Source of the DNA: Acinetobacter phage Aristophanes
Reading direction: 5' to 3' (one strand)
Length of the DNA: 43,505 nucleotides
Sequence record: MT783706.1
Shown here: piece after piece, positions 1-43,505 of the stretch
How the letters are laid out: the number at the start of each line of letters is the position of its first letter
Numbering within the stretch: the first letter of the stretch is position 1
Notes under the pieces: generated by a model
Databases searched by the model: none
Told to the model about the DNA's origin: nothing
Seen by the model: the letters and a program-made list of their open reading frames with translations, nothing else
Program-made: the position numbers and the translations under genes

Positions 1-184
1 ATCCTTCAGGGTATTCCTTCAGGAGTTCTTCAGGAGTTCTTCAGGAGTTCTTCAGGAGTTCTTCAGGAGTTCTTCAGGAGTTCTTCAGGAGTTCTTCAGG
101 AGTTCTTCAGGAGTTCTTCAGGAGTTCTTCAGGAGTTCTTCAGGAGTTCTTCAGGAGTTCTTCAGGAGTTCTTCAGGAGTTCTT
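1..184. repeat. Left copy of the direct terminal repeat (DTR) of a linear phage genome
   Basis: Positions 1-184 are identical to 43322-43505: 'atccttcagggtattcc' followed by tandem 'ttcaggagttc' units. The right copy is truncated by the window end, so the true DTR may be longer. Confidence 0.85.
18..182. repeat. 15 perfect tandem copies of an 11-bp unit (ttcaggagttc) inside the DTR; mirrored at 43339-43503
   Basis: Direct reading: 15 x 11 = 165 bp of exact tandem repeats. The unit contains AGGAG and its length matches the DNA helical repeat. Confidence 0.9.
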
Positions 185-535
185 GAGCCTTCGGCTCAGG
201 TTCTCCAGTGTTTCTCCAGTCCTATCTTCTGATATTCATAGTATCATACTCTTTCAGGTTGTCAAGCATCTTTGTATTTATTTTCTTAGTTTTATTCTTA
301 GGTTCTATCTTAGCTGGTTCGCTTGCTTCTTTTGCTTCTTTACTTCTTATCTTACTTTTTACTTCTTCTTACTTCTTCTTTTACTTCTTACTTCCTTGCT
401 TACTTCTTTTCGCCTTCCCTTCCTTCCTTCCTAGCTAGCAAGTTCTATCTATTCTATCTATTCTATCGAATCTTTATTCCCTATAGATTCTCTTCGTTCC
501 TTTCTTTTCTTTTCTTTTTTAATACGCATGATTCT
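185..535 (+). repeat. About 350-bp polypyrimidine (C/T-rich) tract on the + strand with degenerate short repeats (tacttctt, ttctatc, ccttcc); non-coding
   Basis: Strong strand asymmetry read directly. The ORF-track entries 183-434, 208-438 and 323-538 translate to low-complexity L/F/S-rich artefacts. Confidence 0.8.
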
Positions 536-540
536 TAAAT
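519..540 (-). promoter_or_regulatory. Inverted (leftward) copy of the conserved phage-promoter-like motif (aatcatgcgtattaa)
   Basis: The minus strand reads 'atttaagaatcatgcgtattaa', a 20/22 match to the + strand motifs at 7920-7941 and 20804-20825. Confidence 0.4.
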
Positions 541-708
541 TTATTTATATATATCAATGAGTTATAATACCTGAAAATAAGATTAGATAGTACTGTTTAA
601 AGATATATCTATAAATTATTCTATAATTATTTTATAAATATAATCCTTTATAATTCATAGAGTTATATAAGTTTATTAAATTATTTTAATTTATTTATTA
701 AAAAGTAC

Positions 709-737
709 TTGACTTATATTTTTATCGGTATCATAAT
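709..737 (+). promoter_or_regulatory. Host sigma70-type early promoter (TTGACT, 17-bp spacer, CATAAT) with an AT-rich UP-like region upstream
   Basis: -35 ttgact at 709-714 and -10 cataat at 732-737. The motif 'agtacttgac' is shared with the second promoter. Confidence 0.6.
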
Positions 738-864
738 GCACACATACCAAGACGGAACGAAAGGAAAGTTAAGGTACAGTCTAGTGAGACGATCACTAGA
801 TTACTCTATAAAAGTTTATTCAGTTAGTTTTATTTAGTGTATCAATCAAACAAGTGAGTACACT

Positions 865-996
865 ATGAAAACAGGTCTATGGTATGATAACGTAACTTAT
901 AACTTTAGAGGTTATTGGTTAACATTTAGTGGTATGAGTTTATACCCTACAATGAAGCTAGTACACGATGACTTTGGAAACCTTGTATCAGTTTAG
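865..996 (+). CDS. Possible 43-aa early ORF (MKTGLWYDNVTYNFRGYWLTFSGMSLYPTMKLVHDDFGNLVSV), bracketed by a 22-nt inverted repeat
   Basis: ATG to TAG in frame with only a weak Shine-Dalgarno sequence. It lies between the two early promoters. Confidence 0.25.
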   Translation: MKTGLWYDNVTYNFRGYWLTFSGMSLYPTMKLVHDDFGNLVSV

Positions 997-1056
997 GCTG
1001 GTACACTAAATAAAATTGACTGAATAAATATTTATAGAAATTATTTAAAATAGTAC

Positions 1057-1084
1057 TTGACACAGTGTAAAAACAGTGTAAAGT
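1057..1084 (+). promoter_or_regulatory. Second host sigma70-type early promoter (TTGACA, 16-bp spacer, TAAAGT with TG upstream)
   Basis: -35 ttgaca at 1057-1062 and a -10-like taaagt at 1079-1084. It shares 'agtacttgac' with the promoter at 709. Confidence 0.5.
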
Positions 1085-1428
1085 ACGAATCAGAAGTACA
1101 AAGTTTAGTAAAGCATTGGCGACTTTGCATACTATCCTAAGTGCTTGGCAGTAGTGACGAGCTACGCCGATACTATTTAAAGTGTACTAAATAAAAATCT
1201 AAGCTAGTCGAAGCCTAGACTGCACCGTTCATCGGGTGTGCAATGCAGTAGGTTATAGGATAAGACTAGTTATGTTGAGTACCGACTAGGCAAGCGTGGG
1301 ATGCGTTTGTTATTTGATTCGGTGCAATAGCTAGGTGTCATGCGATAGGACTATTGTTTATTTATTACCTAGCATTTACGCTGTACGCAGCGTGGTGCTA
1401 GCCATAAGTAAACAAGGAGTAACCATAA

Positions 1429-1590
1429 ATGAATTGTATTCTAGTTGCAATGCATTACTTAGCACCTCATGATTACTGCGAACCTATGCGATATTGTGAT
1501 GCCATTGTAGATGATAACGGTAACGTGGTACCTATAAATGCCGCTTGGTTTTACGTTGCTAACCGTTGGCTAAATGAAGATGAAATATAG
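1429..1590 (+). CDS. Small early protein (53 aa, Cys-containing), hypothetical
   Basis: An AAGGAG Shine-Dalgarno sequence sits 7 nt upstream of the ATG. Composition is clean and coding-like. Confidence 0.5.
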   Translation: MNCILVAMHYLAPHDYCEPMRYCDAIVDDNGNVVPINAAWFYVANRWLNEDEI

Positions 1591-1657
1591 TTTATATACC
1601 GCATGATCATGCTGTGATCATGTTAATATATAATCCATAACTGTAAGGAGTAACACC

Positions 1658-2176
1658 ATGAAACTTATCACTGATAACGCTGCACTTGCAAAGGCTATTA
1701 AATCAATCGCTGTACGTGGTCAAAAGCTCGACCATGACATCCATGTTGCTGGTGTAAGTTGCTTAGCTCATATCGCAGAGCATAGCAATACAACGCTACT
1801 AAATGACCTTGTTAATGCTTTACCTAAGGGTGCACGTAAACACGCCTTTGTTGAGTGGGCGTTAGCGTATGGCTCTGTACGTACCTTAGACCGTGCTAAT
1901 CCTGCTGACGCTGATAAGATAGCTAAAGGGCAAGTGTTCGCCTTAGACCGTTCGAAGGCTTTTGATCTTGACGGTGCAGTAGCTAACGCTTGGTGGAACT
2001 TCAAGCCTGAAGCTGATTTGTTGTCAGCGTTCGATGTACACAAGGCTGTAGCTCAATTGGTTAAGCGTGTGACTAAGGCAACTAAAGACGGAGCTACCCT
2101 CGAAGGTGTGCAAGATGCGCTTAAACAACTGAAGGCTTTAGAGCAGCAACTAACTACTTCTAGTGAGGTACTGTAA
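1658..2176 (+). CDS. Early protein, hypothetical (172 aa, alpha-helical)
   Basis: ORF with an AAGGAG RBS. It is the first long gene downstream of the host promoters. Confidence 0.8.
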   Translation: MKLITDNAALAKAIKSIAVRGQKLDHDIHVAGVSCLAHIAEHSNTTLLNDLVNALPKGARKHAFVEWALAYGSVRTLDRANPADADKIAKGQVFALDRSKAFDLDGAVANAWWNFKPEADLLSAFDVHKAVAQLVKRVTKATKDGATLEGVQDALKQLKALEQQLTTSSEVL

Positions 2177-2424
2177 TGAGCACTTATGTAATCACACCAC
2201 GCTCTGAAGCAGAGTGCAACCAACTACGCAGTATTCTACATAGTGCTGGGCGTGTTCCAAGTTTTCAATGGCAAGAGCCTATCCGTGTAGGTCAGGACGT
2301 GGTTTGCTTTGGTGAATACTTTGCAGATTTCCATACCAATGTAGGTAAGACCGTTGTAGATGAGCTGATAGGGGTTGTGCGCTTACAAGTGAACCAGCTA
2401 CGTAGTAAGCTCAAGCCTGTGTAG
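2176..2424 (+). CDS. Early protein, hypothetical (82 aa)
   Basis: ORF coupled to the upstream gene through a TAATG overlap. Confidence 0.7.
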   Translation: MSTYVITPRSEAECNQLRSILHSAGRVPSFQWQEPIRVGQDVVCFGEYFADFHTNVGKTVVDELIGVVRLQVNQLRSKLKPV

Positions 2425-2495
2425 ATTATTTACACCATGCAGGCACGCTGTGTCTGTATGCGTAAACAATCAACAACCTGTGAATGAGGTGCTGT

Positions 2496-3110
2496 ATGGC
2501 AGCAACAAAACCTGTAGTACAACCTGTAGACGTGCGTTTGAACGGTATTGTAATGCAATGTCTACGTGAAACCCTAGCAACTATGATGGTGAACAATGGT
2601 ATAACCATTAGGTACACATCTCGTGATGTGCCTGAGACTGGTAAAGCTATTCATGCTATGTGGGAGCAAGCGAAGCTCGGTATGACTCCTTTCCGTGTAC
2701 TGAATAGTGCTAACGATCCTGAGAATTTGTACTTCAGTCCTCAGGCTAACCTGTTGTACCGTGCTGTGCATGATATAGACCACGCTTTGTGGTACAGTGC
2801 AGGCAAGGGTACTACTAAGTTCGAGCATGAGTTATTCCTGAATTGCCTAATGGCTAAACGTGTGTACGATTGGTGTATGCAGGATGTATACTACACCGAG
2901 CAGGATGCTTTACGTGTGTTCTTTGCGATGTACCACGACACGGTAGGGCAAGTGTATTACTATCGTGAACATAACGACTTCTGTGTGAACCAACGTAATA
3001 ACACTGTGAAGCTCATGAGTGAGTGCAAGGGGGTATGGGCTACCCAAAGGGGGATGCTTCGTATTGCTTATAACGTGATGCAGAGTTATTTAAGAGAGTG
3101 CGGACTGTAG
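2496..3110 (+). CDS. Early protein, hypothetical (about 204 aa)
   Basis: ORF 2484-3110. The second ATG (2496) has a GAGGTG RBS, so the start was placed there. Confidence 0.7.
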   Translation: MAATKPVVQPVDVRLNGIVMQCLRETLATMMVNNGITIRYTSRDVPETGKAIHAMWEQAKLGMTPFRVLNSANDPENLYFSPQANLLYRAVHDIDHALWYSAGKGTTKFEHELFLNCLMAKRVYDWCMQDVYYTEQDALRVFFAMYHDTVGQVYYYREHNDFCVNQRNNTVKLMSECKGVWATQRGMLRIAYNVMQSYLRECGL

Positions 3111-3150
3111 GTCTGTAGGTCTGCACTCGCAATTCAATTCAACGTACTGG

Positions 3151-3291
3151 ATGCGTTTTATGATTAAGAAATTTAAAAGTGTTGATGACGGGTGGGGTAT
3201 AGGTACTAAGCCTGCTAACCCTGCTGTAACGTGGTGGGTACTTGGGGCGTTGCTGATCCTTTGTGCTGTAGTTTTATTCCGTTGTAATTAA
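3151..3291 (+). CDS. Possible 46-aa single-pass membrane protein (MRFMIKKFKSVDDGWGIGTKPANPAVTWWVLGALLILCAVVLFRCN)
   Basis: Intact ATG to TAA in an otherwise empty 190-nt gap, with a C-terminal hydrophobic helix. The RBS is weak. Confidence 0.35.
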   Translation: MRFMIKKFKSVDDGWGIGTKPANPAVTWWVLGALLILCAVVLFRCN

Positions 3292-3303
3292 AGGTAATCC
3301 ATA

Positions 3304-3567
3304 ATGCAAAATAATACTGTAGCGTACTGTTACCGTGTACGTAACTATGAACAGTACCTGCATGATGTAGGCGAGTTACGTGCACTAGGTTATAGTGTTG
3401 ATGATTGGTGGAACGCCCTTATTATCAAGGAGAATCCAAAATTCAACGTGTTGTACCTACACATTGATTTGGTGCACCATACTGTTGAATTATATGACCA
3501 CTTCGCAGGTACTCTGATTGTACCGAACCTTGAATACATTATTAATAAATTACCTGTTGTTAAATGA
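3304..3567 (+). CDS. Early protein, hypothetical (87 aa)
   Basis: ORF with an RBS. Confidence 0.7.
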   Translation: MQNNTVAYCYRVRNYEQYLHDVGELRALGYSVDDWWNALIIKENPKFNVLYLHIDLVHHTVELYDHFAGTLIVPNLEYIINKLPVVK

Positions 3568-3576
3568 GAGAACTCT

Positions 3577-4140
3577 ATGAACCGTAATACCAGTAACACT
3601 CGTAAACCTAAACCGTCTAACCACTACGTGCGTGATCGCTTTAACGATTTACAGTGGGTTGGTAATCCTATTACCAATCACAAGGTAGAGCAGTTGCTCC
3701 GTGCTGTGTTGTACCCTGAGGACACGTTCTGTACATCACATGGGCAAGACTCTGGCTTGTTAGCTGTGCATGCAACTAAACATCAGGTGATCACTGATCA
3801 ACAAGACCTAGACACAATATGCGTAGGTATCGCTGACGAAGCAGGCTACCGTCTGCACCCTGAAACGAACTCGTGGTTGGTCCGTAATGGTATTAAACCT
3901 AATGCTTTCCTGTTAGCCTTGAATCAGGTACAAATTGAGGGTGTGCCTGCGTTGTTAGCAGATAACGGTAAACTGTACACACTATTCGCTGTGCTGTACC
4001 GTCTAGCGTATGATGCGTTGTTCCATACCGATGCTTTCAACGCTGCGTACAAAGCGTATGTACGTAAACGTGGTATCCCTAAACATTTCACGGTACAGAA
4101 CAAGTACTTTGATCCTTCTAAGGAATACGAGGTAATTTAA
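3577..4140 (+). CDS. Early protein, hypothetical (187 aa)
   Basis: ORF with an RBS. Confidence 0.75.
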   Translation: MNRNTSNTRKPKPSNHYVRDRFNDLQWVGNPITNHKVEQLLRAVLYPEDTFCTSHGQDSGLLAVHATKHQVITDQQDLDTICVGIADEAGYRLHPETNSWLVRNGIKPNAFLLALNQVQIEGVPALLADNGKLYTLFAVLYRLAYDALFHTDAFNAAYKAYVRKRGIPKHFTVQNKYFDPSKEYEVI

Positions 4141-4141
4141 T

Positions 4142-4393
4142 ATGCAATCATTTCAACGTAAACTACCAGAAGTGCAGTACACGTTTAAAGTTAAGTCGGG
4201 TAAGCGTATCCGTAAGTTCCTAGAGGATCATGGTTGTAACTTAGACCGTGTATTTTCAGGAGACCAACGTATCATCACAGTGTACTGTGGTAATTGTTAT
4301 GATTATACTGTCGGCTCAGAACTTAACCCTATCAACACTACACCAAAAGAGTTCAAACGTATTGTGCGTGAAGCACTAGGAGAATCTAAATGA
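4142..4393 (+). CDS. Small protein, LGESK paralogue A (83 aa)
   Basis: The C-terminus '...EFKRIVREALGESK' is shared with the products of 5403-5675 and 5672-5938. Confidence 0.75.
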   Translation: MQSFQRKLPEVQYTFKVKSGKRIRKFLEDHGCNLDRVFSGDQRIITVYCGNCYDYTVGSELNPINTTPKEFKRIVREALGESK

Positions 4394-4614
4394 AATTTAC
4401 AGAGAAGAACGTAGGTCAGCGAGTTCAATTAAAACGTGACGATATGTTAGGATTCCGAGCAGGTGATGTAGGTACTATTAAGGCTGTAGATGGTGCACAC
4501 TACGCAGTACATTTTGATATTGCACGTGATGGTTGGGAGCGGGAGGATTTAGGTATCCCTGATCTACACGGTTTTTATGTGAACCCTGAGGATTTACGTA
4601 AAGTTAAGGAGTAA
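4390..4614 (+). CDS. Small beta-rich protein (74 aa, 'KNVGQRVQLK' N-terminus), hypothetical
   Basis: ATGA coupling to the upstream gene. Its N-terminal motif resembles those of the 5935-6189 and 7485-7877 products. Confidence 0.7.
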   Translation: MKFTEKNVGQRVQLKRDDMLGFRAGDVGTIKAVDGAHYAVHFDIARDGWEREDLGIPDLHGFYVNPEDLRKVKE

Positions 4615-4617
4615 CGT

Positions 4618-5418
4618 ATGTTGCATCATAGCGAATGGCTGTTAAAGGCTAAAGCTGTACCTGTAGGGCAGAAGCGTAGGGTACATCATGGCTGTGGTGC
4701 TACTGCATCAATGGATGTGTGGAATAACCCTGAGTCGTGGTCGGCGTACTGCCACCGTTGCCATGACGCAGGGCGTGTGTACAAGGAGTACCTTACACCT
4801 GTACCTAAGGATGTTGTTGTGTACAGGAAGTACTGTAATGGTGGAGACCTCCTAGAACTCTCTGTATTAGCGCAGAAGCACCCTGAATGGTACAGACGTA
4901 TGATTGTACTGGTTCAGTCTAAAGGTGTCTCTACGGCTCTCCTAGAGGCTGTAGGAGCTACGTTAAGGTACAACGTGAAGGATCACCGTCTAGTCCTGAA
5001 GTTCAATGGTGTAGATATAGGTAGGGACTGCACAGGTGTAAGCCCTGCTAAGTGGTTGAAGTACTACCGAGAAAACGGCTTGGGGTACGTGTACTTGCAA
5101 GGTAAAAACACACAGGATACACGTGTGGTGATTACTGAAGATGTATTTAGTGCTGCTAAGATAACGTACTACACAGGTGTATCAAGCATGTGCTTACTAG
5201 GTACAGGCTTTGATGATCAAAAGGTAGTGCAGTTATTGAATGCTAAGGTACTTATATGCACTGACGGTGATAAAGCAGGTTATGATGCTGCTAGGGTTAT
5301 CAAGCAGCGTTTAGATGTACTAGGTGTACCTACTGAGGTACGTATTAAAGATGGGTATGATCCTAAGGATATGACCCCCGAAGAACTAAGTGAGTTATTG
5401 TTATGGGACGTAAGCTAA
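4618..5418 (+). CDS. DNA primase (zinc-binding region plus TOPRIM domain)
   Basis: Cys/His cluster '...HHGCG...CHRCHD...' and a TOPRIM-like 'LICTDGDKAGYDAA'. It sits upstream of the helicase, as in phiKMV/SP6-like split primase-helicase arrangements. Confidence 0.65.
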   Translation: MLHHSEWLLKAKAVPVGQKRRVHHGCGATASMDVWNNPESWSAYCHRCHDAGRVYKEYLTPVPKDVVVYRKYCNGGDLLELSVLAQKHPEWYRRMIVLVQSKGVSTALLEAVGATLRYNVKDHRLVLKFNGVDIGRDCTGVSPAKWLKYYRENGLGYVYLQGKNTQDTRVVITEDVFSAAKITYYTGVSSMCLLGTGFDDQKVVQLLNAKVLICTDGDKAGYDAARVIKQRLDVLGVPTEVRIKDGYDPKDMTPEELSELLLWDVS

Positions 5419-5675
5419 ATCTAGTGGTTAAAAGTGAGAAGCAGTACAACAAGGTTATTGCTAAATTAGAGGAACTGGGTGCACAAGGGCTTCTTGTAAT
5501 GAAATATGATGAAAGTAAAGTAGGTGTTGCTGATTATGGTGTCGGTTGTTTCATTGAACCTGACTGTTTTTGGTTCACGGATGGTACTTCTAGCCTGCGT
5601 GACGGTTGGGAGAACTTCTACACTGTAAAATCCTTTATCACAGCAGTTAAAGCAGCTCTAGGAGAGTCTAAATGA
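5403..5675 (+). CDS. Small protein, LGESK paralogue B (90 aa)
   Basis: Similar to 5672-5938 ('KSEKQYNKVIAKLEELG' against 'KSVKQLKRTCEQLDELG'). The C-terminus is '...FITAVKAALGESK'. Confidence 0.7.
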   Translation: MGRKLNLVVKSEKQYNKVIAKLEELGAQGLLVMKYDESKVGVADYGVGCFIEPDCFWFTDGTSSLRDGWENFYTVKSFITAVKAALGESK

Positions 5676-5938
5676 GTGATTACATAATCCGTTTAGAGTG
5701 TAAATCTGTTAAACAACTTAAACGTACTTGTGAGCAGTTAGATGAGTTGGGTGTGGAGAAATTTCTTCTAAGTCCTGAGGAGCAATCTGTAGGTATAGGT
5801 CGAGGTGTTTCATTCTACGTTTGGGATGGTGCGTACACATGTGGTAGACAAGGTGTACCTGAAGGTCAGGATGAGATGTACCGCACTCGTAAGGAATTTA
5901 TTGAAGCAGTTAAACGTGTTCTAGGAGAATCTAAATGA
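5672..5938 (+). CDS. Small protein, LGESK paralogue C (88 aa)
   Basis: Tandem paralogue of 5403-5675. The C-terminus is '...FIEAVKRVLGESK'. Confidence 0.7.
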   Translation: MSDYIIRLECKSVKQLKRTCEQLDELGVEKFLLSPEEQSVGIGRGVSFYVWDGAYTCGRQGVPEGQDEMYRTRKEFIEAVKRVLGESK

Positions 5939-6189
5939 AAATTAAAAATTGTGTTGTTGGTACTGAAGTACAAATTAAAAACATTGATGTACCGCCTACA
6001 GAATGTAGCCCACGTACTGCTCGTGAGTACGGTGTTATCGAGGAGAACTACGGCATCATTCAAGACACCCCAGACGAATATGGGGACGTGAAGGTGTACT
6101 TTGGAGAGCAGTTCGAGCACTCCCAAATTGAGGGTCGTAAGTACTTGTACGTACATCACAGTAATCTCCGTCACTTCAACAAGGACTAA
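5935..6189 (+). CDS. Small beta-rich protein (84 aa, 'KNCVVGTEVQIK'), hypothetical
   Basis: ATGA-coupled to paralogue C. Its N-terminal motif resembles that of the 4390-4614 product. Confidence 0.65.
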   Translation: MKIKNCVVGTEVQIKNIDVPPTECSPRTAREYGVIEENYGIIQDTPDEYGDVKVYFGEQFEHSQIEGRKYLYVHHSNLRHFNKD

Positions 6190-6195
6190 GGTCTT

Positions 6196-7482
6196 ATGTT
6201 AGACAAGAACTTATTACATGCCCTACGAACTCGTAAGCGATACGATACGTTGTATCCTTACGTACCGTTGGATATGTTCAGCCCTGATACTAGGCGTATG
6301 CTTGAGTACTTCGGGCTGTACTTCAAGAGCTACCCAGATCATTCGTATGTGGAGTTAGAACCACTAGAAACTCTGGTCAAGCTGAAGTGTAAGCCTACTC
6401 CTGAACAGCTAGGTATCTTCCGTGTGATGGTGCAGAATCTTCAAGAGCCTGTACCACCTGAAGTTATCACAAGTACCATTGAGCAGCTTAATACGTTACG
6501 GTACAGTGGTAAGTTAGGTGTGCTCCTACAGCGTTATAATGACGGTGAGGAGGTCGATTTACTCACAGAGGTACATACCCTAACCCAGCAGGTTAAAGCC
6601 CAATCTGACGTGTATGGTGACGCTCCGTGGGCTGATGGTGATGTATGGGAGTACATCCAAGCCGAAGCTGACGATGCAGGTTATGTGTTCACTTGTTTAC
6701 CTGATGAACTTACTGAGAACCTCAAGGGTTTAACTACAGGTAAGAACGTGTGTGTAGCTATGCCTACTGATAAGGGTAAGACTTCTTTGTTTGCTGCTAT
6801 AGCTGTATGTATGGCAGAGCAGCACAAGGCTTTCCTTGCTAGTGGGTACGAACAGGAGTTCCGACCTGTGTTGTACCTAGTGAACGAAGGTACTGCTGAG
6901 AGTATCACACCACGTATCTATCAGACAGCCCTTAGATGTACGAACACTGAGTTGTATGCTTTAGGGCAACGTGTAGGTGGGCAGGGTATTCTCGATGAGT
7001 ACATTAAGGTTATAGGACGTAAGGATGCTATTCGATTAGTGAACGTACATGGTTGGACTACTAGCCAAGTAGCTACACTGATCGAAAAACACAATCCGTT
7101 CTGTGTTATATCTGATATGACTGGTAGGATTCGTTCTGTAGGTGCTCAAGGTGCTAATGATGTACAGCAGCTTGAAACCGTATGGGATACTATGCGACAG
7201 TTCTGTGCGATCTATAACTTCTTCCATATTGGGAGTGCTCAGATCAGTGCGGAAGGATTCGATCAGTTGTTCCCGCCCCTTAGTGCCCTACAGAACAGTA
7301 AGACAGGTGTTCAGACTACCTTAGACCTTGCTATATGGGGTGGTGCTTACGCTTCACCTGATGAACACACAGAGTTCTTACGGGGACTTAGTACTCCGAA
7401 GAATAAACTTAAACGCAGTGGTAAGAAGTCTTACGTGAAAGTACAGACTGTATTCAATCCTGATCTAAATACTTGGAAGTAA
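6196..7482 (+). CDS. DnaB-like (SF4) replicative DNA helicase
   Basis: Walker A 'AMPTDKGKTS', a 428-aa size, and a position downstream of the primase and upstream of the DNA polymerase. Confidence 0.75.
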   Translation: MLDKNLLHALRTRKRYDTLYPYVPLDMFSPDTRRMLEYFGLYFKSYPDHSYVELEPLETLVKLKCKPTPEQLGIFRVMVQNLQEPVPPEVITSTIEQLNTLRYSGKLGVLLQRYNDGEEVDLLTEVHTLTQQVKAQSDVYGDAPWADGDVWEYIQAEADDAGYVFTCLPDELTENLKGLTTGKNVCVAMPTDKGKTSLFAAIAVCMAEQHKAFLASGYEQEFRPVLYLVNEGTAESITPRIYQTALRCTNTELYALGQRVGGQGILDEYIKVIGRKDAIRLVNVHGWTTSQVATLIEKHNPFCVISDMTGRIRSVGAQGANDVQQLETVWDTMRQFCAIYNFFHIGSAQISAEGFDQLFPPLSALQNSKTGVQTTLDLAIWGGAYASPDEHTEFLRGLSTPKNKLKRSGKKSYVKVQTVFNPDLNTWK

Positions 7483-7484
7483 TT

Positions 7485-7877
7485 ATGAGTAAATTTAAAG
7501 TTGGTGATAAAGTAAAATGTATTGAACACGGTTTATTGGACACTACGTATGGTAATGTTTACGAAGTCCTAGATGTGTCAGAGTTTAATGGTGAGATGTA
7601 CTTTACGTACATTGATGATGTTGGTGACGACGCAGAGAGATTACAAAGTCGTTTTGAGTTAGTACAAGAGGATGATGTACTCACACCTGAAGAAGTATTC
7701 GAGCATCTTCGGAAGGGTACGAAGTTACAGCATTTTCACGGTACGCATGGTTGGAGAGATGTAACCACTCCGAAGGAGTTATACTATGAAGATATATGTG
7801 TTGATAGATTCCGTATTAAACCTGAACCTGAAGTCATTGAATTGAACGGTAAGAAGTACCGAGAGATTGTAGACTAG
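7485..7877 (+). CDS. Hypothetical protein (about 130 aa, 'KFKVGDKVKCIE' N-terminus)
   Basis: The track ORF 7473 begins with TTG. The in-frame ATG at 7485 with a GGAAG RBS is preferred. Confidence 0.65.
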   Translation: MSKFKVGDKVKCIEHGLLDTTYGNVYEVLDVSEFNGEMYFTYIDDVGDDAERLQSRFELVQEDDVLTPEEVFEHLRKGTKLQHFHGTHGWRDVTTPKELYYEDICVDRFRIKPEPEVIELNGKKYREIVD

Positions 7878-7887
7878 ACGTTTTTAG

Positions 7888-7919
7888 GGTACTTATAAGT
7901 TACTGATTTATAAGTACTC
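7888..7919 (+). terminator. Hairpin (gtacttataa / ttataagtac, 7-nt loop) followed by a T-rich run; putative terminator after the early region
   Basis: 10-bp inverted repeat 7889-7898 / 7908-7917, then 'ctcttttaat'. Confidence 0.45.
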
Positions 7920-7945
7920 TTTTAATAATCATGCGTATTGATGAG
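7920..7945 (+). promoter_or_regulatory. Candidate phage-RNAP promoter (ttttaataatcatgcgtattga) upstream of the DNA-metabolism block
   Basis: A 20-mer identical to 20804-20823, in the same context (just after a terminator hairpin and upstream of a gene block). Confidence 0.5.
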
Positions 7946-8050
7946 AGATAAGAAGAGAGGTAAAGTGAAAGTACTAATAGATGTAATTCTGACAGTAATT
8001 CTAATACTGTTGATATATGTAATCATAGCATTATTAGGTAGTGTATAAAT

Positions 8051-10378
8051 ATGACATTCTGTATATTAGATTTAGAAACCGAGAATCGAGAGTGGTTCGG
8101 TAATAACTCATCACCACACAATCCTGAGAACTGGATTGTAGCTGCTGGTTGGTGTATTGATAACCAAGATATTCAAAGTGAGTACTTCCCATCAAAGGAG
8201 TTAGCACTTAGTAGTAACTGGTTAGAACGTGCACTACAGGATCAGCAGTACCTAGTAGCCCACAATGCTACTTTTGAGATACAGTGGTTGATGAAGTACT
8301 ATCCTGACACGCTCATGAAGTTCTTTAAACGAGGTGGTAAAGTATTCTGTACCCAGTACGCTGAGTACCTGTTATCACACCAACAAGAGATGTATCCACG
8401 CCTAGAGGATTGTTCTATTAAGTACGGCGGTACTGTGAAGGTTGATGAAGTGAAGCTCCTATGGGAAGCAGGGTACACTACATCACAGATTGATAGAGCA
8501 CTACTCATGAAGTACTTAGCTGATCCTGTAGTAGGGGATGTAGCTAATACTAGACGTGTAGCGTTCTCACAGATACCACTGCTGCAACAACAAGGTATGT
8601 GGAAGATGTGTGAAATCCGTATGGATAGCCTACTGTTCAATGCGGTAGCTACGTACTTCGGATTGTATGTTGATCTTGAGGTAGCTAAGAAGAACCAAGC
8701 TGAACAAGAACAACGTATCGAGGAGATCAAGGATAGTATTAAGAAGATGCTACCTACTGATCTACCTAGTGAGTTAGAGTTCAGCTTCACTTCTCCATAT
8801 CACATGTCAGCATTCTTATTCGGTGGTACAATTCAGTACAAAGCTAAGGTTAGTTATGAGCCTAAGAAGTACGAGCAGATAGAAGCGTATGAGTTCACTA
8901 ATCAGTACAACGATAATGTCGAATATATACCTGTAGCTAAAATGACAGGGATATGGGAGAACATAACTAATTTAGAAGAACATATGGACGCAACCTGCAC
9001 TAGATTTAAGGCTGGTAAGAACAAAGGTCAACCTAAAGTATTCAAGATTGATTCTGATGTTGAGAAACTCAAATGGGGAGATAAGCAATACACCTTCAAG
9101 GGTCTCATTGATCTTAATAAGCTACCTAATCACGTTAAGAGTCTGTACCTAGATAAACGTGCAGAGTTCAGAGGTGCGAGAGAGTTGGTATGCGGTACTC
9201 CAGTGTACAGTACCTCAGGGGATAGTTTAGATGTGCTTGCTGAGCACACAGAGGCTGCTAAACCGTTAAAAGAACTCAAGGCATTAGAGAAGGACACAGG
9301 GACTTATTACTTACGAACTGACGCAAATGGTAAGCAATCAGGTATGCTACAGTTCGTAGAGCCTGACGGTATCATCCACCACCGTTTAAATAACTGTAGT
9401 ACTGTGACAGGTAGATTGAGTGGTAGTAACCCTAACATGCAGAACATACCTAGAGATGGTACGTCTAAAGTTAAGGAGATGTTTAGTTCCCGCTTTGGAG
9501 AGTTAGGTCGTGTTGTGGAGGTGGATTACTCAGCCCTAGAAGTGGTTGCACTCGCAAGCATTTCTGGAGATAAGAACCTGTTAGAGAACTTGCTGGCAGG
9601 TACAGATATGCACTGCTATCGTTTAGCAGGTGCTTTAGGAGAATCCTATGAGAGCGTGGTTGAGAAGTGCAATAATCAGTCTCATCCTGAATACAAGAAG
9701 TACAAGCAATTACGTACCGGGATTAAACCGAAGGCTTTTGCCAATCAGTACGGTGCATCAGCCGAAGGTATTGCCCATGCAACAGGTTGTACCGTTGAAG
9801 AAGCAATCCAGTTTAAAGAAACAGAGCTTAAACTATTTCCTGAGTCATCGGTGTTTGCTGAATTACACATCCGCCCTGAAGCGGAGCGTACAGGATTAGA
9901 GAGTAAGTTAGAGCGTGAGCAAGACCCTGAGACAGGTGTGTGGAAGTACTACCGTAGAGGATACTTCCGTGCCAAAGGCGGTACATGTTACAGCTTCCGA
10001 CAATTTCCTAAGCGAGAGGATGGTAAAGAATACTATGATTATAAAGATACACAAATTGCTAATTACCCAATTCAAGGAGAAGCTTCCTTTATTGTTCAAG
10101 CAGCTTGTGGTCGGATTATTCGGAAGCTCTTTGAACTTGACTTTGTTGGAGGACTTGTCCTACCGATTAACACCGTCCATGATGCAGCGTACTTGGACTG
10201 TGCAACGGAAGAACTTGCTAAAGAGTACGGGGCGTTGGTAAGAACTATCATGGAGGGAACTCCTAAATGGCTTACAGAGCAGATTCCCGCTTATAAAGAT
10301 TGGAATTACCATACCACACCGTTCCCAGCAGCAGCCGAGCTAGGAATTAATATGATGAACAAGGTGCATATAGAATGA
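8051..10378 (+). CDS. Family A DNA polymerase with 3'-5' exonuclease domain
   Basis: Exo motif 'LDLETEN'. Pol motif A 'VDYSALEVVALAS', motif B 'KPKAFANQYGAS' and motif C 'VHDAAYLD'. Length 775 aa. Confidence 0.95.
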   Translation: MTFCILDLETENREWFGNNSSPHNPENWIVAAGWCIDNQDIQSEYFPSKELALSSNWLERALQDQQYLVAHNATFEIQWLMKYYPDTLMKFFKRGGKVFCTQYAEYLLSHQQEMYPRLEDCSIKYGGTVKVDEVKLLWEAGYTTSQIDRALLMKYLADPVVGDVANTRRVAFSQIPLLQQQGMWKMCEIRMDSLLFNAVATYFGLYVDLEVAKKNQAEQEQRIEEIKDSIKKMLPTDLPSELEFSFTSPYHMSAFLFGGTIQYKAKVSYEPKKYEQIEAYEFTNQYNDNVEYIPVAKMTGIWENITNLEEHMDATCTRFKAGKNKGQPKVFKIDSDVEKLKWGDKQYTFKGLIDLNKLPNHVKSLYLDKRAEFRGARELVCGTPVYSTSGDSLDVLAEHTEAAKPLKELKALEKDTGTYYLRTDANGKQSGMLQFVEPDGIIHHRLNNCSTVTGRLSGSNPNMQNIPRDGTSKVKEMFSSRFGELGRVVEVDYSALEVVALASISGDKNLLENLLAGTDMHCYRLAGALGESYESVVEKCNNQSHPEYKKYKQLRTGIKPKAFANQYGASAEGIAHATGCTVEEAIQFKETELKLFPESSVFAELHIRPEAERTGLESKLEREQDPETGVWKYYRRGYFRAKGGTCYSFRQFPKREDGKEYYDYKDTQIANYPIQGEASFIVQAACGRIIRKLFELDFVGGLVLPINTVHDAAYLDCATEELAKEYGALVRTIMEGTPKWLTEQIPAYKDWNYHTTPFPAAAELGINMMNKVHIE

Positions 10379-10531
10379 AGTATGAATACCCCTAATCCAA
10401 GTAGACTTCACTTATGAGGTAGAAACGGGTGATCTACTAATTGAAACACAACATGACTGTATTCGATTAGACCCAGATGAAGTAGTAACATTAGCTGAGA
10501 AACTCAGAGATTGGGTATTACAGGATGAGCA

Positions 10532-10666
10532 ATGAAACGAACACTATTATGGAAACGAGCTAGACGTGGTAGTCAGTTAATTAGGGTGTACGCTGACTTA
10601 ACTAGACCACCATTCTCCACATACCGTGTATATCGTACACTAAATATTCATAAACATACTATTTAA
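10532..10666 (+). CDS. Possible 44-aa basic protein (MKRTLLWKRARRGSQLIRVYADLTRPPFSTYRVYRTLNIHKHTI)
   Basis: ATG with an upstream AGGA, inside a 300-nt gap between the polymerase gene and the next gene. Confidence 0.2.
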   Translation: MKRTLLWKRARRGSQLIRVYADLTRPPFSTYRVYRTLNIHKHTI

Positions 10667-10676
10667 GGAATCAGAT

Positions 10677-11471
10677 ATGAGTTTATTAAGTCAAGCACAA
10701 GCAGCAGTACAATCAAATACATTAACAGACTTAACAGATACCAGTGCAGGTGGGAACTTTGAGCGTAAGTTATTACCTGTAGGTGTAGCACTTGTACGCT
10801 TCAGTGGGTACATTGAGTTAGGTGTACAGGCACAGCGACCGTATCAGGGTAAAGCTAAACCACCTGCACCTGAAGTTAAATTAGTGTTCCACGTTGTAGG
10901 TGGTATGGGTAAAGATGAAAATGGTAATATGATTCCGTATGTATCTCAAGAAGATATTGAGAAAGGGTACTTCCCACGACTATCTCCGTTCTTTGATATG
11001 GTTATCTCGTTGAATGAGAAGTCCCGTAGTACAGCAGTGTTCAATGCTATGAACTACGCTGGGGATGCTAAGTACTTCGTAGAGAAGCTCGGTGCGTTGT
11101 ACCTACTACCTATCGGACTGACTGAAGATAAGAAGTACAATGACTACGACTTCCGTAAGCTACGTGAGCCAGTAGATGCTATGAGTGGTCAGTTGTATCC
11201 TGCACCTGAATTACCAGAGGATAAGTACCAACTGTTCTTATGGAACTCGCCTACAATGGAACAATGGGAAAGTATCTACATTGATGGTACTACTCAAGAC
11301 GGGAAGTCTAAGAACTACATCCAAGAGAAGATTCAGGAGGCTACGAACTTCGTAGGAAGCCCTATCGAGCGTTTACTGATGTCGGGTGGGGTTAGCCTAC
11401 CTACGTTAGGAGAGGACGCTCCTAGCGCATCTGGTGAGCCTACAGACCTACCTGCTGTACCAACAGTGTGA
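10677..11471 (+). CDS. Hypothetical protein (264 aa); possibly a ssDNA-binding protein, judged by position only
   Basis: ORF with an AAGGA RBS. No diagnostic motif was recognised. Confidence 0.7.
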   Translation: MSLLSQAQAAVQSNTLTDLTDTSAGGNFERKLLPVGVALVRFSGYIELGVQAQRPYQGKAKPPAPEVKLVFHVVGGMGKDENGNMIPYVSQEDIEKGYFPRLSPFFDMVISLNEKSRSTAVFNAMNYAGDAKYFVEKLGALYLLPIGLTEDKKYNDYDFRKLREPVDAMSGQLYPAPELPEDKYQLFLWNSPTMEQWESIYIDGTTQDGKSKNYIQEKIQEATNFVGSPIERLLMSGGVSLPTLGEDAPSASGEPTDLPAVPTV

Positions 11472-11527
11472 TAACAAGTGGGTGCAGTTCTAGCGGGCTG
11501 TACTCACAACCAATTAGAGGATTTAAT

Positions 11528-11617
11528 ATGTACAAGGAGATTAAGCACTGTCCGAATTGTGGTCTAGTGCGAAGTCTAACAAGTTATTGTGGATACTGTG
11601 GGGAGCGTTGTGATTAA
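11528..11617 (+). CDS. Possible 29-aa zinc-ribbon mini-protein (CPNC...CGYC)
   Basis: ATG with an AGAGGA RBS and two CxxC pairs. Confidence 0.3.
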   Translation: MYKEIKHCPNCGLVRSLTSYCGYCGERCD

Positions 11618-11631
11618 TTGAGAGGCTTGAC

Positions 11632-12582
11632 ATGAGTACAATACTAAAACGCTTTGGTGTGGATATTAAAGACTTGAGTACAAGTACTAAGGTACTAGCA
11701 CCTAAGAGTCAATCAGGGCGTATTCTACTGTACGATGGTGATGGTGCTTGTTATGCACACACAAACGGAGTAGCCAAGATTGAAACTGCGTTACGTAGAT
11801 TACATACTGATATTGAAACGCACATGCTTCTAGCACGATGCACCTCCGCAAGGGTACACCTTACTCCAAGAGGTTGTTTCAAGAACGGTAGGCATCTGCT
11901 GAACACAGTGAAACCTTACCAAGATAATCGTAACGGTAAATCTAAACCGCCGTTACTAGAGGTACTACGTTCACAAGCACAGCAGTACTTCGAGAAGCAT
12001 CCACATATCGAGATCATAGCGAACTACGATATTGAAGCTGATGATGGGTTAATGATTGATGCCTTTAGTATGCAGAACACTGTAATGGTATCTCCTGATA
12101 AAGACTTACGTATTAACCCTTACGAGAGCTACAACGTAGAGGAAGGTATTTTCGAGAGATTACCACTTGGGGATACCTTCGGTTGGATTGAACGTAAGTT
12201 CTGGCTGACACCTTCAGGTAAGACAAGTTCCAAGATGACTGGTAAAGGCTCAAAGTTCTTCTGGGCACAGATGCTTATGGGGGATCAAGCTGATAATGTA
12301 CAAGGTATCTTGAAGTACAACGGTAAGCTCTGTGGTGAGGCTGGTGCGTATGATGTACTAAGCACTATAGACGACGCTTCGGAAGCCTGTAACGCTGTTA
12401 TAGATGGCTACAGAGCCATTAATCAGAATGTCATTGCTGAGGGTGAGGCTCTTTGGCTACTACGTGACAGAGAGGACAGTGTGTACCGTTTTATTAAAGA
12501 ACATGAGTTAAGTCCTGCGAATGCACAGTTCGTAGAGGATTGTTATAACTCTGAGTGGAGGAGGTCTGAGGATGAGCACTGA
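11632..12582 (+). CDS. Putative 5'-3' exonuclease (FEN/T7 gp6-like), by position and size
   Basis: 316 aa between the polymerase gene and endonuclease VII, with an acidic-cluster N-terminus ('LYDGDGACYAH', 'DIEADDG'). The family assignment is not verified. Confidence 0.5.
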   Translation: MSTILKRFGVDIKDLSTSTKVLAPKSQSGRILLYDGDGACYAHTNGVAKIETALRRLHTDIETHMLLARCTSARVHLTPRGCFKNGRHLLNTVKPYQDNRNGKSKPPLLEVLRSQAQQYFEKHPHIEIIANYDIEADDGLMIDAFSMQNTVMVSPDKDLRINPYESYNVEEGIFERLPLGDTFGWIERKFWLTPSGKTSSKMTGKGSKFFWAQMLMGDQADNVQGILKYNGKLCGEAGAYDVLSTIDDASEACNAVIDGYRAINQNVIAEGEALWLLRDREDSVYRFIKEHELSPANAQFVEDCYNSEWRRSEDEH

Positions 12583-12636
12583 AGAACGTATTACATGGGA
12601 TGAGTTAGAGATTAATTGGTACGGGAGCGATTACTT

Positions 12637-13080
12637 ATGAGTAAACTTGTTAAACTCTCCCGTGGTGCTATGAGGGCATGGACTATAGGGCATCTTAAAT
12701 CTAAGCAAGGTGGTCTATGTGCCATATGTAAGAAACCTATCGACCTACAAGTTAAGGGTAACAAGTCTGACTACGTGGTGGATCACTGCCACGAGACAGG
12801 TGAGATCAGGGGTGTACTACACCGTTCATGTAACGCAGCAGAAGGTAAGGTGGTTAATGCAGCAGGGCGGTGGGGAGCTAAGAGTACAAAGTACTCTGAT
12901 GTTGTGCCGTTCCTCAAGCAGCTTGTGGAGTACTTAGAGAACGCTCAAGTACAAGGTACAGGACTTATGTACCCAGACCACCGCACCCCAGAAGAAAAGG
13001 CACAACGTGCTAGAACTAAACGTAACACAGCAGCAGCTATCCGTAGAGCTAAACAGAAGGTAAAAGAGTACAATGAGTGA
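12637..13080 (+). CDS. Endonuclease VII (Holliday-junction resolvase, T4 gp49-like)
   Basis: Motif 'GLCAICKK...VVDHCHETGEIRGVLHRSCNAAEG' parallels T4 EndoVII 'GKCLICQR...HLDHDHEL...VRGLLCNLCNAAEG'. The track start at 12616 is TTG; the ATG at 12637 has a GGGAG RBS. Confidence 0.85.
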   Translation: MSKLVKLSRGAMRAWTIGHLKSKQGGLCAICKKPIDLQVKGNKSDYVVDHCHETGEIRGVLHRSCNAAEGKVVNAAGRWGAKSTKYSDVVPFLKQLVEYLENAQVQGTGLMYPDHRTPEEKAQRARTKRNTAAAIRRAKQKVKEYNE

Positions 13081-13729
13081 AGTTAAACTACGTTGGGCAA
13101 CACCAGACATTGATGCAGAGATCGCTTACCAAGCCCGTGTATCAAATCCAGACAATCAGGATAACCCTGAGTTCGCACGATTGCTTAATTACTGTATGCG
13201 TAATGGGCATGTATCCCCATTCGAGATGGCTAATATGTCTGTGCAGATTGATACTACTCGTGATATTAGTCGTCAGATTCTACGCCACCGTAGCTTCTCA
13301 TTCCAAGAGTTCTCTCAGCGTTATGAAGATGCTACTAAGCTAGGTGATATGGTAGAGCGTGAATGTCGTTTGCAGGATACTGCTAACCGTCAGAATAGTT
13401 TAGAGTGCAACCACCTACCTGAACATATAAAACACTTTTCTAGCTTACAAAACCAAGTGTGGAAAATTGCAGAGAGTTCTTATCATTTAGCCTTATCAAA
13501 TGGTATCGCCAAAGAACAAGCCCGTGCATTACTCCCTGAGGGATTGACCCCTACACGGTTGTATATGAACGGTAATATCCGATCTTGGATTTTCTACTTA
13601 AAGCAACGCCTAGACCCTACCACACAGAAAGAACACCGAATTGTAGCTGAGCAAGTACTAGCTGTACTTCGTGAAGTTGCACCAGTTACAGCAGCAGCGT
13701 TCTTTGGAGAAGAAATTGCAAAAGACTAA
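13073..13729 (+). CDS. thyX: Flavin-dependent thymidylate synthase ThyX
   Basis: ThyX signature 'RHRSFSFQEFSQRY' (RHRx7S). Confidence 0.8.
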   Translation: MSEVKLRWATPDIDAEIAYQARVSNPDNQDNPEFARLLNYCMRNGHVSPFEMANMSVQIDTTRDISRQILRHRSFSFQEFSQRYEDATKLGDMVERECRLQDTANRQNSLECNHLPEHIKHFSSLQNQVWKIAESSYHLALSNGIAKEQARALLPEGLTPTRLYMNGNIRSWIFYLKQRLDPTTQKEHRIVAEQVLAVLREVAPVTAAAFFGEEIAKD

Positions 13730-14729
13730 TATTGAAACGTATTCAGAATCACATGTGTACCAATACGCCAGAGCTGTGGAAGTCGCTATTGAGCAGTTTG
13801 GTATCTTCTGGTCTGCGGAGGAGTTAGGTGTACATAACGATGAACCTGACTTACGTAGTAACCTCACAGATGCAGAGGTACAAGCTATCACGTACCTACA
13901 GAGTATCCTGAACGTATATGAAGATCATCTAGGCGATGATATTTGGGGTGATCTAATCCCTAAACGATTCCCAAGACGTGAGATTGTACGAGCTTGTCGT
14001 GTGATTAGTATGGTGGAGACTCACAGTCATGCACCGTTCTATAAGATTATGAATGAAGTCTTACATAAGGCTACAGATGAGTTCTACTCTCAGTGGCGTT
14101 ACGATGGGCACTTGTATAAGCACATTAAGTTCGTGGAGCAGTGCACTAAGGATGAAGATTCAGCTATCGTTACCGCAGCCCTGTGTGCCCTTGAGGGTAT
14201 TAACTTATTCTCAGCCTTCGGGTTCTTTAAACAATTTAACACACGAGGTTGGAACTACATCTCCCACTTTGTAGCGGGCATTGATGGTTCAGCTAAGGAT
14301 GAGAACTTCCACAGTATGTTCTCAGCGTGGTTGTTCCGACAACTACAGTATGAACGAGAACAAGCTGGACTTCTAACTCAGAAGTACAAGGATACTTTAG
14401 AGTTCACAGTGCGTAATATTATTACTAACTTATACGCTCACGAGTTAGCTATCATTGATAAGATGTGGGAGTTCGAGAAAACTACAGGAACTACAATCCG
14501 AGTAGTTAAACGTGAGGAACTCATCGACTTCGTACAAGATCGAGTGAATGTGGTACTAGGTTATCTGGGATACCCACCTATGTTCGTTAAAGAGAAGGGT
14601 ACTATTTCAGAGCAGTTCTACTTGAACGTATCCTCTTTTAAATCCAGCGACTTCTTCGCTAACACACAGCTACAGTACAAACGTAACTGGTCGCGTTATA
14701 AATTAAAATTCAATACTTCTGAGGTGTAA
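13671..14729 (+). CDS. Putative ribonucleotide reductase small subunit (ferritin-like di-iron, NrdB-like); start uncertain
   Basis: ExxH-type pairs ('VETHSH', 'DENFHSMF') and a position just upstream of the large subunit gene. The track start is GTG and overlaps thyX by 59 nt, so the real start is probably downstream or non-canonical. Confidence 0.5.
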   Translation: MKLHQLQQQRSLEKKLQKTNIETYSESHVYQYARAVEVAIEQFGIFWSAEELGVHNDEPDLRSNLTDAEVQAITYLQSILNVYEDHLGDDIWGDLIPKRFPRREIVRACRVISMVETHSHAPFYKIMNEVLHKATDEFYSQWRYDGHLYKHIKFVEQCTKDEDSAIVTAALCALEGINLFSAFGFFKQFNTRGWNYISHFVAGIDGSAKDENFHSMFSAWLFRQLQYEREQAGLLTQKYKDTLEFTVRNIITNLYAHELAIIDKMWEFEKTTGTTIRVVKREELIDFVQDRVNVVLGYLGYPPMFVKEKGTISEQFYLNVSSFKSSDFFANTQLQYKRNWSRYKLKFNTSEV

Positions 14730-14730
14730 T

Positions 14731-14922
14731 ATGGATACGCAAAAAGAACGTGAAGCATTTGAAACGTGGTTGTTTAGAGAATACCCAAACGCAAAAGACT
14801 TTGTGATTGTTTATAGACCTGACGAAAACATATATGAGCACTGCCCAACTCAAGCACGCTGGGAAGCATGGCAAGCAGCCATAGTAATGATTAATGAAGT
14901 ACAGGAGAAAGAGATTGTCTGA
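14731..14922 (+). CDS. Hypothetical protein (63 aa)
   Basis: ORF with an ATG start between the two RNR genes. Confidence 0.5.
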   Translation: MDTQKEREAFETWLFREYPNAKDFVIVYRPDENIYEHCPTQARWEAWQAAIVMINEVQEKEIV

Positions 14923-16615
14923 TAAGCACGAAGAACTAAGTCGTGAACGTAAACAACTACAAGCCGAAGGTCGTATCCCTGAGTGGTACAGTACTCAATC
15001 TTGGCAGTTATTCAAGAGTAAGTACATAGTACCTGAAGAAGGTGATGTTAAGTCTAGGTACTTAAAGATTGCTGCAACTGCTGCTAAACACCTACCTAAA
15101 GATATTCAAGAGTACTACCGTAGACGGTTCTTTGAACTTATGTGGTTAGGGGTACTCTCTCCTGCATCACCCGTACTAGCTAATATGGGTACTAATCGTG
15201 GTATGCCTGTATCGTGTTCAGGGCAGTACATAGGGGATTCAGTACATGAGTTCTATACGAACCTACATGAAACTGCTATGCTGAGTAAGAACTCCTTTGG
15301 TACTTCAGGGTACTTCGGAGATATTCGAGAGCGTGATGCACCTATCACAGGTGGTGGTAAAGCTAATGGTGCTCGACCTGTTATTGAGGACTTCTTTACT
15401 GCTGCTTCTAAAATCAGTCACGGCGGTATGCGAGTAGGTTCTTTCGCTGCTTATGTTCCTATGGCTAGTTCAGTGTATGATGAGTGCGTGAAGTCTCTAC
15501 ACTTAGATCATAAGGGTAAGAACTACGGTTGGAATATCACAGACGAGTTCACAGAGGCTCTTAAAGCTGGGGATCGTTCAGCCCAAGACAAGTTCACAGA
15601 GTCGTTGTACACTAAATTACTTACAGGTAAAGGGTACTACTTCTTCCCTGATAAGGCTAACCGCCACCGTCCACAGATGTACAAGGACTTGGGTTTAGAT
15701 ATTAAAGCTAGTAACTTATGTACTGAGATCATGCTGCATAGTTCTGAGGACTTATCGTTCTCATGTATCCTGAGTTCATTGAACTTAGTGCATTGGGAGT
15801 ACATTAAGAACTCCGATGCAGTACAAGTATCTCGTGTGTTCTTAGACTGTGTGTGCTCAGAGTTCCTAGAAATTTCTGAAGGTATACACGGTCTTGAGAA
15901 GGTACGAGAGTTCACCCGCTTAGGTCGAGCAGTAGGCTTAGGTACTATGGGCTTCGGTACGTTACTACAGCAAGAACGTATCCCTTATGATGGTTTAGAA
16001 GCGTACTACCTGAACTATGATATTTGGAAACACATCTCTGAGGAATGCACTAAAGCATCGCAGTGGTTAGCTAAAGAGTTAGGTGAGCCTGAGTGGTGTA
16101 AAGGTTATGGTCTACGTGGTACACATGACACAGCACAAGCTCCTACTAAGAGTACAGCAGGTTTACTTGGCGGTGTATCTGAGAGTACCTTCCCTGATGT
16201 TGGCTTTGCATTCACAGCAGGCTCAGTAGCAGGTGAATTATTCCGAGTACCTCCTGTGTTCTTACAGGTGCTTAAAGACTACGGTAAGTACAATCACTCT
16301 ACGATTAAGAGTATCGTAGAGCATAACGGGTCAGTTCAACATCTCGACTTCTTATCTCCTACAGATAAGTTAGTGTTCCGCACAGCGTTTGAACATGACC
16401 CTATGGTTAATATCCGATTAGCTACAGGTCGTCAGAAGTTCTTATCACAAGGTCAGTCCTTGAACTTCCATATCCCAGATAATGATAACACTGAGGAGTT
16501 ACTATCTAAAGTAATGACTGAGTGTGTTCTAAATGAGGATATTTTATCACAGTACTATGTGTACACTATGTCAGGGGTTACAATCTCTGATGAATGTACA
16601 GCTTGCCACGCATAA
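14894..16615 (+). CDS. Class I ribonucleotide reductase large subunit (NrdA-like, short form without an ATP-cone)
   Basis: Active-site motif 'SNLCTEI' and a C-terminal CxxC tail ('ECTACHA'). An alternative start is TTG at 14915, preceded by AGGAG. Confidence 0.7.
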   Translation: MKYRRKRLSDKHEELSRERKQLQAEGRIPEWYSTQSWQLFKSKYIVPEEGDVKSRYLKIAATAAKHLPKDIQEYYRRRFFELMWLGVLSPASPVLANMGTNRGMPVSCSGQYIGDSVHEFYTNLHETAMLSKNSFGTSGYFGDIRERDAPITGGGKANGARPVIEDFFTAASKISHGGMRVGSFAAYVPMASSVYDECVKSLHLDHKGKNYGWNITDEFTEALKAGDRSAQDKFTESLYTKLLTGKGYYFFPDKANRHRPQMYKDLGLDIKASNLCTEIMLHSSEDLSFSCILSSLNLVHWEYIKNSDAVQVSRVFLDCVCSEFLEISEGIHGLEKVREFTRLGRAVGLGTMGFGTLLQQERIPYDGLEAYYLNYDIWKHISEECTKASQWLAKELGEPEWCKGYGLRGTHDTAQAPTKSTAGLLGGVSESTFPDVGFAFTAGSVAGELFRVPPVFLQVLKDYGKYNHSTIKSIVEHNGSVQHLDFLSPTDKLVFRTAFEHDPMVNIRLATGRQKFLSQGQSLNFHIPDNDNTEELLSKVMTECVLNEDILSQYYVYTMSGVTISDECTACHA

Positions 16616-16624
16616 GGAGTTCTG

Positions 16625-16705
16625 ATGAACGGACAGTACGGTATGCTTCTGGTAAGTACTCAGACAAACAAGCTCAAGAACGTGCAGATAGGGTATAAAC
16701 TATGA
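16625..16705 (+). CDS. Possible 26-aa ORF coupled to the downstream gene
   Basis: An AAGGAG sits 6 nt upstream of the ATG, and the stop overlaps the next ATG (ATGA). Confidence 0.2.
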   Translation: MNGQYGMLLVSTQTNKLKNVQIGYKL

Positions 16706-17664
16706 ATCACAATCAGTGGAAATACGATGCAATTAGTATGTACAAGGCAGGTAAGACTTACGCAGAGATTGCAGAATCTTTAGGTAAGCCGTACTTCACA
16801 ATCGCTACACACCTACGCCGACACCTGAAGTCAGGTAAGTTCGATAGAACACCCAATCCAGCTTCCGATTGGAATTGGGTACAGATTGAGCCACCTAAGC
16901 GCTCACGCAATCCTACTATCTTTGTGATAGGTGATACGCAGTGCAAGCAAGGTATCGACCTAGAGTACATGCACTGGATAGGAGCTTATATCGCTCGTAA
17001 GAAGCCTGATATTATCGTACACTTAGGAGACCACTATGATATGGCTTCTCTTAGCACCTACGACAAATCAACGCTATCTGCGGAGGGTCGTAGAGTACAG
17101 CTAGATATTGAAGCTGGTGATGAAGGTTTAGCTATCCTACAGCAGTACATTGATGATGTACCAGAGTACAATCCCCGTAAGGTAGTTACACTGGGGAATC
17201 ATGAAGATCGTATTGACCGCTTCGTGAGTATCAACCCTGAATTTCAAGGGTTCTTAGGTACGGAAAAATTAGCCTTCCACGACTTAGGTTGGGAGGTTAT
17301 CCCGTTCTTGAAACCTATTAACATTTGTGGTATTAACTTCGTACATTACTTAGCTAATACTATGACAGGTAGACCTCTAGGCGGTTCAGCCTTGAATAGG
17401 TTAAAGCAAGTAGGGGAGTCCTACGTGATGGGGCATCAACAAGTCTTTGACTACGCTGAACGTCCATTACAGTTATCAGGTAAGAAGCAGTTAGGAATCA
17501 TCGTAGGAGCTTGCTACAACCACGATGAGGGCTACAAAGGGTATCGGGGCAACCATCACTTCCGAGGCTGTGTGATGCTCTATGAGTGCTCAGACGGCTA
17601 TGCTTTGCATAAGAACATTACTTTACAGCACATGCAGAATTTATATGAGGGTACTACAGTATGA
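16702..17664 (+). CDS. Calcineurin-like metallophosphoesterase
   Basis: Motifs 'VIGDTQC', 'HLGDHYDM' and 'LGNHEDR' (GDx...GDxxD...GNHE pattern). Confidence 0.6.
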   Translation: MNHNQWKYDAISMYKAGKTYAEIAESLGKPYFTIATHLRRHLKSGKFDRTPNPASDWNWVQIEPPKRSRNPTIFVIGDTQCKQGIDLEYMHWIGAYIARKKPDIIVHLGDHYDMASLSTYDKSTLSAEGRRVQLDIEAGDEGLAILQQYIDDVPEYNPRKVVTLGNHEDRIDRFVSINPEFQGFLGTEKLAFHDLGWEVIPFLKPINICGINFVHYLANTMTGRPLGGSALNRLKQVGESYVMGHQQVFDYAERPLQLSGKKQLGIIVGACYNHDEGYKGYRGNHHFRGCVMLYECSDGYALHKNITLQHMQNLYEGTTV

Positions 17665-18326
17665 AGTTAGGTCTATACGGTTTAGCAGGCTCAGGTAAAG
17701 ATACCGTAGCAGAGATTATGCAGCGTGTCTTGCTTGAGCAGGGCATGCACTTCGAGATCGTGAAGTACGCTGGGTTGCTTAAAGAAGCAACTCGACAAGC
17801 CTTCGGAGATAACTTTGATGATCGTGATGTGAAGGAGGAGCAGCGTTACGTAGACGCTGCATTAGGTGATCGTATTATTGATGCTACTGATTACGTATGG
17901 ATTAAATTAGGCTTACCAGATGAGTTGTTTGAGGAGTACAATCGACTCTCTACAGAGTTAATTGATAGTAAACGATTCCTCTCACCTAGAGAGTTCCAGC
18001 AGATACTCGGCACAGATGTAGTACGGAAGTTAGACCCTGATGCTTGGGTGAACTACCTACACCGTAAAGATGGGAATTTCATTATATCCGATTGTCGTTT
18101 CGGTAACGAGCGTACAGACTTCTCAGCATTAATCATACGACATGATGTACCAGAGAACTTACACGAGACAGAACGCTTCACAGCTACACTCATGAACGAT
18201 GTGTTCTACGGGAATCCTGATGGGTACTTCCATGACTACACGTTATGGAACACAGGTACTATCGAGGAGCTTGAACGTAATATTAGGTTCATGCTAACCA
18301 CTATTGATTTTAGTAATTACCAGTAA
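17661..18326 (+). CDS. Deoxynucleoside monophosphate kinase (T4 gp1-like)
   Basis: The N-terminus 'MKLGLYGLAGSGKDTVAEIM' parallels T4 gp1 'MKLIFLSGVKRSGKDTTADFI'. Confidence 0.6.
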   Translation: MKLGLYGLAGSGKDTVAEIMQRVLLEQGMHFEIVKYAGLLKEATRQAFGDNFDDRDVKEEQRYVDAALGDRIIDATDYVWIKLGLPDELFEEYNRLSTELIDSKRFLSPREFQQILGTDVVRKLDPDAWVNYLHRKDGNFIISDCRFGNERTDFSALIIRHDVPENLHETERFTATLMNDVFYGNPDGYFHDYTLWNTGTIEELERNIRFMLTTIDFSNYQ

Positions 18327-18334
18327 GGAATATT

Positions 18335-20761
18335 ATGCAAGACTTGTACCAACGCCAGATCGAATTAGAGAACGAGTACTCAAACGCATCGGTTGCAGCA
18401 GGGCAGCAAGCAGTCCTAGATGCTTTTACACAAGGGAGAGCGACTGATATTGGTACAGGTCGTATCCTCCTTGCTAAAGCGTATGAGGCTGCTATTGAGA
18501 GCTTCTCAGAGTTCATTAATAAACCTTCCCGTGGGGTGCTAGGTAAGTACAAGGTACTCCTACGACACGCTACCCCAGAGGTTCTAGTAATGGCAGGTTT
18601 ACGGGAGATCATCAGTGCTTGTGCAGTACCTGAGCCTGTAGTAATGCAAGATGTACTACGCCGTATCGGTAAAGTTATCGAGACTGAGACTATGCTTGTA
18701 TTCCTAGATAAGCTGAATCCTGTATATACTAAACGTACCTTAGAGTACTTAGATTCCGCAGGTACTAAAAGTATCAACCACCGCTACCGTACTTTACTTA
18801 CAGGTACTAATAACTTAGGTTTGAAGTGGGAAGGTTGGTCTATGGAGGAACGTGTTGGTACAGCTAATATCTTACTAACACACCTGTACGATACCACAGG
18901 GCTGTTTAAGTGGGAACTTAACACATCATCACAGCACTACATTGTACAGCCTAGCTCTGTACTTGCAAAGCATTTTGAAGATATTCAAGACGCAGCCCGT
19001 GCAGTAGTTAAGTACCCACCTATGCTGATTAAACCTAGAGATTGGAAAAGTCAGTACGATGGGGGATACTTAACTGATTGGTTTCAAGCACAAGCTCCTA
19101 TGTGTGGTTTACGTTTCCTTAAACGGGAGCAGCGAGACTGGATTCTGAACACGCTTGAGAACGCACAGAGTGCTCCTGTACGGGATGCTATGAATAAAGC
19201 GCAGTCTACCCCTTACCGTATTAACAAACAGGTCTTAAACGTGCTTAGAGAGGCTGTAGGGACACGTCTAGGTATTCTAGGTCTACCAAGCTCACAACCT
19301 AGACCTAAACCTGTGTTCCCATTCCCTGAGGGGTGGTTAAAGGAACACGCTACAGAAGCAGAGATGGAACAGTTCAAAATATGGAAGGAGCAGATGCGGG
19401 TTTGGTATACTAATGAGGCTAAACGCATGGGGCGTAAAGCAGGGATACTATCTCGCTTACGTGAACTCACTCGGTATCAAGACGAGCCAGAATTGTACTT
19501 CCCTACGTTCATTGATTGGCGAGGTCGTATGTACTTCCGTAGTGTACTGAATCCACAGTCTAATGATGCCGTTAAAGGTTGTTTAGAGTTCGCTGAGGGT
19601 AAACCTTTAGGTGCTGAAGGTTTGTTCTGGTTGAAGGTGCACGTAGCTAACTCTTGCGGTTACGATAAACATAGCCCAGAGATTAAAGCTAAATGGACTG
19701 AAGATAACTGGGAGATGATTCGTGATTTTATCAATAACCCCCTTGACGTGGACGCTCCTGAACCTGACACTGCATTTACGTTACTTCAAGCAGGTTTGGC
19801 GTTACAGTCAGCTTATGAAACAGGTGATCCAGAAGGTTACGTATGCCATGTCCCTATCGCTATGGACGCAACTTGTTCAGGCTTACAGCATCTATCAGCT
19901 CTCACAAGAGATACGGTGGGTGCAACGTACACGAACCTGATTGATAATAAATCTGATAAGAAATCAGATATTTACATGAAGGTTGCTGAAGAAGCACAAA
20001 GTAAGTTACAAGAACTTATCTCCGATACAGTAGTACAGAAGTTCTGGTCAGATAGAGAAATCACTAGGGCTATGGCGAAGAAGCCTGTAATGACTCTAGT
20101 GTACGGTAGTACGTTACTTAGCACCATTGAGGGCTTAGCTTTAGAGTTATCAGAGTCAGGTGTAGAACCTATCCGTAATGATGAAGGACGTATTGCTTAC
20201 AGCTTGAATGCTCTAGCAGTTCCAGTAGGTAAAGCACTTCGGCAAGGTGTAGGAAATACAGTACCTAAAGCAGTACAGATTATGTCGTATCTACAGATGC
20301 TTGTACGTAAGCACAAGGATCGTTGTATGCAATGGATTACACCAGTAGGTGTACCTGTAGTGAATTGGGCAGAAGGTGATGTGGTTAAACAAGTGTCTAT
20401 CCGTAGTATGGGTGTTCAAGCTATCTATATGCGTTATCATAACGGAGAGTACAATACCCGTATAGCAGCTAATGGTATAGTACCGAACTTTGTACACAGT
20501 ATGGATTCAGCGCACTTGTGTATGACTATCAATGATGCGGATTGTAGTATCTTACCGATTCATGATTCATTTGCTACACATCCATCTGATGTACCTGAAA
20601 TGCACAGAGCACTTCGTAGTACATTCGCTAAGATGTACACTGACTTCACTATTGAACAGTTACTAGATTTTAACAGTATAGATCAAGAGAAATATCCTGT
20701 TCCCGAACGAGGAGACTTAGACATAAAAACTGTTAATACAGCACCGTATATGTTCTGTTAA
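18335..20761 (+). CDS. Single-subunit T7-like DNA-dependent RNA polymerase
   Basis: 808 aa with motif C 'PIHDSFATHPSD' (T7 'IHDSFGT'). It is the last gene before the structural module, the phiKMV-like placement. Confidence 0.9.
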   Translation: MQDLYQRQIELENEYSNASVAAGQQAVLDAFTQGRATDIGTGRILLAKAYEAAIESFSEFINKPSRGVLGKYKVLLRHATPEVLVMAGLREIISACAVPEPVVMQDVLRRIGKVIETETMLVFLDKLNPVYTKRTLEYLDSAGTKSINHRYRTLLTGTNNLGLKWEGWSMEERVGTANILLTHLYDTTGLFKWELNTSSQHYIVQPSSVLAKHFEDIQDAARAVVKYPPMLIKPRDWKSQYDGGYLTDWFQAQAPMCGLRFLKREQRDWILNTLENAQSAPVRDAMNKAQSTPYRINKQVLNVLREAVGTRLGILGLPSSQPRPKPVFPFPEGWLKEHATEAEMEQFKIWKEQMRVWYTNEAKRMGRKAGILSRLRELTRYQDEPELYFPTFIDWRGRMYFRSVLNPQSNDAVKGCLEFAEGKPLGAEGLFWLKVHVANSCGYDKHSPEIKAKWTEDNWEMIRDFINNPLDVDAPEPDTAFTLLQAGLALQSAYETGDPEGYVCHVPIAMDATCSGLQHLSALTRDTVGATYTNLIDNKSDKKSDIYMKVAEEAQSKLQELISDTVVQKFWSDREITRAMAKKPVMTLVYGSTLLSTIEGLALELSESGVEPIRNDEGRIAYSLNALAVPVGKALRQGVGNTVPKAVQIMSYLQMLVRKHKDRCMQWITPVGVPVVNWAEGDVVKQVSIRSMGVQAIYMRYHNGEYNTRIAANGIVPNFVHSMDSAHLCMTINDADCSILPIHDSFATHPSDVPEMHRALRSTFAKMYTDFTIEQLLDFNSIDQEKYPVPERGDLDIKTVNTAPYMFC

Positions 20762-20767
20762 GACGTT

Positions 20768-20796
20768 TTCTAGGTACTACTAAGTACCTAGAATTT
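20768..20796 (+). terminator. Hairpin (ttctaggtac / gtacctagaa, loop tactaa) followed by a T-rich run, after the RNAP gene
   Basis: 10-bp inverted repeat 20768-20777 / 20784-20793, then 'tttaacaatatttt'. Confidence 0.5.
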
Positions 20797-20803
20797 AACA
20801 ATA

Positions 20804-20830
20804 TTTTAATAATCATGCGTATTAAGACAG
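20804..20830 (+). promoter_or_regulatory. Candidate phage-RNAP promoter (ttttaataatcatgcgtattaa) for the structural/late genes
   Basis: A 20-mer identical to 7920-7939. The flanking context 'gacgttttNtagg...' after the preceding stop codon is also conserved. Confidence 0.5.
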
Positions 20831-20840
20831 GAGTACCTAG

Positions 20841-21062
20841 ATGAGTAATATTAATAGTAATAATACTAATAATAGAAATAATATTATTAGTAATATACCA
20901 GTATTTACTAAAGAACAATTAGAGTACTTAAATAGAGTATTCCCAGAGAATACAGATGTATTAGATAATTCTAGTATGTACTACAGAGCAGGTCAAAGAC
21001 AAGTACTATATCATATAGAGTACTTGATTGAACAAGCTCGTAAACGAACACAGGAGATGTAA
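20841..21062 (+). CDS. Hypothetical protein with an Asn-rich N-terminus (73 aa)
   Basis: First gene after the late promoter, with an AGGAG RBS. Confidence 0.55.
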   Translation: MSNINSNNTNNRNNIISNIPVFTKEQLEYLNRVFPENTDVLDNSSMYYRAGQRQVLYHIEYLIEQARKRTQEM

Positions 21063-21317
21063 ATGGGCTTCTTTACGAAACTTATTAAAGGTGTTCTGGG
21101 AGTTGATGACAGTGCCGAGAAGGCTGCTAAGCGACAAGCAGAAGAAGCGGAGAAACGATTACGTGATGCACAAGAAGCACAGAAGCTAAATGCTGCTAAC
21201 GAAATGCAAGGTGTAACTACAATTGATACCGTAGATTTAGGTACAGTAAGTACTGACACCCGTAGACGTAAACGTACAGCAGGTGCAGCTATAAGTAACT
21301 TAGGATTAAACGTATGA
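21063..21317 (+). CDS. Hypothetical protein (84 aa)
   Basis: Coupled ORF (TAAATG). Confidence 0.6.
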   Translation: MGFFTKLIKGVLGVDDSAEKAAKRQAEEAEKRLRDAQEAQKLNAANEMQGVTTIDTVDLGTVSTDTRRRKRTAGAAISNLGLNV

Positions 21318-21649
21318 TATTACATAATGCTAGAGGCTCTGGTCGGACTACACGTATGCTATGGGCTGCTGCACAAGCTGCTCAGCATAAACAGGTGTGT
21401 GTTGTGGCTAATACTAACTCCCAGTTACAGGAGCTAGAACGCTATGCTCACAGATTATTTAGTCCTAACATTTTACAGAACATGAAGTTTGTAGCAGTGT
21501 TCCACACAGGTATGGAGTGGACTTCTGATATGCGTGTAGTGCGACTCGGTCAAGGCGAGAAAGACTTATATGTAGATCACAGGGTCTATGAAGCTAAGCT
21601 AGAAGGTTTACAGAACTTAATCACAGGTGCTACTAAGTACGATTTATAG
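21314..21649 (+). CDS. Hypothetical protein (111 aa)
   Basis: ATGA coupling to the upstream gene. Confidence 0.6.
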   Translation: MILHNARGSGRTTRMLWAAAQAAQHKQVCVVANTNSQLQELERYAHRLFSPNILQNMKFVAVFHTGMEWTSDMRVVRLGQGEKDLYVDHRVYEAKLEGLQNLITGATKYDL

Positions 21650-21658
21650 GAGGGATGA

Positions 21659-23203
21659 ATGTCCAAAGAAACACTAGAGTCTCTGTACCGAAAGTACACC
21701 GATGATACGTTGAAACAAAAGTTAGAGTACTATGCACTTTGGACTATCCCTTCGGTGTTCCCAAAAGATAATACTCAAGTACCTAACGGGAACTCTGTAA
21801 TTGAACATGACTACCAAAGCGTAGGTGCTATGCTAGTGAATCGACTAGCTACTAAATTAGCAGGGTCGTTATTCCCAGCTAATGCTTCGTTCTTCCGTAT
21901 CGAACCCAATGAAACCTTAAAAGAATTACTCGACAGAGATGGTGTTAAATCTTTAGTGGAACTAGAGAACACTGCCTGTCGTAGATTACTGTACAACGCA
22001 TCGTATGCGCAGCTAGTACAAGCACTACGTTTACTGATCATTACAGGTGATGTACTCATTAAGCGCTTTGAGAACAAGGTGCGAGTGTTCTCACTGAAGA
22101 ACTACGTAGTACGGCGTAACAATGTAGGTGAAGTACAGGATATTGTTATCCGTGAATGTATCAACTACTCAGAGTTACCTGATTATATCCGAAACGGTAT
22201 TCAGGATAAACGTCAGCCTGAAGATAAACTGATCCTGTACACACGGGTACAAAAGATCACACAGTTCGTAGGTGACATTGCAGTATCTAAATGGGTAGAG
22301 ACTCAGGAAGTAGAAGGTCGTCCTGTGAACTACGAAGCAACGTACACAACTAACCTATGCCCGTACATCCCTATTACTTGGAATTACGTGAACGGTGATA
22401 TGTACGGACGTGGTTACGTAGAGGAATACGCAGGTGACTTCGCTAAACTCTCCGAGCTATCTCAAGCTCTTACTGAATACGAGCTTAATAGCTGTATTGT
22501 TCTTAATGTGTATAACCCTGCTGGGAATTTTGATGTTGATCGTGCTGTCAGTAGTATTAGCGGTGATTGGGTCACAGGTAATAAAGACGCTGTGCAAGCG
22601 TATGAAGTTGGTGACTACAACAAGATTCAGACGTTAGTAGATAACCTACAATCTATCTCTCAGAGATTAAGTATAGCGTTCATGAGTACAAGTAACCAAC
22701 GTGAAGGTGAACGTGTTACAGCTACAGAGGTTATGCAGAATGCTACTGAAGCTGAGCAAGTCCTCGGTGGTGTGTACTCACAACTCTCCCAGAACATGCA
22801 CATGCCTTTAGCTTATTTGCTACTGCATGAAGTTCAACCTGAAGTTATCAATGCTGTTGAGCGAGGTGAGTTCAAATTAGATATTCTTACAGGGTTACAG
22901 GCTTTATCTCGTAGCTCAGAGAATCAGTCTTTACTTGTAGCAGCATCAGAGATTAACGCTATCGTACCGATTATGGTGCAGTTATCTAAACGCTTTAACC
23001 CTGATAAACTCATTGATAGTATCCTACGGGCTAACGGTGTGAACGTAGATGATTACACGTACACTGAAGAAGAAATGAAGGCTATGGCTGCCCAAGAGGA
23101 TCAGCAGGCTCAGCAATTAGCTATGCAGCAGCAAGCCTTACAACAAGGTGCTGGGCAAGAACAAGCTGTCCAAGCAGTTCAGCAATCACAAGGAATTATT
23201 TAA
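21659..23203 (+). CDS. Portal (head-tail connector) protein
   Basis: 514 aa, immediately upstream of the scaffold and major capsid genes, with T7 gp8-like size and position and a strong AGGAGGGA RBS. Confidence 0.7.
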   Translation: MSKETLESLYRKYTDDTLKQKLEYYALWTIPSVFPKDNTQVPNGNSVIEHDYQSVGAMLVNRLATKLAGSLFPANASFFRIEPNETLKELLDRDGVKSLVELENTACRRLLYNASYAQLVQALRLLIITGDVLIKRFENKVRVFSLKNYVVRRNNVGEVQDIVIRECINYSELPDYIRNGIQDKRQPEDKLILYTRVQKITQFVGDIAVSKWVETQEVEGRPVNYEATYTTNLCPYIPITWNYVNGDMYGRGYVEEYAGDFAKLSELSQALTEYELNSCIVLNVYNPAGNFDVDRAVSSISGDWVTGNKDAVQAYEVGDYNKIQTLVDNLQSISQRLSIAFMSTSNQREGERVTATEVMQNATEAEQVLGGVYSQLSQNMHMPLAYLLLHEVQPEVINAVERGEFKLDILTGLQALSRSSENQSLLVAASEINAIVPIMVQLSKRFNPDKLIDSILRANGVNVDDYTYTEEEMKAMAAQEDQQAQQLAMQQQALQQGAGQEQAVQAVQQSQGII

Positions 23204-24039
23204 TGTCGAATTTAGAAGTCTCAGGTCAAGTACCTAATATCCCACAACAACAACAACCACCACAGGCACAACAACCTGCATTCGATCAAGGAGTACAGCC
23301 GTACCAACAACCGCAGCAGTTCCAGTACCAAGCTCCACAGATTCAACAACCTGTGCAGCAACCTGTACAACAGCCTGTACAACAACCTGTACAACCGCAA
23401 GGACAAGCTCCTGAGGTTAAGCAGCCACAAGAGCCTGTACCTAATTACGGTGGGGATGATCCTCTATCCGTAGGGGTAAAGATTTTTACACATAGTGCTG
23501 GTATTGATGAGGCTGCGTTCTATGAGGCACTTACACCTGCTTTACAGTACGGTGATCCGAATTTAATTAACTTACAAGCCTTAACACAGGATTTGACTCC
23601 AGAGCAGCAAGCACAGGCTAAAGCTCTAGCGCAGTCTATGTACCGACAGGCTCAGCAAGTTAAACAACAAACTATCCAAACCGCTTACCAGAAAGCAGGT
23701 GGTGAGCAGCAATGGCGACAAGCTATTGATGCGTTTAATGCCAAAGCCCCGCAAGCATTTAAAGCTGCTGCGAAGGCAATGGAAGAGTCGGGACAGATTA
23801 ATGAAGCTGTAGACTTTATCTTAGATATGGCTCGACAGTACGGCTTCGTTGGAAGTTCTCAAGGGCAACCTTTACAAGGTAGCTTCGGTAGTCAAGCAGT
23901 TCGAGGGTTATCACAAGATGAATACCGTACTGAGTTAGCTACTTTGGTTAAGGAGGTTGGTGCTACTAACGTAGCATCACACCCTAAGTTCAAACAACTA
24001 TCTGATGCTCGTGCCTTAGGTATGCAGCAAGGTTTATAA
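23203..24039 (+). CDS. Scaffolding protein (Q/P-rich with PVQQ repeats)
   Basis: Position between portal and capsid genes. Low-complexity 'PVQQPVQQPVQQPVQP'. Confidence 0.6.
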   Translation: MSNLEVSGQVPNIPQQQQPPQAQQPAFDQGVQPYQQPQQFQYQAPQIQQPVQQPVQQPVQQPVQPQGQAPEVKQPQEPVPNYGGDDPLSVGVKIFTHSAGIDEAAFYEALTPALQYGDPNLINLQALTQDLTPEQQAQAKALAQSMYRQAQQVKQQTIQTAYQKAGGEQQWRQAIDAFNAKAPQAFKAAAKAMEESGQINEAVDFILDMARQYGFVGSSQGQPLQGSFGSQAVRGLSQDEYRTELATLVKEVGATNVASHPKFKQLSDARALGMQQGL

Positions 24040-24045
24040 TATTTA

Positions 24046-24065
24046 CCCCGTCTTTACAGGCGGGG
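24046..24065 (+). promoter_or_regulatory. Small GC hairpin between the scaffold and capsid genes (ccccgtc / gacgggg-like with a wobble pair); possible attenuator or RNA-processing site
   Basis: 7-bp stem 24046-24052 / 24059-24065 followed by 'ttt'. Confidence 0.3.
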
Positions 24066-24093
24066 TTTAGTCGTTTCTAAAGGAAATTAAAAT

Positions 24094-25137
24094 ATGGCTA
24101 TTATTCATGGTGGCGGTTTCTCGCCTACGTTCCGCCCGCATTGGGGTGGTGCAACTTCAACTATTGATCAGCACTTAGAAATCTACGAGGGTATGGTTGA
24201 TACTGTATTCAAGTTCTCTCAAGTGTTCCAATCATGGTCTGCACAGAAAACTGTAACTGACCGTTCTAACAACTACCGTATTGACCGCTTAGCTGGTGCT
24301 GAAGTCAAGGGTCGTAAAGCTGGTGAGACAATTGTCGATCAGCGTGTGCCGTCAGATAAATTCAACATTGTAGTTGAAGTGATGTTGTACATCCGACATC
24401 CTATTGACTACATGGATGACTGGACTGCTCCAGACTTCTTAGCAGAGTTAGGTCAGAATGCTGGTACTGCGTTTGCTCGTATGTACGACCAAGCACACAT
24501 TATCCGCTTACAGAAAGCTGGTAATTGGACTGCCCCTGCACACCTCAAGACTGGTAATGCGTTCTATGACGGCTTCTACAAGTCTGCTGCATTATTAGCT
24601 CCTGCTTCTGGTAAGTCTCTGACTGAGGCTCAGCACGAAGATAACGCTGCTGCGTTAATCGAGGCGCACTCTCAAGCAGTACAAGAGTTAATTCAACGCC
24701 GTGTACCTATCGGTGATATGATTACCTTAGTTACTCCTAAGGTGTACTCTGAGTTACTGCACTCTAAGAAAGTAATCAGTTCTGAGTTTAGTACAGGTGC
24801 TGGTGACTTCGCAGGTCGCCGTGTAGTTCAGATCAATGGTATCCCTGTTGTAGAACACACCGAGTTCCCTACAGGTGCTATCGTAGGTCATCCGTTATCA
24901 ACTACTGGTAACGGCAATGCGTTTGACGTAACTGCTGATGAAGCTAAGGCTGAGATGATTATCTTCAGTAAGTCTTTATCGTTAGTGACTGTGACTGCTA
25001 AGCCGTGGACTTCTCGTTTCTGGGATGATGAAGCGCACATGACAAACGTACTAGACTGCTACTCAATGCTTACCATTGATACACGCCGTCCAGATACCGT
25101 TGCACCAATCCGTGTAACTCGTACTGCTGCGCCGTAA
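24094..25137 (+). CDS. Major capsid protein (T7 gp10A-like)
   Basis: 347 aa (T7 10A is 345 aa), with gene order matching T7. A strong AAGGA RBS. Confidence 0.75.
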   Translation: MAIIHGGGFSPTFRPHWGGATSTIDQHLEIYEGMVDTVFKFSQVFQSWSAQKTVTDRSNNYRIDRLAGAEVKGRKAGETIVDQRVPSDKFNIVVEVMLYIRHPIDYMDDWTAPDFLAELGQNAGTAFARMYDQAHIIRLQKAGNWTAPAHLKTGNAFYDGFYKSAALLAPASGKSLTEAQHEDNAAALIEAHSQAVQELIQRRVPIGDMITLVTPKVYSELLHSKKVISSEFSTGAGDFAGRRVVQINGIPVVEHTEFPTGAIVGHPLSTTGNGNAFDVTADEAKAEMIIFSKSLSLVTVTAKPWTSRFWDDEAHMTNVLDCYSMLTIDTRRPDTVAPIRVTRTAAP

Positions 25138-25145
25138 GGTACGAC

Positions 25146-25175
25146 ACGCCCTGTATAACGCAGGGCGTTCTATTT
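25146..25175 (+). terminator. GC-rich hairpin (acgccctg / cagggcgt) plus a T-rich tail after the capsid gene (T7 T-phi-like position)
   Basis: 8-bp perfect stem 25146-25153 / 25161-25168 with a 7-nt loop, followed by 'tctattt'. Confidence 0.6.
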
Positions 25176-25186
25176 GGGAGAATACT

Positions 25187-25348
25187 ATGGCTGAGTTAGG
25201 TGAACCAGTGATCAGTGCAGCATTTGCTGCTGAAGAAAAACAACGTCTAGCACAGACTCTAACGAGTGCAGTAGTACAGCAGGAAACACCTACAGAAGAA
25301 CCTGTAGCTAAACCTAAACGTACTACAAAACGTAAAGTAGTGGACTGA
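25187..25348 (+). CDS. Small protein (53 aa, basic C-terminus), hypothetical; alternatively a +1-frame extension of the capsid gene
   Basis: GGGAG RBS 6 nt upstream of the ATG. Its frame is open back to 25118, inside the last capsid codons. Confidence 0.35.
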   Translation: MAELGEPVISAAFAAEEKQRLAQTLTSAVVQQETPTEEPVAKPKRTTKRKVVD

Positions 25349-25442
25349 GGTTTACTACTAGATAGAACTAAGCGCAAATTGGCTAACCTAAATTGCACAG
25401 CCTCTGGTTCTATCCAGTAGTAAATTTTATAAGGAGGACAGT

Positions 25443-26006
25443 ATGAAATTACTCGATGCCGTGAACACTGTTCTCCCGTATATGGGGGAGCATCCTGTGA
25501 CGGATTTAGACACAGCCCATCCTACGGTGGACTTAATTATTAAAGCAATAGATCGACAAAGACAAGCACTACTTGCTGAAGGTTGGTGGTTCAATGAGGG
25601 TACAGTAACACTACCTGTGAACACAGATGGTAAGATTGATACCCCTACAGGTATTATTAGTATCTATGGTATAGATTGTGATGTAGAGATTGATGGTGCG
25701 AACCTTCGAGACACGTACAAGAACACTGAGTACTTCGATGGACCTATTACAGTGGAAATCATTAAGGATACGCCTTTTGAGCGACTACCTTTGTACGCAG
25801 CACACGTTTGTTTGTACAACGCTGCTATAGAAGTGTACACAGCAGACTTCGGTGTAGAGGGTTCTATTCAAGTTCTACAGAGTCTCTCTGAGAACGCTCG
25901 TATGAAGTTAAACCAAGAGAACATACGTAAGCGTAGATACAATAGTAGTGCTTTCCGTAGACCTTCGGGGTACGCACGATTCCGATCAATTATTAAATTC
26001 CGATAA
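25443..26006 (+). CDS. Tail tubular protein A (T7 gp11-like)
   Basis: 187 aa, with gene order after the capsid gene. AAGGAGGA RBS. Confidence 0.6.
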   Translation: MKLLDAVNTVLPYMGEHPVTDLDTAHPTVDLIIKAIDRQRQALLAEGWWFNEGTVTLPVNTDGKIDTPTGIISIYGIDCDVEIDGANLRDTYKNTEYFDGPITVEIIKDTPFERLPLYAAHVCLYNAAIEVYTADFGVEGSIQVLQSLSENARMKLNQENIRKRRYNSSAFRRPSGYARFRSIIKFR

Positions 26007-26021
26007 GGTGTAGAGGTAGAT

Positions 26022-28814
26022 ATGATTTACGAAGGTACTTACCGATCATTAATTCAAGGGGTATCACAACAGACCCCACAAGAGCGTTTAGATGGTCAGC
26101 TAGGTGCTCAAGTAAATATGTTATCTGACCCTGTGAACGGTTTACGTAGACGTACAGGTACGAAGCTACATGGTAAGTTAAATGTACCGTCAGGTACTAA
26201 GTTCGAGTTAGTACAACTTGGTGGAGAGTACTACATCCAATGTGTAACCCCAGAGGGTCGTTTAGTTATTACACGCTTCTCGGATATGAAGGTTCTACAT
26301 GATTCACAGTACCCGTACTTAGTACATACAAACAAAGGTACTATCCGTAGTACTATTAGCAGAAACCAATCCTTCATTTTGAACACAGAGAAAGTTCCTA
26401 AGAAGGTACTTGAACCTGTAGTACCTGTAGTACCCCTCAACTCTGATGACATCGGTTGGGTGTACTTACAGAGTGGGGGTGTACTAGACTCCGCAGGGCT
26501 TAACGTAACTATTACACGCGCAGGTATGACCACACAGATGGTGTATGTACGTGCACCGAATAGTCAGTGGAAAACTTACGATTCTCTAGCAATTGATATT
26601 TATAACGCACTGGTAGCTAATGCTACTATTAGTGCTAACTTTAATATTACTAGATTAGGCTCGGTGATTGCGCTGAATAATAAAGTAAACGGCGCGGGTA
26701 CAGTAGGTGTGTCGTATACTAAGGTACTGTACAAGGGTGATCCAAGTACAAACACTATCGTAGGCTCTGTATCAGGTACTACGCATACTGTGAGTACCCG
26801 TAAGGATTTACCCCCTAATCTTCCGAGTACATTCAATAAGTACGCACCGTATGTAAGTACAACACGGTACTTGTATGACGCTACACGTAACATCTGGACG
26901 TTGTTTAAGGCGGTAGGTGCTAACCTAGACCCGAAGGGTCATGGTTGGGTACGTATCCTGTCAGGTGCGTTCAGTAAGCAGTACACAGTTAGTATTACTC
27001 AAGGCTCGGCTGCTACATTAACGTACAGTGTAACTACTCACGTATCTACAGCAGCAGAGGCTACACCAGAGTACGTGGCTACAACCTTAGCCTCGAAGAT
27101 GAACGCTGACACAAACTTCACTACTAGATTCTCAGTGTACCGTGATGGTACATCGTTAGCTATTATAGCGAACAGTACTACAGATCAATTAGTTGTTGAA
27201 GTGTCTGGTGGTGATCTGTACCTACAAAGTTCAGGTGCTAGTACAATCCGTAATAAGGATTCTTTACCACCTACATTACCTGAGCTACTAGACGGGTATA
27301 TTCAAGCAGTAGGTGTAAGTAATAACTTAGCGTACTATCAGTACAACCATACTAAACGTGCATGGACTGAGTGTGGTGCTTTTGAAGATCGTTATACTAT
27401 CCAGAACACACCTATGTACTGGTACTTCGATTACGATCAAGGTGGTTTAGTTGTAGACTCTTTAGATATTCAAGGACGTAATGCAGGTGATGATAATAAC
27501 AATCCAGAACCTGCGTTCTTAGGCTTCGGTATTACAGGTATTGGGGCTTATCAGTCTCGATTGATTCTACTGAGTGGTGCATACGTGTGCATGAGTAGAA
27601 GTGCAGACCCTACAGTGTTCATGAGAACTACAGTAGAGGAAGTACTAGATGATGATCCTATCGAGATCAGTGCTACATCTCTGAGTAACGCTCAGTTCGA
27701 GTACGCTATCCCGTTCAACAAGGATTTAGTTCTATTCAGTAATACACAACAAGCAGTAGTACCTGCTAACAGCACTGTAATGACTCCTAAGAACGCTGTA
27801 ATCTATCCGAGTACCCAAACAGAGGTTAGTATGGCTGCGAAGCCTATCGTGGCTGCTAGGAGCTTGTACTACGTGTATCAACGTGGTTTAGATTACTACC
27901 AAGTAGGTGAAGTTATTCCTAACCAGTACACGGACTCGCAGTACAACCCACAGAACTTAACTGACCACTTACCACTGTACGCCACTGGTGTATGTACAGG
28001 TATGGCAGGTTCTAGTACAAACAACATGGTAGTGTTTACTTCTGATACTAACGAAGTACTTGTGAATCAGTTTGTATGGCAAGGTGGTACTCGGAACATT
28101 ATGGGATTCCATAAGTGGGTACTACCTCGTAAAGTACTAGATGCAGCGTTCCTACAAGAGTACAATATCTTCTTCGTTGAAGATACCGATGGTGGCACGT
28201 TGGTACTAACTACGAACACACAGTTGAACCAACTAGGTACTAAGCCTGTTCCGTTCTTGGATATTTATCAGTACGTAGATACCAGTAGTACTGATGGGGG
28301 AAATGTACTACAGTACATTCCAGAAGGGGATTTAGTAGGTGTTATCTACGATGAGATTAATTCTCGACACGCAGAGGTAACTATTGAAGTTCTACCTGAC
28401 GGTACAGTACAGTCTGAGCATCAGGGGGTTATAGCTGTAGGGTTGCGTTATACGAGCCTGTTTACGCTTACACCGCCGTATTTGAAGGATGACAATGGTA
28501 GGGTACTAGCGGGTGTTAAAAGCACCGTACAGAGCTTCCCATTGACGTTTAAGAGTACAGGCGAGTTTAAGTACTCAGTACATGACTTCACAGGTGCAGT
28601 CAGTACAGTTCGTACATCTGCTGCTACGTGGTCAGAAGTGAATCTTGGGTACACATGGATTAATAGTGTTAGTACAACAGTGATTCCTTGTAGAGCTAGG
28701 TTAGATAGTCTTACTTGTACTATCCAAACAGATAAGACGACCGACTTGAATTTAACTTCAGCAGGGTATGTTCTAAGAACTTCTCGCAAACATCAAACAC
28801 CAAAGGGTAAATAA
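26022..28814 (+). CDS. Tail tubular protein B (T7 gp12-like)
   Basis: 930 aa, by gene order. Confidence 0.6.
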   Translation: MIYEGTYRSLIQGVSQQTPQERLDGQLGAQVNMLSDPVNGLRRRTGTKLHGKLNVPSGTKFELVQLGGEYYIQCVTPEGRLVITRFSDMKVLHDSQYPYLVHTNKGTIRSTISRNQSFILNTEKVPKKVLEPVVPVVPLNSDDIGWVYLQSGGVLDSAGLNVTITRAGMTTQMVYVRAPNSQWKTYDSLAIDIYNALVANATISANFNITRLGSVIALNNKVNGAGTVGVSYTKVLYKGDPSTNTIVGSVSGTTHTVSTRKDLPPNLPSTFNKYAPYVSTTRYLYDATRNIWTLFKAVGANLDPKGHGWVRILSGAFSKQYTVSITQGSAATLTYSVTTHVSTAAEATPEYVATTLASKMNADTNFTTRFSVYRDGTSLAIIANSTTDQLVVEVSGGDLYLQSSGASTIRNKDSLPPTLPELLDGYIQAVGVSNNLAYYQYNHTKRAWTECGAFEDRYTIQNTPMYWYFDYDQGGLVVDSLDIQGRNAGDDNNNPEPAFLGFGITGIGAYQSRLILLSGAYVCMSRSADPTVFMRTTVEEVLDDDPIEISATSLSNAQFEYAIPFNKDLVLFSNTQQAVVPANSTVMTPKNAVIYPSTQTEVSMAAKPIVAARSLYYVYQRGLDYYQVGEVIPNQYTDSQYNPQNLTDHLPLYATGVCTGMAGSSTNNMVVFTSDTNEVLVNQFVWQGGTRNIMGFHKWVLPRKVLDAAFLQEYNIFFVEDTDGGTLVLTTNTQLNQLGTKPVPFLDIYQYVDTSSTDGGNVLQYIPEGDLVGVIYDEINSRHAEVTIEVLPDGTVQSEHQGVIAVGLRYTSLFTLTPPYLKDDNGRVLAGVKSTVQSFPLTFKSTGEFKYSVHDFTGAVSTVRTSAATWSEVNLGYTWINSVSTTVIPCRARLDSLTCTIQTDKTTDLNLTSAGYVLRTSRKHQTPKGK

Positions 28815-29516
28815 ATGGGTAATTTAAATAATGCCACCTCAGGTGCTATGCAGGGTGCTCAGATGGGTGGCTCTGTCGGAGGACCGTGGGGTGCAGCGAT
28901 TGGTGCGGTTATTGGTGGTGTTTTTGGTTACAACACTGCCGATCCTGTACAGGAAGCTCTGAAGGCTCAAAAGAAGTACAACGACCTTGTAATTACCAAT
29001 ACAGTCACGGACTTATTTAATACACAACGTAATCAACAAGTAGAACGTATGCGTACTGCTAGGGCTTTACAGTCCTATCAAGCACAAGGTAAAACTCAGA
29101 TCAGTACAGTACGTGCTGGTTACGGTGCAGCAGATTTAATCGGGGCTAGTGCACAAGCACTGGCTCAAGCTATTGACTACCAGACTACACAAGCACTAGA
29201 AGGTGTAGCTTTGAATCACCAAATTCTATACGATAACTACTTAACAAGTATAGATCAAATTGTTAATCGTGGAGATAACCAGATTCAACGTGAGATCAAG
29301 GCATCATACTTACACAACAACTTCGATATTAAATCTATGATTGATGTAGGTAAGAGTATGAAGGGTATGTTCTCCAAGTCTAGTGGTGGTAATTCTGGAG
29401 GTACTGTGGGTATAGGTTCAGGTGGTGGATACAGTACTACTGTGGATTACGGTTCTTTATTTAATAATTCTAGTTATTTTAATTGGGGTGGTGGTGGATC
29501 ACTCGGTATTTCGTGA
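28815..29516 (+). CDS. Internal virion protein (Gly-rich, with a glycine-zipper hydrophobic N-terminus)
   Basis: 'GGPWGAAIGAVIGGVFGY' and a G-rich C-terminus. Its position matches T7 gp13/gp14. Confidence 0.5.
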   Translation: MGNLNNATSGAMQGAQMGGSVGGPWGAAIGAVIGGVFGYNTADPVQEALKAQKKYNDLVITNTVTDLFNTQRNQQVERMRTARALQSYQAQGKTQISTVRAGYGAADLIGASAQALAQAIDYQTTQALEGVALNHQILYDNYLTSIDQIVNRGDNQIQREIKASYLHNNFDIKSMIDVGKSMKGMFSKSSGGNSGGTVGIGSGGGYSTTVDYGSLFNNSSYFNWGGGGSLGIS

Positions 29517-29526
29517 GGATTGATAT

Positions 29527-32418
29527 ATGGCTACTATCGTACAACAGCCTGAGTTAGGGCAGGTACAACTGAGCAACTTACAAGCTGTAATGCACACCCC
29601 ACAAACAGATTTAAATATGTCTGACTTCGCTATGAAGTTGCTGGGGGCTGGTCAGAAGTACCTAAAGGATTATGATGAGGAGAACAAGGCTCGCCTCGTA
29701 GCCTTAGGTATGACTGACTACATGAATAAGACACAACGTGAAGTTGGTTTATTAGATCGGAAGTACTACGGACAAGGGCGAGATATTCAGAATATCACAG
29801 AACGCCGTCTGGAACGACAACAGGTATTTACTGCTGAAGTACAACGCTTAGCAAACGACCCAACGACAACACCAGAACAATTAGATGAGTTAGGTCAAGA
29901 ATACCAACGTGCTAACGTAGATGATATTTATGCTGCTACAGCGTTGGATACGGATTACAAAGAGAAGCTGTATGAGCAGGTACTAAAAGAAGATTCTGTG
30001 TACATGCAGGTTATCAATAAAACAATTAAAAAAGTAAACGCAGATAGGTACACGAGAACTAAACTAAACGTTGGTGGTTCGCTATATAATGATATTTTGA
30101 ACCTACCGATGGATGCAGAAGATACTACTGTATATTTAGGTGCTAAGTTTACGAGCTTAGTAGAGCAAGCTCAGAAACTCAATGACCTCAGTTTAGAGGA
30201 TGCTGTGAAGGATGTACAACCAGTCTTTGCAGGGACAATTCAGACGCTGCTAGGTCAGTTAGATGAAACAGCACCTAATACACCAGAAGTGCTGCGGAAG
30301 ATCAATACAGCAACTCAGGTGATGATGAGTAATGGTTATATTGATCTAGCTAGTCCCATCATTAAAGACCTACGTGAAGTTACTGATCGAGTGTATAAGT
30401 ACAACGGTATTCAGGCTTCGTTAGAACAGGGGCAATATCACCATACAGTTGAGATGGGTGAGCAAACGTATGATATTGAAACTGTACGTGGTCGTGTTGC
30501 TAAGATTAGCTCTAATCCGAACTTAACACCTGAAGATAAGGCTAAATTAATTAAGGCTGAATGGGACTTCGCTGAAGCACAGAACAAGGCTGCTATGGAT
30601 GGTAAGTTCGCTAAAGACCCTCAGTATATATTAGGTTATGGTAGTGCTGCTGAATACGTAGCAGCTAACTATGGTGTAGAAGGTGTAAGTGAGGACTTAT
30701 GGTACAAGACAGTCATAGCAGCAGCAGAACAACAAGCTAACTACGACCCTATGGTAGCAGGTCTGAACTTATTAGACTTCGCTCAGAACAAAGCAGATCG
30801 TTATGATGCTAAGTTATATTCTGAAGGCGGTAAACGTCTAGCAAGCGGTTTTAGAACCTTTGCTACAAACTCGGATGCTCAAGCTAAGGCTAGTCCTCAG
30901 TATAAAGCAGCAGAACAGCAGTTTAATACAGTTGGTAATTTGTACCGTCAATGGACTTCCTCTGATGTAAATGCAGCTAGAGCAGATGCAGTCTTATCAG
31001 GTATCGAAGATGATGACCTACGTTACGCCTTACAGGACGTATGGCAATCAGGCGGTACTATGTCCGACTTACGTGAGAAACTACAGAATCCTGTACAAGC
31101 CCAAGTGCGTAGACAGAACTTCGATAAAGCATGGGATAAACTTGATATAAAAAGTGCTGATCTAAAGCGAACACCGTTTCATAACTCCGCAGGTAAGTTG
31201 CTTTCTAAGATGGAAACTAAGAGTAAGGAATACCAACTGAACCTAGCTAAAGAGGTTATTAAAGAAGCTCAGTCACGCTTTAACAGTAGAACGGTTACAG
31301 ATAACCCAGAGGCACTGTATCAAATGGCTCGGCAAGACGGTTTAATACTGCGTAGTAAATACAGCGATATTATGTTGGGGCGTAGTACTAACGATGCTTT
31401 TAAACAGAGTAGGATTACCACTACAAAAGGTGTACCTCTAAGTAGACAGCTATTTGCTGAGGTGATAGATGGTAAACGTGAGCTTATCAGTGCGAAGCTG
31501 AAGATTAGTCCTGAGAACGTACTCGTAGAGTTAGGTGTTAATGGTGATGCTTATTTCTATGCTATTAAAGATGGGCAAGTTCAGAACTTCTCTGGTATCG
31601 CAGGTATGGAAGGTACACGCTACCGTAATACTGAATGGAAGGCTGATATGGAGAAAACATATTACGCACGTTCAGCAGCAGGTACTAAGAGTAAATACGG
31701 TGACATGGTTGTCCAAAGTGGTGCGCCTCTGTACACATCTAAGCAACGTATTAAAATACATGGTAAAGATGGTAGAGTGTACTATGAGAGCCATAAGATA
31801 CCTGTAGACCTAGCTGTAGGTTTTGGCGGTAACATTGAACTTGCGCGGGTAGTAGTTAATCAGTGGTTAGAGCCTGAAGGTTTCTCTTTGTATAAGACTT
31901 ATGCAAAGGGTATACAAGGTCACTCTAGCGGTTATGTCTACGGTTATGGTGCACGTACAGACAAGCACACTGACGCAGAGGGGCGAGCTTTAATGAAACG
32001 ATTTGAAGCTGCACAAGGTAACGTAGATGCTATGATGGTAGTACAAGGTGATTTCAACAAGTACTACTTCAAGAAGTTCAATGCCCCTAAATATATTCGA
32101 GAAGCTAACTTACCAGTACCTACCAGTAGACCTTTACCTCAGGCTGCTGTAGTCCCTTTAGCTGCTTTATATGATGCTATTTGGCATGGTGGTGGGGGTG
32201 TACGTCAAGGGTCTAATGGTAAAGGTGGTACAGGTGGTGCGGTAATGGTCCAAGCGTACAATGCACCTAGTACAACAGAAGGTCTACGTATCTTCATGAA
32301 TAGTCATTTGTACTTCAAGAACGCTGTAGTTGGTACACCTGCTTATAAGCGTAATGAATTTAACTTGAACGCTATTAAGTACTACCATGAACTATATAAA
32401 CCGACAATTCGTAAATAG
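29527..32418 (+). CDS. Internal virion/core protein (T7 gp15-like)
   Basis: 963 aa, by gene order. Confidence 0.55.
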   Translation: MATIVQQPELGQVQLSNLQAVMHTPQTDLNMSDFAMKLLGAGQKYLKDYDEENKARLVALGMTDYMNKTQREVGLLDRKYYGQGRDIQNITERRLERQQVFTAEVQRLANDPTTTPEQLDELGQEYQRANVDDIYAATALDTDYKEKLYEQVLKEDSVYMQVINKTIKKVNADRYTRTKLNVGGSLYNDILNLPMDAEDTTVYLGAKFTSLVEQAQKLNDLSLEDAVKDVQPVFAGTIQTLLGQLDETAPNTPEVLRKINTATQVMMSNGYIDLASPIIKDLREVTDRVYKYNGIQASLEQGQYHHTVEMGEQTYDIETVRGRVAKISSNPNLTPEDKAKLIKAEWDFAEAQNKAAMDGKFAKDPQYILGYGSAAEYVAANYGVEGVSEDLWYKTVIAAAEQQANYDPMVAGLNLLDFAQNKADRYDAKLYSEGGKRLASGFRTFATNSDAQAKASPQYKAAEQQFNTVGNLYRQWTSSDVNAARADAVLSGIEDDDLRYALQDVWQSGGTMSDLREKLQNPVQAQVRRQNFDKAWDKLDIKSADLKRTPFHNSAGKLLSKMETKSKEYQLNLAKEVIKEAQSRFNSRTVTDNPEALYQMARQDGLILRSKYSDIMLGRSTNDAFKQSRITTTKGVPLSRQLFAEVIDGKRELISAKLKISPENVLVELGVNGDAYFYAIKDGQVQNFSGIAGMEGTRYRNTEWKADMEKTYYARSAAGTKSKYGDMVVQSGAPLYTSKQRIKIHGKDGRVYYESHKIPVDLAVGFGGNIELARVVVNQWLEPEGFSLYKTYAKGIQGHSSGYVYGYGARTDKHTDAEGRALMKRFEAAQGNVDAMMVVQGDFNKYYFKKFNAPKYIREANLPVPTSRPLPQAAVVPLAALYDAIWHGGGGVRQGSNGKGGTGGAVMVQAYNAPSTTEGLRIFMNSHLYFKNAVVGTPAYKRNEFNLNAIKYYHELYKPTIRK

Positions 32419-32428
32419 GAGATAAACT

Positions 32429-35400
32429 GTGGCAGAGCAGCCTAATGTAAATACAGTGCAACCTACAGATACTACATCTAAGCCTGTGTTCTATAGTATC
32501 CCAGATACAGCTAAGGCTGTTCAACCTGTAGTATACGAACCTAAACAGCCTACAGGGGGTACTACATCCCTTGTAGGGTTATTACCAACAGAGGTAGGGG
32601 AGGCTAACAATGAGTTAGCCCCTACTGCTACAGATTTAAATAACAACAGAGCAGAACCTGAAGAACCTCCTGCGTTGGAAGTTTTCAAAGAGAACTTAGC
32701 ACCTACTATGACTGCTATGATTGAGAACTATGTAGATTCTCAAGTCTTTGAACGTGATCTGTCTTATGACCCGCAAGATGATGCTGATGAGTTCTTTAAG
32801 CTACATGGTCAAGGTGATCCCTATGAGATCAATGTACTAGGTAGTGCTATTAGCCGACCTGATATGTTGAATAAGCAAGATCGCTTACTACGTAGACGGG
32901 AACAACAGGAACGTGCTGCACAACGTCCTGTACCTGCAATACTCGGTTCTATGATTGACATTGATATGGCACTAGGTGGTATAGGTGGTTTTGCTACTAA
33001 AGCTGGTACAGGTGCTAGAATCCTTGAGCGTATAGGTCAAGGTGCTGTGGCTGGTGCAGGTATCTACATGTACAACGAAGCTCATGCAGGTTCAGATATA
33101 CGTACCCCAGATGAAAAGATTTGGGATGTTGTAGGTTTTGGTTTAAGCCGAGCATTAGCTCCTTCAGTTAAAGCAGCACGGCGTACAGAAGCTCTTGATA
33201 ACGCTGTAGACGCAGAGTTAGCCACAGTAAGTGGAGCAGGTACACCTACTAGGAGAACACTCCCACAAGAGCCTGTGTACACCCCTGTACAGACTGGTGT
33301 ACGTACAGAGACTAAAGCTCCTGATCTAGGTTCGCTACAGTACACACCTGTAACGGATACACCTGTATCTATGCGGAAGGTGCTTGATGATGTAACAGCT
33401 AGGACGGCTAATATTGAAGTGGACTCTCCTGAGGCACTTGCAGCTAAGCAGGCACTGGTAGACGACATTATTGATGGTGTAGCAGAGTCTACTAGAGTAC
33501 TGCCAAAAGCAGAGGATACTGTAAGAGGAAGTGTAGCTGCTGTACACGGTTCTAAAGTTAAGAATTTAAAATTTACATCTAATTGGAACGCTACTACTAA
33601 CGCAGAGGATAAGTCTTATTTTGATAATGTGTTCGGGGATGATGTAGTATATATTGCAGAAGATACGGCTTGGACACCTAGATCACCAGAAGAAGCTTCG
33701 GCTATGCGTATGCCGTTCTACGATAACGTGTATGATGTAGATGCTAAATTCAACAAAGCATTTGTCCTGACACCTGATAGTGCCCCTAGATTAGGTGTGC
33801 TAGTAGGTGGTAAGGCTACAGGTGTGGAAGTAGTCTCTAAGTTACGAGCCTTAGGTTACGATGGTTTAATTATCCGTGATATGCCAGATGACTACACTGC
33901 TGTAAGAGCATTATCTAAGATTAGCAGATTAGATGAGGATGTATTACAGAATCAGATAGTAGCTTTTAACCCATCTAACTTAAAAGTGGTGGGTGAGCAT
34001 ACGGGTCGGGAGTTAGCTAGTTCACTACAGAGTACATCTACAACCACAGGTGTAGGTGTTAAAACACAGTACCAAGTACCTAGTACACAAAGTACTACAG
34101 TTCTGAATCCTAAAGGTTATGGTGTACTGCAACAACAGTACGTGCTCCCTAAGAAATTACAGGATGAGTTAGACACTGAGACAGCTAAACTTGCCCAAGA
34201 CTTAACTACAGGGGCTATCAAGACTTCTAATACAGAAGGTTATACCCGTACAGAGTTGCTAAAGAAGAACCTTGTAGTTAATCGTATGACAAGTACTGCT
34301 GATGAATTAGCGTACTACATCGGAGATGACCCAACACACCCAGCATATCATTTACTCGCTAGTGTAACAACCGAAGGTGATAACGTAGCTACTGCACAGG
34401 CTGCTATGATGAACACCTATGGTGCACTATTAGTGAGTACTGAATTAGCCCTACGTGCTGCTATTAAGGAGATTACAGGTGCAGGTCGAGGCTTATTCGG
34501 TAGTATCAATGGGTCATACCAAGAGAACGCTCTGAGAGTCTTTAAGGATTTCCAGAGAGGTATGCAAATACTAGACAGTAAGGTTGTAGCCTTTGAAGGT
34601 AAACATAGTAGGCTACCTAATGATAAAGAGTTAGGTACAATGCTTAGTACACTAAATATCACTGGCGATGCTAATGCTGACGTAGCCCTTAAAAAGGTTA
34701 TGGAGACTTACATGAAGTCGGGCTTTGCCGAGCGTATCTACGATGATGCGAAGCTACTAGGTACATTCGGAGAGGATGCTGATAAGATTCTACGTAGACC
34801 TTCGTATATGCCCGTTAAACACAACTACGATGCTATGAAGAAACTTGTAGACGATGGTAAGGCTACTTGGGAGGAAATTGAGGCTTTCGTAGGTTCACAG
34901 ATTGTACGTATGTACCCGAAGTTACTTGATCCTAAATACGCTAAAGCAGGACGCTCTTTTGCAGACGTAGTTAAAGGTGCAGAGACAGCTATCACTAACC
35001 CTTTCAAGTTATCTGTTAGACAAGTAGGGCAGCACTTCATTGCTACGCAGCGTGGTAATGCTCATAATCTAGGGGATGTTACTTCCGTAGGTATGAATAA
35101 GACTACTATGCACACTATGCTTACTAAAGCAGGTTTAAGTGCAGATGATGCTACTGTAGTGGTTGCTAAAGTCTTTGAGGATCAACAGGAGGTAGGTAAG
35201 AGTGTGTACAAACATGGACGTAGACGTATTGCTTGGGATTGGGAGGACTTCTTAGACACTAAATCAGGCTACCGTATTACTATGGCGGATATTGTAGATA
35301 ACAGTGCTATGAGTAATTTAGATGCGTACTCTCGTGGTATGGCTCATCGTAATGGTCTAGCAAGATACAACATCAAGTCTGAAGCAGAGTTAGATACTAT

Positions 35401-36613
35401 CCTAGAATCTATCTACGATAAAGTACCTAAAGGTGTGGATACTAGGGAGCTACGAACATTCCTTAGTAGTGTTAAAGACGATTTACTAGGTAATGGTGCA
35501 GGTTCAGAAGTACCTAAGAGTATCCGTGCTGCACAAGCTATTGCTGATATGTTTTTACTTGCAGGTTCAGGTTTACTCTCGCTGGTCGATCTAACTACAC
35601 AAGTAGTCCGTACAGGTGTTATTAAGAACTTCTCTAATATACACTATGGTTTAAGAGCAGCGTTACTACCTATGCATAAATTCACTAAGGAGGAAGCTAC
35701 AGACTTAGCAGATATTATGACAGGTAGACTTATGCAAGGTTCACGTTGGAAATGGTTTCCTACGCACTACACAGATAATTACCAAATAACAGGTGGTGTC
35801 TACGAGGCAGCACAGTACTACGGGCAGAGTGCTAGATTCATGAACTTATCGGAATCTGTTAAACGATTCCAGATTGGTATCTTAGCTAATATGTACATTA
35901 GTGCTACTAAGAAAGCTGCTGCTGGTTCAGCCTCTGACATTGCGTTCTTGAGTAAGAAATTAAATATGTCAGATGAGTTAATCAAGAAGGTTATTGCTGA
36001 GTGGAATACTCATGGTAATAAGATTGATAACTGGAATGGCGATGTACGTATTGCTTATGAACAGAAGATCATGCACGAAGCAGATAACTTAGCCTTAACT
36101 ATTCAGAAGGGCGAGACACCTGCTATCTTAGAGTACAGTTCTGTAGGTAAGGTTATCTTTCCTTACATGCGTTATGCTTTCGCTGCACAGCAGAAGATTC
36201 TACGTAGAACGTACAACCGTGATGGTTCTGTAGGGTTAGCGTTGCTTATGGCAGCACAGATTCCTGTAGCTACAATGGTAGCTATGGCACAGAATATTCG
36301 TAATGGTAAAGAACCTGATGAGGATTTAGTGGTTGGTACTGTACGTGCTATGAGTGCTCTAGGTGTACTGAACTACCCGTTAGAGTTAATTATGGCTGGT
36401 TTAGGTCAGAACTCTGTAACAGCTTTAGCTCCGTTCAGTAAGTCTTATAACCTAATCGGACAGTTCTTTAACTCCTCAGGTAAACTTTTAGATGGGGATT
36501 ACGAGGTAGAGTTCGCAGATGAAGTAGATTGGTATCAAGTTCTAAAGAACTCTCCACTGAACGCTGCAACACCTTTACACTATTTATATTTAGGGTTTAA
36601 CCCAGAGGATTGA
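32429..36613 (+). CDS. Large internal virion/ejection protein (T7 gp16-like)
   Basis: 1394 aa with a GTG start preceded by AGGAG. It is the largest gene, upstream of the tail fibre. Confidence 0.6.
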   Translation: MAEQPNVNTVQPTDTTSKPVFYSIPDTAKAVQPVVYEPKQPTGGTTSLVGLLPTEVGEANNELAPTATDLNNNRAEPEEPPALEVFKENLAPTMTAMIENYVDSQVFERDLSYDPQDDADEFFKLHGQGDPYEINVLGSAISRPDMLNKQDRLLRRREQQERAAQRPVPAILGSMIDIDMALGGIGGFATKAGTGARILERIGQGAVAGAGIYMYNEAHAGSDIRTPDEKIWDVVGFGLSRALAPSVKAARRTEALDNAVDAELATVSGAGTPTRRTLPQEPVYTPVQTGVRTETKAPDLGSLQYTPVTDTPVSMRKVLDDVTARTANIEVDSPEALAAKQALVDDIIDGVAESTRVLPKAEDTVRGSVAAVHGSKVKNLKFTSNWNATTNAEDKSYFDNVFGDDVVYIAEDTAWTPRSPEEASAMRMPFYDNVYDVDAKFNKAFVLTPDSAPRLGVLVGGKATGVEVVSKLRALGYDGLIIRDMPDDYTAVRALSKISRLDEDVLQNQIVAFNPSNLKVVGEHTGRELASSLQSTSTTTGVGVKTQYQVPSTQSTTVLNPKGYGVLQQQYVLPKKLQDELDTETAKLAQDLTTGAIKTSNTEGYTRTELLKKNLVVNRMTSTADELAYYIGDDPTHPAYHLLASVTTEGDNVATAQAAMMNTYGALLVSTELALRAAIKEITGAGRGLFGSINGSYQENALRVFKDFQRGMQILDSKVVAFEGKHSRLPNDKELGTMLSTLNITGDANADVALKKVMETYMKSGFAERIYDDAKLLGTFGEDADKILRRPSYMPVKHNYDAMKKLVDDGKATWEEIEAFVGSQIVRMYPKLLDPKYAKAGRSFADVVKGAETAITNPFKLSVRQVGQHFIATQRGNAHNLGDVTSVGMNKTTMHTMLTKAGLSADDATVVVAKVFEDQQEVGKSVYKHGRRRIAWDWEDFLDTKSGYRITMADIVDNSAMSNLDAYSRGMAHRNGLARYNIKSEAELDTILESIYDKVPKGVDTRELRTFLSSVKDDLLGNGAGSEVPKSIRAAQAIADMFLLAGSGLLSLVDLTTQVVRTGVIKNFSNIHYGLRAALLPMHKFTKEEATDLADIMTGRLMQGSRWKWFPTHYTDNYQITGGVYEAAQYYGQSARFMNLSESVKRFQIGILANMYISATKKAAAGSASDIAFLSKKLNMSDELIKKVIAEWNTHGNKIDNWNGDVRIAYEQKIMHEADNLALTIQKGETPAILEYSSVGKVIFPYMRYAFAAQQKILRRTYNRDGSVGLALLMAAQIPVATMVAMAQNIRNGKEPDEDLVVGTVRAMSALGVLNYPLELIMAGLGQNSVTALAPFSKSYNLIGQFFNSSGKLLDGDYEVEFADEVDWYQVLKNSPLNAATPLHYLYLGFNPED

Positions 36614-36614
36614 T

Positions 36615-39596
36615 ATGACCAATAGTATTAACGAACTTAAATCTTATACAGAGTACAATGTGAATACACCTACAAGTGTGTTCACTATTGGATTCCAGTA
36701 CGAATATAACGTAGACCACGTTAACGTTACCGTAGATGGTGTAGAAGCTACAGCAGCAGGGTACACTATCCAACACGATTCACATGGTACAGTAACGCTA
36801 ACGCCTGCTGTACCTAGCGGTGTAGTACGCTTATCCCGTGAGACCGATATTGATACCGCAGCACACACCTTTAGTGCTGGGGCGAAGTTCACTGCTGGAA
36901 ACATGAATGAGAACTTCGAGCAGATTCGACACTCTCAACAAGAGGTACGTGATGGCTTCAGTAAACTTAAAGATGATATAGGCTTTACTAACCTAGAACA
37001 GACTGTACAAGCTGTGCGTATTATTGCTAACGAAGTCGAGGATAATGTCTCACAATCTCAAAGCTTACTAGATAACACAATAACCCAAGCCAATTTGGCG
37101 CAAGGTTACGCTGATAGTGCGAGCGTTGCAAATACTGCTGCCCAACAAGCTGCTGCCGATGCTCAGCAAGCGGTTATTGATGTAAGTACTGCGGAAGCTG
37201 ACGTTTATGCTGCTCTTTCAGCACAACAAACTACGGTTAATAACTCTTTAGCAGCCTACGTTGGTGGTCGAAAAGCCTACACAACCCTTGCTTTAGCACA
37301 AGCGGATCAGGCTAATCTACCTGCGAACACTGCTATTGAGGTCACTAACGATGGAGCAAACAACGGCACATACCAGTGGGACGGAACAACTCTTACAAAA
37401 TCAACCTACGATCCCCTTACTCAATCAAAGCTTTATACCAACAATAAGGTTCAAGACGAAATAAGTAAGGCTTTATCAGGTAAATTGCTAACTGTCGAGG
37501 ATCGTGTTGTTTACTCTCTCGACGGTGTTACATTAGAAAATGTGTATCAAGGTGATTTCTTTTTTACGGATGTATCTGTCGAAGCGGGGCAATGGTATCT
37601 GATTACATCTAACGCACTCGGTAGTGTTCGTGCTTATTATATCGCTAACGCATCAGGTAATTTAGTTAAGTACGGAGAACCTACAGTTTCAGAGGAGTTA
37701 GTACAAGTTCCAGTGGGCGGTGTACGTCTTGTTGTAAACTCACTTAAAACTGCACGAGATAATTTCTCTGTAAAGTTGCTTTCAAAAGATGAAGCAACAA
37801 TTTTACAGAAAGCAAAAGATGCTCCAAACCCAAAAACTTTAATCGAAAAAGCCTTATCAGGGAACATTGACACTACAATGAATAGCACGATCTATTCACC
37901 AGATGGTTTGACTTTAGATGCGGTTGCACATGCGGACCTTTTTTGTGCAGACATGAGCGTAAAAGAGGGCGACTGGTATCTAATCACATCTGATGCATCG
38001 GGCAGTGTTCGTGCTTACTACACAGCAAACGGCAATACAGTTAAGTCGTATGGCGAAGTTACAGAGTCGTTAAAATTCGTTCAGATTCCTGTAGGTGCAA
38101 ATCGCTTGATTGTGAATAGCTTAATTTCAAATAAAGACAAGTTTTCTGTAAAACTTCTTTCAAAAGACGAAGTGGCGTTGTTTAAAAGCTCACAGGTTGT
38201 CACAACAGTCCGAGATGCCTTTCCTTCGCGCCCAAGCTACCCAAACTTATTGAAAGAAAAGTGCCCTAAATTTTATGAAAAATTAAAGGGTAAGACAGGT
38301 GATCTAACCGTTTGTCTAACAGGAACGTCATTAACACTGGGCAACCTATACGCAACTGATCGAAGTGATGGCACAACTCGACCACCACAGTTACACACGA
38401 ATGACTTAGCTAGTGCAATCTTTGATTCATTAATTGGTTATTGGGATGGGCAACAGTATCGTCGTTATGATCATGCTGATCTAACATATTCATCAAGTGC
38501 ATGGGTAGTCACTAATGATGTAAAAGATGGTGAAAATTCAGTATGGGATGATCGTGCAGAGTACCGAAACGGTTTAACTAAAACGACAACTTCGGCAAAT
38601 GCAAGTGTTGCAATAACAATTCCAAGTGATGCTTGGCAGTTCAACTTTATTTATCGGAGTGACAGTCAAGGCGGTAATTGTACAGTTGCAATCTCGGAAG
38701 GAAATTCAAAAGTTGAGGTATTCAATGGCACTGCATGGGTTGAAGCAAACGGCTTTACATTCAGCATGTTAGAGTCTGCTGCTACTGCCACCAAAGGCAA
38801 TACTATATTTCAGAAGCGTTTAAAAATGCGCTGTAAAAATAAGGCAGGTGGTATTAACTCAATCGGCTCAACAAAACGAATCACAATTACAAAAGCGAAT
38901 GATAACACGCGCTTTAATGTGGTTGGCTTTGAATGGTCTCCGCGTGAGTTTATGTTCACGTTTATTAACTCAGCACGAGGCTCACACAACTGGGGTTTAG
39001 CAAATGGATACAATCTTGAAAATTATCAAGATGGTGATATTTGGAACTTTAATCCTGATTTAATCTTGTGTGAAGCAACAATTATCAATTGGGGTGGTTC
39101 ATGGGGTTATGATGTTGACCCGCTCTATTATTCTAATATTGCCAAACGTACTTACTTTAATGAGTTTAATGACAATCCGAACTCTTTGCATGTAAAATCA
39201 AACGCTTATCAGAACTGTGAAATTATTTTCTATGGTGACACTGTTTCCGCACACGATTCTCAAGCTGCTAGTTGGAATGGTAAGCAGCCTAGATTCGCAA
39301 CAGTCACAACAGCAGCAGATAATGGTAACGGCTCAACTGAAAATATTGGTAGAGTGAAAAATATCTTTGAGAACTATGCAGAAGTTGAAAGATATATGGC
39401 ATCTAAGGACCACATATTTATTCCTGTTTCTGTGATGTTTAAAAACGTTGCTGATAAATATTTCGGTAATTATTGGGATGCATTCAGAGGCACTGATAAA
39501 GCAGGTACAACACTCTCTTATGATGCGATCCACCTAAACGATAATGGTTACAAGCTCTGGTCACTGCCGATTGTGCCAATTTTTGAGAATCTATAA
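36615..39596 (+). CDS. Tail fibre/tailspike: T7 gp17-like N-terminal anchor, two tandem ~105-aa repeats and a C-terminal SGNH-hydrolase-like domain
   Basis: The N-terminus 'MTNSINELKSYTEYNVNTPTSVFTIGFQYEYNVDHVNVTVDG' is typical of T7-like fibres. Repeats lie at about 37508-37829 and 37891-38192. The C-terminus ends with 'YDAIHLNDNGYKLW' (DxxH block) and 'CLTGTSLTLGN' (GDS-like block). Confidence 0.9.
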   Translation: MTNSINELKSYTEYNVNTPTSVFTIGFQYEYNVDHVNVTVDGVEATAAGYTIQHDSHGTVTLTPAVPSGVVRLSRETDIDTAAHTFSAGAKFTAGNMNENFEQIRHSQQEVRDGFSKLKDDIGFTNLEQTVQAVRIIANEVEDNVSQSQSLLDNTITQANLAQGYADSASVANTAAQQAAADAQQAVIDVSTAEADVYAALSAQQTTVNNSLAAYVGGRKAYTTLALAQADQANLPANTAIEVTNDGANNGTYQWDGTTLTKSTYDPLTQSKLYTNNKVQDEISKALSGKLLTVEDRVVYSLDGVTLENVYQGDFFFTDVSVEAGQWYLITSNALGSVRAYYIANASGNLVKYGEPTVSEELVQVPVGGVRLVVNSLKTARDNFSVKLLSKDEATILQKAKDAPNPKTLIEKALSGNIDTTMNSTIYSPDGLTLDAVAHADLFCADMSVKEGDWYLITSDASGSVRAYYTANGNTVKSYGEVTESLKFVQIPVGANRLIVNSLISNKDKFSVKLLSKDEVALFKSSQVVTTVRDAFPSRPSYPNLLKEKCPKFYEKLKGKTGDLTVCLTGTSLTLGNLYATDRSDGTTRPPQLHTNDLASAIFDSLIGYWDGQQYRRYDHADLTYSSSAWVVTNDVKDGENSVWDDRAEYRNGLTKTTTSANASVAITIPSDAWQFNFIYRSDSQGGNCTVAISEGNSKVEVFNGTAWVEANGFTFSMLESAATATKGNTIFQKRLKMRCKNKAGGINSIGSTKRITITKANDNTRFNVVGFEWSPREFMFTFINSARGSHNWGLANGYNLENYQDGDIWNFNPDLILCEATIINWGGSWGYDVDPLYYSNIAKRTYFNEFNDNPNSLHVKSNAYQNCEIIFYGDTVSAHDSQAASWNGKQPRFATVTTAADNGNGSTENIGRVKNIFENYAEVERYMASKDHIFIPVSVMFKNVADKYFGNYWDAFRGTDKAGTTLSYDAIHLNDNGYKLWSLPIVPIFENL

Positions 39597-39616
39597 TCAC
39601 TCGATAAATCACACCT

Positions 39617-39647
39617 AACCCTGCCTTTTAATTAAGGTAGGGTTTTT
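39617..39647 (+). terminator. Rho-independent terminator after the tail fibre gene
   Basis: 11-bp stem aaccctgcctt / aaggtagggtt (one G-U wobble) with loop ttaatt, followed by 'ttttt'. Confidence 0.7.
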
Positions 39648-39696
39648 ATTACCAAAATTTAGGGGCATCGTGTCTGAAATGAAGCAAGAGGAATGA

Positions 39697-40080
39697 ATGA
39701 ACTTTATAGATCAGGTCTATTTGGTTCTGGTCTATACATGGTCAGAGCTAAGTAAGAACGCACATGTACTGATGGGGGCTATACTAGCTGTGACCATTTC
39801 GTATTTAAAAACTCACAAAGAGAAGCGAGAGCAGAACTGGGGTGAGAACCTACTATGCGGTATCTTTGCAGGTATCGCTCTTACAGGTGTTTCTATTATA
39901 CAAAAACTGATAGTACTAGCCTTCCCGTACTTAGCTGGTATTATCATCCCTACTGAGTTAGTAGTGGGGATGGTAGCAGGTATCATTGCTTGGTACGGTA
40001 CGGATGGTACTATTAAACTTATATCTAAATTCAAACGAGGTAAAGACAATGGCAGTAAGTCTACAGAAGATTCAAAGTGA
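39697..40080 (+). CDS. Holin (class I-like, three predicted TM segments)
   Basis: 127 aa with three hydrophobic helices and a charged C-terminus, located immediately upstream of the endolysin. Confidence 0.55.
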   Translation: MNFIDQVYLVLVYTWSELSKNAHVLMGAILAVTISYLKTHKEKREQNWGENLLCGIFAGIALTGVSIIQKLIVLAFPYLAGIIIPTELVVGMVAGIIAWYGTDGTIKLISKFKRGKDNGSKSTEDSK

Positions 40081-40636
40081 AGCTAAACGCTTAGGTGTTG
40101 AAGTTCCAGCTCTACGTGCTATCTTAGAGAAAGAGAGTTCTGGTTCAGGCTTTAATGCTGACGGTACACCTAAGATTTTGTATGAACGTCATATTATGTA
40201 CCGCCGTTTAGTACATAACAAAGGGCAACGAGTTGCTGATGTGTATGCCTTAAACCATCCTACACTGGTTAGTCCTAGAGGGTACGGAGCTGGTGGTTAC
40301 GGCAAGTACAGTGAACAACCTAAGAAGTTAGAGGCTGCTGCTAAGATTGATCGTACAAGTGCCCTAGAGAGTTGTTCTTGGGGTATTGCTCAGATCATGG
40401 GCTACCACTGGAAATTATGTGGTTTCAGCTCTATACAGCAATTTGTGAACGCTATGTACAAGTCGGAAGATTCACAGTTCGAAGTCTTTGTTAAGTTCCT
40501 AGAAGGTGCTGGTATTGTACCTTACCTGAAGAAGTTAGATTGGGCTGGTGTAGCTCTACGTTACAACGGTAGCAACTACAAACAGAACAACTACGATAAA
40601 GATTTAGCGAAGTACTACAAGCAATTCAAGGAGTAA
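40049..40636 (+). CDS. Endolysin, putative N-acetylmuramidase family
   Basis: 'LRAILEKESSGSGFNADGTPKILYERHIMYRRL' resembles the phage muramidase family motif (..ESxGxGF..RPKILFERHIF). The ATG at 40049 has a GAGG RBS and overlaps the holin end by 32 nt; the longer track ORF starts at 39986. Confidence 0.55.
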   Translation: MAVSLQKIQSEAKRLGVEVPALRAILEKESSGSGFNADGTPKILYERHIMYRRLVHNKGQRVADVYALNHPTLVSPRGYGAGGYGKYSEQPKKLEAAAKIDRTSALESCSWGIAQIMGYHWKLCGFSSIQQFVNAMYKSEDSQFEVFVKFLEGAGIVPYLKKLDWAGVALRYNGSNYKQNNYDKDLAKYYKQFKE

Positions 40637-40638
40637 CT

Positions 40639-40941
40639 ATGACTAAGAAAACAGGGGCTACACAGTCCCGCCTAGCTTATCTTCATGAACTCTTAGTTGA
40701 GCAGATTATTGCAGACTTCGAGTTCCACAAGGAGGAGAATATCCCTATGAGTGCTACTGATAAACAAGTAGCTATTACGTTACTACGTAATGAAGGGATT
40801 ACAGCTACTCCTGATAATGAGGATATTCAACGTCTTAAAGATGTAGCTACCCGTATTAAGGACGAGGCTAAGAAAGACGTAGCTATGGGTATTATAACAG
40901 AAGTGCAAGAAGCACATGAATTAACTGCGTTTCTAAATTAG
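40639..40941 (+). CDS. Terminase small subunit (T7 gp18-like)
   Basis: 100 aa, immediately upstream of the large terminase gene. Confidence 0.55.
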   Translation: MTKKTGATQSRLAYLHELLVEQIIADFEFHKEENIPMSATDKQVAITLLRNEGITATPDNEDIQRLKDVATRIKDEAKKDVAMGIITEVQEAHELTAFLN

Positions 40942-40949
40942 GATATTAT

Positions 40950-42902
40950 ATGTTATCAGACACAGTTATTAGTCGGTACAAGATGCTACACCAAGCATGT
41001 CAGAAGTGGAATCATCAACCTGAACTCATACCGCTTGAGGAGAGGGAACTACTAGCTACTATCTGTGCTGGTGCTTTCAGGGAGTTCCGAGACTTCGCTG
41101 AAGTGGGTATGCAGTACTTAGGCTTCAAGTTATCTAGTATTCAATCAGACATTGCTGTGTTCATGCAGTACGGTCAGAACAAACGTATGGTGCAGGCACA
41201 ACGTGGGCAGGCTAAGAGTACCTTAGCAGCGTTGTACTGCATCTGGTTACTTATACATAAACCAAGTACACGAGTACTTATTGTATCAGGTGGTGGTGAT
41301 CAAGCAGATGCTATTAGTATTCTAGTAGTTCGTATTATTATGAACTGGAGTATCTTAGCGTGGTTACGTCCTGATACTACTAGAGGTGACAGGGATAGTA
41401 CAAAGAACTTCGATGTACATGGTTCATTGAAGGGTATTGATAAATCAGCTAGTGTAAGCTCAGTAGGTATCACAGCGAACCTACAAGGTAAACGTGCTGA
41501 CTTCATCCTCGCCGATGATATAGAAACGCAGAAGAACTCTATGACTCAACCTATGCGTGAGCAGTTGCTGTTACTAACTAAAGAGTTCGCAGCTATCTGT
41601 ATCACAGGTGAGATTATGTACTTAGGTACACCTCAGACTAAAGATTCTGTGTATCGAGTACTACCTCAACGTGGTTACGATGTGCGTATCTGGACTGGAC
41701 GTTACCCTACAGAAGAAGAACTACAACGCTATGGTGCTGGTACACAAGTAGCACCTACGATCATGCAGAAACTCTTAGAGAATCCAGACCTACAGACTGG
41801 TGGTGGTATCACAGGTAAACGTGGTCAACCTACAGACCCTGATCATATCTCAGAGGAGATTCTTCAAGAGAAAGAGTTAGAATACGGTGATGAAGGCTTT
41901 GCCTTGCAGTACATGCTCGATACAACGCTCTCAGACGCTCTTAGAACGAAGATTAAGCTCAGTGATATGATAGTACTAGGGGTAGGCTCAGAGAGTGCTC
42001 CTGAGAGCGTACAGTGGTCCTGTGAGCCTACTAAGCAGTTCAAAGACCTGAACCCTGCTATTACATCGTTCAGGATGTACTATGGTGCAGGCGTATCTGA
42101 GAACTACGTTAAGTACGAACACAAGGTGATGTGTGTAGACCCATCAGGTGATGGTGGTGATGAGTTAGCTTACGCTGCTGGAGGAGCTACAAATAGTTAT
42201 ATTTATTTACTATCGGTAGGTGGCTTCAGAGGTGGTTTAACAGAGCAGAACATTAACTTGATTCTACAGAAGATGATTACTCTTGGTATTAAAGACCTCC
42301 AGATCGAGAAGAACATGGGTCATGGTGCTGTTACAGCGTTGTTCCTAGCACAGATAGATAAACTACGTCTGTGGTGCGCTATGGACTCGCAGGAGGAGTC
42401 TTTTAAGGAGTTCTGTACTCAGGTACAGCTAACGCCGTTGGAACTCTCTACGAGGCTCTCAGGCATTGGTGTGACGGATTATCATGTACTCGGACAGAAA
42501 GAGAAGCGTATTATTGATACGATCTCCCCAGTGACTCGTAGGCATAAGCTAGTGGTTAGCACAGAGGCTATTGCAGAGGATTGGGAGATGTGTATGAAGC
42601 ATCCCCCTGATAGACGAGTGTTCTACAGTGCGTTCTATCAGTTAGGTAACATCACTTACGATAGGCAGTCTCTAGTTAAGGATGACCGAGCAGACGCTGT
42701 ACAAGCTCTTGTAGAGCGATTACAGGGGTATTTAGCTAAGGATGAGGCTAAGGTAGCAGTAGAGCGTCAAGAGGCTGCTATGAAGGAATGGTTAGCGAAT
42801 CCGATGGGGTACACTGATAGTCAGTACCGTAGAGAGGCTAGGGGTAGACCTAGAACAACAGGTTCAAGTTTAAATAGGAGAGGTTTCGGTGGTAGAAGAT
42901 AA
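40950..42902 (+). CDS. Terminase large subunit (T7 gp19-like)
   Basis: 650 aa with 'ADFILADDIETQ' (Walker B-like). It is the last large gene before the right end. Confidence 0.8.
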   Translation: MLSDTVISRYKMLHQACQKWNHQPELIPLEERELLATICAGAFREFRDFAEVGMQYLGFKLSSIQSDIAVFMQYGQNKRMVQAQRGQAKSTLAALYCIWLLIHKPSTRVLIVSGGGDQADAISILVVRIIMNWSILAWLRPDTTRGDRDSTKNFDVHGSLKGIDKSASVSSVGITANLQGKRADFILADDIETQKNSMTQPMREQLLLLTKEFAAICITGEIMYLGTPQTKDSVYRVLPQRGYDVRIWTGRYPTEEELQRYGAGTQVAPTIMQKLLENPDLQTGGGITGKRGQPTDPDHISEEILQEKELEYGDEGFALQYMLDTTLSDALRTKIKLSDMIVLGVGSESAPESVQWSCEPTKQFKDLNPAITSFRMYYGAGVSENYVKYEHKVMCVDPSGDGGDELAYAAGGATNSYIYLLSVGGFRGGLTEQNINLILQKMITLGIKDLQIEKNMGHGAVTALFLAQIDKLRLWCAMDSQEESFKEFCTQVQLTPLELSTRLSGIGVTDYHVLGQKEKRIIDTISPVTRRHKLVVSTEAIAEDWEMCMKHPPDRRVFYSAFYQLGNITYDRQSLVKDDRADAVQALVERLQGYLAKDEAKVAVERQEAAMKEWLANPMGYTDSQYRREARGRPRTTGSSLNRRGFGGRR

Positions 42903-43113
42903 AGCAGTTAAGCTCAAAGAGAAGATCAAGGGAGTAGACCTTGATGTAGTAGAGAACGATCTACGTATCGTTATTGATACAGTAGAGACTTTGAATAAGG
43001 ATAACACCAGTAGTAAAGCAGATAACATTCAACGTGGTGTTAATGATGCTCGGAAGGTACTAGGTATCTTTAGTGCTATTCGGAGTATCTTCAGAGTGTT
43101 TAAGAAGAAGTAG
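42889..43113 (+). CDS. Hypothetical protein (74 aa, GTG start, basic amphipathic C-terminus)
   Basis: ORF overlapping the terminase gene end, in a T7 gp19.5-like position. Confidence 0.35.
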   Translation: MVEDKAVKLKEKIKGVDLDVVENDLRIVIDTVETLNKDNTSSKADNIQRGVNDARKVLGIFSAIRSIFRVFKKK

Positions 43114-43321
43114 ATACGGAGATGTAGTGTGGAACTAGGTTTATTATTTGTGATTGTACTAGGTATTATTCTATCATTTAGTTAGGTGTGTGTGTGGCTT
43201 AGTGTCCAGATGGGAGTACTAAGTCACTTCTAATTTTTGGTAGAAATTTACGAGAGGGTATCCCCACCCTGAGCACCGCAGAGTTCCCCCATAGGGGCTA
43301 CTACAAGCACCCTGCTGAGGT

Positions 43322-43505
43322 ATCCTTCAGGGTATTCCTTCAGGAGTTCTTCAGGAGTTCTTCAGGAGTTCTTCAGGAGTTCTTCAGGAGTTCTTCAGGA
43401 GTTCTTCAGGAGTTCTTCAGGAGTTCTTCAGGAGTTCTTCAGGAGTTCTTCAGGAGTTCTTCAGGAGTTCTTCAGGAGTTCTTCAGGAGTTCTTCAGGAG
43501 TTCTT
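43322..43505. repeat. Right copy of the direct terminal repeat (truncated by the window end)
   Basis: Exact repeat of positions 1-184. Confidence 0.85.

Follow-up and report, generated by a model that had tools for sequence, protein, structure and literature searches.

A perfect 11-bp tandem array in the duplicated ends of a phiKMV-like podophage genome: probable neutral expansion within a longer terminal repeat

What is a perfect array of short repeats doing at both ends of a podophage genome, and do the ends of the sequence record coincide with those of the packaged DNA? The window, that is, the whole stretch of 43,505 nt that was analysed, begins and ends with the same direct repeat, as an earlier note on this DNA had stated. 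Positions 1–184 equal 43322–43505 exactly, and the longest prefix that is also a suffix measures 184 nt. The 17-nt leader (ATCCTTCAGGGTATTCC) and the 15 exact TTCAGGAGTTC units described in that note are confirmed both by the letters themselves and by Tandem Repeats Finder, which reports one array per end (17–184 and 43338–43505; period 11, 15.3 copies, 100% matches, score 336). The features are:

1–184, plus strand: left copy of the terminal duplication, with the leader at 1–17, 15 perfect TTCAGGAGTTC units at 18–182 and TT at 183–184
43322–43505, plus strand: right copy of the terminal duplication, identical to 1–184
43319–43343, plus strand: two degenerate copies of the unit, GGTATCCTTCAG and GGTATTCCTTCAG, at the 5′ edge of the array, making up the leader

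No rotation of TTCAGGAGTTC was found outside the two arrays on either strand of the whole genome. The array and the identity of the ends are far beyond chance. Degenerate copies are confined to the 5′ edge of the array, where GGTATCCTTCAG and GGTATTCCTTCAG are older copies of the unit. A pattern of three units had no match in IMG/VR, and literature searches on a 184-bp repeat or on tandem repeats in Autographiviridae terminal repeats turned up neither the phage nor such an array. A coding reading of the array was rejected: its plus strand has no stops, yet the units of relatives are 10, 11 or 12 nt long, and no gene enters the array. Sequence alone is insufficient to establish either the recorded 15 copies or the record ends as physical ends.

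The genome and its packaging genes

The genome is that of a new phiKMV-like podophage of the Autographiviridae with T7-type packaging, because of its ORF layout, its homology, the families of its small (TerS) and large (TerL) terminase subunits and the lack of a near-identical genome in the phage collection searched. All long ORFs lie on the plus strand in a phiKMV-like gene order, and the nearest named relatives are the Acinetobacter phages of Daemvirus, Friunavirus and Pettyvirus. The DNA polymerase, RNA polymerase, portal and terminase regions share 70–75% nucleotide identity with Acinetobacter Autographiviridae. Both polymerase regions match Friunavirus genes, and the TerL protein is 65–67% identical to those of Daemvirus and Friunavirus. 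Exact-protein look-ups found no identical TerL or major capsid protein on record elsewhere, and a TerL scan of the GTDB genomes found no relative. The terminase genes are:

40639–40941, plus strand: TerS (phrog_891; T7/phiKMV type)
40950–42902, plus strand: TerL (phrog_38/17672; T7/phiKMV type)

The window thus holds what accompanies a T7-type repeat, namely a T7-like TerS and TerL, a single-subunit RNA polymerase, a one-strand gene order and an identical direct repeat at both record ends. With both terminase subunits present, the earlier placing of the array in the terminal-repeat region of a T7-like phage stands. The last ORF before the junction (42889–43113, 74 aa) has been kept in all relatives and directly adjoins the packaging signals; it has no PHROG family match. 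Elsewhere in the genome, a 12-nt in-frame tandem repeat, CAACAACCTGTA, occurs in about 4.3 copies at 23344–23406 within ORF 23203–24039, in the scaffolding-protein position, and would encode repeated Gln-Gln-Pro-Val.

The concatemer junction in the window and its relatives

Relatives from IMG/VR were ranked by TerL identity (L001, 96%; L004, 92%; L005, 82%; L003, 81%; L002, 80%). The ENA metagenome contig OGVH01005659.1 (L016) and Acinetobacter phage Petty (KF669656; L017) were also compared. The array occupies the variable spacer of a T7-type concatemer junction, with a conserved left-end box on one side of it and a conserved stem-loop on the other. Read from the right end of the record into its left end, and with a slash for a boundary, the elements around the array are:

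43252–43297, plus strand: conserved left-terminal module, GAGAGGGTA / TCCCCACCCTGAGCACCGCAGA GTTCCCCCATAGGGG, identical or nearly so in L001, L004, L016 and Petty
43317–43325, plus strand: the unique sequence GAGGTATCC, which resembles the conserved end motif GAGGGTATCC 61 nt upstream
176–206, plus strand: stem-loop GGAG..CTTGAGCC-TTC-GGCTCAGG..CTCC, directly after the array, its outer 5′ arm being the last array unit
221–231, plus strand: CCTATCTTCTG, which resembles the concatemer-junction motif CCCTATCTGTT of T7, T3 and gh-1
238–265, minus strand: leftward sigma-70-like promoter (TTGACA, 16 nt, TG-n-TACTAT with an extended −10) pointing at the array
283–520, plus strand: CT-rich non-coding region with short imperfect repeats (e.g., TTACTTCTT), a positional match to the T7 left-end short repeats
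316–330, plus strand: GGTTCGC/TTGCTTCT, predicted right boundary of the true repeat at 322/323, with TTGCTTCT at 323–330

The left-terminal module occurs solely at the right end of the record, with its box at 43283–43297. The stem-loop has a predicted free energy of −8.4 kcal/mol as DNA (z −4.1) and −20.4 kcal/mol as RNA (z −5.1), and compensatory changes were seen across seven relatives (e.g., GAGCC/GGCTC vs. GAGTC/GACTC, the slash here separating the two arms). The last unit, AGGAGTTCTT, which adjoins and partly forms the stem-loop, has been kept in four relatives and is the only conserved piece of the array. In the motif at 221–231, CCTATC is kept in L001 and L004 and reads CCTATT in L016; this CCTATCT sequence is a putative concatemer-junction element. 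The TTGACA of the promoter is kept in L001, L004, L016 and Petty. This promoter is, by position, the counterpart of the leftward A0 found in T7 and T3; A0 is annotated in T7 and falls within the terminal repeat in T3. The predicted transcript of the window promoter would carry 15 CUCCU motifs resembling anti-Shine-Dalgarno sequences. The repeats of the CT-rich region are conserved in kind among the relatives.

Five contigs run straight through the junction of right end and left end. At the array site, directly before the stem-loop, they carry:

L001: CTTAGGAGTT in 2.3 copies (10-bp unit)
L004: CTTCAGGAGTT TTTGAGGAGTT CTT, 2.6 copies
L016: CTTAGGATATTT CTTAGGAGTT CTT, one perfect and one degenerate unit, about 2 copies
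L002: an unrelated 11-mer, TAGAGTACAGT, in 3.8 copies
L005: one copy of the L002-type unit

The box lies 348 nt from the leftward promoter in the window vs. 193–221 nt in L001, L016 and L004, a difference of 13–14 units. Because the junction-spanning relatives carry 1–2.6 copies or an unrelated 11-mer, and because these distances differ, the array appears to have arisen by expansion, in this lineage, of a motif already present once or twice. The recent expansion that had been proposed from the perfect identity of the units is borne out, as relatives at about 83–86% overall nucleotide identity (L001, L004 and L016) hold just 1–2.6 copies at that site. Perfect head-to-tail units, in 15.3 copies here vs. 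2.3, 2.6 and about 2 in these three, are what a variable-number tandem repeat presents.

A pattern spanning the border of array and stem-loop matched only L001 and L004 in IMG/VR and the one ENA contig, and had no match in the GTDB genomes. The box pattern added only Petty in IMG/VR. Acibel007 and Friunavirus have no such array. Two side observations concern the contigs themselves. The last ~80 nt of the shown strand of L016 (locus 1–80) are an Illumina adapter (AGATCGGAAGAGCACACGTCTGAACTCCAGTCAC...) followed by poly-A, which is untrimmed contamination. In L004 (10572–11348) and L005 (139–927), an insertion of ~780 nt interrupts TerL at the same point (window 41520/41521) where the window has none; that of L004 holds a free-standing 177-aa ORF, and the insertion resembles a mobile intron or an inserted homing-endonuclease gene.

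Predicted physical ends

The box lies within the repeat in nine of nine reference phages (T7, T3, SP6, phiKMV, LKA1, gh-1, Syn5, APK2, and Aci08), starting 23–27 nt from a left end that has been annotated or mapped. The annotated repeat of Petty also holds the box. Friunavirus ends have been checked by Sanger run-off sequencing (PMC8092837; PMC12960631). The right boundaries fall into two classes, one just 5′ of ATCTGTT (T7, T3, SP6, Syn5, and gh-1) and the other just 5′ of (C)TTGCCTCT (phiKMV, LKA1, APK2, and Aci08). A right boundary 25–28 nt after CTTGAG was dropped when the wider comparison gave these two clearer motifs.

By these rules, the physical left end is predicted at base 43261 (TCCCCACC...), 61 nt upstream of the repeat in the record, with a sequence comparable to TCCCGAC of phiKMV and TCCCACT of LKA1. 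On the right, GGTTCGC/TTGCTTCT is comparable to GGTTCGGTAGCT/TGCCTCT of APK2. With both rules applied to the window, the true repeat is probably ~384 bp long, running from 43261 to 43505 and from 185 to 322/323. The predicted length falls within the range of 381–417 bp reported for Friunavirus repeats (PMC8092837). The right-end rule predicts 309 bp for Petty vs. 308/309 bp annotated, and the end rules give 242–300 bp for L001, L004, L002, L005 and Acibel007. The Petty repeat as annotated (1–308 and 40431–40739) has the predicted length and lies ~20–24 nt upstream of the end signals; the coordinates in that record may be offset.

The earlier note had taken the terminal repeat to consist of the leader and the array. 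The conserved end signals speak against this, placing the left end at 43261 and the right boundary near 323. The box (TTCCCCC(A/G)TAGGG), which elsewhere stands 23–27 nt inside the repeat, lies 25–39 nt upstream of the recorded repeat, and none is found at the left end of the record; this argues that the record boundaries are wrong, not that the phage falls outside the family. On the right, the recorded repeat ends at CTT/GAGCC instead of at ATCTGTT or TTGCCTCT, and both TTGCTTCT and CCTATCT lie beyond it. Boundaries of the record's style would give repeats of just ~27–40 bp in L001 and L016. For this reason the 184-bp repeat is most likely nested in the true one, of which it lacks 61 nt at the left and ~139 nt at the right. 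The ends of the record are probably not the physical ends.

The junction may be set beside those of known phages. Like the window, T7 and T3 (Studiervirinae) have a left end followed ~22 nt later by the TTCCCCCATAGGGG box, short repeats, a CC-TTC-GG stem-loop, a CCTATCT-type motif and a leftward A0 promoter. T7 starts with TCTCACAG, 14 nt, GTTCCCCCATAGGGGGT and dispersed ACCTAAAG motifs, and then has a TCAACC-TTC-GGTTGA stem-loop, an order equal to that of the window. Unlike the window, T7 has three dispersed ACCTAAAG motifs and no perfect tandem array in its repeat, which ends at ATCTGTT, whereas the right boundary predicted here is of the phiKMV/Friunavirus type, TTGC(C/T)TCT. The earlier remark that the T7 repeat has no such array is true in the strict sense, since T7 bases 1–160 hold no tandem array. 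The repeats of Friunavirus, Pettyvirus and phiKMV (308–417 bp) share with the window the left-end context GGGT./TC(T)CCCAC, a box at position 24, the right-boundary motif, the gene order and the terminase, and the predicted 384 bp is in their range. However, they hold just 2–3 imperfect copies of 11–15-bp units vs. 15 perfect copies here.

Arrays near the ends of such genomes include 13-bp units in T7 (5.6 and 4.5 copies, just outside the repeat), 12-bp units in T3 (4.1 copies, inside the repeat), 11-bp units in Petty (5.6 copies), and both 12-bp (2.6 copies) and 11-bp units (2.9 copies) inside the repeat of APK2. In ten reference repeats, the number of imperfect copies never exceeds about four. 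The T7 left-end short repeats, a name that is said to go back to Dunn and Studier in 1983, resemble the array in that motifs with no established function recur at 11–13 bp near the genome end. They differ in being imperfect (81–82% matches), in having 4.5–5.6 copies and in lying outside the repeat. Short imperfect arrays with an 11–13-bp period are usual at such ends, and the 15 perfect copies are an outlier in degree, not in kind.

Alternative explanations and the origin of the array

The record could be right, the physical repeat being exactly 184 bp and nearly all array, with terminase cuts moved to GAGGT/ATCC and CTT/GAGCC. The first letters of the record, ATCC, directly follow GAGGT, a mimic of the conserved cut context GAGGGT/ATCC, and the left end of the record thereby follows the unique GAGGTATCC as a mimic of GAGGGTATCC 61 nt upstream. 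The record ends exactly at the border of array and stem-loop, where the stem-loop starts. Genuine cutting at new sites would account for both coincidences, the length lies inside the range of T7-like repeats (160–414 bp), and 184 is no standard assembler k-mer length. The explanation is nonetheless rather improbable: the box is inside the repeat in all nine reference phages, yet here, with full conservation of both the box and the context upstream, it would fall outside. In addition, the right-boundary motif TTGCTTCT is conserved at 323–330, and the same kind of boundary would leave L001 or L016 with the very short repeats mentioned above. An assembly artefact, by which the array size or the end duplication is false, for example if a circular or collapsed assembly had been opened where a tandem repeat was unresolved, is unlikely but has to be reckoned with. 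The right end of the contig stops at the exact point at which array and exit sequence part, a typical place for an assembly graph to break; the recorded repeat is nested in the predicted one, and the 168-nt perfect array exceeds common short-read lengths. Truncated or trimmed repeat ends and artefactual repeats near terminal repeats have been documented in assemblies of T7-like phages (PMC10438801). Against an artefact, the presence of the motif at this site in relatives shows that the motif as such is real, and all 15 units are error-free. The 17 non-array bases at the left end are not a product of simple k-mer loops, and 184 fits no usual k. By our reasoning, a simple k-mer overlap (127 or 141) was set aside because the overlap is 184 bp and includes these 17 bases.

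Readings in which the array has a function have also been weighed. In the lambda cosB R sites and SPP1 pacL/pacR, repeated short motifs stand beside the terminase cut site, and by analogy the array might be a multi-site DNA platform for TerS or another end-binding protein. The array lies in the packaging-signal region, its unit resembles the conserved cut-context sequence (GGGTATCC vs. GGAGTTC), and its tandem spacing is near one helical turn. The unit may be functional, given that AGGAGTTCTT beside the stem-loop is conserved in four relatives. Unlike the cosB and pac repeats, however, the array has neither a copy number nor a period that is conserved among relatives, which hold 1–2.6 copies at periods of 10–12 bp. 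L002 and L005 have an unrelated unit or none, and Acibel007 and Friunavirus have no such array. The earlier argument that the units line up on one helical face is weak: with a period of 11 bp and a turn of 10.5 bp, each unit is rotated by ~17 degrees relative to the one before, which adds up to ~240 degrees from one end of the array to the other. Because of this drift and the 10–12-bp periods of relatives, strict helical phasing is not conserved, and a platform has only a slim chance of being correct. A role at the RNA level is highly improbable. Rightward read-through would yield RNA whose 15 AGGAG motifs, described in the earlier note as Shine-Dalgarno-like or CsrA-like, could serve as a sponge for ribosomes or CsrA, or a leftward A0-like RNA would carry 15 CUCCU motifs. 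Each unit does contain AGGAG, a conserved leftward promoter is aimed into the array, and no structure is predicted for the minus-strand RNA, which would hence be accessible. But in the plus-strand RNA, a long predicted hairpin (−48 kcal/mol, z −4.6) pairs GGAG with CUUC, so that the GGA motifs of a CsrB-like or Shine-Dalgarno sponge would be sequestered in stems. An Rfam scan gave no family match at gathering thresholds, the scan for a dedicated promoter or terminator of a sponge transcript flanking the array found none, and high copy number is not conserved, the relatives managing with 1–2 copies; the sponge is thus unsupported.

The explanation that we favour, with a probability of about 60%, is that the array is a slippage-type neutral expansion within a T7-type repeat, the real repeat being ~384 bp and the recorded 184 bp a minimum. 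To the observed sequence facts, junction homology, copy numbers of relatives and end rules of the reference phages it adds three things that we infer: slippage as the mechanism, the neutrality of the array and the true ends as predicted. The duplicated ends would be part of the direct terminal repeat of a phiKMV-like podophage. A variable spacer in this repeat would be flanked by the TCCCCACC...GTTCCCCCATAGGGG box on one side and the CTTGAGCC-TTC-GGCTCAGG stem-loop on the other. The short motif CTT(C)AGGAGTT, which fills the spacer once or twice in the nearest relatives, would have expanded here to 15 perfect and two degenerate copies, with slippage during replication or recombination out of register as the most likely cause. 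When single-stranded, neither DNA strand of the array is structured; hairpin-driven expansion was rejected on this ground, and the lack of structure fits plain slippage or out-of-register recombination. Packaging would remake both terminal repeats from the single junction copy in the concatemer, and the two ends would always be identical because both are regenerated from that copy. The array would then be a variable-number tandem repeat that lengthens the redundancy, with the last unit alone joining the stem-loop, and the record ends would reflect assembly or curation breaking at the array rather than terminase cuts. Slippage minisatellites likewise have perfect head-to-tail units, degenerate copies at one edge and a copy number that varies at a fixed locus. 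In contrast to ordinary minisatellites, the array lies inside a phage terminal redundancy and is recopied at each packaging event.

Whether the repeat is 184 or 384 bp long, many annealing registers would be possible because its redundancy is dominated by a homogeneous 11-bp array. The array might therefore form a telomere-like, self-adjusting end that anneals in ~15 registers and shifts its copy number from generation to generation, possibly under selection, which might tune the repeat length or favour many copies of a binding site that goes back to the conserved motif at the cut site. We give such an end a small chance; like the binding platform, it is possible but unsupported. Under neutral expansion, where neutrality is assumed, the array most likely has no sequence-specific job and just lengthens the terminal redundancy.

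The conserved end signals, i.e., the box that follows the left end after ~22 nt and, at the right boundary, either TTGCCTCT or ATCTGTT, offer a predictor of true ends from sequence only for phiKMV-like and Acinetobacter-type podophages. Here they mark the recorded 184-bp repeat as one that is probably incomplete. If real, the array provides a natural marker of length within a T7-type terminal repeat, and its copy number over plaques or passages would reveal the fidelity of repeat duplication and the frequency of out-of-register recombination.

Follow-up and report, generated by a model that had tools for sequence, protein, structure and literature searches.

We propose that a pyrimidine-rich stretch near the left end of the genome of Acinetobacter phage Aristophanes (MT783706.1) is this lineage's counterpart of the SRL-type repeat array of phage T7 and that it acts in cis on the processing of concatemer junctions, a reading to which we assign a probability of about 0.5. 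The window analyzed is the whole sequence of 43,505 nucleotides; an initial annotation had marked positions 185 to 535, and the proposal concerns positions 324 to 520. The tract is a real and statistically extreme feature but not one peculiar to Aristophanes. The case for a cis-acting element draws on the position of the tract, its repeat anatomy, its conservation in relatives, the coincidence of a conserved box with the boundary of the terminal repeat, and the weak RNA:DNA hybrid associated with its transcription.

The 43.5-kb genome is that of a T7-like podophage in which all long open reading frames (ORFs) point rightward. Its distant kin are Acinetobacter phages of the Beijerinckvirinae (Friunavirus, Daemvirus, and Pettyvirus), to which it shows approximately 70 to 75% nucleotide identity in the genes for DNA polymerase, RNA polymerase, and the large terminase subunit; no phage-collection record spans more than a few percent of the genome. 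The close relatives used here are four metagenomic sequences (L007, L008, L009, and L091; hereafter relatives 1 to 4), the first three of which have early proteins with 83 to 91% identity to those of Aristophanes. Scans of viral contigs yielded these four only, and metagenome scans added no further close relative.

On the + strand, 265 of the 351 nucleotides from 185 to 535 are pyrimidines (75.5%; genome mean, 46.6%; binomial z = 10.9). The tract is the strongest 350-bp outlier of the genome (>10 standard deviations [SD]; best start at 169, 76% pyrimidine), and 350-bp windows past position 900 range from 35.7% to 53.1% pyrimidine (SD, 2.5%). The stretch had been described as almost purely C/T. 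The strong pyrimidine bias is real, but 86 of the 351 nucleotides are purines and only a core of approximately 200 bp (324 to 520) is dense, at 83% pyrimidine (56% T, 27% C, 12% A, and 5% G). Within this core there is one purine per approximately 6 bases, and the longest pure pyrimidine runs measure 24 and 20 nt (Table 1). The preceding segment (185 to 323) is only 67% pyrimidine and contains a hairpin and a leftward promoter-like site.

Three + strand ORFs of 71 to 83 codons (183 to 434, 208 to 438, and 323 to 538) cross the region, and their translations are rich in leucine, phenylalanine, and serine. Their earlier dismissal as low-complexity artefacts is borne out: they overlap one another in separate frames, and the relatives lack conserved versions of them. 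Multiple + strand frames are open simultaneously because stop codons require purines. The relatives differ from one another in this region by indels of many sizes, and a search for translated similarity (tblastn against a four-sequence database) gave no significant match (best E = 0.012). The tract is non-coding, and, although open frames are present, the chance that any of these three ORFs encodes a product is negligible. An Rfam scan of positions 1 to 1700 returned a sole match, a spurious sub-threshold microRNA inside the tandem array described below.

The tract had been placed against a direct terminal repeat of 184 bp. The contig ends are identical over exactly this length (i.e., 1 to 184 on the + strand equals 43322 to 43505), and positions 17 to 184 of the overlap consist of 15.3 perfect copies of an 11-bp unit, CTTCAGGAGTT. 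The contigs of the three closest relatives are permuted and span the junction, with 1 to 2 copies of this unit there; the array has therefore expanded in Aristophanes, and the contig was broken inside it. With most of the overlap made up of this array, the 184 bp are probably not the physical repeat that they had been taken for. Homology points to a start at 43261, where TCCCCACCCTGAGC can be aligned to the left ends annotated for Friunavirus genomes (TCTCCCACC...) and falls within the annotated repeat of phage Petty. A physical repeat of approximately 384 bp is predicted on this basis (43261 to 43321 plus 1 to 323), with its inner boundary between 323 and 324, and this length is near that of Friunavirus repeats (340 to 410 bp). 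Given a boundary at this point, positions 185 to 323 lie inside the repeat and only 324 to 535 lie outside, abutting it. The contention that the tract abuts the left terminal repeat would thus survive for 324 to 535, which adjoin the homology-predicted repeat end, and fail for 185 to 323. An SRL-like position, just inside the left repeat, fits the predicted end at 323 and not the end of the 184-bp contig overlap. Of the elements that the predicted repeat contains, the hairpin at its 11-bp array's right edge (184 to 198) has a counterpart in the relatives in which both sides of the stem are changed (GAGTC..GACTC).

The first box of the tract straddles the predicted boundary. A box of this type occurs at the annotated repeat boundary in eight phages of three subfamilies (APK2, AS11, APK87, fBenAci003, phiKMV, LKD16, LKA1, and KP34; Table 1). 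The ends of AS11 were verified by Sanger sequencing (PMC5537680). Aristophanes and its relatives carry the box in the form TGCYTCTTTT, and further copies in Aristophanes lie at 368 (with one mismatch) and 399. Of all that we obtained, the apparent retention of this box at the end-forming site over three subfamilies points most strongly to function.

Table 1. Features at the genome ends of Aristophanes and boundary sequences of other phages. A slash within a sequence marks the boundary between the terminal repeat and unique DNA.
Feature	Position	Strand	Remarks
Large terminase gene	40950-42902	+	Penultimate gene
74-codon ORF	42889-43113	+	Last gene
Predicted start of physical terminal repeat, TCCCCACCCTGAGC...	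43261-43321	+	By homology; runs over the contig join to ~323
Hairpin element GTTCCCCCATAGGGG	43283-43297	+	15 nt identical to T7 terminal repeat; kept in relatives 1 and 2 and Petty
Hairpin TGAGCC-TTC-GGCTCA	184-198	+	Form as in T7 repeat, GTCAACC-TTC-GGTTGAC
Leftward sigma-70-like promoter: TTGACA, 16 nt, TACTAT, with TG	238-265	-	TGTCAA block kept in relatives
Boundary box GCT/TGCTTCTTTT	321-333	+	Inner end of repeat predicted at 323/324
Box array, degenerate CTTRCYTCTTTT or TTACTTCTT	324-412	+	Copies at 340, 359, 369, 381, and 400; 88-90% pyrimidine
(CCTT)n microsatellite	413-432	+	Unbroken 20-nt pyrimidine run
TTCTATCTA, three in tandem	443-469	+	Similar TTCTATTCTATTCTA in Friunavirus
(CTTTT)n-like run	497-520	+	Unbroken 24-nt pyrimidine run; right end of tract
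Conserved right-flank block TACGCATGATT ... TATATATATCAATGAGTTATAATACCTGAAAATAAG	523-581	+	Related block in Friunavirus
AT-rich spacer, 13% G+C	536-708	.	Between tract and first early promoter
Perfect IHF consensus match WATCAANNNNTTR (TATCAATGAGTTA)	552-564	+	One of three in genome
First rightward sigma-70-type early promoter: TTGACT, 17 nt, CATAAT	709-737	+	Kept in relatives and Friunavirus
Boundary in APK2, AS11, and APK87: AGCT/TGCCTCTAT			Annotated
Boundary in fBenAci003: GAGC/TTGCCTCTTT			Annotated
Boundary in LKA1: /TGCCTCTTTT			Annotated
Boundary in phiKMV and LKD16: /CCTTGCCTCT			Annotated; three copies in phiKMV
Boundary in KP34: /TGCCTTGCTTATTTT			Annotated
Boundary in gh-1: /CCTATCTGT			Annotated
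Boundary in T7 and T3: CCCT/ATCTGTT			Annotated
Boundary in SP6: GCTA/TCTGTT			Annotated

The interior of the tract is built of short repeats. Those named in the initial annotation are real and local: TACTTCTT occurs five times within 341 to 408, CCTTCC four times at 413 to 431, and TTCTATC three times at 443 to 467. All five genome copies of TTACTTCTT lie within 340 to 408, against 0.7 expected, at irregular spacings of 19, 10, 12, and 19 nt, and CTTRCYTCTTTT occurs three times on the + strand. The units of the array (i.e., TTACTTCTT, CTTRCYTCTTTT, (CCTT)n, TTCTATCTA, and (CTTTT)n) are imperfect, and all are on the + strand. The right flank of the genome (43113 to 43260) is G/T-rich and does not contain the tract motif, and the 11-bp unit CTTCAGGAGTT, which in tandem reads ...GTTCTTC..., shares just the TTCTTC core with it. 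We also considered the tract motif as a general terminator used elsewhere in the genome; this was ruled out by the finding of zero copies outside the tract.

Comparison with the relatives, which the initial annotation had called for, showed that the position and composition of the tract are conserved and its interior sequence is not. All four relatives share one order of elements, namely, the end motif, a hairpin, the 11-mers, a hairpin, the leftward TTGACA block, the boundary box, the tract, the conserved block, the AT-rich spacer, and the first early promoter. Pyrimidines make up 80%, 78%, and 67% of the tract in relatives 1, 2, and 3, respectively, and G accounts for 6 to 10% in these three. 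Both flanks are conserved, and the interior aligns poorly: relatives 1 and 2 have (TC)n and TTTATTCTC units, and (CCTTT)n where Aristophanes has the (CTTTT)n-like run, and relatives 3 and 4 have GCTTACTTCTTTT boxes with ATAGATAC units. Within close pairs, the tract contains 59 to 112 gap columns, versus 7 to 16 in the adjoining AT-rich spacer, and most of these are indels of whole units. The aligned positions are nevertheless more similar in the tract than in the spacer (95% versus 85% identity between relatives 3 and 4; 85% versus 66% between relatives 1 and 2). Relatives 3 and 4 differ by two 26-nt deletions within the box array, and the box copy number is therefore not tightly constrained.

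To the right of the tract, the conserved block reads TACGCATGATT ... TATATATATCAAT ... ACCTGAAAA in the relatives. Its IHF-consensus site is found at the same place in relatives 1 to 4, APK2, Petty, and Acibel007 and is absent in phiKMV, LKA1, and KP34. The segment from 553 to 581 was considered as a repeated promoter of the phage polymerase and was ruled out, there being no second copy in the genome; a k-mer screen for a consensus phage promoter recovered coding-region repeats only. An apparent inverted duplicate of the block in the contig of relative 2 proved to be a coincidental similarity within coding sequence. The first sigma-70-type early promoter follows the AT-rich spacer, in keeping with the earlier placement of the tract between the terminal repeat and the early promoters.

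It is common for phages of this family to carry strand-biased arrays of short repeats beside the terminal repeat, and the statement that a tract of this kind is unusual for a phage genome end is thus not upheld. In four Friunavirus genomes and Petty, the 220 to 340 bp directly past the annotated repeat are 67 to 70% pyrimidine and contain units of TTCTTATC, TGCCTCTAT, or TTCTCTAATCA; the Friunavirus motif CTTATCA is found both within and past the terminal repeat. Acibel007, whose record has no annotated repeat, is 60% pyrimidine after a box of the same type. In the G+C-rich Pseudomonas phages phiKMV, LKD16, and LKA1, the first 200 to 300 bp after the repeat are 63 to 73% pyrimidine. The coding background in the compared phages is 42 to 50% pyrimidine. 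The bias is weak after the repeat of KP34 (54 to 62%), and in SP6 it amounts to 66% in the first 100-bp block and 56% in the second. The array following the repeat of phi80-18 is 72% purine, with ACTAAGG-like units. Since the arrays vary in composition across phages, the general class is best described as a strand-biased, same-orientation short-repeat array inside the left repeat. Across the genomes compared, the polypyrimidine form is the phiKMV/Beijerinckvirinae flavor of this class, with the Aristophanes clade as its extreme form. Our literature searches found no link between "pyrimidine-rich" or "polypyrimidine" and these phages.

Transcription through the tract has distinctive predicted properties. 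For a rightward transcript, the instability of the RNA:DNA hybrid relative to the DNA duplex reaches its genome-wide peak at the tract (+1.8 kcal per 9 bp; mean, -0.3; z of approximately 9). The rightward RNA (27% C, 5% G) would be nearly unstructured, with a minimum free energy (MFE) of -11.4 kcal/mol versus -49.1 ± 7.7 kcal/mol for other 197-nt windows. A leftward transcript would be purine-rich, and its hybrid would be more stable than the duplex (-10.8 versus -9.6 kcal per 9 bp). Hybrid weakness and lack of RNA structure follow from composition and are therefore not independent evidence.

These properties invite comparison with the heptamer ATCTGTT, which in the non-template strand serves T7 RNA polymerase as a class II pause/termination signal. 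Class II signals have been proposed to work through a hybrid that is weak compared with the duplex, and the tract resembles them in being the genome's extreme for this quantity. In PMC3276506, the T7 polymerase-lysozyme complex is reported to pause at ATCTGTT, engage gp18/gp19, and start maturation and packaging, a statement for which Zhang and Studier (2004) are cited. The position of ATCTGTT in T7, T3, and SP6 is matched in Aristophanes by a different conserved box, TGCYTCTTTT. The heptamer itself is absent near the junction, its six genome copies all being in the genome body (+ strand, 5704, 35011, and 35854; - strand, 10739, 28733, and 29610), which rules out a T7-type ATCTGTT as the junction signal here. 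A bolder idea is that TGCYTCTTTT and the array form the counterpart of ATCTGTT in the supergroup of phiKMV, Friunavirus, and KP34, that is, a signal of an unrelated class that would stall a single-subunit phage RNA polymerase at the inner margin of the terminal repeat and couple transcription to the end-forming cut. We regard this as speculative and rather doubtful. If true, it would name the end-forming signal of a large group of therapeutic phages and provide a short, hairpin-free terminator for single-subunit phage polymerases. Pyrimidine richness is not universal (T7, KP34, and phi80-18), so that composition may be a by-product of the motif, and this weakens the stalling submechanism. We are less committed to the stalling step than to the claim of a cis element because composition explains the hybrid weakness and because the phi80-18 array is purine-rich.

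Several other accounts of the tract have to be weighed. Neutral slippage is possible, if unlikely: a boundary-box seed would have been copied and degraded, and most of 334 to 520 would only space the early promoters from the end. The microsatellite-like units ((CCTT)n, (CTTTT)n, and the three TTCTATCTA copies, and (TC)n in relatives 1 and 2), the predominance of unit indels among the differences between relatives, and interior motifs that differ even among close relatives are what slippage would leave behind. Drift to background composition would also be expected, yet the bias spans phages of Acinetobacter and Pseudomonas despite differences in sequence and G+C content, and the aligned tract positions in two close pairs are more conserved than the adjoining spacer. 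A replication origin is likewise possible, and we place it a shade below neutral slippage. It could take the form of iterons with an IHF site and an unwinding element, or of a secondary left-end origin in the T7 style, and the tract resembles iteron origins in combining a direct-repeat array with an adjacent, conserved IHF consensus and a 13% G+C stretch directly adjoining the box array. The cumulative GC-skew minimum near 650 to 750 and the stable hybrid of the leftward transcript point the same way. Differences from iteron origins are the irregular spacing of the boxes and the coincidence of the first repeat with the terminal-repeat boundary, a coincidence that an origin leaves unexplained in eight genomes; moreover, phages of this family are not known to have an initiator protein. 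T7-type phages initiate replication at phage-polymerase promoters and not at initiator-bound iterons, which also counts against an origin, as does our failure to find a conserved leftward promoter beyond the right edge of the tract. In AS11 and AS12, three phage promoters have been mapped, all of them at other locations (PMC5537680).

The properties of the rightward RNA suggest a further alternative, in which the tract is a transcriptional insulator only: read-through from the late genes or the junction would be stopped by hybrid instability or by host Rho, with no role in cutting. Rut sites are C-rich, G-poor, unstructured RNA of approximately 80 nt or more, and the predicted RNA is of this kind; the hybrid deficit is the largest of the genome, and no intrinsic terminator was found between the end of the last ORF (43113) and the junction. 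Against this, the RNA and hybrid properties follow automatically from composition, the phi80-18 array at the same place is purine-rich, and no rightward sigma-70-like promoter with 10/12 matches was found upstream of the tract (the sole candidate, at 43148, has 9/12). It is also doubtful that Rho acts in vivo on single-subunit phage polymerases. An insulator without a cutting role seems decidedly unlikely. Formation of a triplex (H-DNA), perhaps to slow or halt the incoming DNA, is very improbable. The tract shares with H-DNA mirror repeats a strand-asymmetric purine/pyrimidine distribution and short pure runs of 20 to 24 nt, it includes two all-pyrimidine mirror repeats (363 to 380 and 501 to 517), and it is situated ahead of the first promoter, within ~770 bp of the predicted left genome end. 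It differs from such repeats in being broken by a purine about every 6 nt and in having mirror arms of only 8 nt. All-pyrimidine mirror repeats with arms of this size were absent from four of the five other genomes tested (relatives 2 and 3, APK2, and phiKMV), and mirror symmetry is therefore not the conserved property, which rules out H-DNA as a selected feature and leaves the triplex proposed earlier unsupported. In T7, DNA entry halts once the leading segment is in, and this halt is ascribed to virion proteins and not to sequence, which counts against a brake.

A role of the tract in genome cutting or packaging is more likely than triplex formation. Under the preferred reading, a cis-acting SRL-type array, the tract would act on replicating concatemers. 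The first box may mark the inner cleavage point of the terminal repeat, and the later box copies, together with the pyrimidine-rich repeats, would provide a platform for assembly of the packaging machinery; terminase would assemble on it, possibly with phage RNA polymerase stalled after transcribing the junction. We infer protein binding to the boxes, and an importance of the element for cutting and packaging, from the features listed at the outset. Of the roles offered in the initial annotation, a protein-binding region appears to fit best, given boxes in the same orientation, the first of which sits at the repeat boundary in eight phages.

Arrays of the T7 type have been visible since the T7 sequence was determined, with no function assigned, and at 83% pyrimidine that of Aristophanes is an extreme form. 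The present analysis adds a corrected repeat anatomy, with a terminal repeat of probably ~384 bp, and a conserved boundary box. Should the box govern end formation, it would become possible to predict from sequence where T7-like phages assembled from metagenomes truly end, a minimal packaging signal would be at hand for engineering therapeutic phages of Acinetobacter, Pseudomonas, and Klebsiella, and the function of the array could be tested through simple deletions. Otherwise, the tract is an unremarkable spacer that evolves quickly.

Two known systems frame the preferred reading. In lambda cosB, R sites for the small terminase subunit and an IHF site lie beside the nicking site. The Aristophanes end is similar in having repeated boxes by the end-forming site (321 to 412) and an IHF-type site (552 to 564); it differs in that lambda has cohesive ends whereas direct terminal repeats are found here, the small terminase subunits are unrelated, and a distance of 140 bp separates the IHF-type site from the boxes. 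The closer parallel is T7, whose flanking arrays are reportedly named SRL and SRR in the original sequence paper. We know of no function ever demonstrated for them. A literature search on SRL/SRR function found nothing usable, and the accessible parts of papers citing Chung and Hinkle (1990) do not detail the required sequences. The T7 array (161 to 400) has eight copies of CCTAAAG and 9 to 14% G and is A/C-rich, not pyrimidine-rich (~52% versus 83% pyrimidine here), with CCTAAAG in place of TTACTTCTT or CTTRCYTCTTTT; the same motif also precedes the right repeat of T7, where Aristophanes has G/T-rich sequence. In other respects the arrangements correspond. The arrays of T7 and T3 are, like the tract, non-coding, located at the inner boundary (for Aristophanes, the predicted one) of the left repeat and upstream of the early promoters, and made of many imperfect, same-orientation copies of a short motif on a G-poor + strand. 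The T7 terminal repeat carries both hairpin elements, in the order in which they stand around the 11-bp array of Aristophanes, and the annotated leftward promoter A0 of T7 and T3 is analogous in position to the promoter at 238 to 265.

The 11-bp unit CTTCAGGAGTT fills both ends of the contig (see table), and at the equivalent site in the three closest relatives it is present in only 1 to 2 copies. On the basis of these low copy numbers, the array is, judging from the sequence, a recent expansion, and the contig break probably falls within it. The unit is similar to the GTTCAGRAGT repeats that sit immediately left of the terminal repeat of Petty (Pettyvirus).

Features at the genome ends and in the first early region of the Aristophanes genome
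Feature	Position	Strand	Remark
G/T-rich, C-poor stretch with (GT)5-like run	43113-43260		Non-coding; precedes predicted repeat start
Hairpin element GTTCCCCCATAGGGG	43283-43297		
11-bp unit CTTCAGGAGTT	17-184 and 43338-43505		15.3 perfect tandem copies per contig end
Hairpin GAGCC-TTC-GGCTC	184-198		
Leftward sigma-70-like promoter (TTGACA, 16 nt, TACTAT; TG upstream)	238-265	minus	Predicted from sequence
IHF consensus (TATCAATGAGTTA)	552-564		Perfect match; AT run upstream
Purine-rich leader (ATACCAAGACGGAACGAAAGGAAAGTTAAGG)	743-775		Directly after first early promoter
40-nt inverted repeat	805-844 and 999-1038		88% complementary; first early transcript

The G/T-rich stretch, separated from the pyrimidine-rich tract by the repeat, contains 9% C and has a GC skew of +0.52, opposite in sign to that of the tract. 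Its counterpart in rel2, one of four close metagenomic relatives (rel1 to rel4), contains GGGAGTACTG repeats.

Only three matches to the IHF consensus were present in the whole window, including the one listed. The equivalent site is likewise a perfect match in rel1 to rel4, APK2 (Friunavirus), Petty, and Acibel007 (Daemvirus); no match was found there in phiKMV, LKA1, KP34, or T7. Downstream, the leader is almost invariant across rel1 to rel4. Leader positions 754 to 766 are complementary to positions 488 to 500 of the tract. The inverted repeat flanks a 43-codon ORF (865-996) on both sides and, by analogy with T7 and T3 RNase III sites, may form an RNA processing or stability stem.

Within this phage family, terminal repeats fall into two classes by the sequence at their inner edge (compared genomes L001 to L004, L087, L089, L092, and L093 versus L010, L085, L086, and L088). 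ATCTGT(T) marks the boundary in T7, T3, SP6, and gh-1, while TGCCTCT(TTT) does so in Friunavirus, phiKMV, LKD16, LKA1, and KP34; we found no description of the latter class in the searchable literature. Yersinia phage phi80-18 carries the ATCTGTT heptamer approximately 85 nt beyond its terminal repeat. Past that repeat lies an array of ACTAAGG-like units (426-625; 72% purine), whose strand bias is opposite to that of the Aristophanes tract.

The two hairpin elements occur in the same order as in the T7 terminal repeat, and all 15 nt of GTTCCCCCATAGGGG are identical in T7, although the two phages are far apart. Both sides of the GAGCC-TTC-GGCTC stem are altered in the relatives (GAGTC..GACTC). 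The putative leftward promoter is directed at the genome end, and its TGTCAA block is kept in the relatives, Friunavirus, Petty, and Acibel007. In T7 and T3, a leftward promoter at a similar position is annotated as A0.

Follow-up and report, generated by a model that had tools for sequence, protein, structure and literature searches.

A probable antisense phage promoter at the left genome end of Acinetobacter phage Aristophanes and its counterparts in related phages

Why should a phage that carries all of its long ORFs on one strand keep a copy of its own promoter motif on the other strand, next to a genome end and pointing away from every gene? This question is posed by Acinetobacter phage Aristophanes, whose record MT783706.1 (43,505 bp; the whole of this stretch is the window analysed here) represents a complete T7-type podophage genome with all long ORFs on the plus strand. 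The phage encodes a portal protein, a capsid protein, a T7-type terminase and a family A DNA polymerase as well as a single-subunit RNA polymerase, which matches T7 RNA polymerase structures (E = 1e-63) and is approximately 63% identical to the polymerases of the Acinetobacter Beijerinckvirinae phages Fri1, Petty and Acibel007. The role of a backward phage promoter at a phiKMV-like left end is a question raised by the 2024 transcriptome of phage LUZ19, in which such an element was termed P001. With a probability of roughly three in four, we consider the site at 519-539 of Aristophanes to be a real leftward, non-coding phage promoter of the P001 kind. Its assignment to the phage polymerase is based on its position and conservation, its concerted replacement in relatives, the accompanying changes in the polymerase, and the T7-like form of the corresponding motifs in phage isolates.

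A search of the whole Aristophanes genome with the 21-mer TTTAATAATCATGCGTATTAA, allowing up to three mismatches, returned exactly three sites of the form TTTAAkAATCATGCGTATTrA, namely one inverted copy and two forward copies termed A and B (Table 1), and none of 100 dinucleotide-preserving shuffles contained a match. When up to five mismatches were allowed, the only extra matches were reverse-strand self-hits of the 21-mer, which is partly palindromic. The minus strand at 519-540 reads ATTTAAGAATCATGCGTATTAA. The original prediction, which was derived from the sequence alone, had reported a 20/22 minus-strand match here and had judged chance to be an unlikely cause; the match was reproduced against 20804-20825, and the shuffles and the count of three sites agree with that judgement. 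An exact 13-nt core, AATCATGCGTATT, is common to all three copies, and the inverted copy and the copy at 20805 have 15 nt of it and its flank in common.

Both forward copies are placed as T7-type promoters are in phiKMV-like genomes, one downstream of the RNA polymerase gene and the other ahead of the DNA polymerase gene. The hairpin preceding copy A has a folding energy of -16.4 kcal/mol (z = -5.5) and the one preceding copy B a z of -4.7; copy B itself is situated 44 nt past the RNA polymerase stop codon and 16 nt ahead of the first late ORF. All three copies are followed by purine-rich sequence and share the appearance of an asymmetric intergenic motif of approximately 20 bp with a TATA-like end. 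The inverted copy is located between the terminal duplication and the first sigma-70-type promoter, on the strand opposite to all genes, and the 21-mer search identified no second phage promoter from which the terminal repeat could be reached, nor any close to the right end. From the alignment with the motifs of Fri1, Petty and Acibel007 we infer that its transcripts would start at A520 or A519. The sequence transcribed initially from there is A-rich (AAAAAAGAAAAG) and less favourable for T7-type initiation than the G/A mix of the forward copies.

Table 1. Location and properties of the elements in Aristophanes and in the phages and contigs compared with it
Genome	Feature	Position	Strand or direction	Details
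Aristophanes	terminal duplication	1-183 = 43323-43505		identical
Aristophanes	template of the predicted leftward RNA	184-518	-	335-nt tract; plus strand 76% pyrimidine, z = 8.6
Aristophanes	conserved hairpin GAGCCTTCGGCTC	186-198	+	inner edge of the terminal duplication; z = -3.8 on the plus strand
Aristophanes	inverted copy of the putative promoter, TTTAAGAATCATGCGTATTAA	519-539	-	predicted start A520 or A519; transcription would run leftward
Aristophanes	AT-rich spacer	540-705		9-19% GC; between the diverging phage and host-type promoters
Aristophanes	first sigma-70-type early promoter, TTGACT-17-CATAAT	709-737	+	
Aristophanes	forward copy A	7921-7941	+	110 nt 5' of the DNA polymerase gene; after hairpin 7886-7920
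Aristophanes	family A DNA polymerase gene	8051-10378		DNA_pol_A match
Aristophanes	single-subunit T7-type RNA polymerase gene	18335-20761	+	Pfam RNA_pol, E = 2e-80
Aristophanes	region aligned to the T7 specificity loop	20369-20476		aa 679-714 of the RNA polymerase
Aristophanes	forward copy B	20805-20825	+	after hairpin 20768-20792
Aristophanes	terminator-like hairpin and U-rich tail	43194-43241	+	-19.2 kcal/mol, z = -3.6
Aristophanes	conserved genome-end element gtagaaatttacgagagggtatccccaccc...gttcccccataggggctac	43239-43301		just left of the 3' duplicated 183 bp
Contig 3300020047_002518	TTATATTGAGGTGGGTATT site	before the DNA polymerase gene, after the same hairpin	forward	
Contig 3300020047_002518	TTATATTGAGGTGGGTATT site	after the RNA polymerase gene	forward	
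Contig 3300020047_002518	TTATATTGAGGTGGGTATT site	between the pyrimidine tract and the AT-rich block	inverted	
Fri1	motif TTTGAAGTTGCACTTATA followed by GAAGG	two after the polymerase gene, one before the DNA polymerase gene; ~686-709	forward; inverted	
Petty	motif AATTTAGAAGGGACACTTATA followed by AGATAG	9785, 12916, 19842; 515-547	forward; inverted	
Acibel007	motif ATTAGAAGATAGACGTATA followed by AGATAG	11545, 22503; 518-543	forward; inverted	
Aristophanes	approximate R746/N748/Q758 equivalents			Q/S/Q; motif AATCATGCGTATT
Same-motif relative	approximate R746/N748/Q758 equivalents			Q/A/Q
Contig 3300002220_001785	approximate R746/N748/Q758 equivalents			L/F/K; different motif
Contig 3300020047_002518	approximate R746/N748/Q758 equivalents			K/N/E; different motif
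Fri1	approximate R746/N748/Q758 equivalents			T/A/N; different motif
Petty	approximate R746/N748/Q758 equivalents			R/N/E; different motif
Contig 3300020047_002518	purine bias downstream of inverted promoter			z = 6.5
Fri1	purine bias downstream of inverted promoter			z = 6.5
Petty	purine bias downstream of inverted promoter			z = 5.8
LKD16	purine bias downstream of inverted promoter			z = 5.7; rank 1 of 4302 windows
Acibel007	purine bias downstream of inverted promoter			weaker, z = 3.7; 58.5% overall, 54% in the first 150 nt

An element of this type has been characterized in the Pseudomonas phage LUZ19, in which the mapping of transcription starts revealed four promoters that are specific to the phage and carry the motif GgtTATGTCACacACAnnGG (Putzeys et al. 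2024, microLife, PMC10914365). One of them, P001, is an opposite-strand promoter that precedes the host promoters at the left end, and it is experimentally active; its antisense transcripts reach over the right-end genes gp47-49, and the antisense site is also present in 15 other Phikmvvirus species (PMC10914365). The authors suggest that P001 blocks transcription into the early genes on the circularised genome (PMC10914365). In phage LKD16, we identified a P001-type motif at 610-629 on the minus strand, flanked by the repeat (1-428) on one side and by the host promoters (from 779) on the other, and forward copies at 21073, 21253 and 35547. Like P001, the Aristophanes site is an opposite-strand copy of the motif used by the forward phage promoters, has the left terminal repeat on one side and host-type early promoters on the other, and is one of only a few phage promoters (3-4), another of which follows the RNA polymerase gene. 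In both types the leftward RNA is non-coding, and the LKD16 tract is likewise the most purine-skewed of its genome.

The two cases differ in several respects. LUZ19 belongs to the Krylovirinae, whereas Aristophanes is a relative of the Beijerinckvirinae, and the motifs are unrelated (AATCATGCGTATT in Aristophanes versus GGTTATGTCACACACA in the LUZ19 type). Aristophanes carries a forward copy before the DNA polymerase gene, while LUZ19 has one in the structural region instead, and an AT-rich spacer with an IHF-like core is a property of Aristophanes and not of the LUZ19 type. Furthermore, transcription was mapped in LUZ19, but the Aristophanes promoter is predicted from sequence. Given P001 in LUZ19 and the finding in LKD16, the Aristophanes element can thus be regarded as a putative P001-type case in another subfamily, which suggests that left-end antisense promoters are not peculiar to Pseudomonas phages. 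No report of such a promoter in Acinetobacter phages was found in the literature: the Acibel007 paper lists five predicted promoters, all of which are forward and have the form CTGTACTCACA, and names no antisense promoter, the phiAbp1 RNA-seq paper (Yang et al. 2019, PMC6469957) contains nothing on antisense RNA, and the papers on AGC01 and phiAbp1 yielded nothing usable on the left end. In view of the motif found here in Acibel007, the published computational predictions for this phage (CTGTACTCACA) may point at the wrong motif.

Is the inverted site maintained in related phages? In two IMG/VR relatives with 91-93% amino acid identity, the inverted copy is present at the orthologous place, as is copy A, and an alignment of the left ends revealed 86% invariant columns in the motif versus 20-37% in the adjacent tract. 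The more distant contig 3300020047_002518 (74-83% amino acid identity; hereafter c20047) carries a different motif, TTATATTGAGGTGGGTATT, at all three orthologous sites, and both forward sites of contig 3300002220_001785, which represents a third lineage, read TTTAATAGCTAACAGTATT, giving one clade with three motif variants. Beyond this clade, Fri1, Petty and Acibel007 each combine forward copies with an inverted one (Table 1), and the motifs of the isolates resemble those of T7, for example GCACTTATA followed by GAAGG. The recognition sequence of the inverted element changes together with that of the forward promoters, and the polymerase changes along with them. The original prediction had named absence or reversal of the motif in relatives as evidence against itself; the element is kept there in the same orientation. 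Its proposal that the motif is a promoter of the phage's own RNA polymerase, pointing left, is supported by the three copies, these relatives and the active P001 alike.

When 21 further loci were searched de novo and without bias for the 20-mers that agree best between an inverted and a forward position, the top pair was this promoter in 19 of them, with 17-19 of 20 bases matching. The search missed c20047, because its low-complexity filter excluded the G/T-rich motif; the c20047 pair was seen directly. A scan of the collection with the 15-mer core was uninformative because its matches were single and due to chance, a 19-mer recovered one true relative, and a metagenome scan for more left ends found none. 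Altogether, the inverted element is kept in every Beijerinckvirinae genus sampled (Friunavirus, Pettyvirus and Daemvirus) and in an unclassified sister clade. The polymerases add a further line of evidence, in that the residues aligned to the base-contacting loop positions of T7 vary together with the promoter motif variant (Table 1), although these equivalences are approximate because the alignment is gapped in the specificity loop. Three closely related polymerases of the Aristophanes clade (76-92% identical) with three distinct promoter cores represent candidate orthogonal expression pairs.

What would be transcribed from the inverted copy? No minus-strand ORF of at least 24 aa was found within 1-520; the sole small one, with 23 aa, begins at an ATG inside the motif and hence upstream of the predicted start site. 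The leftward RNA would be 76% purine because the plus strand of its template is 76% pyrimidine, and it would contain purine-only runs of 24 and 20 nt. The original prediction was therefore right in describing a pyrimidine tract, a purine-rich product and the lack of any protein encoded in this direction. In purine skew the tract ranks first or close to first in the genome, and so do the corresponding tracts of c20047, Fri1, Petty and LKD16, which makes five lineages including Aristophanes; long purine-only runs occur only in the clade of Aristophanes itself. Its composition is conserved and its sequence is not. No 6-mer is shared by the tracts across lineages, each of which has its own short units, and a protein-binding array with a repeat unit common to the lineages was rejected for this reason. 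The purine bias could nevertheless serve another end that is independent of the promoter, such as lineage-specific protein-binding repeats beside the terminal repeat. A leftward intrinsic terminator was not found in 1-520 or in the terminal repeat, so the RNA should cross the junction on concatemers.

The arrangement can be compared with two other phages of the wider family. KP34 possesses three strong promoters, among them S2 at nt 475-490, a phage promoter that was validated in vitro (Lu et al. 2019, PMC6834552). As in Aristophanes, S2 is located between the left repeat (1-216) and a host promoter (931), but it lies on the plus strand and points forward, in contrast to the minus-strand site of Aristophanes. 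The phiOL promoter of T7, which is recognized by the T7 polymerase, also lies in this interval, past the terminal repeat and ahead of the early host promoters (nt 405), and is directed rightward. The leftward orientation is thus not universal in the family. The direction found in Aristophanes is shared by T7 A0 at nt 224, which is leftward into the terminal repeat but is a promoter of the E. coli polymerase; in T7, unlike in Aristophanes, the promoter of the phage polymerase points right and the leftward one belongs to the host. T7 has 17 phage promoters in comparison to three in Aristophanes.

If the site is a promoter, the polymerase, once made in middle and late infection, would initiate at approximately A520, traverse the tract leftward and enter the terminal repeat; where the genome is concatemeric or circular, transcription would continue over the junction, antisense to the last genes. 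We think that the act of transcription matters here rather than the RNA product, and that its effect is exerted on the DNA beside the terminal repeat, since the RNA is non-coding, lacks an evolved fold and has a purine content at or near the maximum for a transcript of this genome. T7-type polymerases leave persistent RNA:DNA hybrids when they make a purine-rich RNA from a pyrimidine-rich template. If the promoter fires late in infection, it might therefore leave a hybrid that opens or marks junction-proximal DNA for replication priming or repeat processing, and it would also, incidentally, oppose rightward read-through. We put forward such a hybrid-based, DNA-level purpose tentatively, as a possibility that falls well short of an even chance. 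A more specific version, which we hold with still greater doubt, is that the inverted promoter and the purine-skewed tract form one functional unit that is maintained in phiKMV-like phages of both Acinetobacter and Pseudomonas despite free turnover of its sequence, and whose persistent hybrid, formed beside the terminal repeat late in infection, primes or licenses replication, or the duplication and cutting of the repeat during packaging. If true, this unit would be the mirror image of the T7 solution consisting of phiOR and a pause site, and it would explain the purpose of LUZ19 P001.

The comparison across subfamilies narrows the functions that a left-end antisense promoter may have. For P001, the published suggestion is a transcriptional insulator, in which late leftward transcription collides with, or is antisense to, late transcripts crossing the junction, so that the early genes stay silent. 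The antisense transcripts of LUZ19 do enter gp47-49, and exactly this role is proposed by the authors (PMC10914365). In Aristophanes, all genes are on the plus strand and read-through of the junction would therefore re-express the early genes, and the absence of a leftward terminator from 1-520 and the repeat is compatible with insulation as well. On the other hand, the end element is already preceded by a strong terminator-like hairpin, of which LKD16 has an annotated equivalent, and insulation leaves the purine skew of the transcribed tract across subfamilies unexplained. The left-end phage promoters of KP34 and T7 are forward, so insulation is no general need, and T7-type polymerases are reported to pass each other head-on. 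We therefore regard insulation as a possible function that we would not expect to be the main one. Less likely in our opinion is a transcription-primed replication origin, comparable to the T7 origins made of a promoter and an AT-rich region or to the secondary origin at phiOL, in which the leftward RNA primes DNA synthesis or, alternatively, diverging transcription melts the spacer. The AT-rich block that the original prediction had noted beside the motif was recovered: the phage promoter adjoins 165 bp of very low GC content (Table 1) with a conserved IHF-like core (TATCAATGAGTTA, 552-564), and phage and host-type promoters diverge from its two sides. Purine-rich RNA would favour stable hybrids, and phiOL is a phage promoter in the same left-end interval. 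In T7 origins, however, the AT-rich region is immediately downstream of the promoter and is transcribed, whereas the block in Aristophanes is upstream of the leftward promoter and outside its transcribed region, and in this geometry the analogy to T7 origins drawn originally fails. Moreover, the corresponding spacer of the GC-rich LKD16 does not seem AT-rich on visual inspection, and leftward extension of a primer would come to the genome end after approximately 500 nt.

The same low likelihood applies, in our view, to a signal for processing or packaging at the concatemer junction, where a polymerase crossing or pausing in the repeat would help the terminase to cut and duplicate it. T7 reportedly uses phiOR together with a pause site at the concatemer junction for this purpose, a system associated with the names of Zhang and Studier and of Fujisawa, in which a few hundred bp separate the promoter from the terminal repeat and the polymerase crosses the junction; the Aristophanes promoter would approach the junction from the opposite side, as a mirror image. 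It is the sole phage promoter within reach of the repeat and, in every lineage examined, is aimed at it, and both GTTCCCCCATAGGGG and a CCTTCGG hairpin are terminal-repeat motifs of T7 that also occur in the end region of Aristophanes. In contrast, the T7 class II pause signal ATCTGTT has six matches in the genome and none in 1-700 or 43100-43505 on either strand, which deprives the end-processing analogy of the original prediction of its defining signal, and the left-end promoter of KP34 points forward. We consider it highly improbable that the motif is not a promoter at all but an operator for a dimeric DNA-binding protein with the palindromic ends TTAATA-n8-TATTAA, in which case its orientation would be meaningless. 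Eight of ten symmetric base pairs match in the Aristophanes 20-mer, and the reverse-strand self-hit at five mismatches reflects the same symmetry; yet the orientation of the asymmetric core and of the purine-rich downstream flank is conserved, and what led to rejection of the operator is that c20047, Fri1, Petty, Acibel007 and LKD16 have non-palindromic replacement motifs which keep the same layout and strand asymmetry. Least probable of all, to a degree that we hardly expect it, is that the leftward RNA acts as a product, either as a GGA-rich protein sponge or as a structured regulatory RNA. The RNA does contain 10 GGA motifs, but 10.8 are expected from its composition, so the many GGA motifs stressed in the original prediction amount to base composition; the leftward tracts of Fri1, Petty, Acibel007 and c20047 contain only 1-3, and the tract is poorly conserved in sequence. 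An evolved fold was not detected (-33.3 kcal/mol over 337 nt, z = -0.29) and Rfam gave no match for the leftward RNA, and both forms of this explanation were rejected.

The reading of the site as a promoter directed into the terminal repeat depends little on where exactly the repeat begins. The terminal duplication of the record consists almost entirely of a 15-copy array of the 11-bp unit CTTCAGGAGTT, of which relatives have only about two copies, and the element at 43239-43301 is homologous to the annotated terminal-repeat starts of Petty and Fri1. Based on these homologies and on the low copy number in relatives, the true terminal repeat probably starts near 43239-43259, and the duplicated 183 bp may reflect overlapping assembly within the 11-bp array. 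With either boundary, the promoter is outside the repeat and points into it. The hairpin at 43194-43241, directly before the end element, would stop rightward late transcripts. On the other side of the inverted copy, the leader that follows the sigma-70-type promoter (741-778) is conserved, with 79% of the columns invariant among four genomes. At the inner edge of the duplication, the conserved hairpin at 186-198 has no U-run on either strand, and two relatives carry the compensatory variant GAGTCTTCGACTC. This hairpin also resembles CAACCTTCGGTTG at 68-80 of the T7 terminal repeat, and in the end element the sequence GTTCCCCCATAGGGGCTAC is nearly identical to T7 bases 23-41.

On its upstream side, the inverted promoter, predicted to drive a phage RNA polymerase towards the left genome end, is flanked by a sequence that matches the IHF consensus exactly. 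This match was kept in both close relatives from IMG/VR, in the relative contig 3300020047_002518 and in Acinetobacter phage Petty, while its counterpart in phage Fri1 has one mismatch and phage Acibel007 carries an exact copy approximately 90 nt away. Given that only three matches were observed in the whole window versus 1.8 expected, the case for a predicted IHF site is based on conservation rather than on count. The forward promoter copies before the DNA polymerase gene (7921-7941) and after the RNA polymerase gene (20805-20825) lack an IHF-consensus match. Conservation was also found downstream of the first host-type promoter, in its transcribed leader, a form of which can be recognised in Fri1, Petty and Acibel007. 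The hexamer region of the promoter itself is variable.

Two elements of the T7 terminal repeat are present at the genome junction of the window, and their order is kept. In two relatives, the CCTTCGG-loop hairpin has changed in a compensatory manner (GAGTCTTCGACTC), and the sequence comparison suggests that these end signals are deeply conserved across the family. The hairpin with a U-rich tail before the right end was overlooked by a simple terminator scan due to its loop length, and Pseudomonas phage LKD16 has an annotated terminator at the equivalent position. Across the junction (43239-43322 and 1-198), homology to the sites where the terminal repeats of Petty and Fri1 are annotated to begin places the probable start of the true repeat near 43239-43259. 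Nearly all of the 183-bp duplication of the window consists of an 11-bp array, the unit of which is present in 15 copies compared with approximately two in relatives; the duplication may be an assembly overlap.

Features of the window and their counterparts
Feature	Position	Strand	Remarks
Exact IHF consensus match, WATCAANNNNTTR (TATCAATGAGTTA)	552-564	+	13-25 bp upstream of inverted promoter
Leader from first host-type promoter, cataccaagacggaacgaaaggaaagttaaggtaca plus hairpin tctagtgagacgatcactaga	741-799	+	79% invariant, four genomes
Terminator-like hairpin plus U-rich tail	43194-43241	+	-19.2 kcal/mol, z = -3.6; directly 5' of conserved end element
T7-like end element GTTCCCCCATAGGGGG	43283-43301; T7, 23-41		Recurs at genome junction
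CCTTCGG-loop hairpin	186-198; T7, 68-80		Recurs at genome junction
Three promoter cores	20805; L135, 3972; L130 (merged relative rel3), 22003		

Just 3' of the polymerase gene, two phage promoters each were found in Fri1 (21279 and 21313, 34 nt apart) and LKD16 (21073 and 21253, 180 nt apart), reminiscent of the paired promoters at the T7 primary origin just after gene 1. In the window, one copy is present at this position. For Acibel007, the published phage-promoter predictions comprise five sites of the motif CTGTACTCACA, all forward and one of them within the polymerase coding region. This motif differs from the T7-like motif GACGTATAAGATAG identified here, which is located at 518-543, 11545 and 22503, the positions expected from relatives. 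Three polymerases that are 76-92% identical are each accompanied by a promoter core of their own, namely AATCATGC, AGCTAACA or TTGAGGTG/AC; together these are naturally occurring candidates for orthogonal polymerase-promoter pairs. In rel3 (L123 and L130 merged), the ORFs at 9504 and 11398 share identical first 20 nt, ATGAAACTTAAAAATGTTAA, and may belong to a duplicated small gene family of the early/middle region; a similar ORF start was observed in another relative (L129, at about 67).

What the first reader, a model, noticed from the sequence alone, without database searches (positions are those of the whole stretch)
36615..39596. Mosaic tail fibre with a T7-like anchor, an internal tandem domain duplication and a C-terminal SGNH-type esterase domain
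The first ~155 aa match the conserved T7 gp17 N-terminal virion-attachment region. From about 37080 onward the nucleotide composition and codon choice change: more AAA, TTT, GCG and CAA, and lower GC. This suggests a horizontally acquired receptor-binding module. Within it, two ~105-aa segments are about 50% identical ('VYSLDGVTLENVY...SVKLLSKDEATIL' and 'IYSPDGLTLDAVA...SVKLLSKDEVALF'), a tandem duplication of a putative carbohydrate-binding domain. The C-terminal 430 aa carry SGNH-hydrolase hallmarks: 'CLTGTS' (block I Ser) and 'YDAIHLNDNGYKLW' (block V DxxH). The fibre may therefore enzymatically deacetylate or cleave a surface polysaccharide, as known for some tailspike esterases.
Basis: partly seen in the sequence, partly recalled or inferred. 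Interest (0 to 1): 0.7.

Follow-up and report, generated by a model that had tools for sequence, protein, structure and literature searches.

The report
Known phage tailspike capsule deacetylase

Summary
The 993-aa ORF at 36615..39596 (+) is real. It is identical to QNO11465.1, tailspike gp41 of Acinetobacter phage Aristophanes. The window is that phage's whole 43,505-bp genome. The published cloning primers match exactly at codon 167 and at the stop codon.

- **N-terminal anchor:** a Friunavirus/T7-type anchor (PDB 5js4, E=7e-27).
- **Tandem duplication:** two units of about 125 aa, with 60% identity over the 99-aa core. The alignment scores 277, against 26±5 for shuffled sequence.

Timoshina et al. 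2021 (PMC8471582) already showed by NMR that gp41(167-993) removes the 4-O-acetyl group of 6-deoxytalose in K26 capsule and blocks infection.

Corrections:
- The prophage-like module starts near aa 212-226, not aa 155. The GC drop starts near 37,725.
- The duplication is old and inherited, not specific to this phage.

Small additions:
- The repeat is a β-sandwich domain with no Pfam family. It occurs in at least 602 protein clusters, usually in 2-4 copies, often beside SGNH esterases.
- The module shares 81-85% DNA identity overall, with patches of 99-100%, with A. baumannii prophage fibres of two other virion types.

Verdict: correct, and already known.

The parts
36615..37019 (+). N-terminal particle-binding (anchor) domain of the tailspike, aa 1 to about 135
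   Evidence: phmmer against PDB: the phiAB6 tailspike 5js4 matches aa 5-132 at E=6.8e-27. Pfam Phage_T7_tail matches aa 7-143 at 22 bits, below the gathering score of 25.2. PHROG tail-fibre families match at E down to 2e-29. Identity to Friunavirus and Daemvirus tailspikes is 45-54%.
37020..37265 (+). Ala/Gln-rich shaft segment, aa about 136-217, with its own codon bias (GCG and CAA enriched)
   Evidence: Co-linear at 36% identity (aa 5-278) with the SWH-Ab-1 and PD-6A3 tail fibres. Only 25-30% identical to the prophage fibre P0030. The published recombinant enzyme starts inside this segment at codon 167, nt 37113.
37266..37460 (+). Neck segment, aa about 218-282. This is the first segment shared at protein level with Acinetobacter prophage tail fibres.
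   Evidence: Identity to P0030 is 50-75% from aa 226 onward. P0005 aligns from aa 212 and P0002 from aa 274.
37461..37841 (+). Repeat unit 1 (aa 283-409): β-sandwich domain followed by a short helical linker
37842..38204 (+). Repeat unit 2 (aa 410-530): second copy of the same β-sandwich domain
   Evidence: 53% identical to unit 1 over the whole unit and 60% over the core. 79-98% identical to the second units of A. baumannii prophage proteins. 99-100% nt identity to prophage locus L004 over 38000-38199.
38205..38444 (+). First part of the SGNH esterase domain (aa 531 to about 610), with block I and the catalytic Ser572 in 'LTGTS'
38445..38945 (+). All-β domain (aa about 611-777) inserted in the SGNH fold between blocks I and II
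38946..39596 (+). Second part of the SGNH esterase domain (aa about 778-993) plus the stop codon. It holds block II Gly789, block III Asn825 and block V Asp970-x-x-His973.
   Evidence: G789, N825 and H973 are each invariant in 48/48 homologues. Position 970 is Asp or Glu in 47/48. Blocks II, III and V align co-linearly with 6hfz. The published reverse primer matches 39574-39596 exactly.
39617..39654 (+). Intrinsic-terminator-like hairpin plus T-run just downstream of the gene, inside the stretch shared with the prophage
   Evidence: Terminator scan: an 11-bp stem with 5 G-C pairs, and 0.1 such sites expected by chance. blastn homology to L004 runs on to 39658.

Best explanation
The gene encodes gp41, the single tailspike of the lytic podovirus Acinetobacter phage Aristophanes (Autographiviridae, Beijerinckvirinae). 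Its parts, in order:
- **aa 1 to about 135:** the N-terminal domain docks the trimer onto the tail.
- **aa about 136-282:** a helical shaft and neck.
- **aa 283-530:** two tandem β-sandwich domains.
- **aa 531-993:** an SGNH esterase domain that carries an inserted β-sandwich, the topology of the Neisseria Ape1 O-acetylesterase.

The catalytic residues are Ser572, Asp970 and His973. Gly789 and Asn825 form the oxyanion hole. The enzyme removes the 4-O-acetyl group from 6-deoxytalose in the K26 capsular polysaccharide of A. baumannii and does not cut the polymer. This step is needed for adsorption, because free gp41 blocks infection.

**What is shown:**
- The identity of the protein.
- The fold and the conservation of the catalytic residues (this work).
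- The deacetylation and the blocking of infection (published experiments).

**What is inferred:**
- The assignment of the individual catalytic residues.
- The trimeric state.
- A glycan-binding or spacing role for the tandem repeats.
- An origin of everything from about aa 212-226 onward by recombination with tail-fibre genes of temperate Acinetobacter phages.
For: **Identity.**
- The exact sequence is QNO11465.1, 'tail spike protein [Acinetobacter phage Aristophanes]', on a 43,505-bp contig.
- Both published cloning primers match with no mismatch, at 37113 (codon 167) and at 39574-39596.
- The paper gives a 43,505-bp genome, 42.5% G+C and 184-bp terminal repeats. All three are reproduced here.

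**Fold.**
- The AF2 model of aa 530-993 has pLDDT 95.4 and pTM 0.93.

**Catalytic residues.**
- S572, G789, N825 and H973 are invariant in 48/48 homologues down to 27% identity. Position 970 is Asp or Glu in 47/48.
- All four SGNH blocks align co-linearly with 6hfz.

**Function.** NMR shows deacetylation of K26 capsule, free protein competes out infection, and plaques lack halos (PMC8471582).

**Recombination.**
- DNA identity is 81% to a siphovirus-type prophage (L001) and 85% to a P22-like prophage (L004), from 37724/37725 to the end of the gene. Patches reach 99-100%.
- GC of aa 371-993 is 0.392, close to the roughly 39% of the host and below every comparable stretch of the phage genome.
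Against: - No Pfam GDSL/SGNH model matches the protein, even at E≤1.
- The family profile hits solved SGNH structures only weakly by sequence (E=0.04). The SGNH assignment therefore rests on predicted structure, motif conservation and the published HHpred result.
- Block I reads G-T-S, not the canonical G-D-S.
- No catalytic-residue mutant has been reported in the papers I read.
- The trimer and the relative position of the domains were not modelled. The two-repeat model has pTM 0.44.
Confidence: 0.93

Rival explanations
1. The C-terminal domain is a capsule depolymerase, a glycosidase or lyase that cleaves the polysaccharide backbone, like almost all other Friunavirus-type tailspikes. On this reading it is not a deacetylase.
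For: The N-terminal anchor is homologous to that of phiAB6 and other Acinetobacter depolymerase tailspikes. The recombinant protein gives a very weak opaque halo.
Confidence: 0.02
2. The physiologically relevant substrate is another O-acetylated envelope polymer, such as O-acetylated peptidoglycan (as for Ape1) or lipooligosaccharide. Capsule deacetylation would then be a side activity.
For: Ape1-type peptidoglycan O-acetylesterases share the unusual inserted-domain topology and align over 253-261 residues. HHpred in the paper picked Ape1 (4K7J) as the best template.
Confidence: 0.04
3. The two tandem β-sandwich repeats do not bind carbohydrate. They are structural spacers or trimer-packing domains that only set the distance between the shaft and the enzyme.
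Against: Among the better structural matches are bona fide CBMs: a porphyran-binding CBM, xylan-binding domains and CBM32. In BFVD the same fold decorates many phage receptor-binding proteins, including CBM-cenC proteins. Across 54 family members the repeats are preferentially fused to carbohydrate-active SGNH esterases.
Confidence: 0.4

Closest known systems
Acinetobacter phage Aristophanes tailspike deacetylase gp41 (QNO11465.1; Timoshina et al. 2021, Viruses 13:1688, PMC8471582)
   Same: It is the same protein. The sequence is an exact match over all 993 aa, the genome length and terminal repeats agree, and the primers match exactly. The published domain scheme also agrees: a phiAB6/T7-like N-terminus and an SGNH-like region at aa 548-991.
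   Different: Nothing differs in sequence. The papers I read never use the words duplication, tandem, carbohydrate-binding or prophage for this protein. The following therefore appear to be unreported:
- the two repeat units;
- their wider family;
- the individual catalytic residues;
- the DNA-level junction with prophage genes.
Neisseria Ape1 peptidoglycan O-acetylesterase (PDB 4k3u/4K7J; also 8gld)
   Different: Identity is 11-12%. Ape1 is a periplasmic bacterial enzyme acting on peptidoglycan. It is not a virion protein, it has no anchor, shaft or tandem repeats, and its substrate is different.
Esterase tail fibre gp63.1 of E. coli phage G7C (PDB 4qnl) and phage SFP21A Gp09 (9lna)
Hypothetical tail-fibre proteins of Acinetobacter prophages (e.g. 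P0002, P0030/P0003, P0001; prophage tailspike esterases of Kolupaeva et al. 2025, PMC12115436)
   Same: Identity is 79-92% over the repeats plus the esterase, and DNA identity is 81-85%. They share the architecture of two repeats followed by SGNH with an insert. The 2025 paper reports similar AlphaFold trimer architectures for other A. baumannii prophage esterases and for Aristophanes gp41.
   Different: Their N-terminal attachment parts differ. They sit in a siphovirus-type tail module (DUF2460/Phage_BR0599 neighbours) or in a P22-like module. The copy in L004 is frameshifted. None has been assayed.
SASA-type SGNH tail fibres of Acinetobacter phages PD-6A3, SWH-Ab-1, fEg-Aba01 and others (PMC11058221)
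   Same: PD-6A3 and SWH-Ab-1 share the N-terminal 278 aa at 36% identity, and they also end in an SGNH-superfamily domain.
   Different: Their catalytic domain matches Pfam SASA, whereas gp41 matches no Pfam esterase model. tblastn found no similarity beyond aa 278.

Membership tests
Aristophanes gp41 (identity with a published, characterised protein) | Identical amino-acid sequence and genomic context | tested here: met
   The exact-sequence look-up returns QNO11465.1 on a 43,505-bp contig. The primers from the paper match at 37113 and 39574 with no mismatch. Genome length, 42.5% GC and the 184-bp terminal repeats all agree.
SGNH/GDSL hydrolase superfamily | Three-layer α/β/α fold with a central parallel β-sheet | tested here: met
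SGNH/GDSL hydrolase superfamily | Block I nucleophilic Ser in a G-D-S-like motif near the N-terminus of the domain | tested here: met
   Ser572 in L-T-G-T-S-L is invariant in 48/48 homologues. It aligns with the G-G-S of esterase 6hfz. The motif is GTS rather than GDS.
SGNH/GDSL hydrolase superfamily | Block II Gly and block III Asn (oxyanion hole) | tested here: met
   Gly789 (N-S-A-R-G-S) and Asn825 (I-I-N-W-G) are each invariant in 48/48 homologues. They align co-linearly with the INAGIGG and SVNDD of 6hfz.
SGNH/GDSL hydrolase superfamily | Block V D-x-x-H (catalytic Asp and His) | tested here: met
   In D970-A-I-H973, His is invariant in 48/48 homologues and position 970 is Asp or Glu in 47/48. 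The motif aligns with the D-D-L-H of 6hfz.
SGNH/GDSL hydrolase superfamily | Match to a curated sequence model (Pfam Lipase_GDSL, Lipase_GDSL_2, SASA, etc.) | tested here: not met
   No Pfam esterase family matches at E≤1. None of the 69 homologues carries a precomputed GDSL domain. This is a gap in model coverage, not a defining structural feature.
SGNH/GDSL hydrolase superfamily | Esterase (O-deacetylase) activity | not testable with these tools
   The activity is published for this protein. NMR shows loss of the 4-O-acetyl group of 6dTal in K26 capsule after treatment with gp41(167-993) (PMC8471582).
T7 gp17-type / Friunavirus tailspike N-terminal particle-binding domain (PF03906) | Sequence match to the family model or to a solved member | tested here: inconclusive
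   Pfam PF03906 scores 22 bits, below the gathering score of 25.2, at E=1.4e-4. The N-terminal domain of phiAB6 tailspike 5js4 matches at E=6.8e-27. The paper reports HHpred E=1.2e-4 to T7 gp17. Membership of the Friunavirus-type anchor is clear. Direct membership of the Pfam T7 family is borderline.
T7 gp17-type / Friunavirus tailspike N-terminal particle-binding domain (PF03906) | [quoted passage not shown] | tested here: met
   The gene follows the 1394-aa ORF that ends at 36613. After it come a 127-aa ORF with hydrophobic stretches, a 216-aa ORF and the terminase large subunit at 40950-42902.
Ape1-like SGNH esterases with an inserted β-sandwich | All-β domain inserted between block I and block II | tested here: met
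Carbohydrate-binding module (for the tandem repeats) | β-sandwich fold | tested here: met
   AF2 gives two β-sandwich domains with pLDDT about 80-92.
Carbohydrate-binding module (for the tandem repeats) | Significant similarity to a curated CBM family | tested here: not met
Carbohydrate-binding module (for the tandem repeats) | Demonstrated glycan binding | not testable with these tools
   The papers I read contain no such experiment.

The most novel reading that the evidence does not exclude
The tandem β-sandwich repeat (aa 283-409 and 410-530) belongs to an uncatalogued domain family with no Pfam model. The family has at least 602 representatives of 50%-identity clusters, typically with 2-4 copies per protein.

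On the novel reading, this family is a new class of carbohydrate-binding module that travels with SGNH and other envelope-active enzymes. In gp41 it would hold the acetylated K26 chain and so contribute to K-type specificity. The catalytic domain would then not be the only determinant of host range.
Probability: 0.3. Interest if true: 0.35.

Novelty: already known. Interest (0 to 1): 0.12.

Why it matters
Tailspike deacetylases show that a phage can recognise and commit to a capsule by editing it rather than digesting it. That bears on predicting host range and on using phage enzymes against A. baumannii. For this gene the point was made experimentally in 2021, so the finding adds no new biology. 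It does show that the first-stage reader can recover a correct functional call from raw sequence.

The residual value lies in four modest annotations:
- explicit candidate catalytic residues for mutagenesis (S572, G789, N825, D970, H973);
- the recognition of a widespread, unnamed tandem β-sandwich domain that accompanies SGNH esterases;
- evidence that the same receptor-binding cassette moves between a lytic podovirus and temperate siphovirus-type and P22-like Acinetobacter phages;
- a corrected position for the recombination junction.

Tried and rejected
- **Megablast against 'phages'.** The gene and nt 1-25000 of the window gave either no match or only about 70% matches to Friunavirus. The window's own GenBank record is evidently not in that collection. 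Identity had to be established through the literature, the primer matches and the exact-protein look-up.
- **Pfam on the full protein.** It gave nothing for the repeats or the esterase.
- **Word-indexed homologue search with the repeat region.** It returned only one fragment, P0070, although P0002 and P0030 clearly contain the repeats. This is a sensitivity artefact of that tool. It was overcome with a local HMM and the exhaustive profile search.
- **Family profile against PDB sequences.** It gave only marginal E-values (0.012-1.2). The result served only to check that the motifs are co-linear.
- **The afdb50 fold library.** It was not available, so BFVD was used instead.
- **A recent DNA-level tandem duplication in this phage (rejected).** The two units share only short patches at the DNA level (75% over 69 nt and 82% over 38 nt). 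Unit 2 is 79-98% identical to the second units of prophage proteins but only 53% identical to its own unit 1.
- **Homology between the repeats and the β-insert of the SGNH domain (rejected).** The repeat HMM gave only non-significant hits there (i-E 8-25).
- **Minus-strand ORFs inside the gene** (36644-36904, 37637-37888, 38810-39013, 39333-39533; 66-86 aa). I treated these as chance ORFs, because all genes of this phage are on one strand.
Full report
**1. What is at the coordinates**

The ORF listing gives a single long ORF at 36615..39596 (+), 993 aa with an ATG start. It begins one base after the 1394-aa internal-virion-protein ORF ends. After it come a small 127-aa ORF with hydrophobic stretches, a 216-aa ORF and the terminase large subunit.

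**2. Identity of the sequence**

A literature search for SGNH tailspikes of Acinetobacter phages led to Timoshina et al. 2021 (PMC8471582). The paper describes a 993-aa tailspike, gp41 (QNO11465), of phage Aristophanes. The genome is 43,505 bp with 42.5% G+C and 184-bp terminal repeats.

- The window is 43,505 bases with 42.5% GC, and its first and last 184 bases are identical.
- The paper's forward cloning primer matches the window once, with no mismatch, at 37113. That is exactly codon 167, and the paper expressed aa 167-993.
- The reverse primer matches at 39574-39596, which ends on the stop codon.
- The exact-sequence look-up returns QNO11465.1, 'tail spike protein [Acinetobacter phage Aristophanes]'.

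The window is therefore the complete genome of that phage (MT783706), and the finding concerns its gp41. The 'phages' BLAST collection does not seem to hold this record. Megablast found nothing for the gene and only about 70% matches to Friunavirus for the left 25 kb. The terminase is 65-67% identical to those of Acibel007 and Friunavirus phages. This agrees with the published placement in a separate genus of the Beijerinckvirinae.

**3. The N-terminal anchor**

- phmmer against PDB sequences aligns aa 5-132 with the N-terminal domain of the phiAB6 tailspike (5js4, E=6.8e-27).
- tblastn finds 45-54% identity over aa 1-135 in 168 Acinetobacter phage records.
- PHROG tail-fibre and tailspike families match the first 120-230 residues.
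- The Pfam T7 tail-fibre model matches aa 7-143 with only 22 bits, below its gathering score of 25.2.

The 'T7 gp17-like' label is thus a remote relationship. The paper reports HHpred E=1.2e-4 to T7 gp17. The Friunavirus-type anchor is the close relative.

**4. The tandem duplication**

- The two cores (99 and 98 aa) align with 60% identity. The score is 277, against 26.3±4.7 for shuffles.
- The complete units are aa 283-409 and 410-530, each a β-domain followed by a short helical linker. They are 53% identical.
- An AF2 model built on 13 homologous two-repeat segments gives two β-sandwiches with pLDDT about 80-92. The linkers are of low confidence and pTM is 0.44, so the relative orientation is unknown.
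- Foldseek against BFVD finds the same tandem β-sandwich arrangement in many phage tail proteins. The top hit is a GDSL-lipase-containing siphovirus protein (E=1.7e-11), and distal tail proteins and CBM-cenC proteins also appear.

The duplication is not specific to this phage.

- A local HMM finds one to three copies in the Acinetobacter homologues of the esterase.
- Unit 2 of gp41 is 79-98% identical to the second units of the prophage proteins. Unit 1 is about 50-60% identical to every other unit.
- At the DNA level the two units share only short patches.
- An exhaustive profile search of 1.84 billion cluster representatives finds 602 proteins at E≤1e-3, and 76 at E≤1e-10. Most of the 150 best-scoring proteins, which are the ones listed, have 2-4 matched stretches.
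- Of 54 of these scanned against Pfam, none has a family on the repeat itself. Fourteen carry Lipase_GDSL_2, ten Lipase_GDSL, ten DUF4886 and seven Peptidase_M14, and a few carry phage-fibre domains.

The repeat is therefore an unnamed, widespread accessory domain that often accompanies SGNH esterases. A carbohydrate-binding role is plausible but untested.

**5. The C-terminal esterase**

- The word-indexed search with aa 530-993 finds 69 homologues, none with a Pfam esterase domain. They are mostly Acinetobacter 'hypothetical proteins', and the set also includes gp01 of Pseudoalteromonas phage PH1 at 34% identity.
- In a 48-sequence alignment that reaches down to 27% identity, Ser572, Gly789, Asn825 and His973 are invariant. 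Position 970 is Asp or Glu in 47/48.
- AF2 with this alignment gives pLDDT 95.4 and pTM 0.93.
- The model has a run of β-strands between block I and block II, at about aa 611-777. This is an inserted all-β domain, as in Ape1. The Ape1 topology is from my own knowledge of Williams et al. 2014, which both Acinetobacter papers cite.
- A profile search against PDB sequences is statistically weak (E=0.04 for 6hfz). It nevertheless aligns blocks I, II, III and V co-linearly with that enzyme.

**6. Function**

The 2021 paper shows that recombinant gp41(167-993) changes the NMR spectrum of K26 capsule only at 6-deoxytalose. The H-4 signal moves from δ 5.38 to 3.93, which means the 4-O-acetyl group is lost. 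Pre-incubating host cells with the protein abolishes plaque formation. The phage makes plaques without halos. The alternative, 'or cleave', is excluded.

**7. Mosaicism and composition**

Codon usage is heterogeneous in three blocks.

| Measure | aa 1-155 | aa 156-370 | aa 371-993 | Other phage genes |
|---|---|---|---|---|
| TTT/Phe | 0.29 | 0.67 | 0.67 | 0.30 |
| GCG/Ala | 0.09 | 0.21 | 0.10 | 0.10 |
| CAA/Gln | 0.67 | 0.81 | 0.31 | 0.50 |
| AAA/Lys | 0.75 | 0.43 | 0.72 | 0.42 |

GC of aa 371-993 is 0.392, below the minimum (0.406) of all equally long stretches of the other genes and close to the host's roughly 39%.

- Protein-level similarity to prophage fibres begins at aa 212-226 (P0005, P0030) or aa 274-285 (P0002, P0003).
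- DNA-level homology begins at 37724/37725 and runs to the end of the gene. In one case it runs 62 nt further, through a terminator-like hairpin at 39617-39644.
- Identity to the P22-like prophage L004 is patchy: 57-70% before 38000, 99-100% at 38000-38199 and 74-96% downstream.
- The related genes lie in two different prophage types. One is a siphovirus-type tail module with a long (1010-1012 aa) ORF in the position of a tape-measure gene and DUF2460/Phage_BR0599 neighbours. The other is a P22-like module.
- The N-terminal 278 aa are co-linear at 36% identity with the tail fibres of PD-6A3 and SWH-Ab-1, which end in a different, SASA-type SGNH domain.

Exchange of esterase tailspike genes among unrelated A. 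baumannii prophages, and their architectural similarity to Aristophanes gp41, was already noted by Kolupaeva et al. 2025 (PMC12115436).

**8. Verdict**

The text of the papers I read does not contain the following:
- an explicit statement of the tandem duplication and of its wider, unnamed domain family;
- the assignment of S572, G789, N825, D970 and H973;
- the nucleotide-level recombination junction with prophage genes.

These are useful annotations rather than discoveries.

Noticed in passing
window 1-184 and 43322-43505: Exact 184-bp direct terminal repeats. The window is a complete linear Autographiviridae genome, and the repeats match the published description of phage Aristophanes.
   Followed up: yes
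window 39617-39654: A strong intrinsic-terminator-like hairpin (11-bp stem plus a T-run) lies just after the tailspike stop codon. DNA homology with the P22-like prophage L004 continues through it to 39658, so the exchanged cassette seems to include the terminator.
   Followed up: partly
L004:10001-12828: In the P22-like A. baumannii prophage the homologous fibre gene is split by a frameshift inside the esterase domain. P0030 (667 aa) ends in out-of-frame residues and the next ORF (276 aa) continues the esterase. This is a likely pseudogene or a sequencing error.
   Followed up: partly
window 38000-38199 versus L004: A 200-nt patch of 99-100% identity sits inside an otherwise 74-96% identical region. 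It suggests a very recent gene-conversion or recombination event between this lytic phage lineage and a temperate Acinetobacter phage.
   Followed up: partly
proteins P0071-P0220: The repeat-domain profile detects 602 cluster representatives, most with 2-4 copies among the 150 listed. The domain has no Pfam family. The partner domains are mainly GDSL/SGNH, DUF4886 and Peptidase_M14, which makes this a candidate for a new domain-family definition.
   Followed up: partly
window 39986-40636: The mechanical ORF for the 216-aa ORF downstream of the tailspike starts at a TTG that overlaps the preceding 127-aa ORF by 95 nt. An internal ATG near 40086 is a more likely true start. I did not check this further.
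   Followed up: no
whole window versus the 'phages' collection: Megablast does not find the window's own GenBank record (MT783706) in the phage collection, although the exact protein is in the protein collection. 'No DNA match' in that collection should therefore not be read as novelty.
   Followed up: yes
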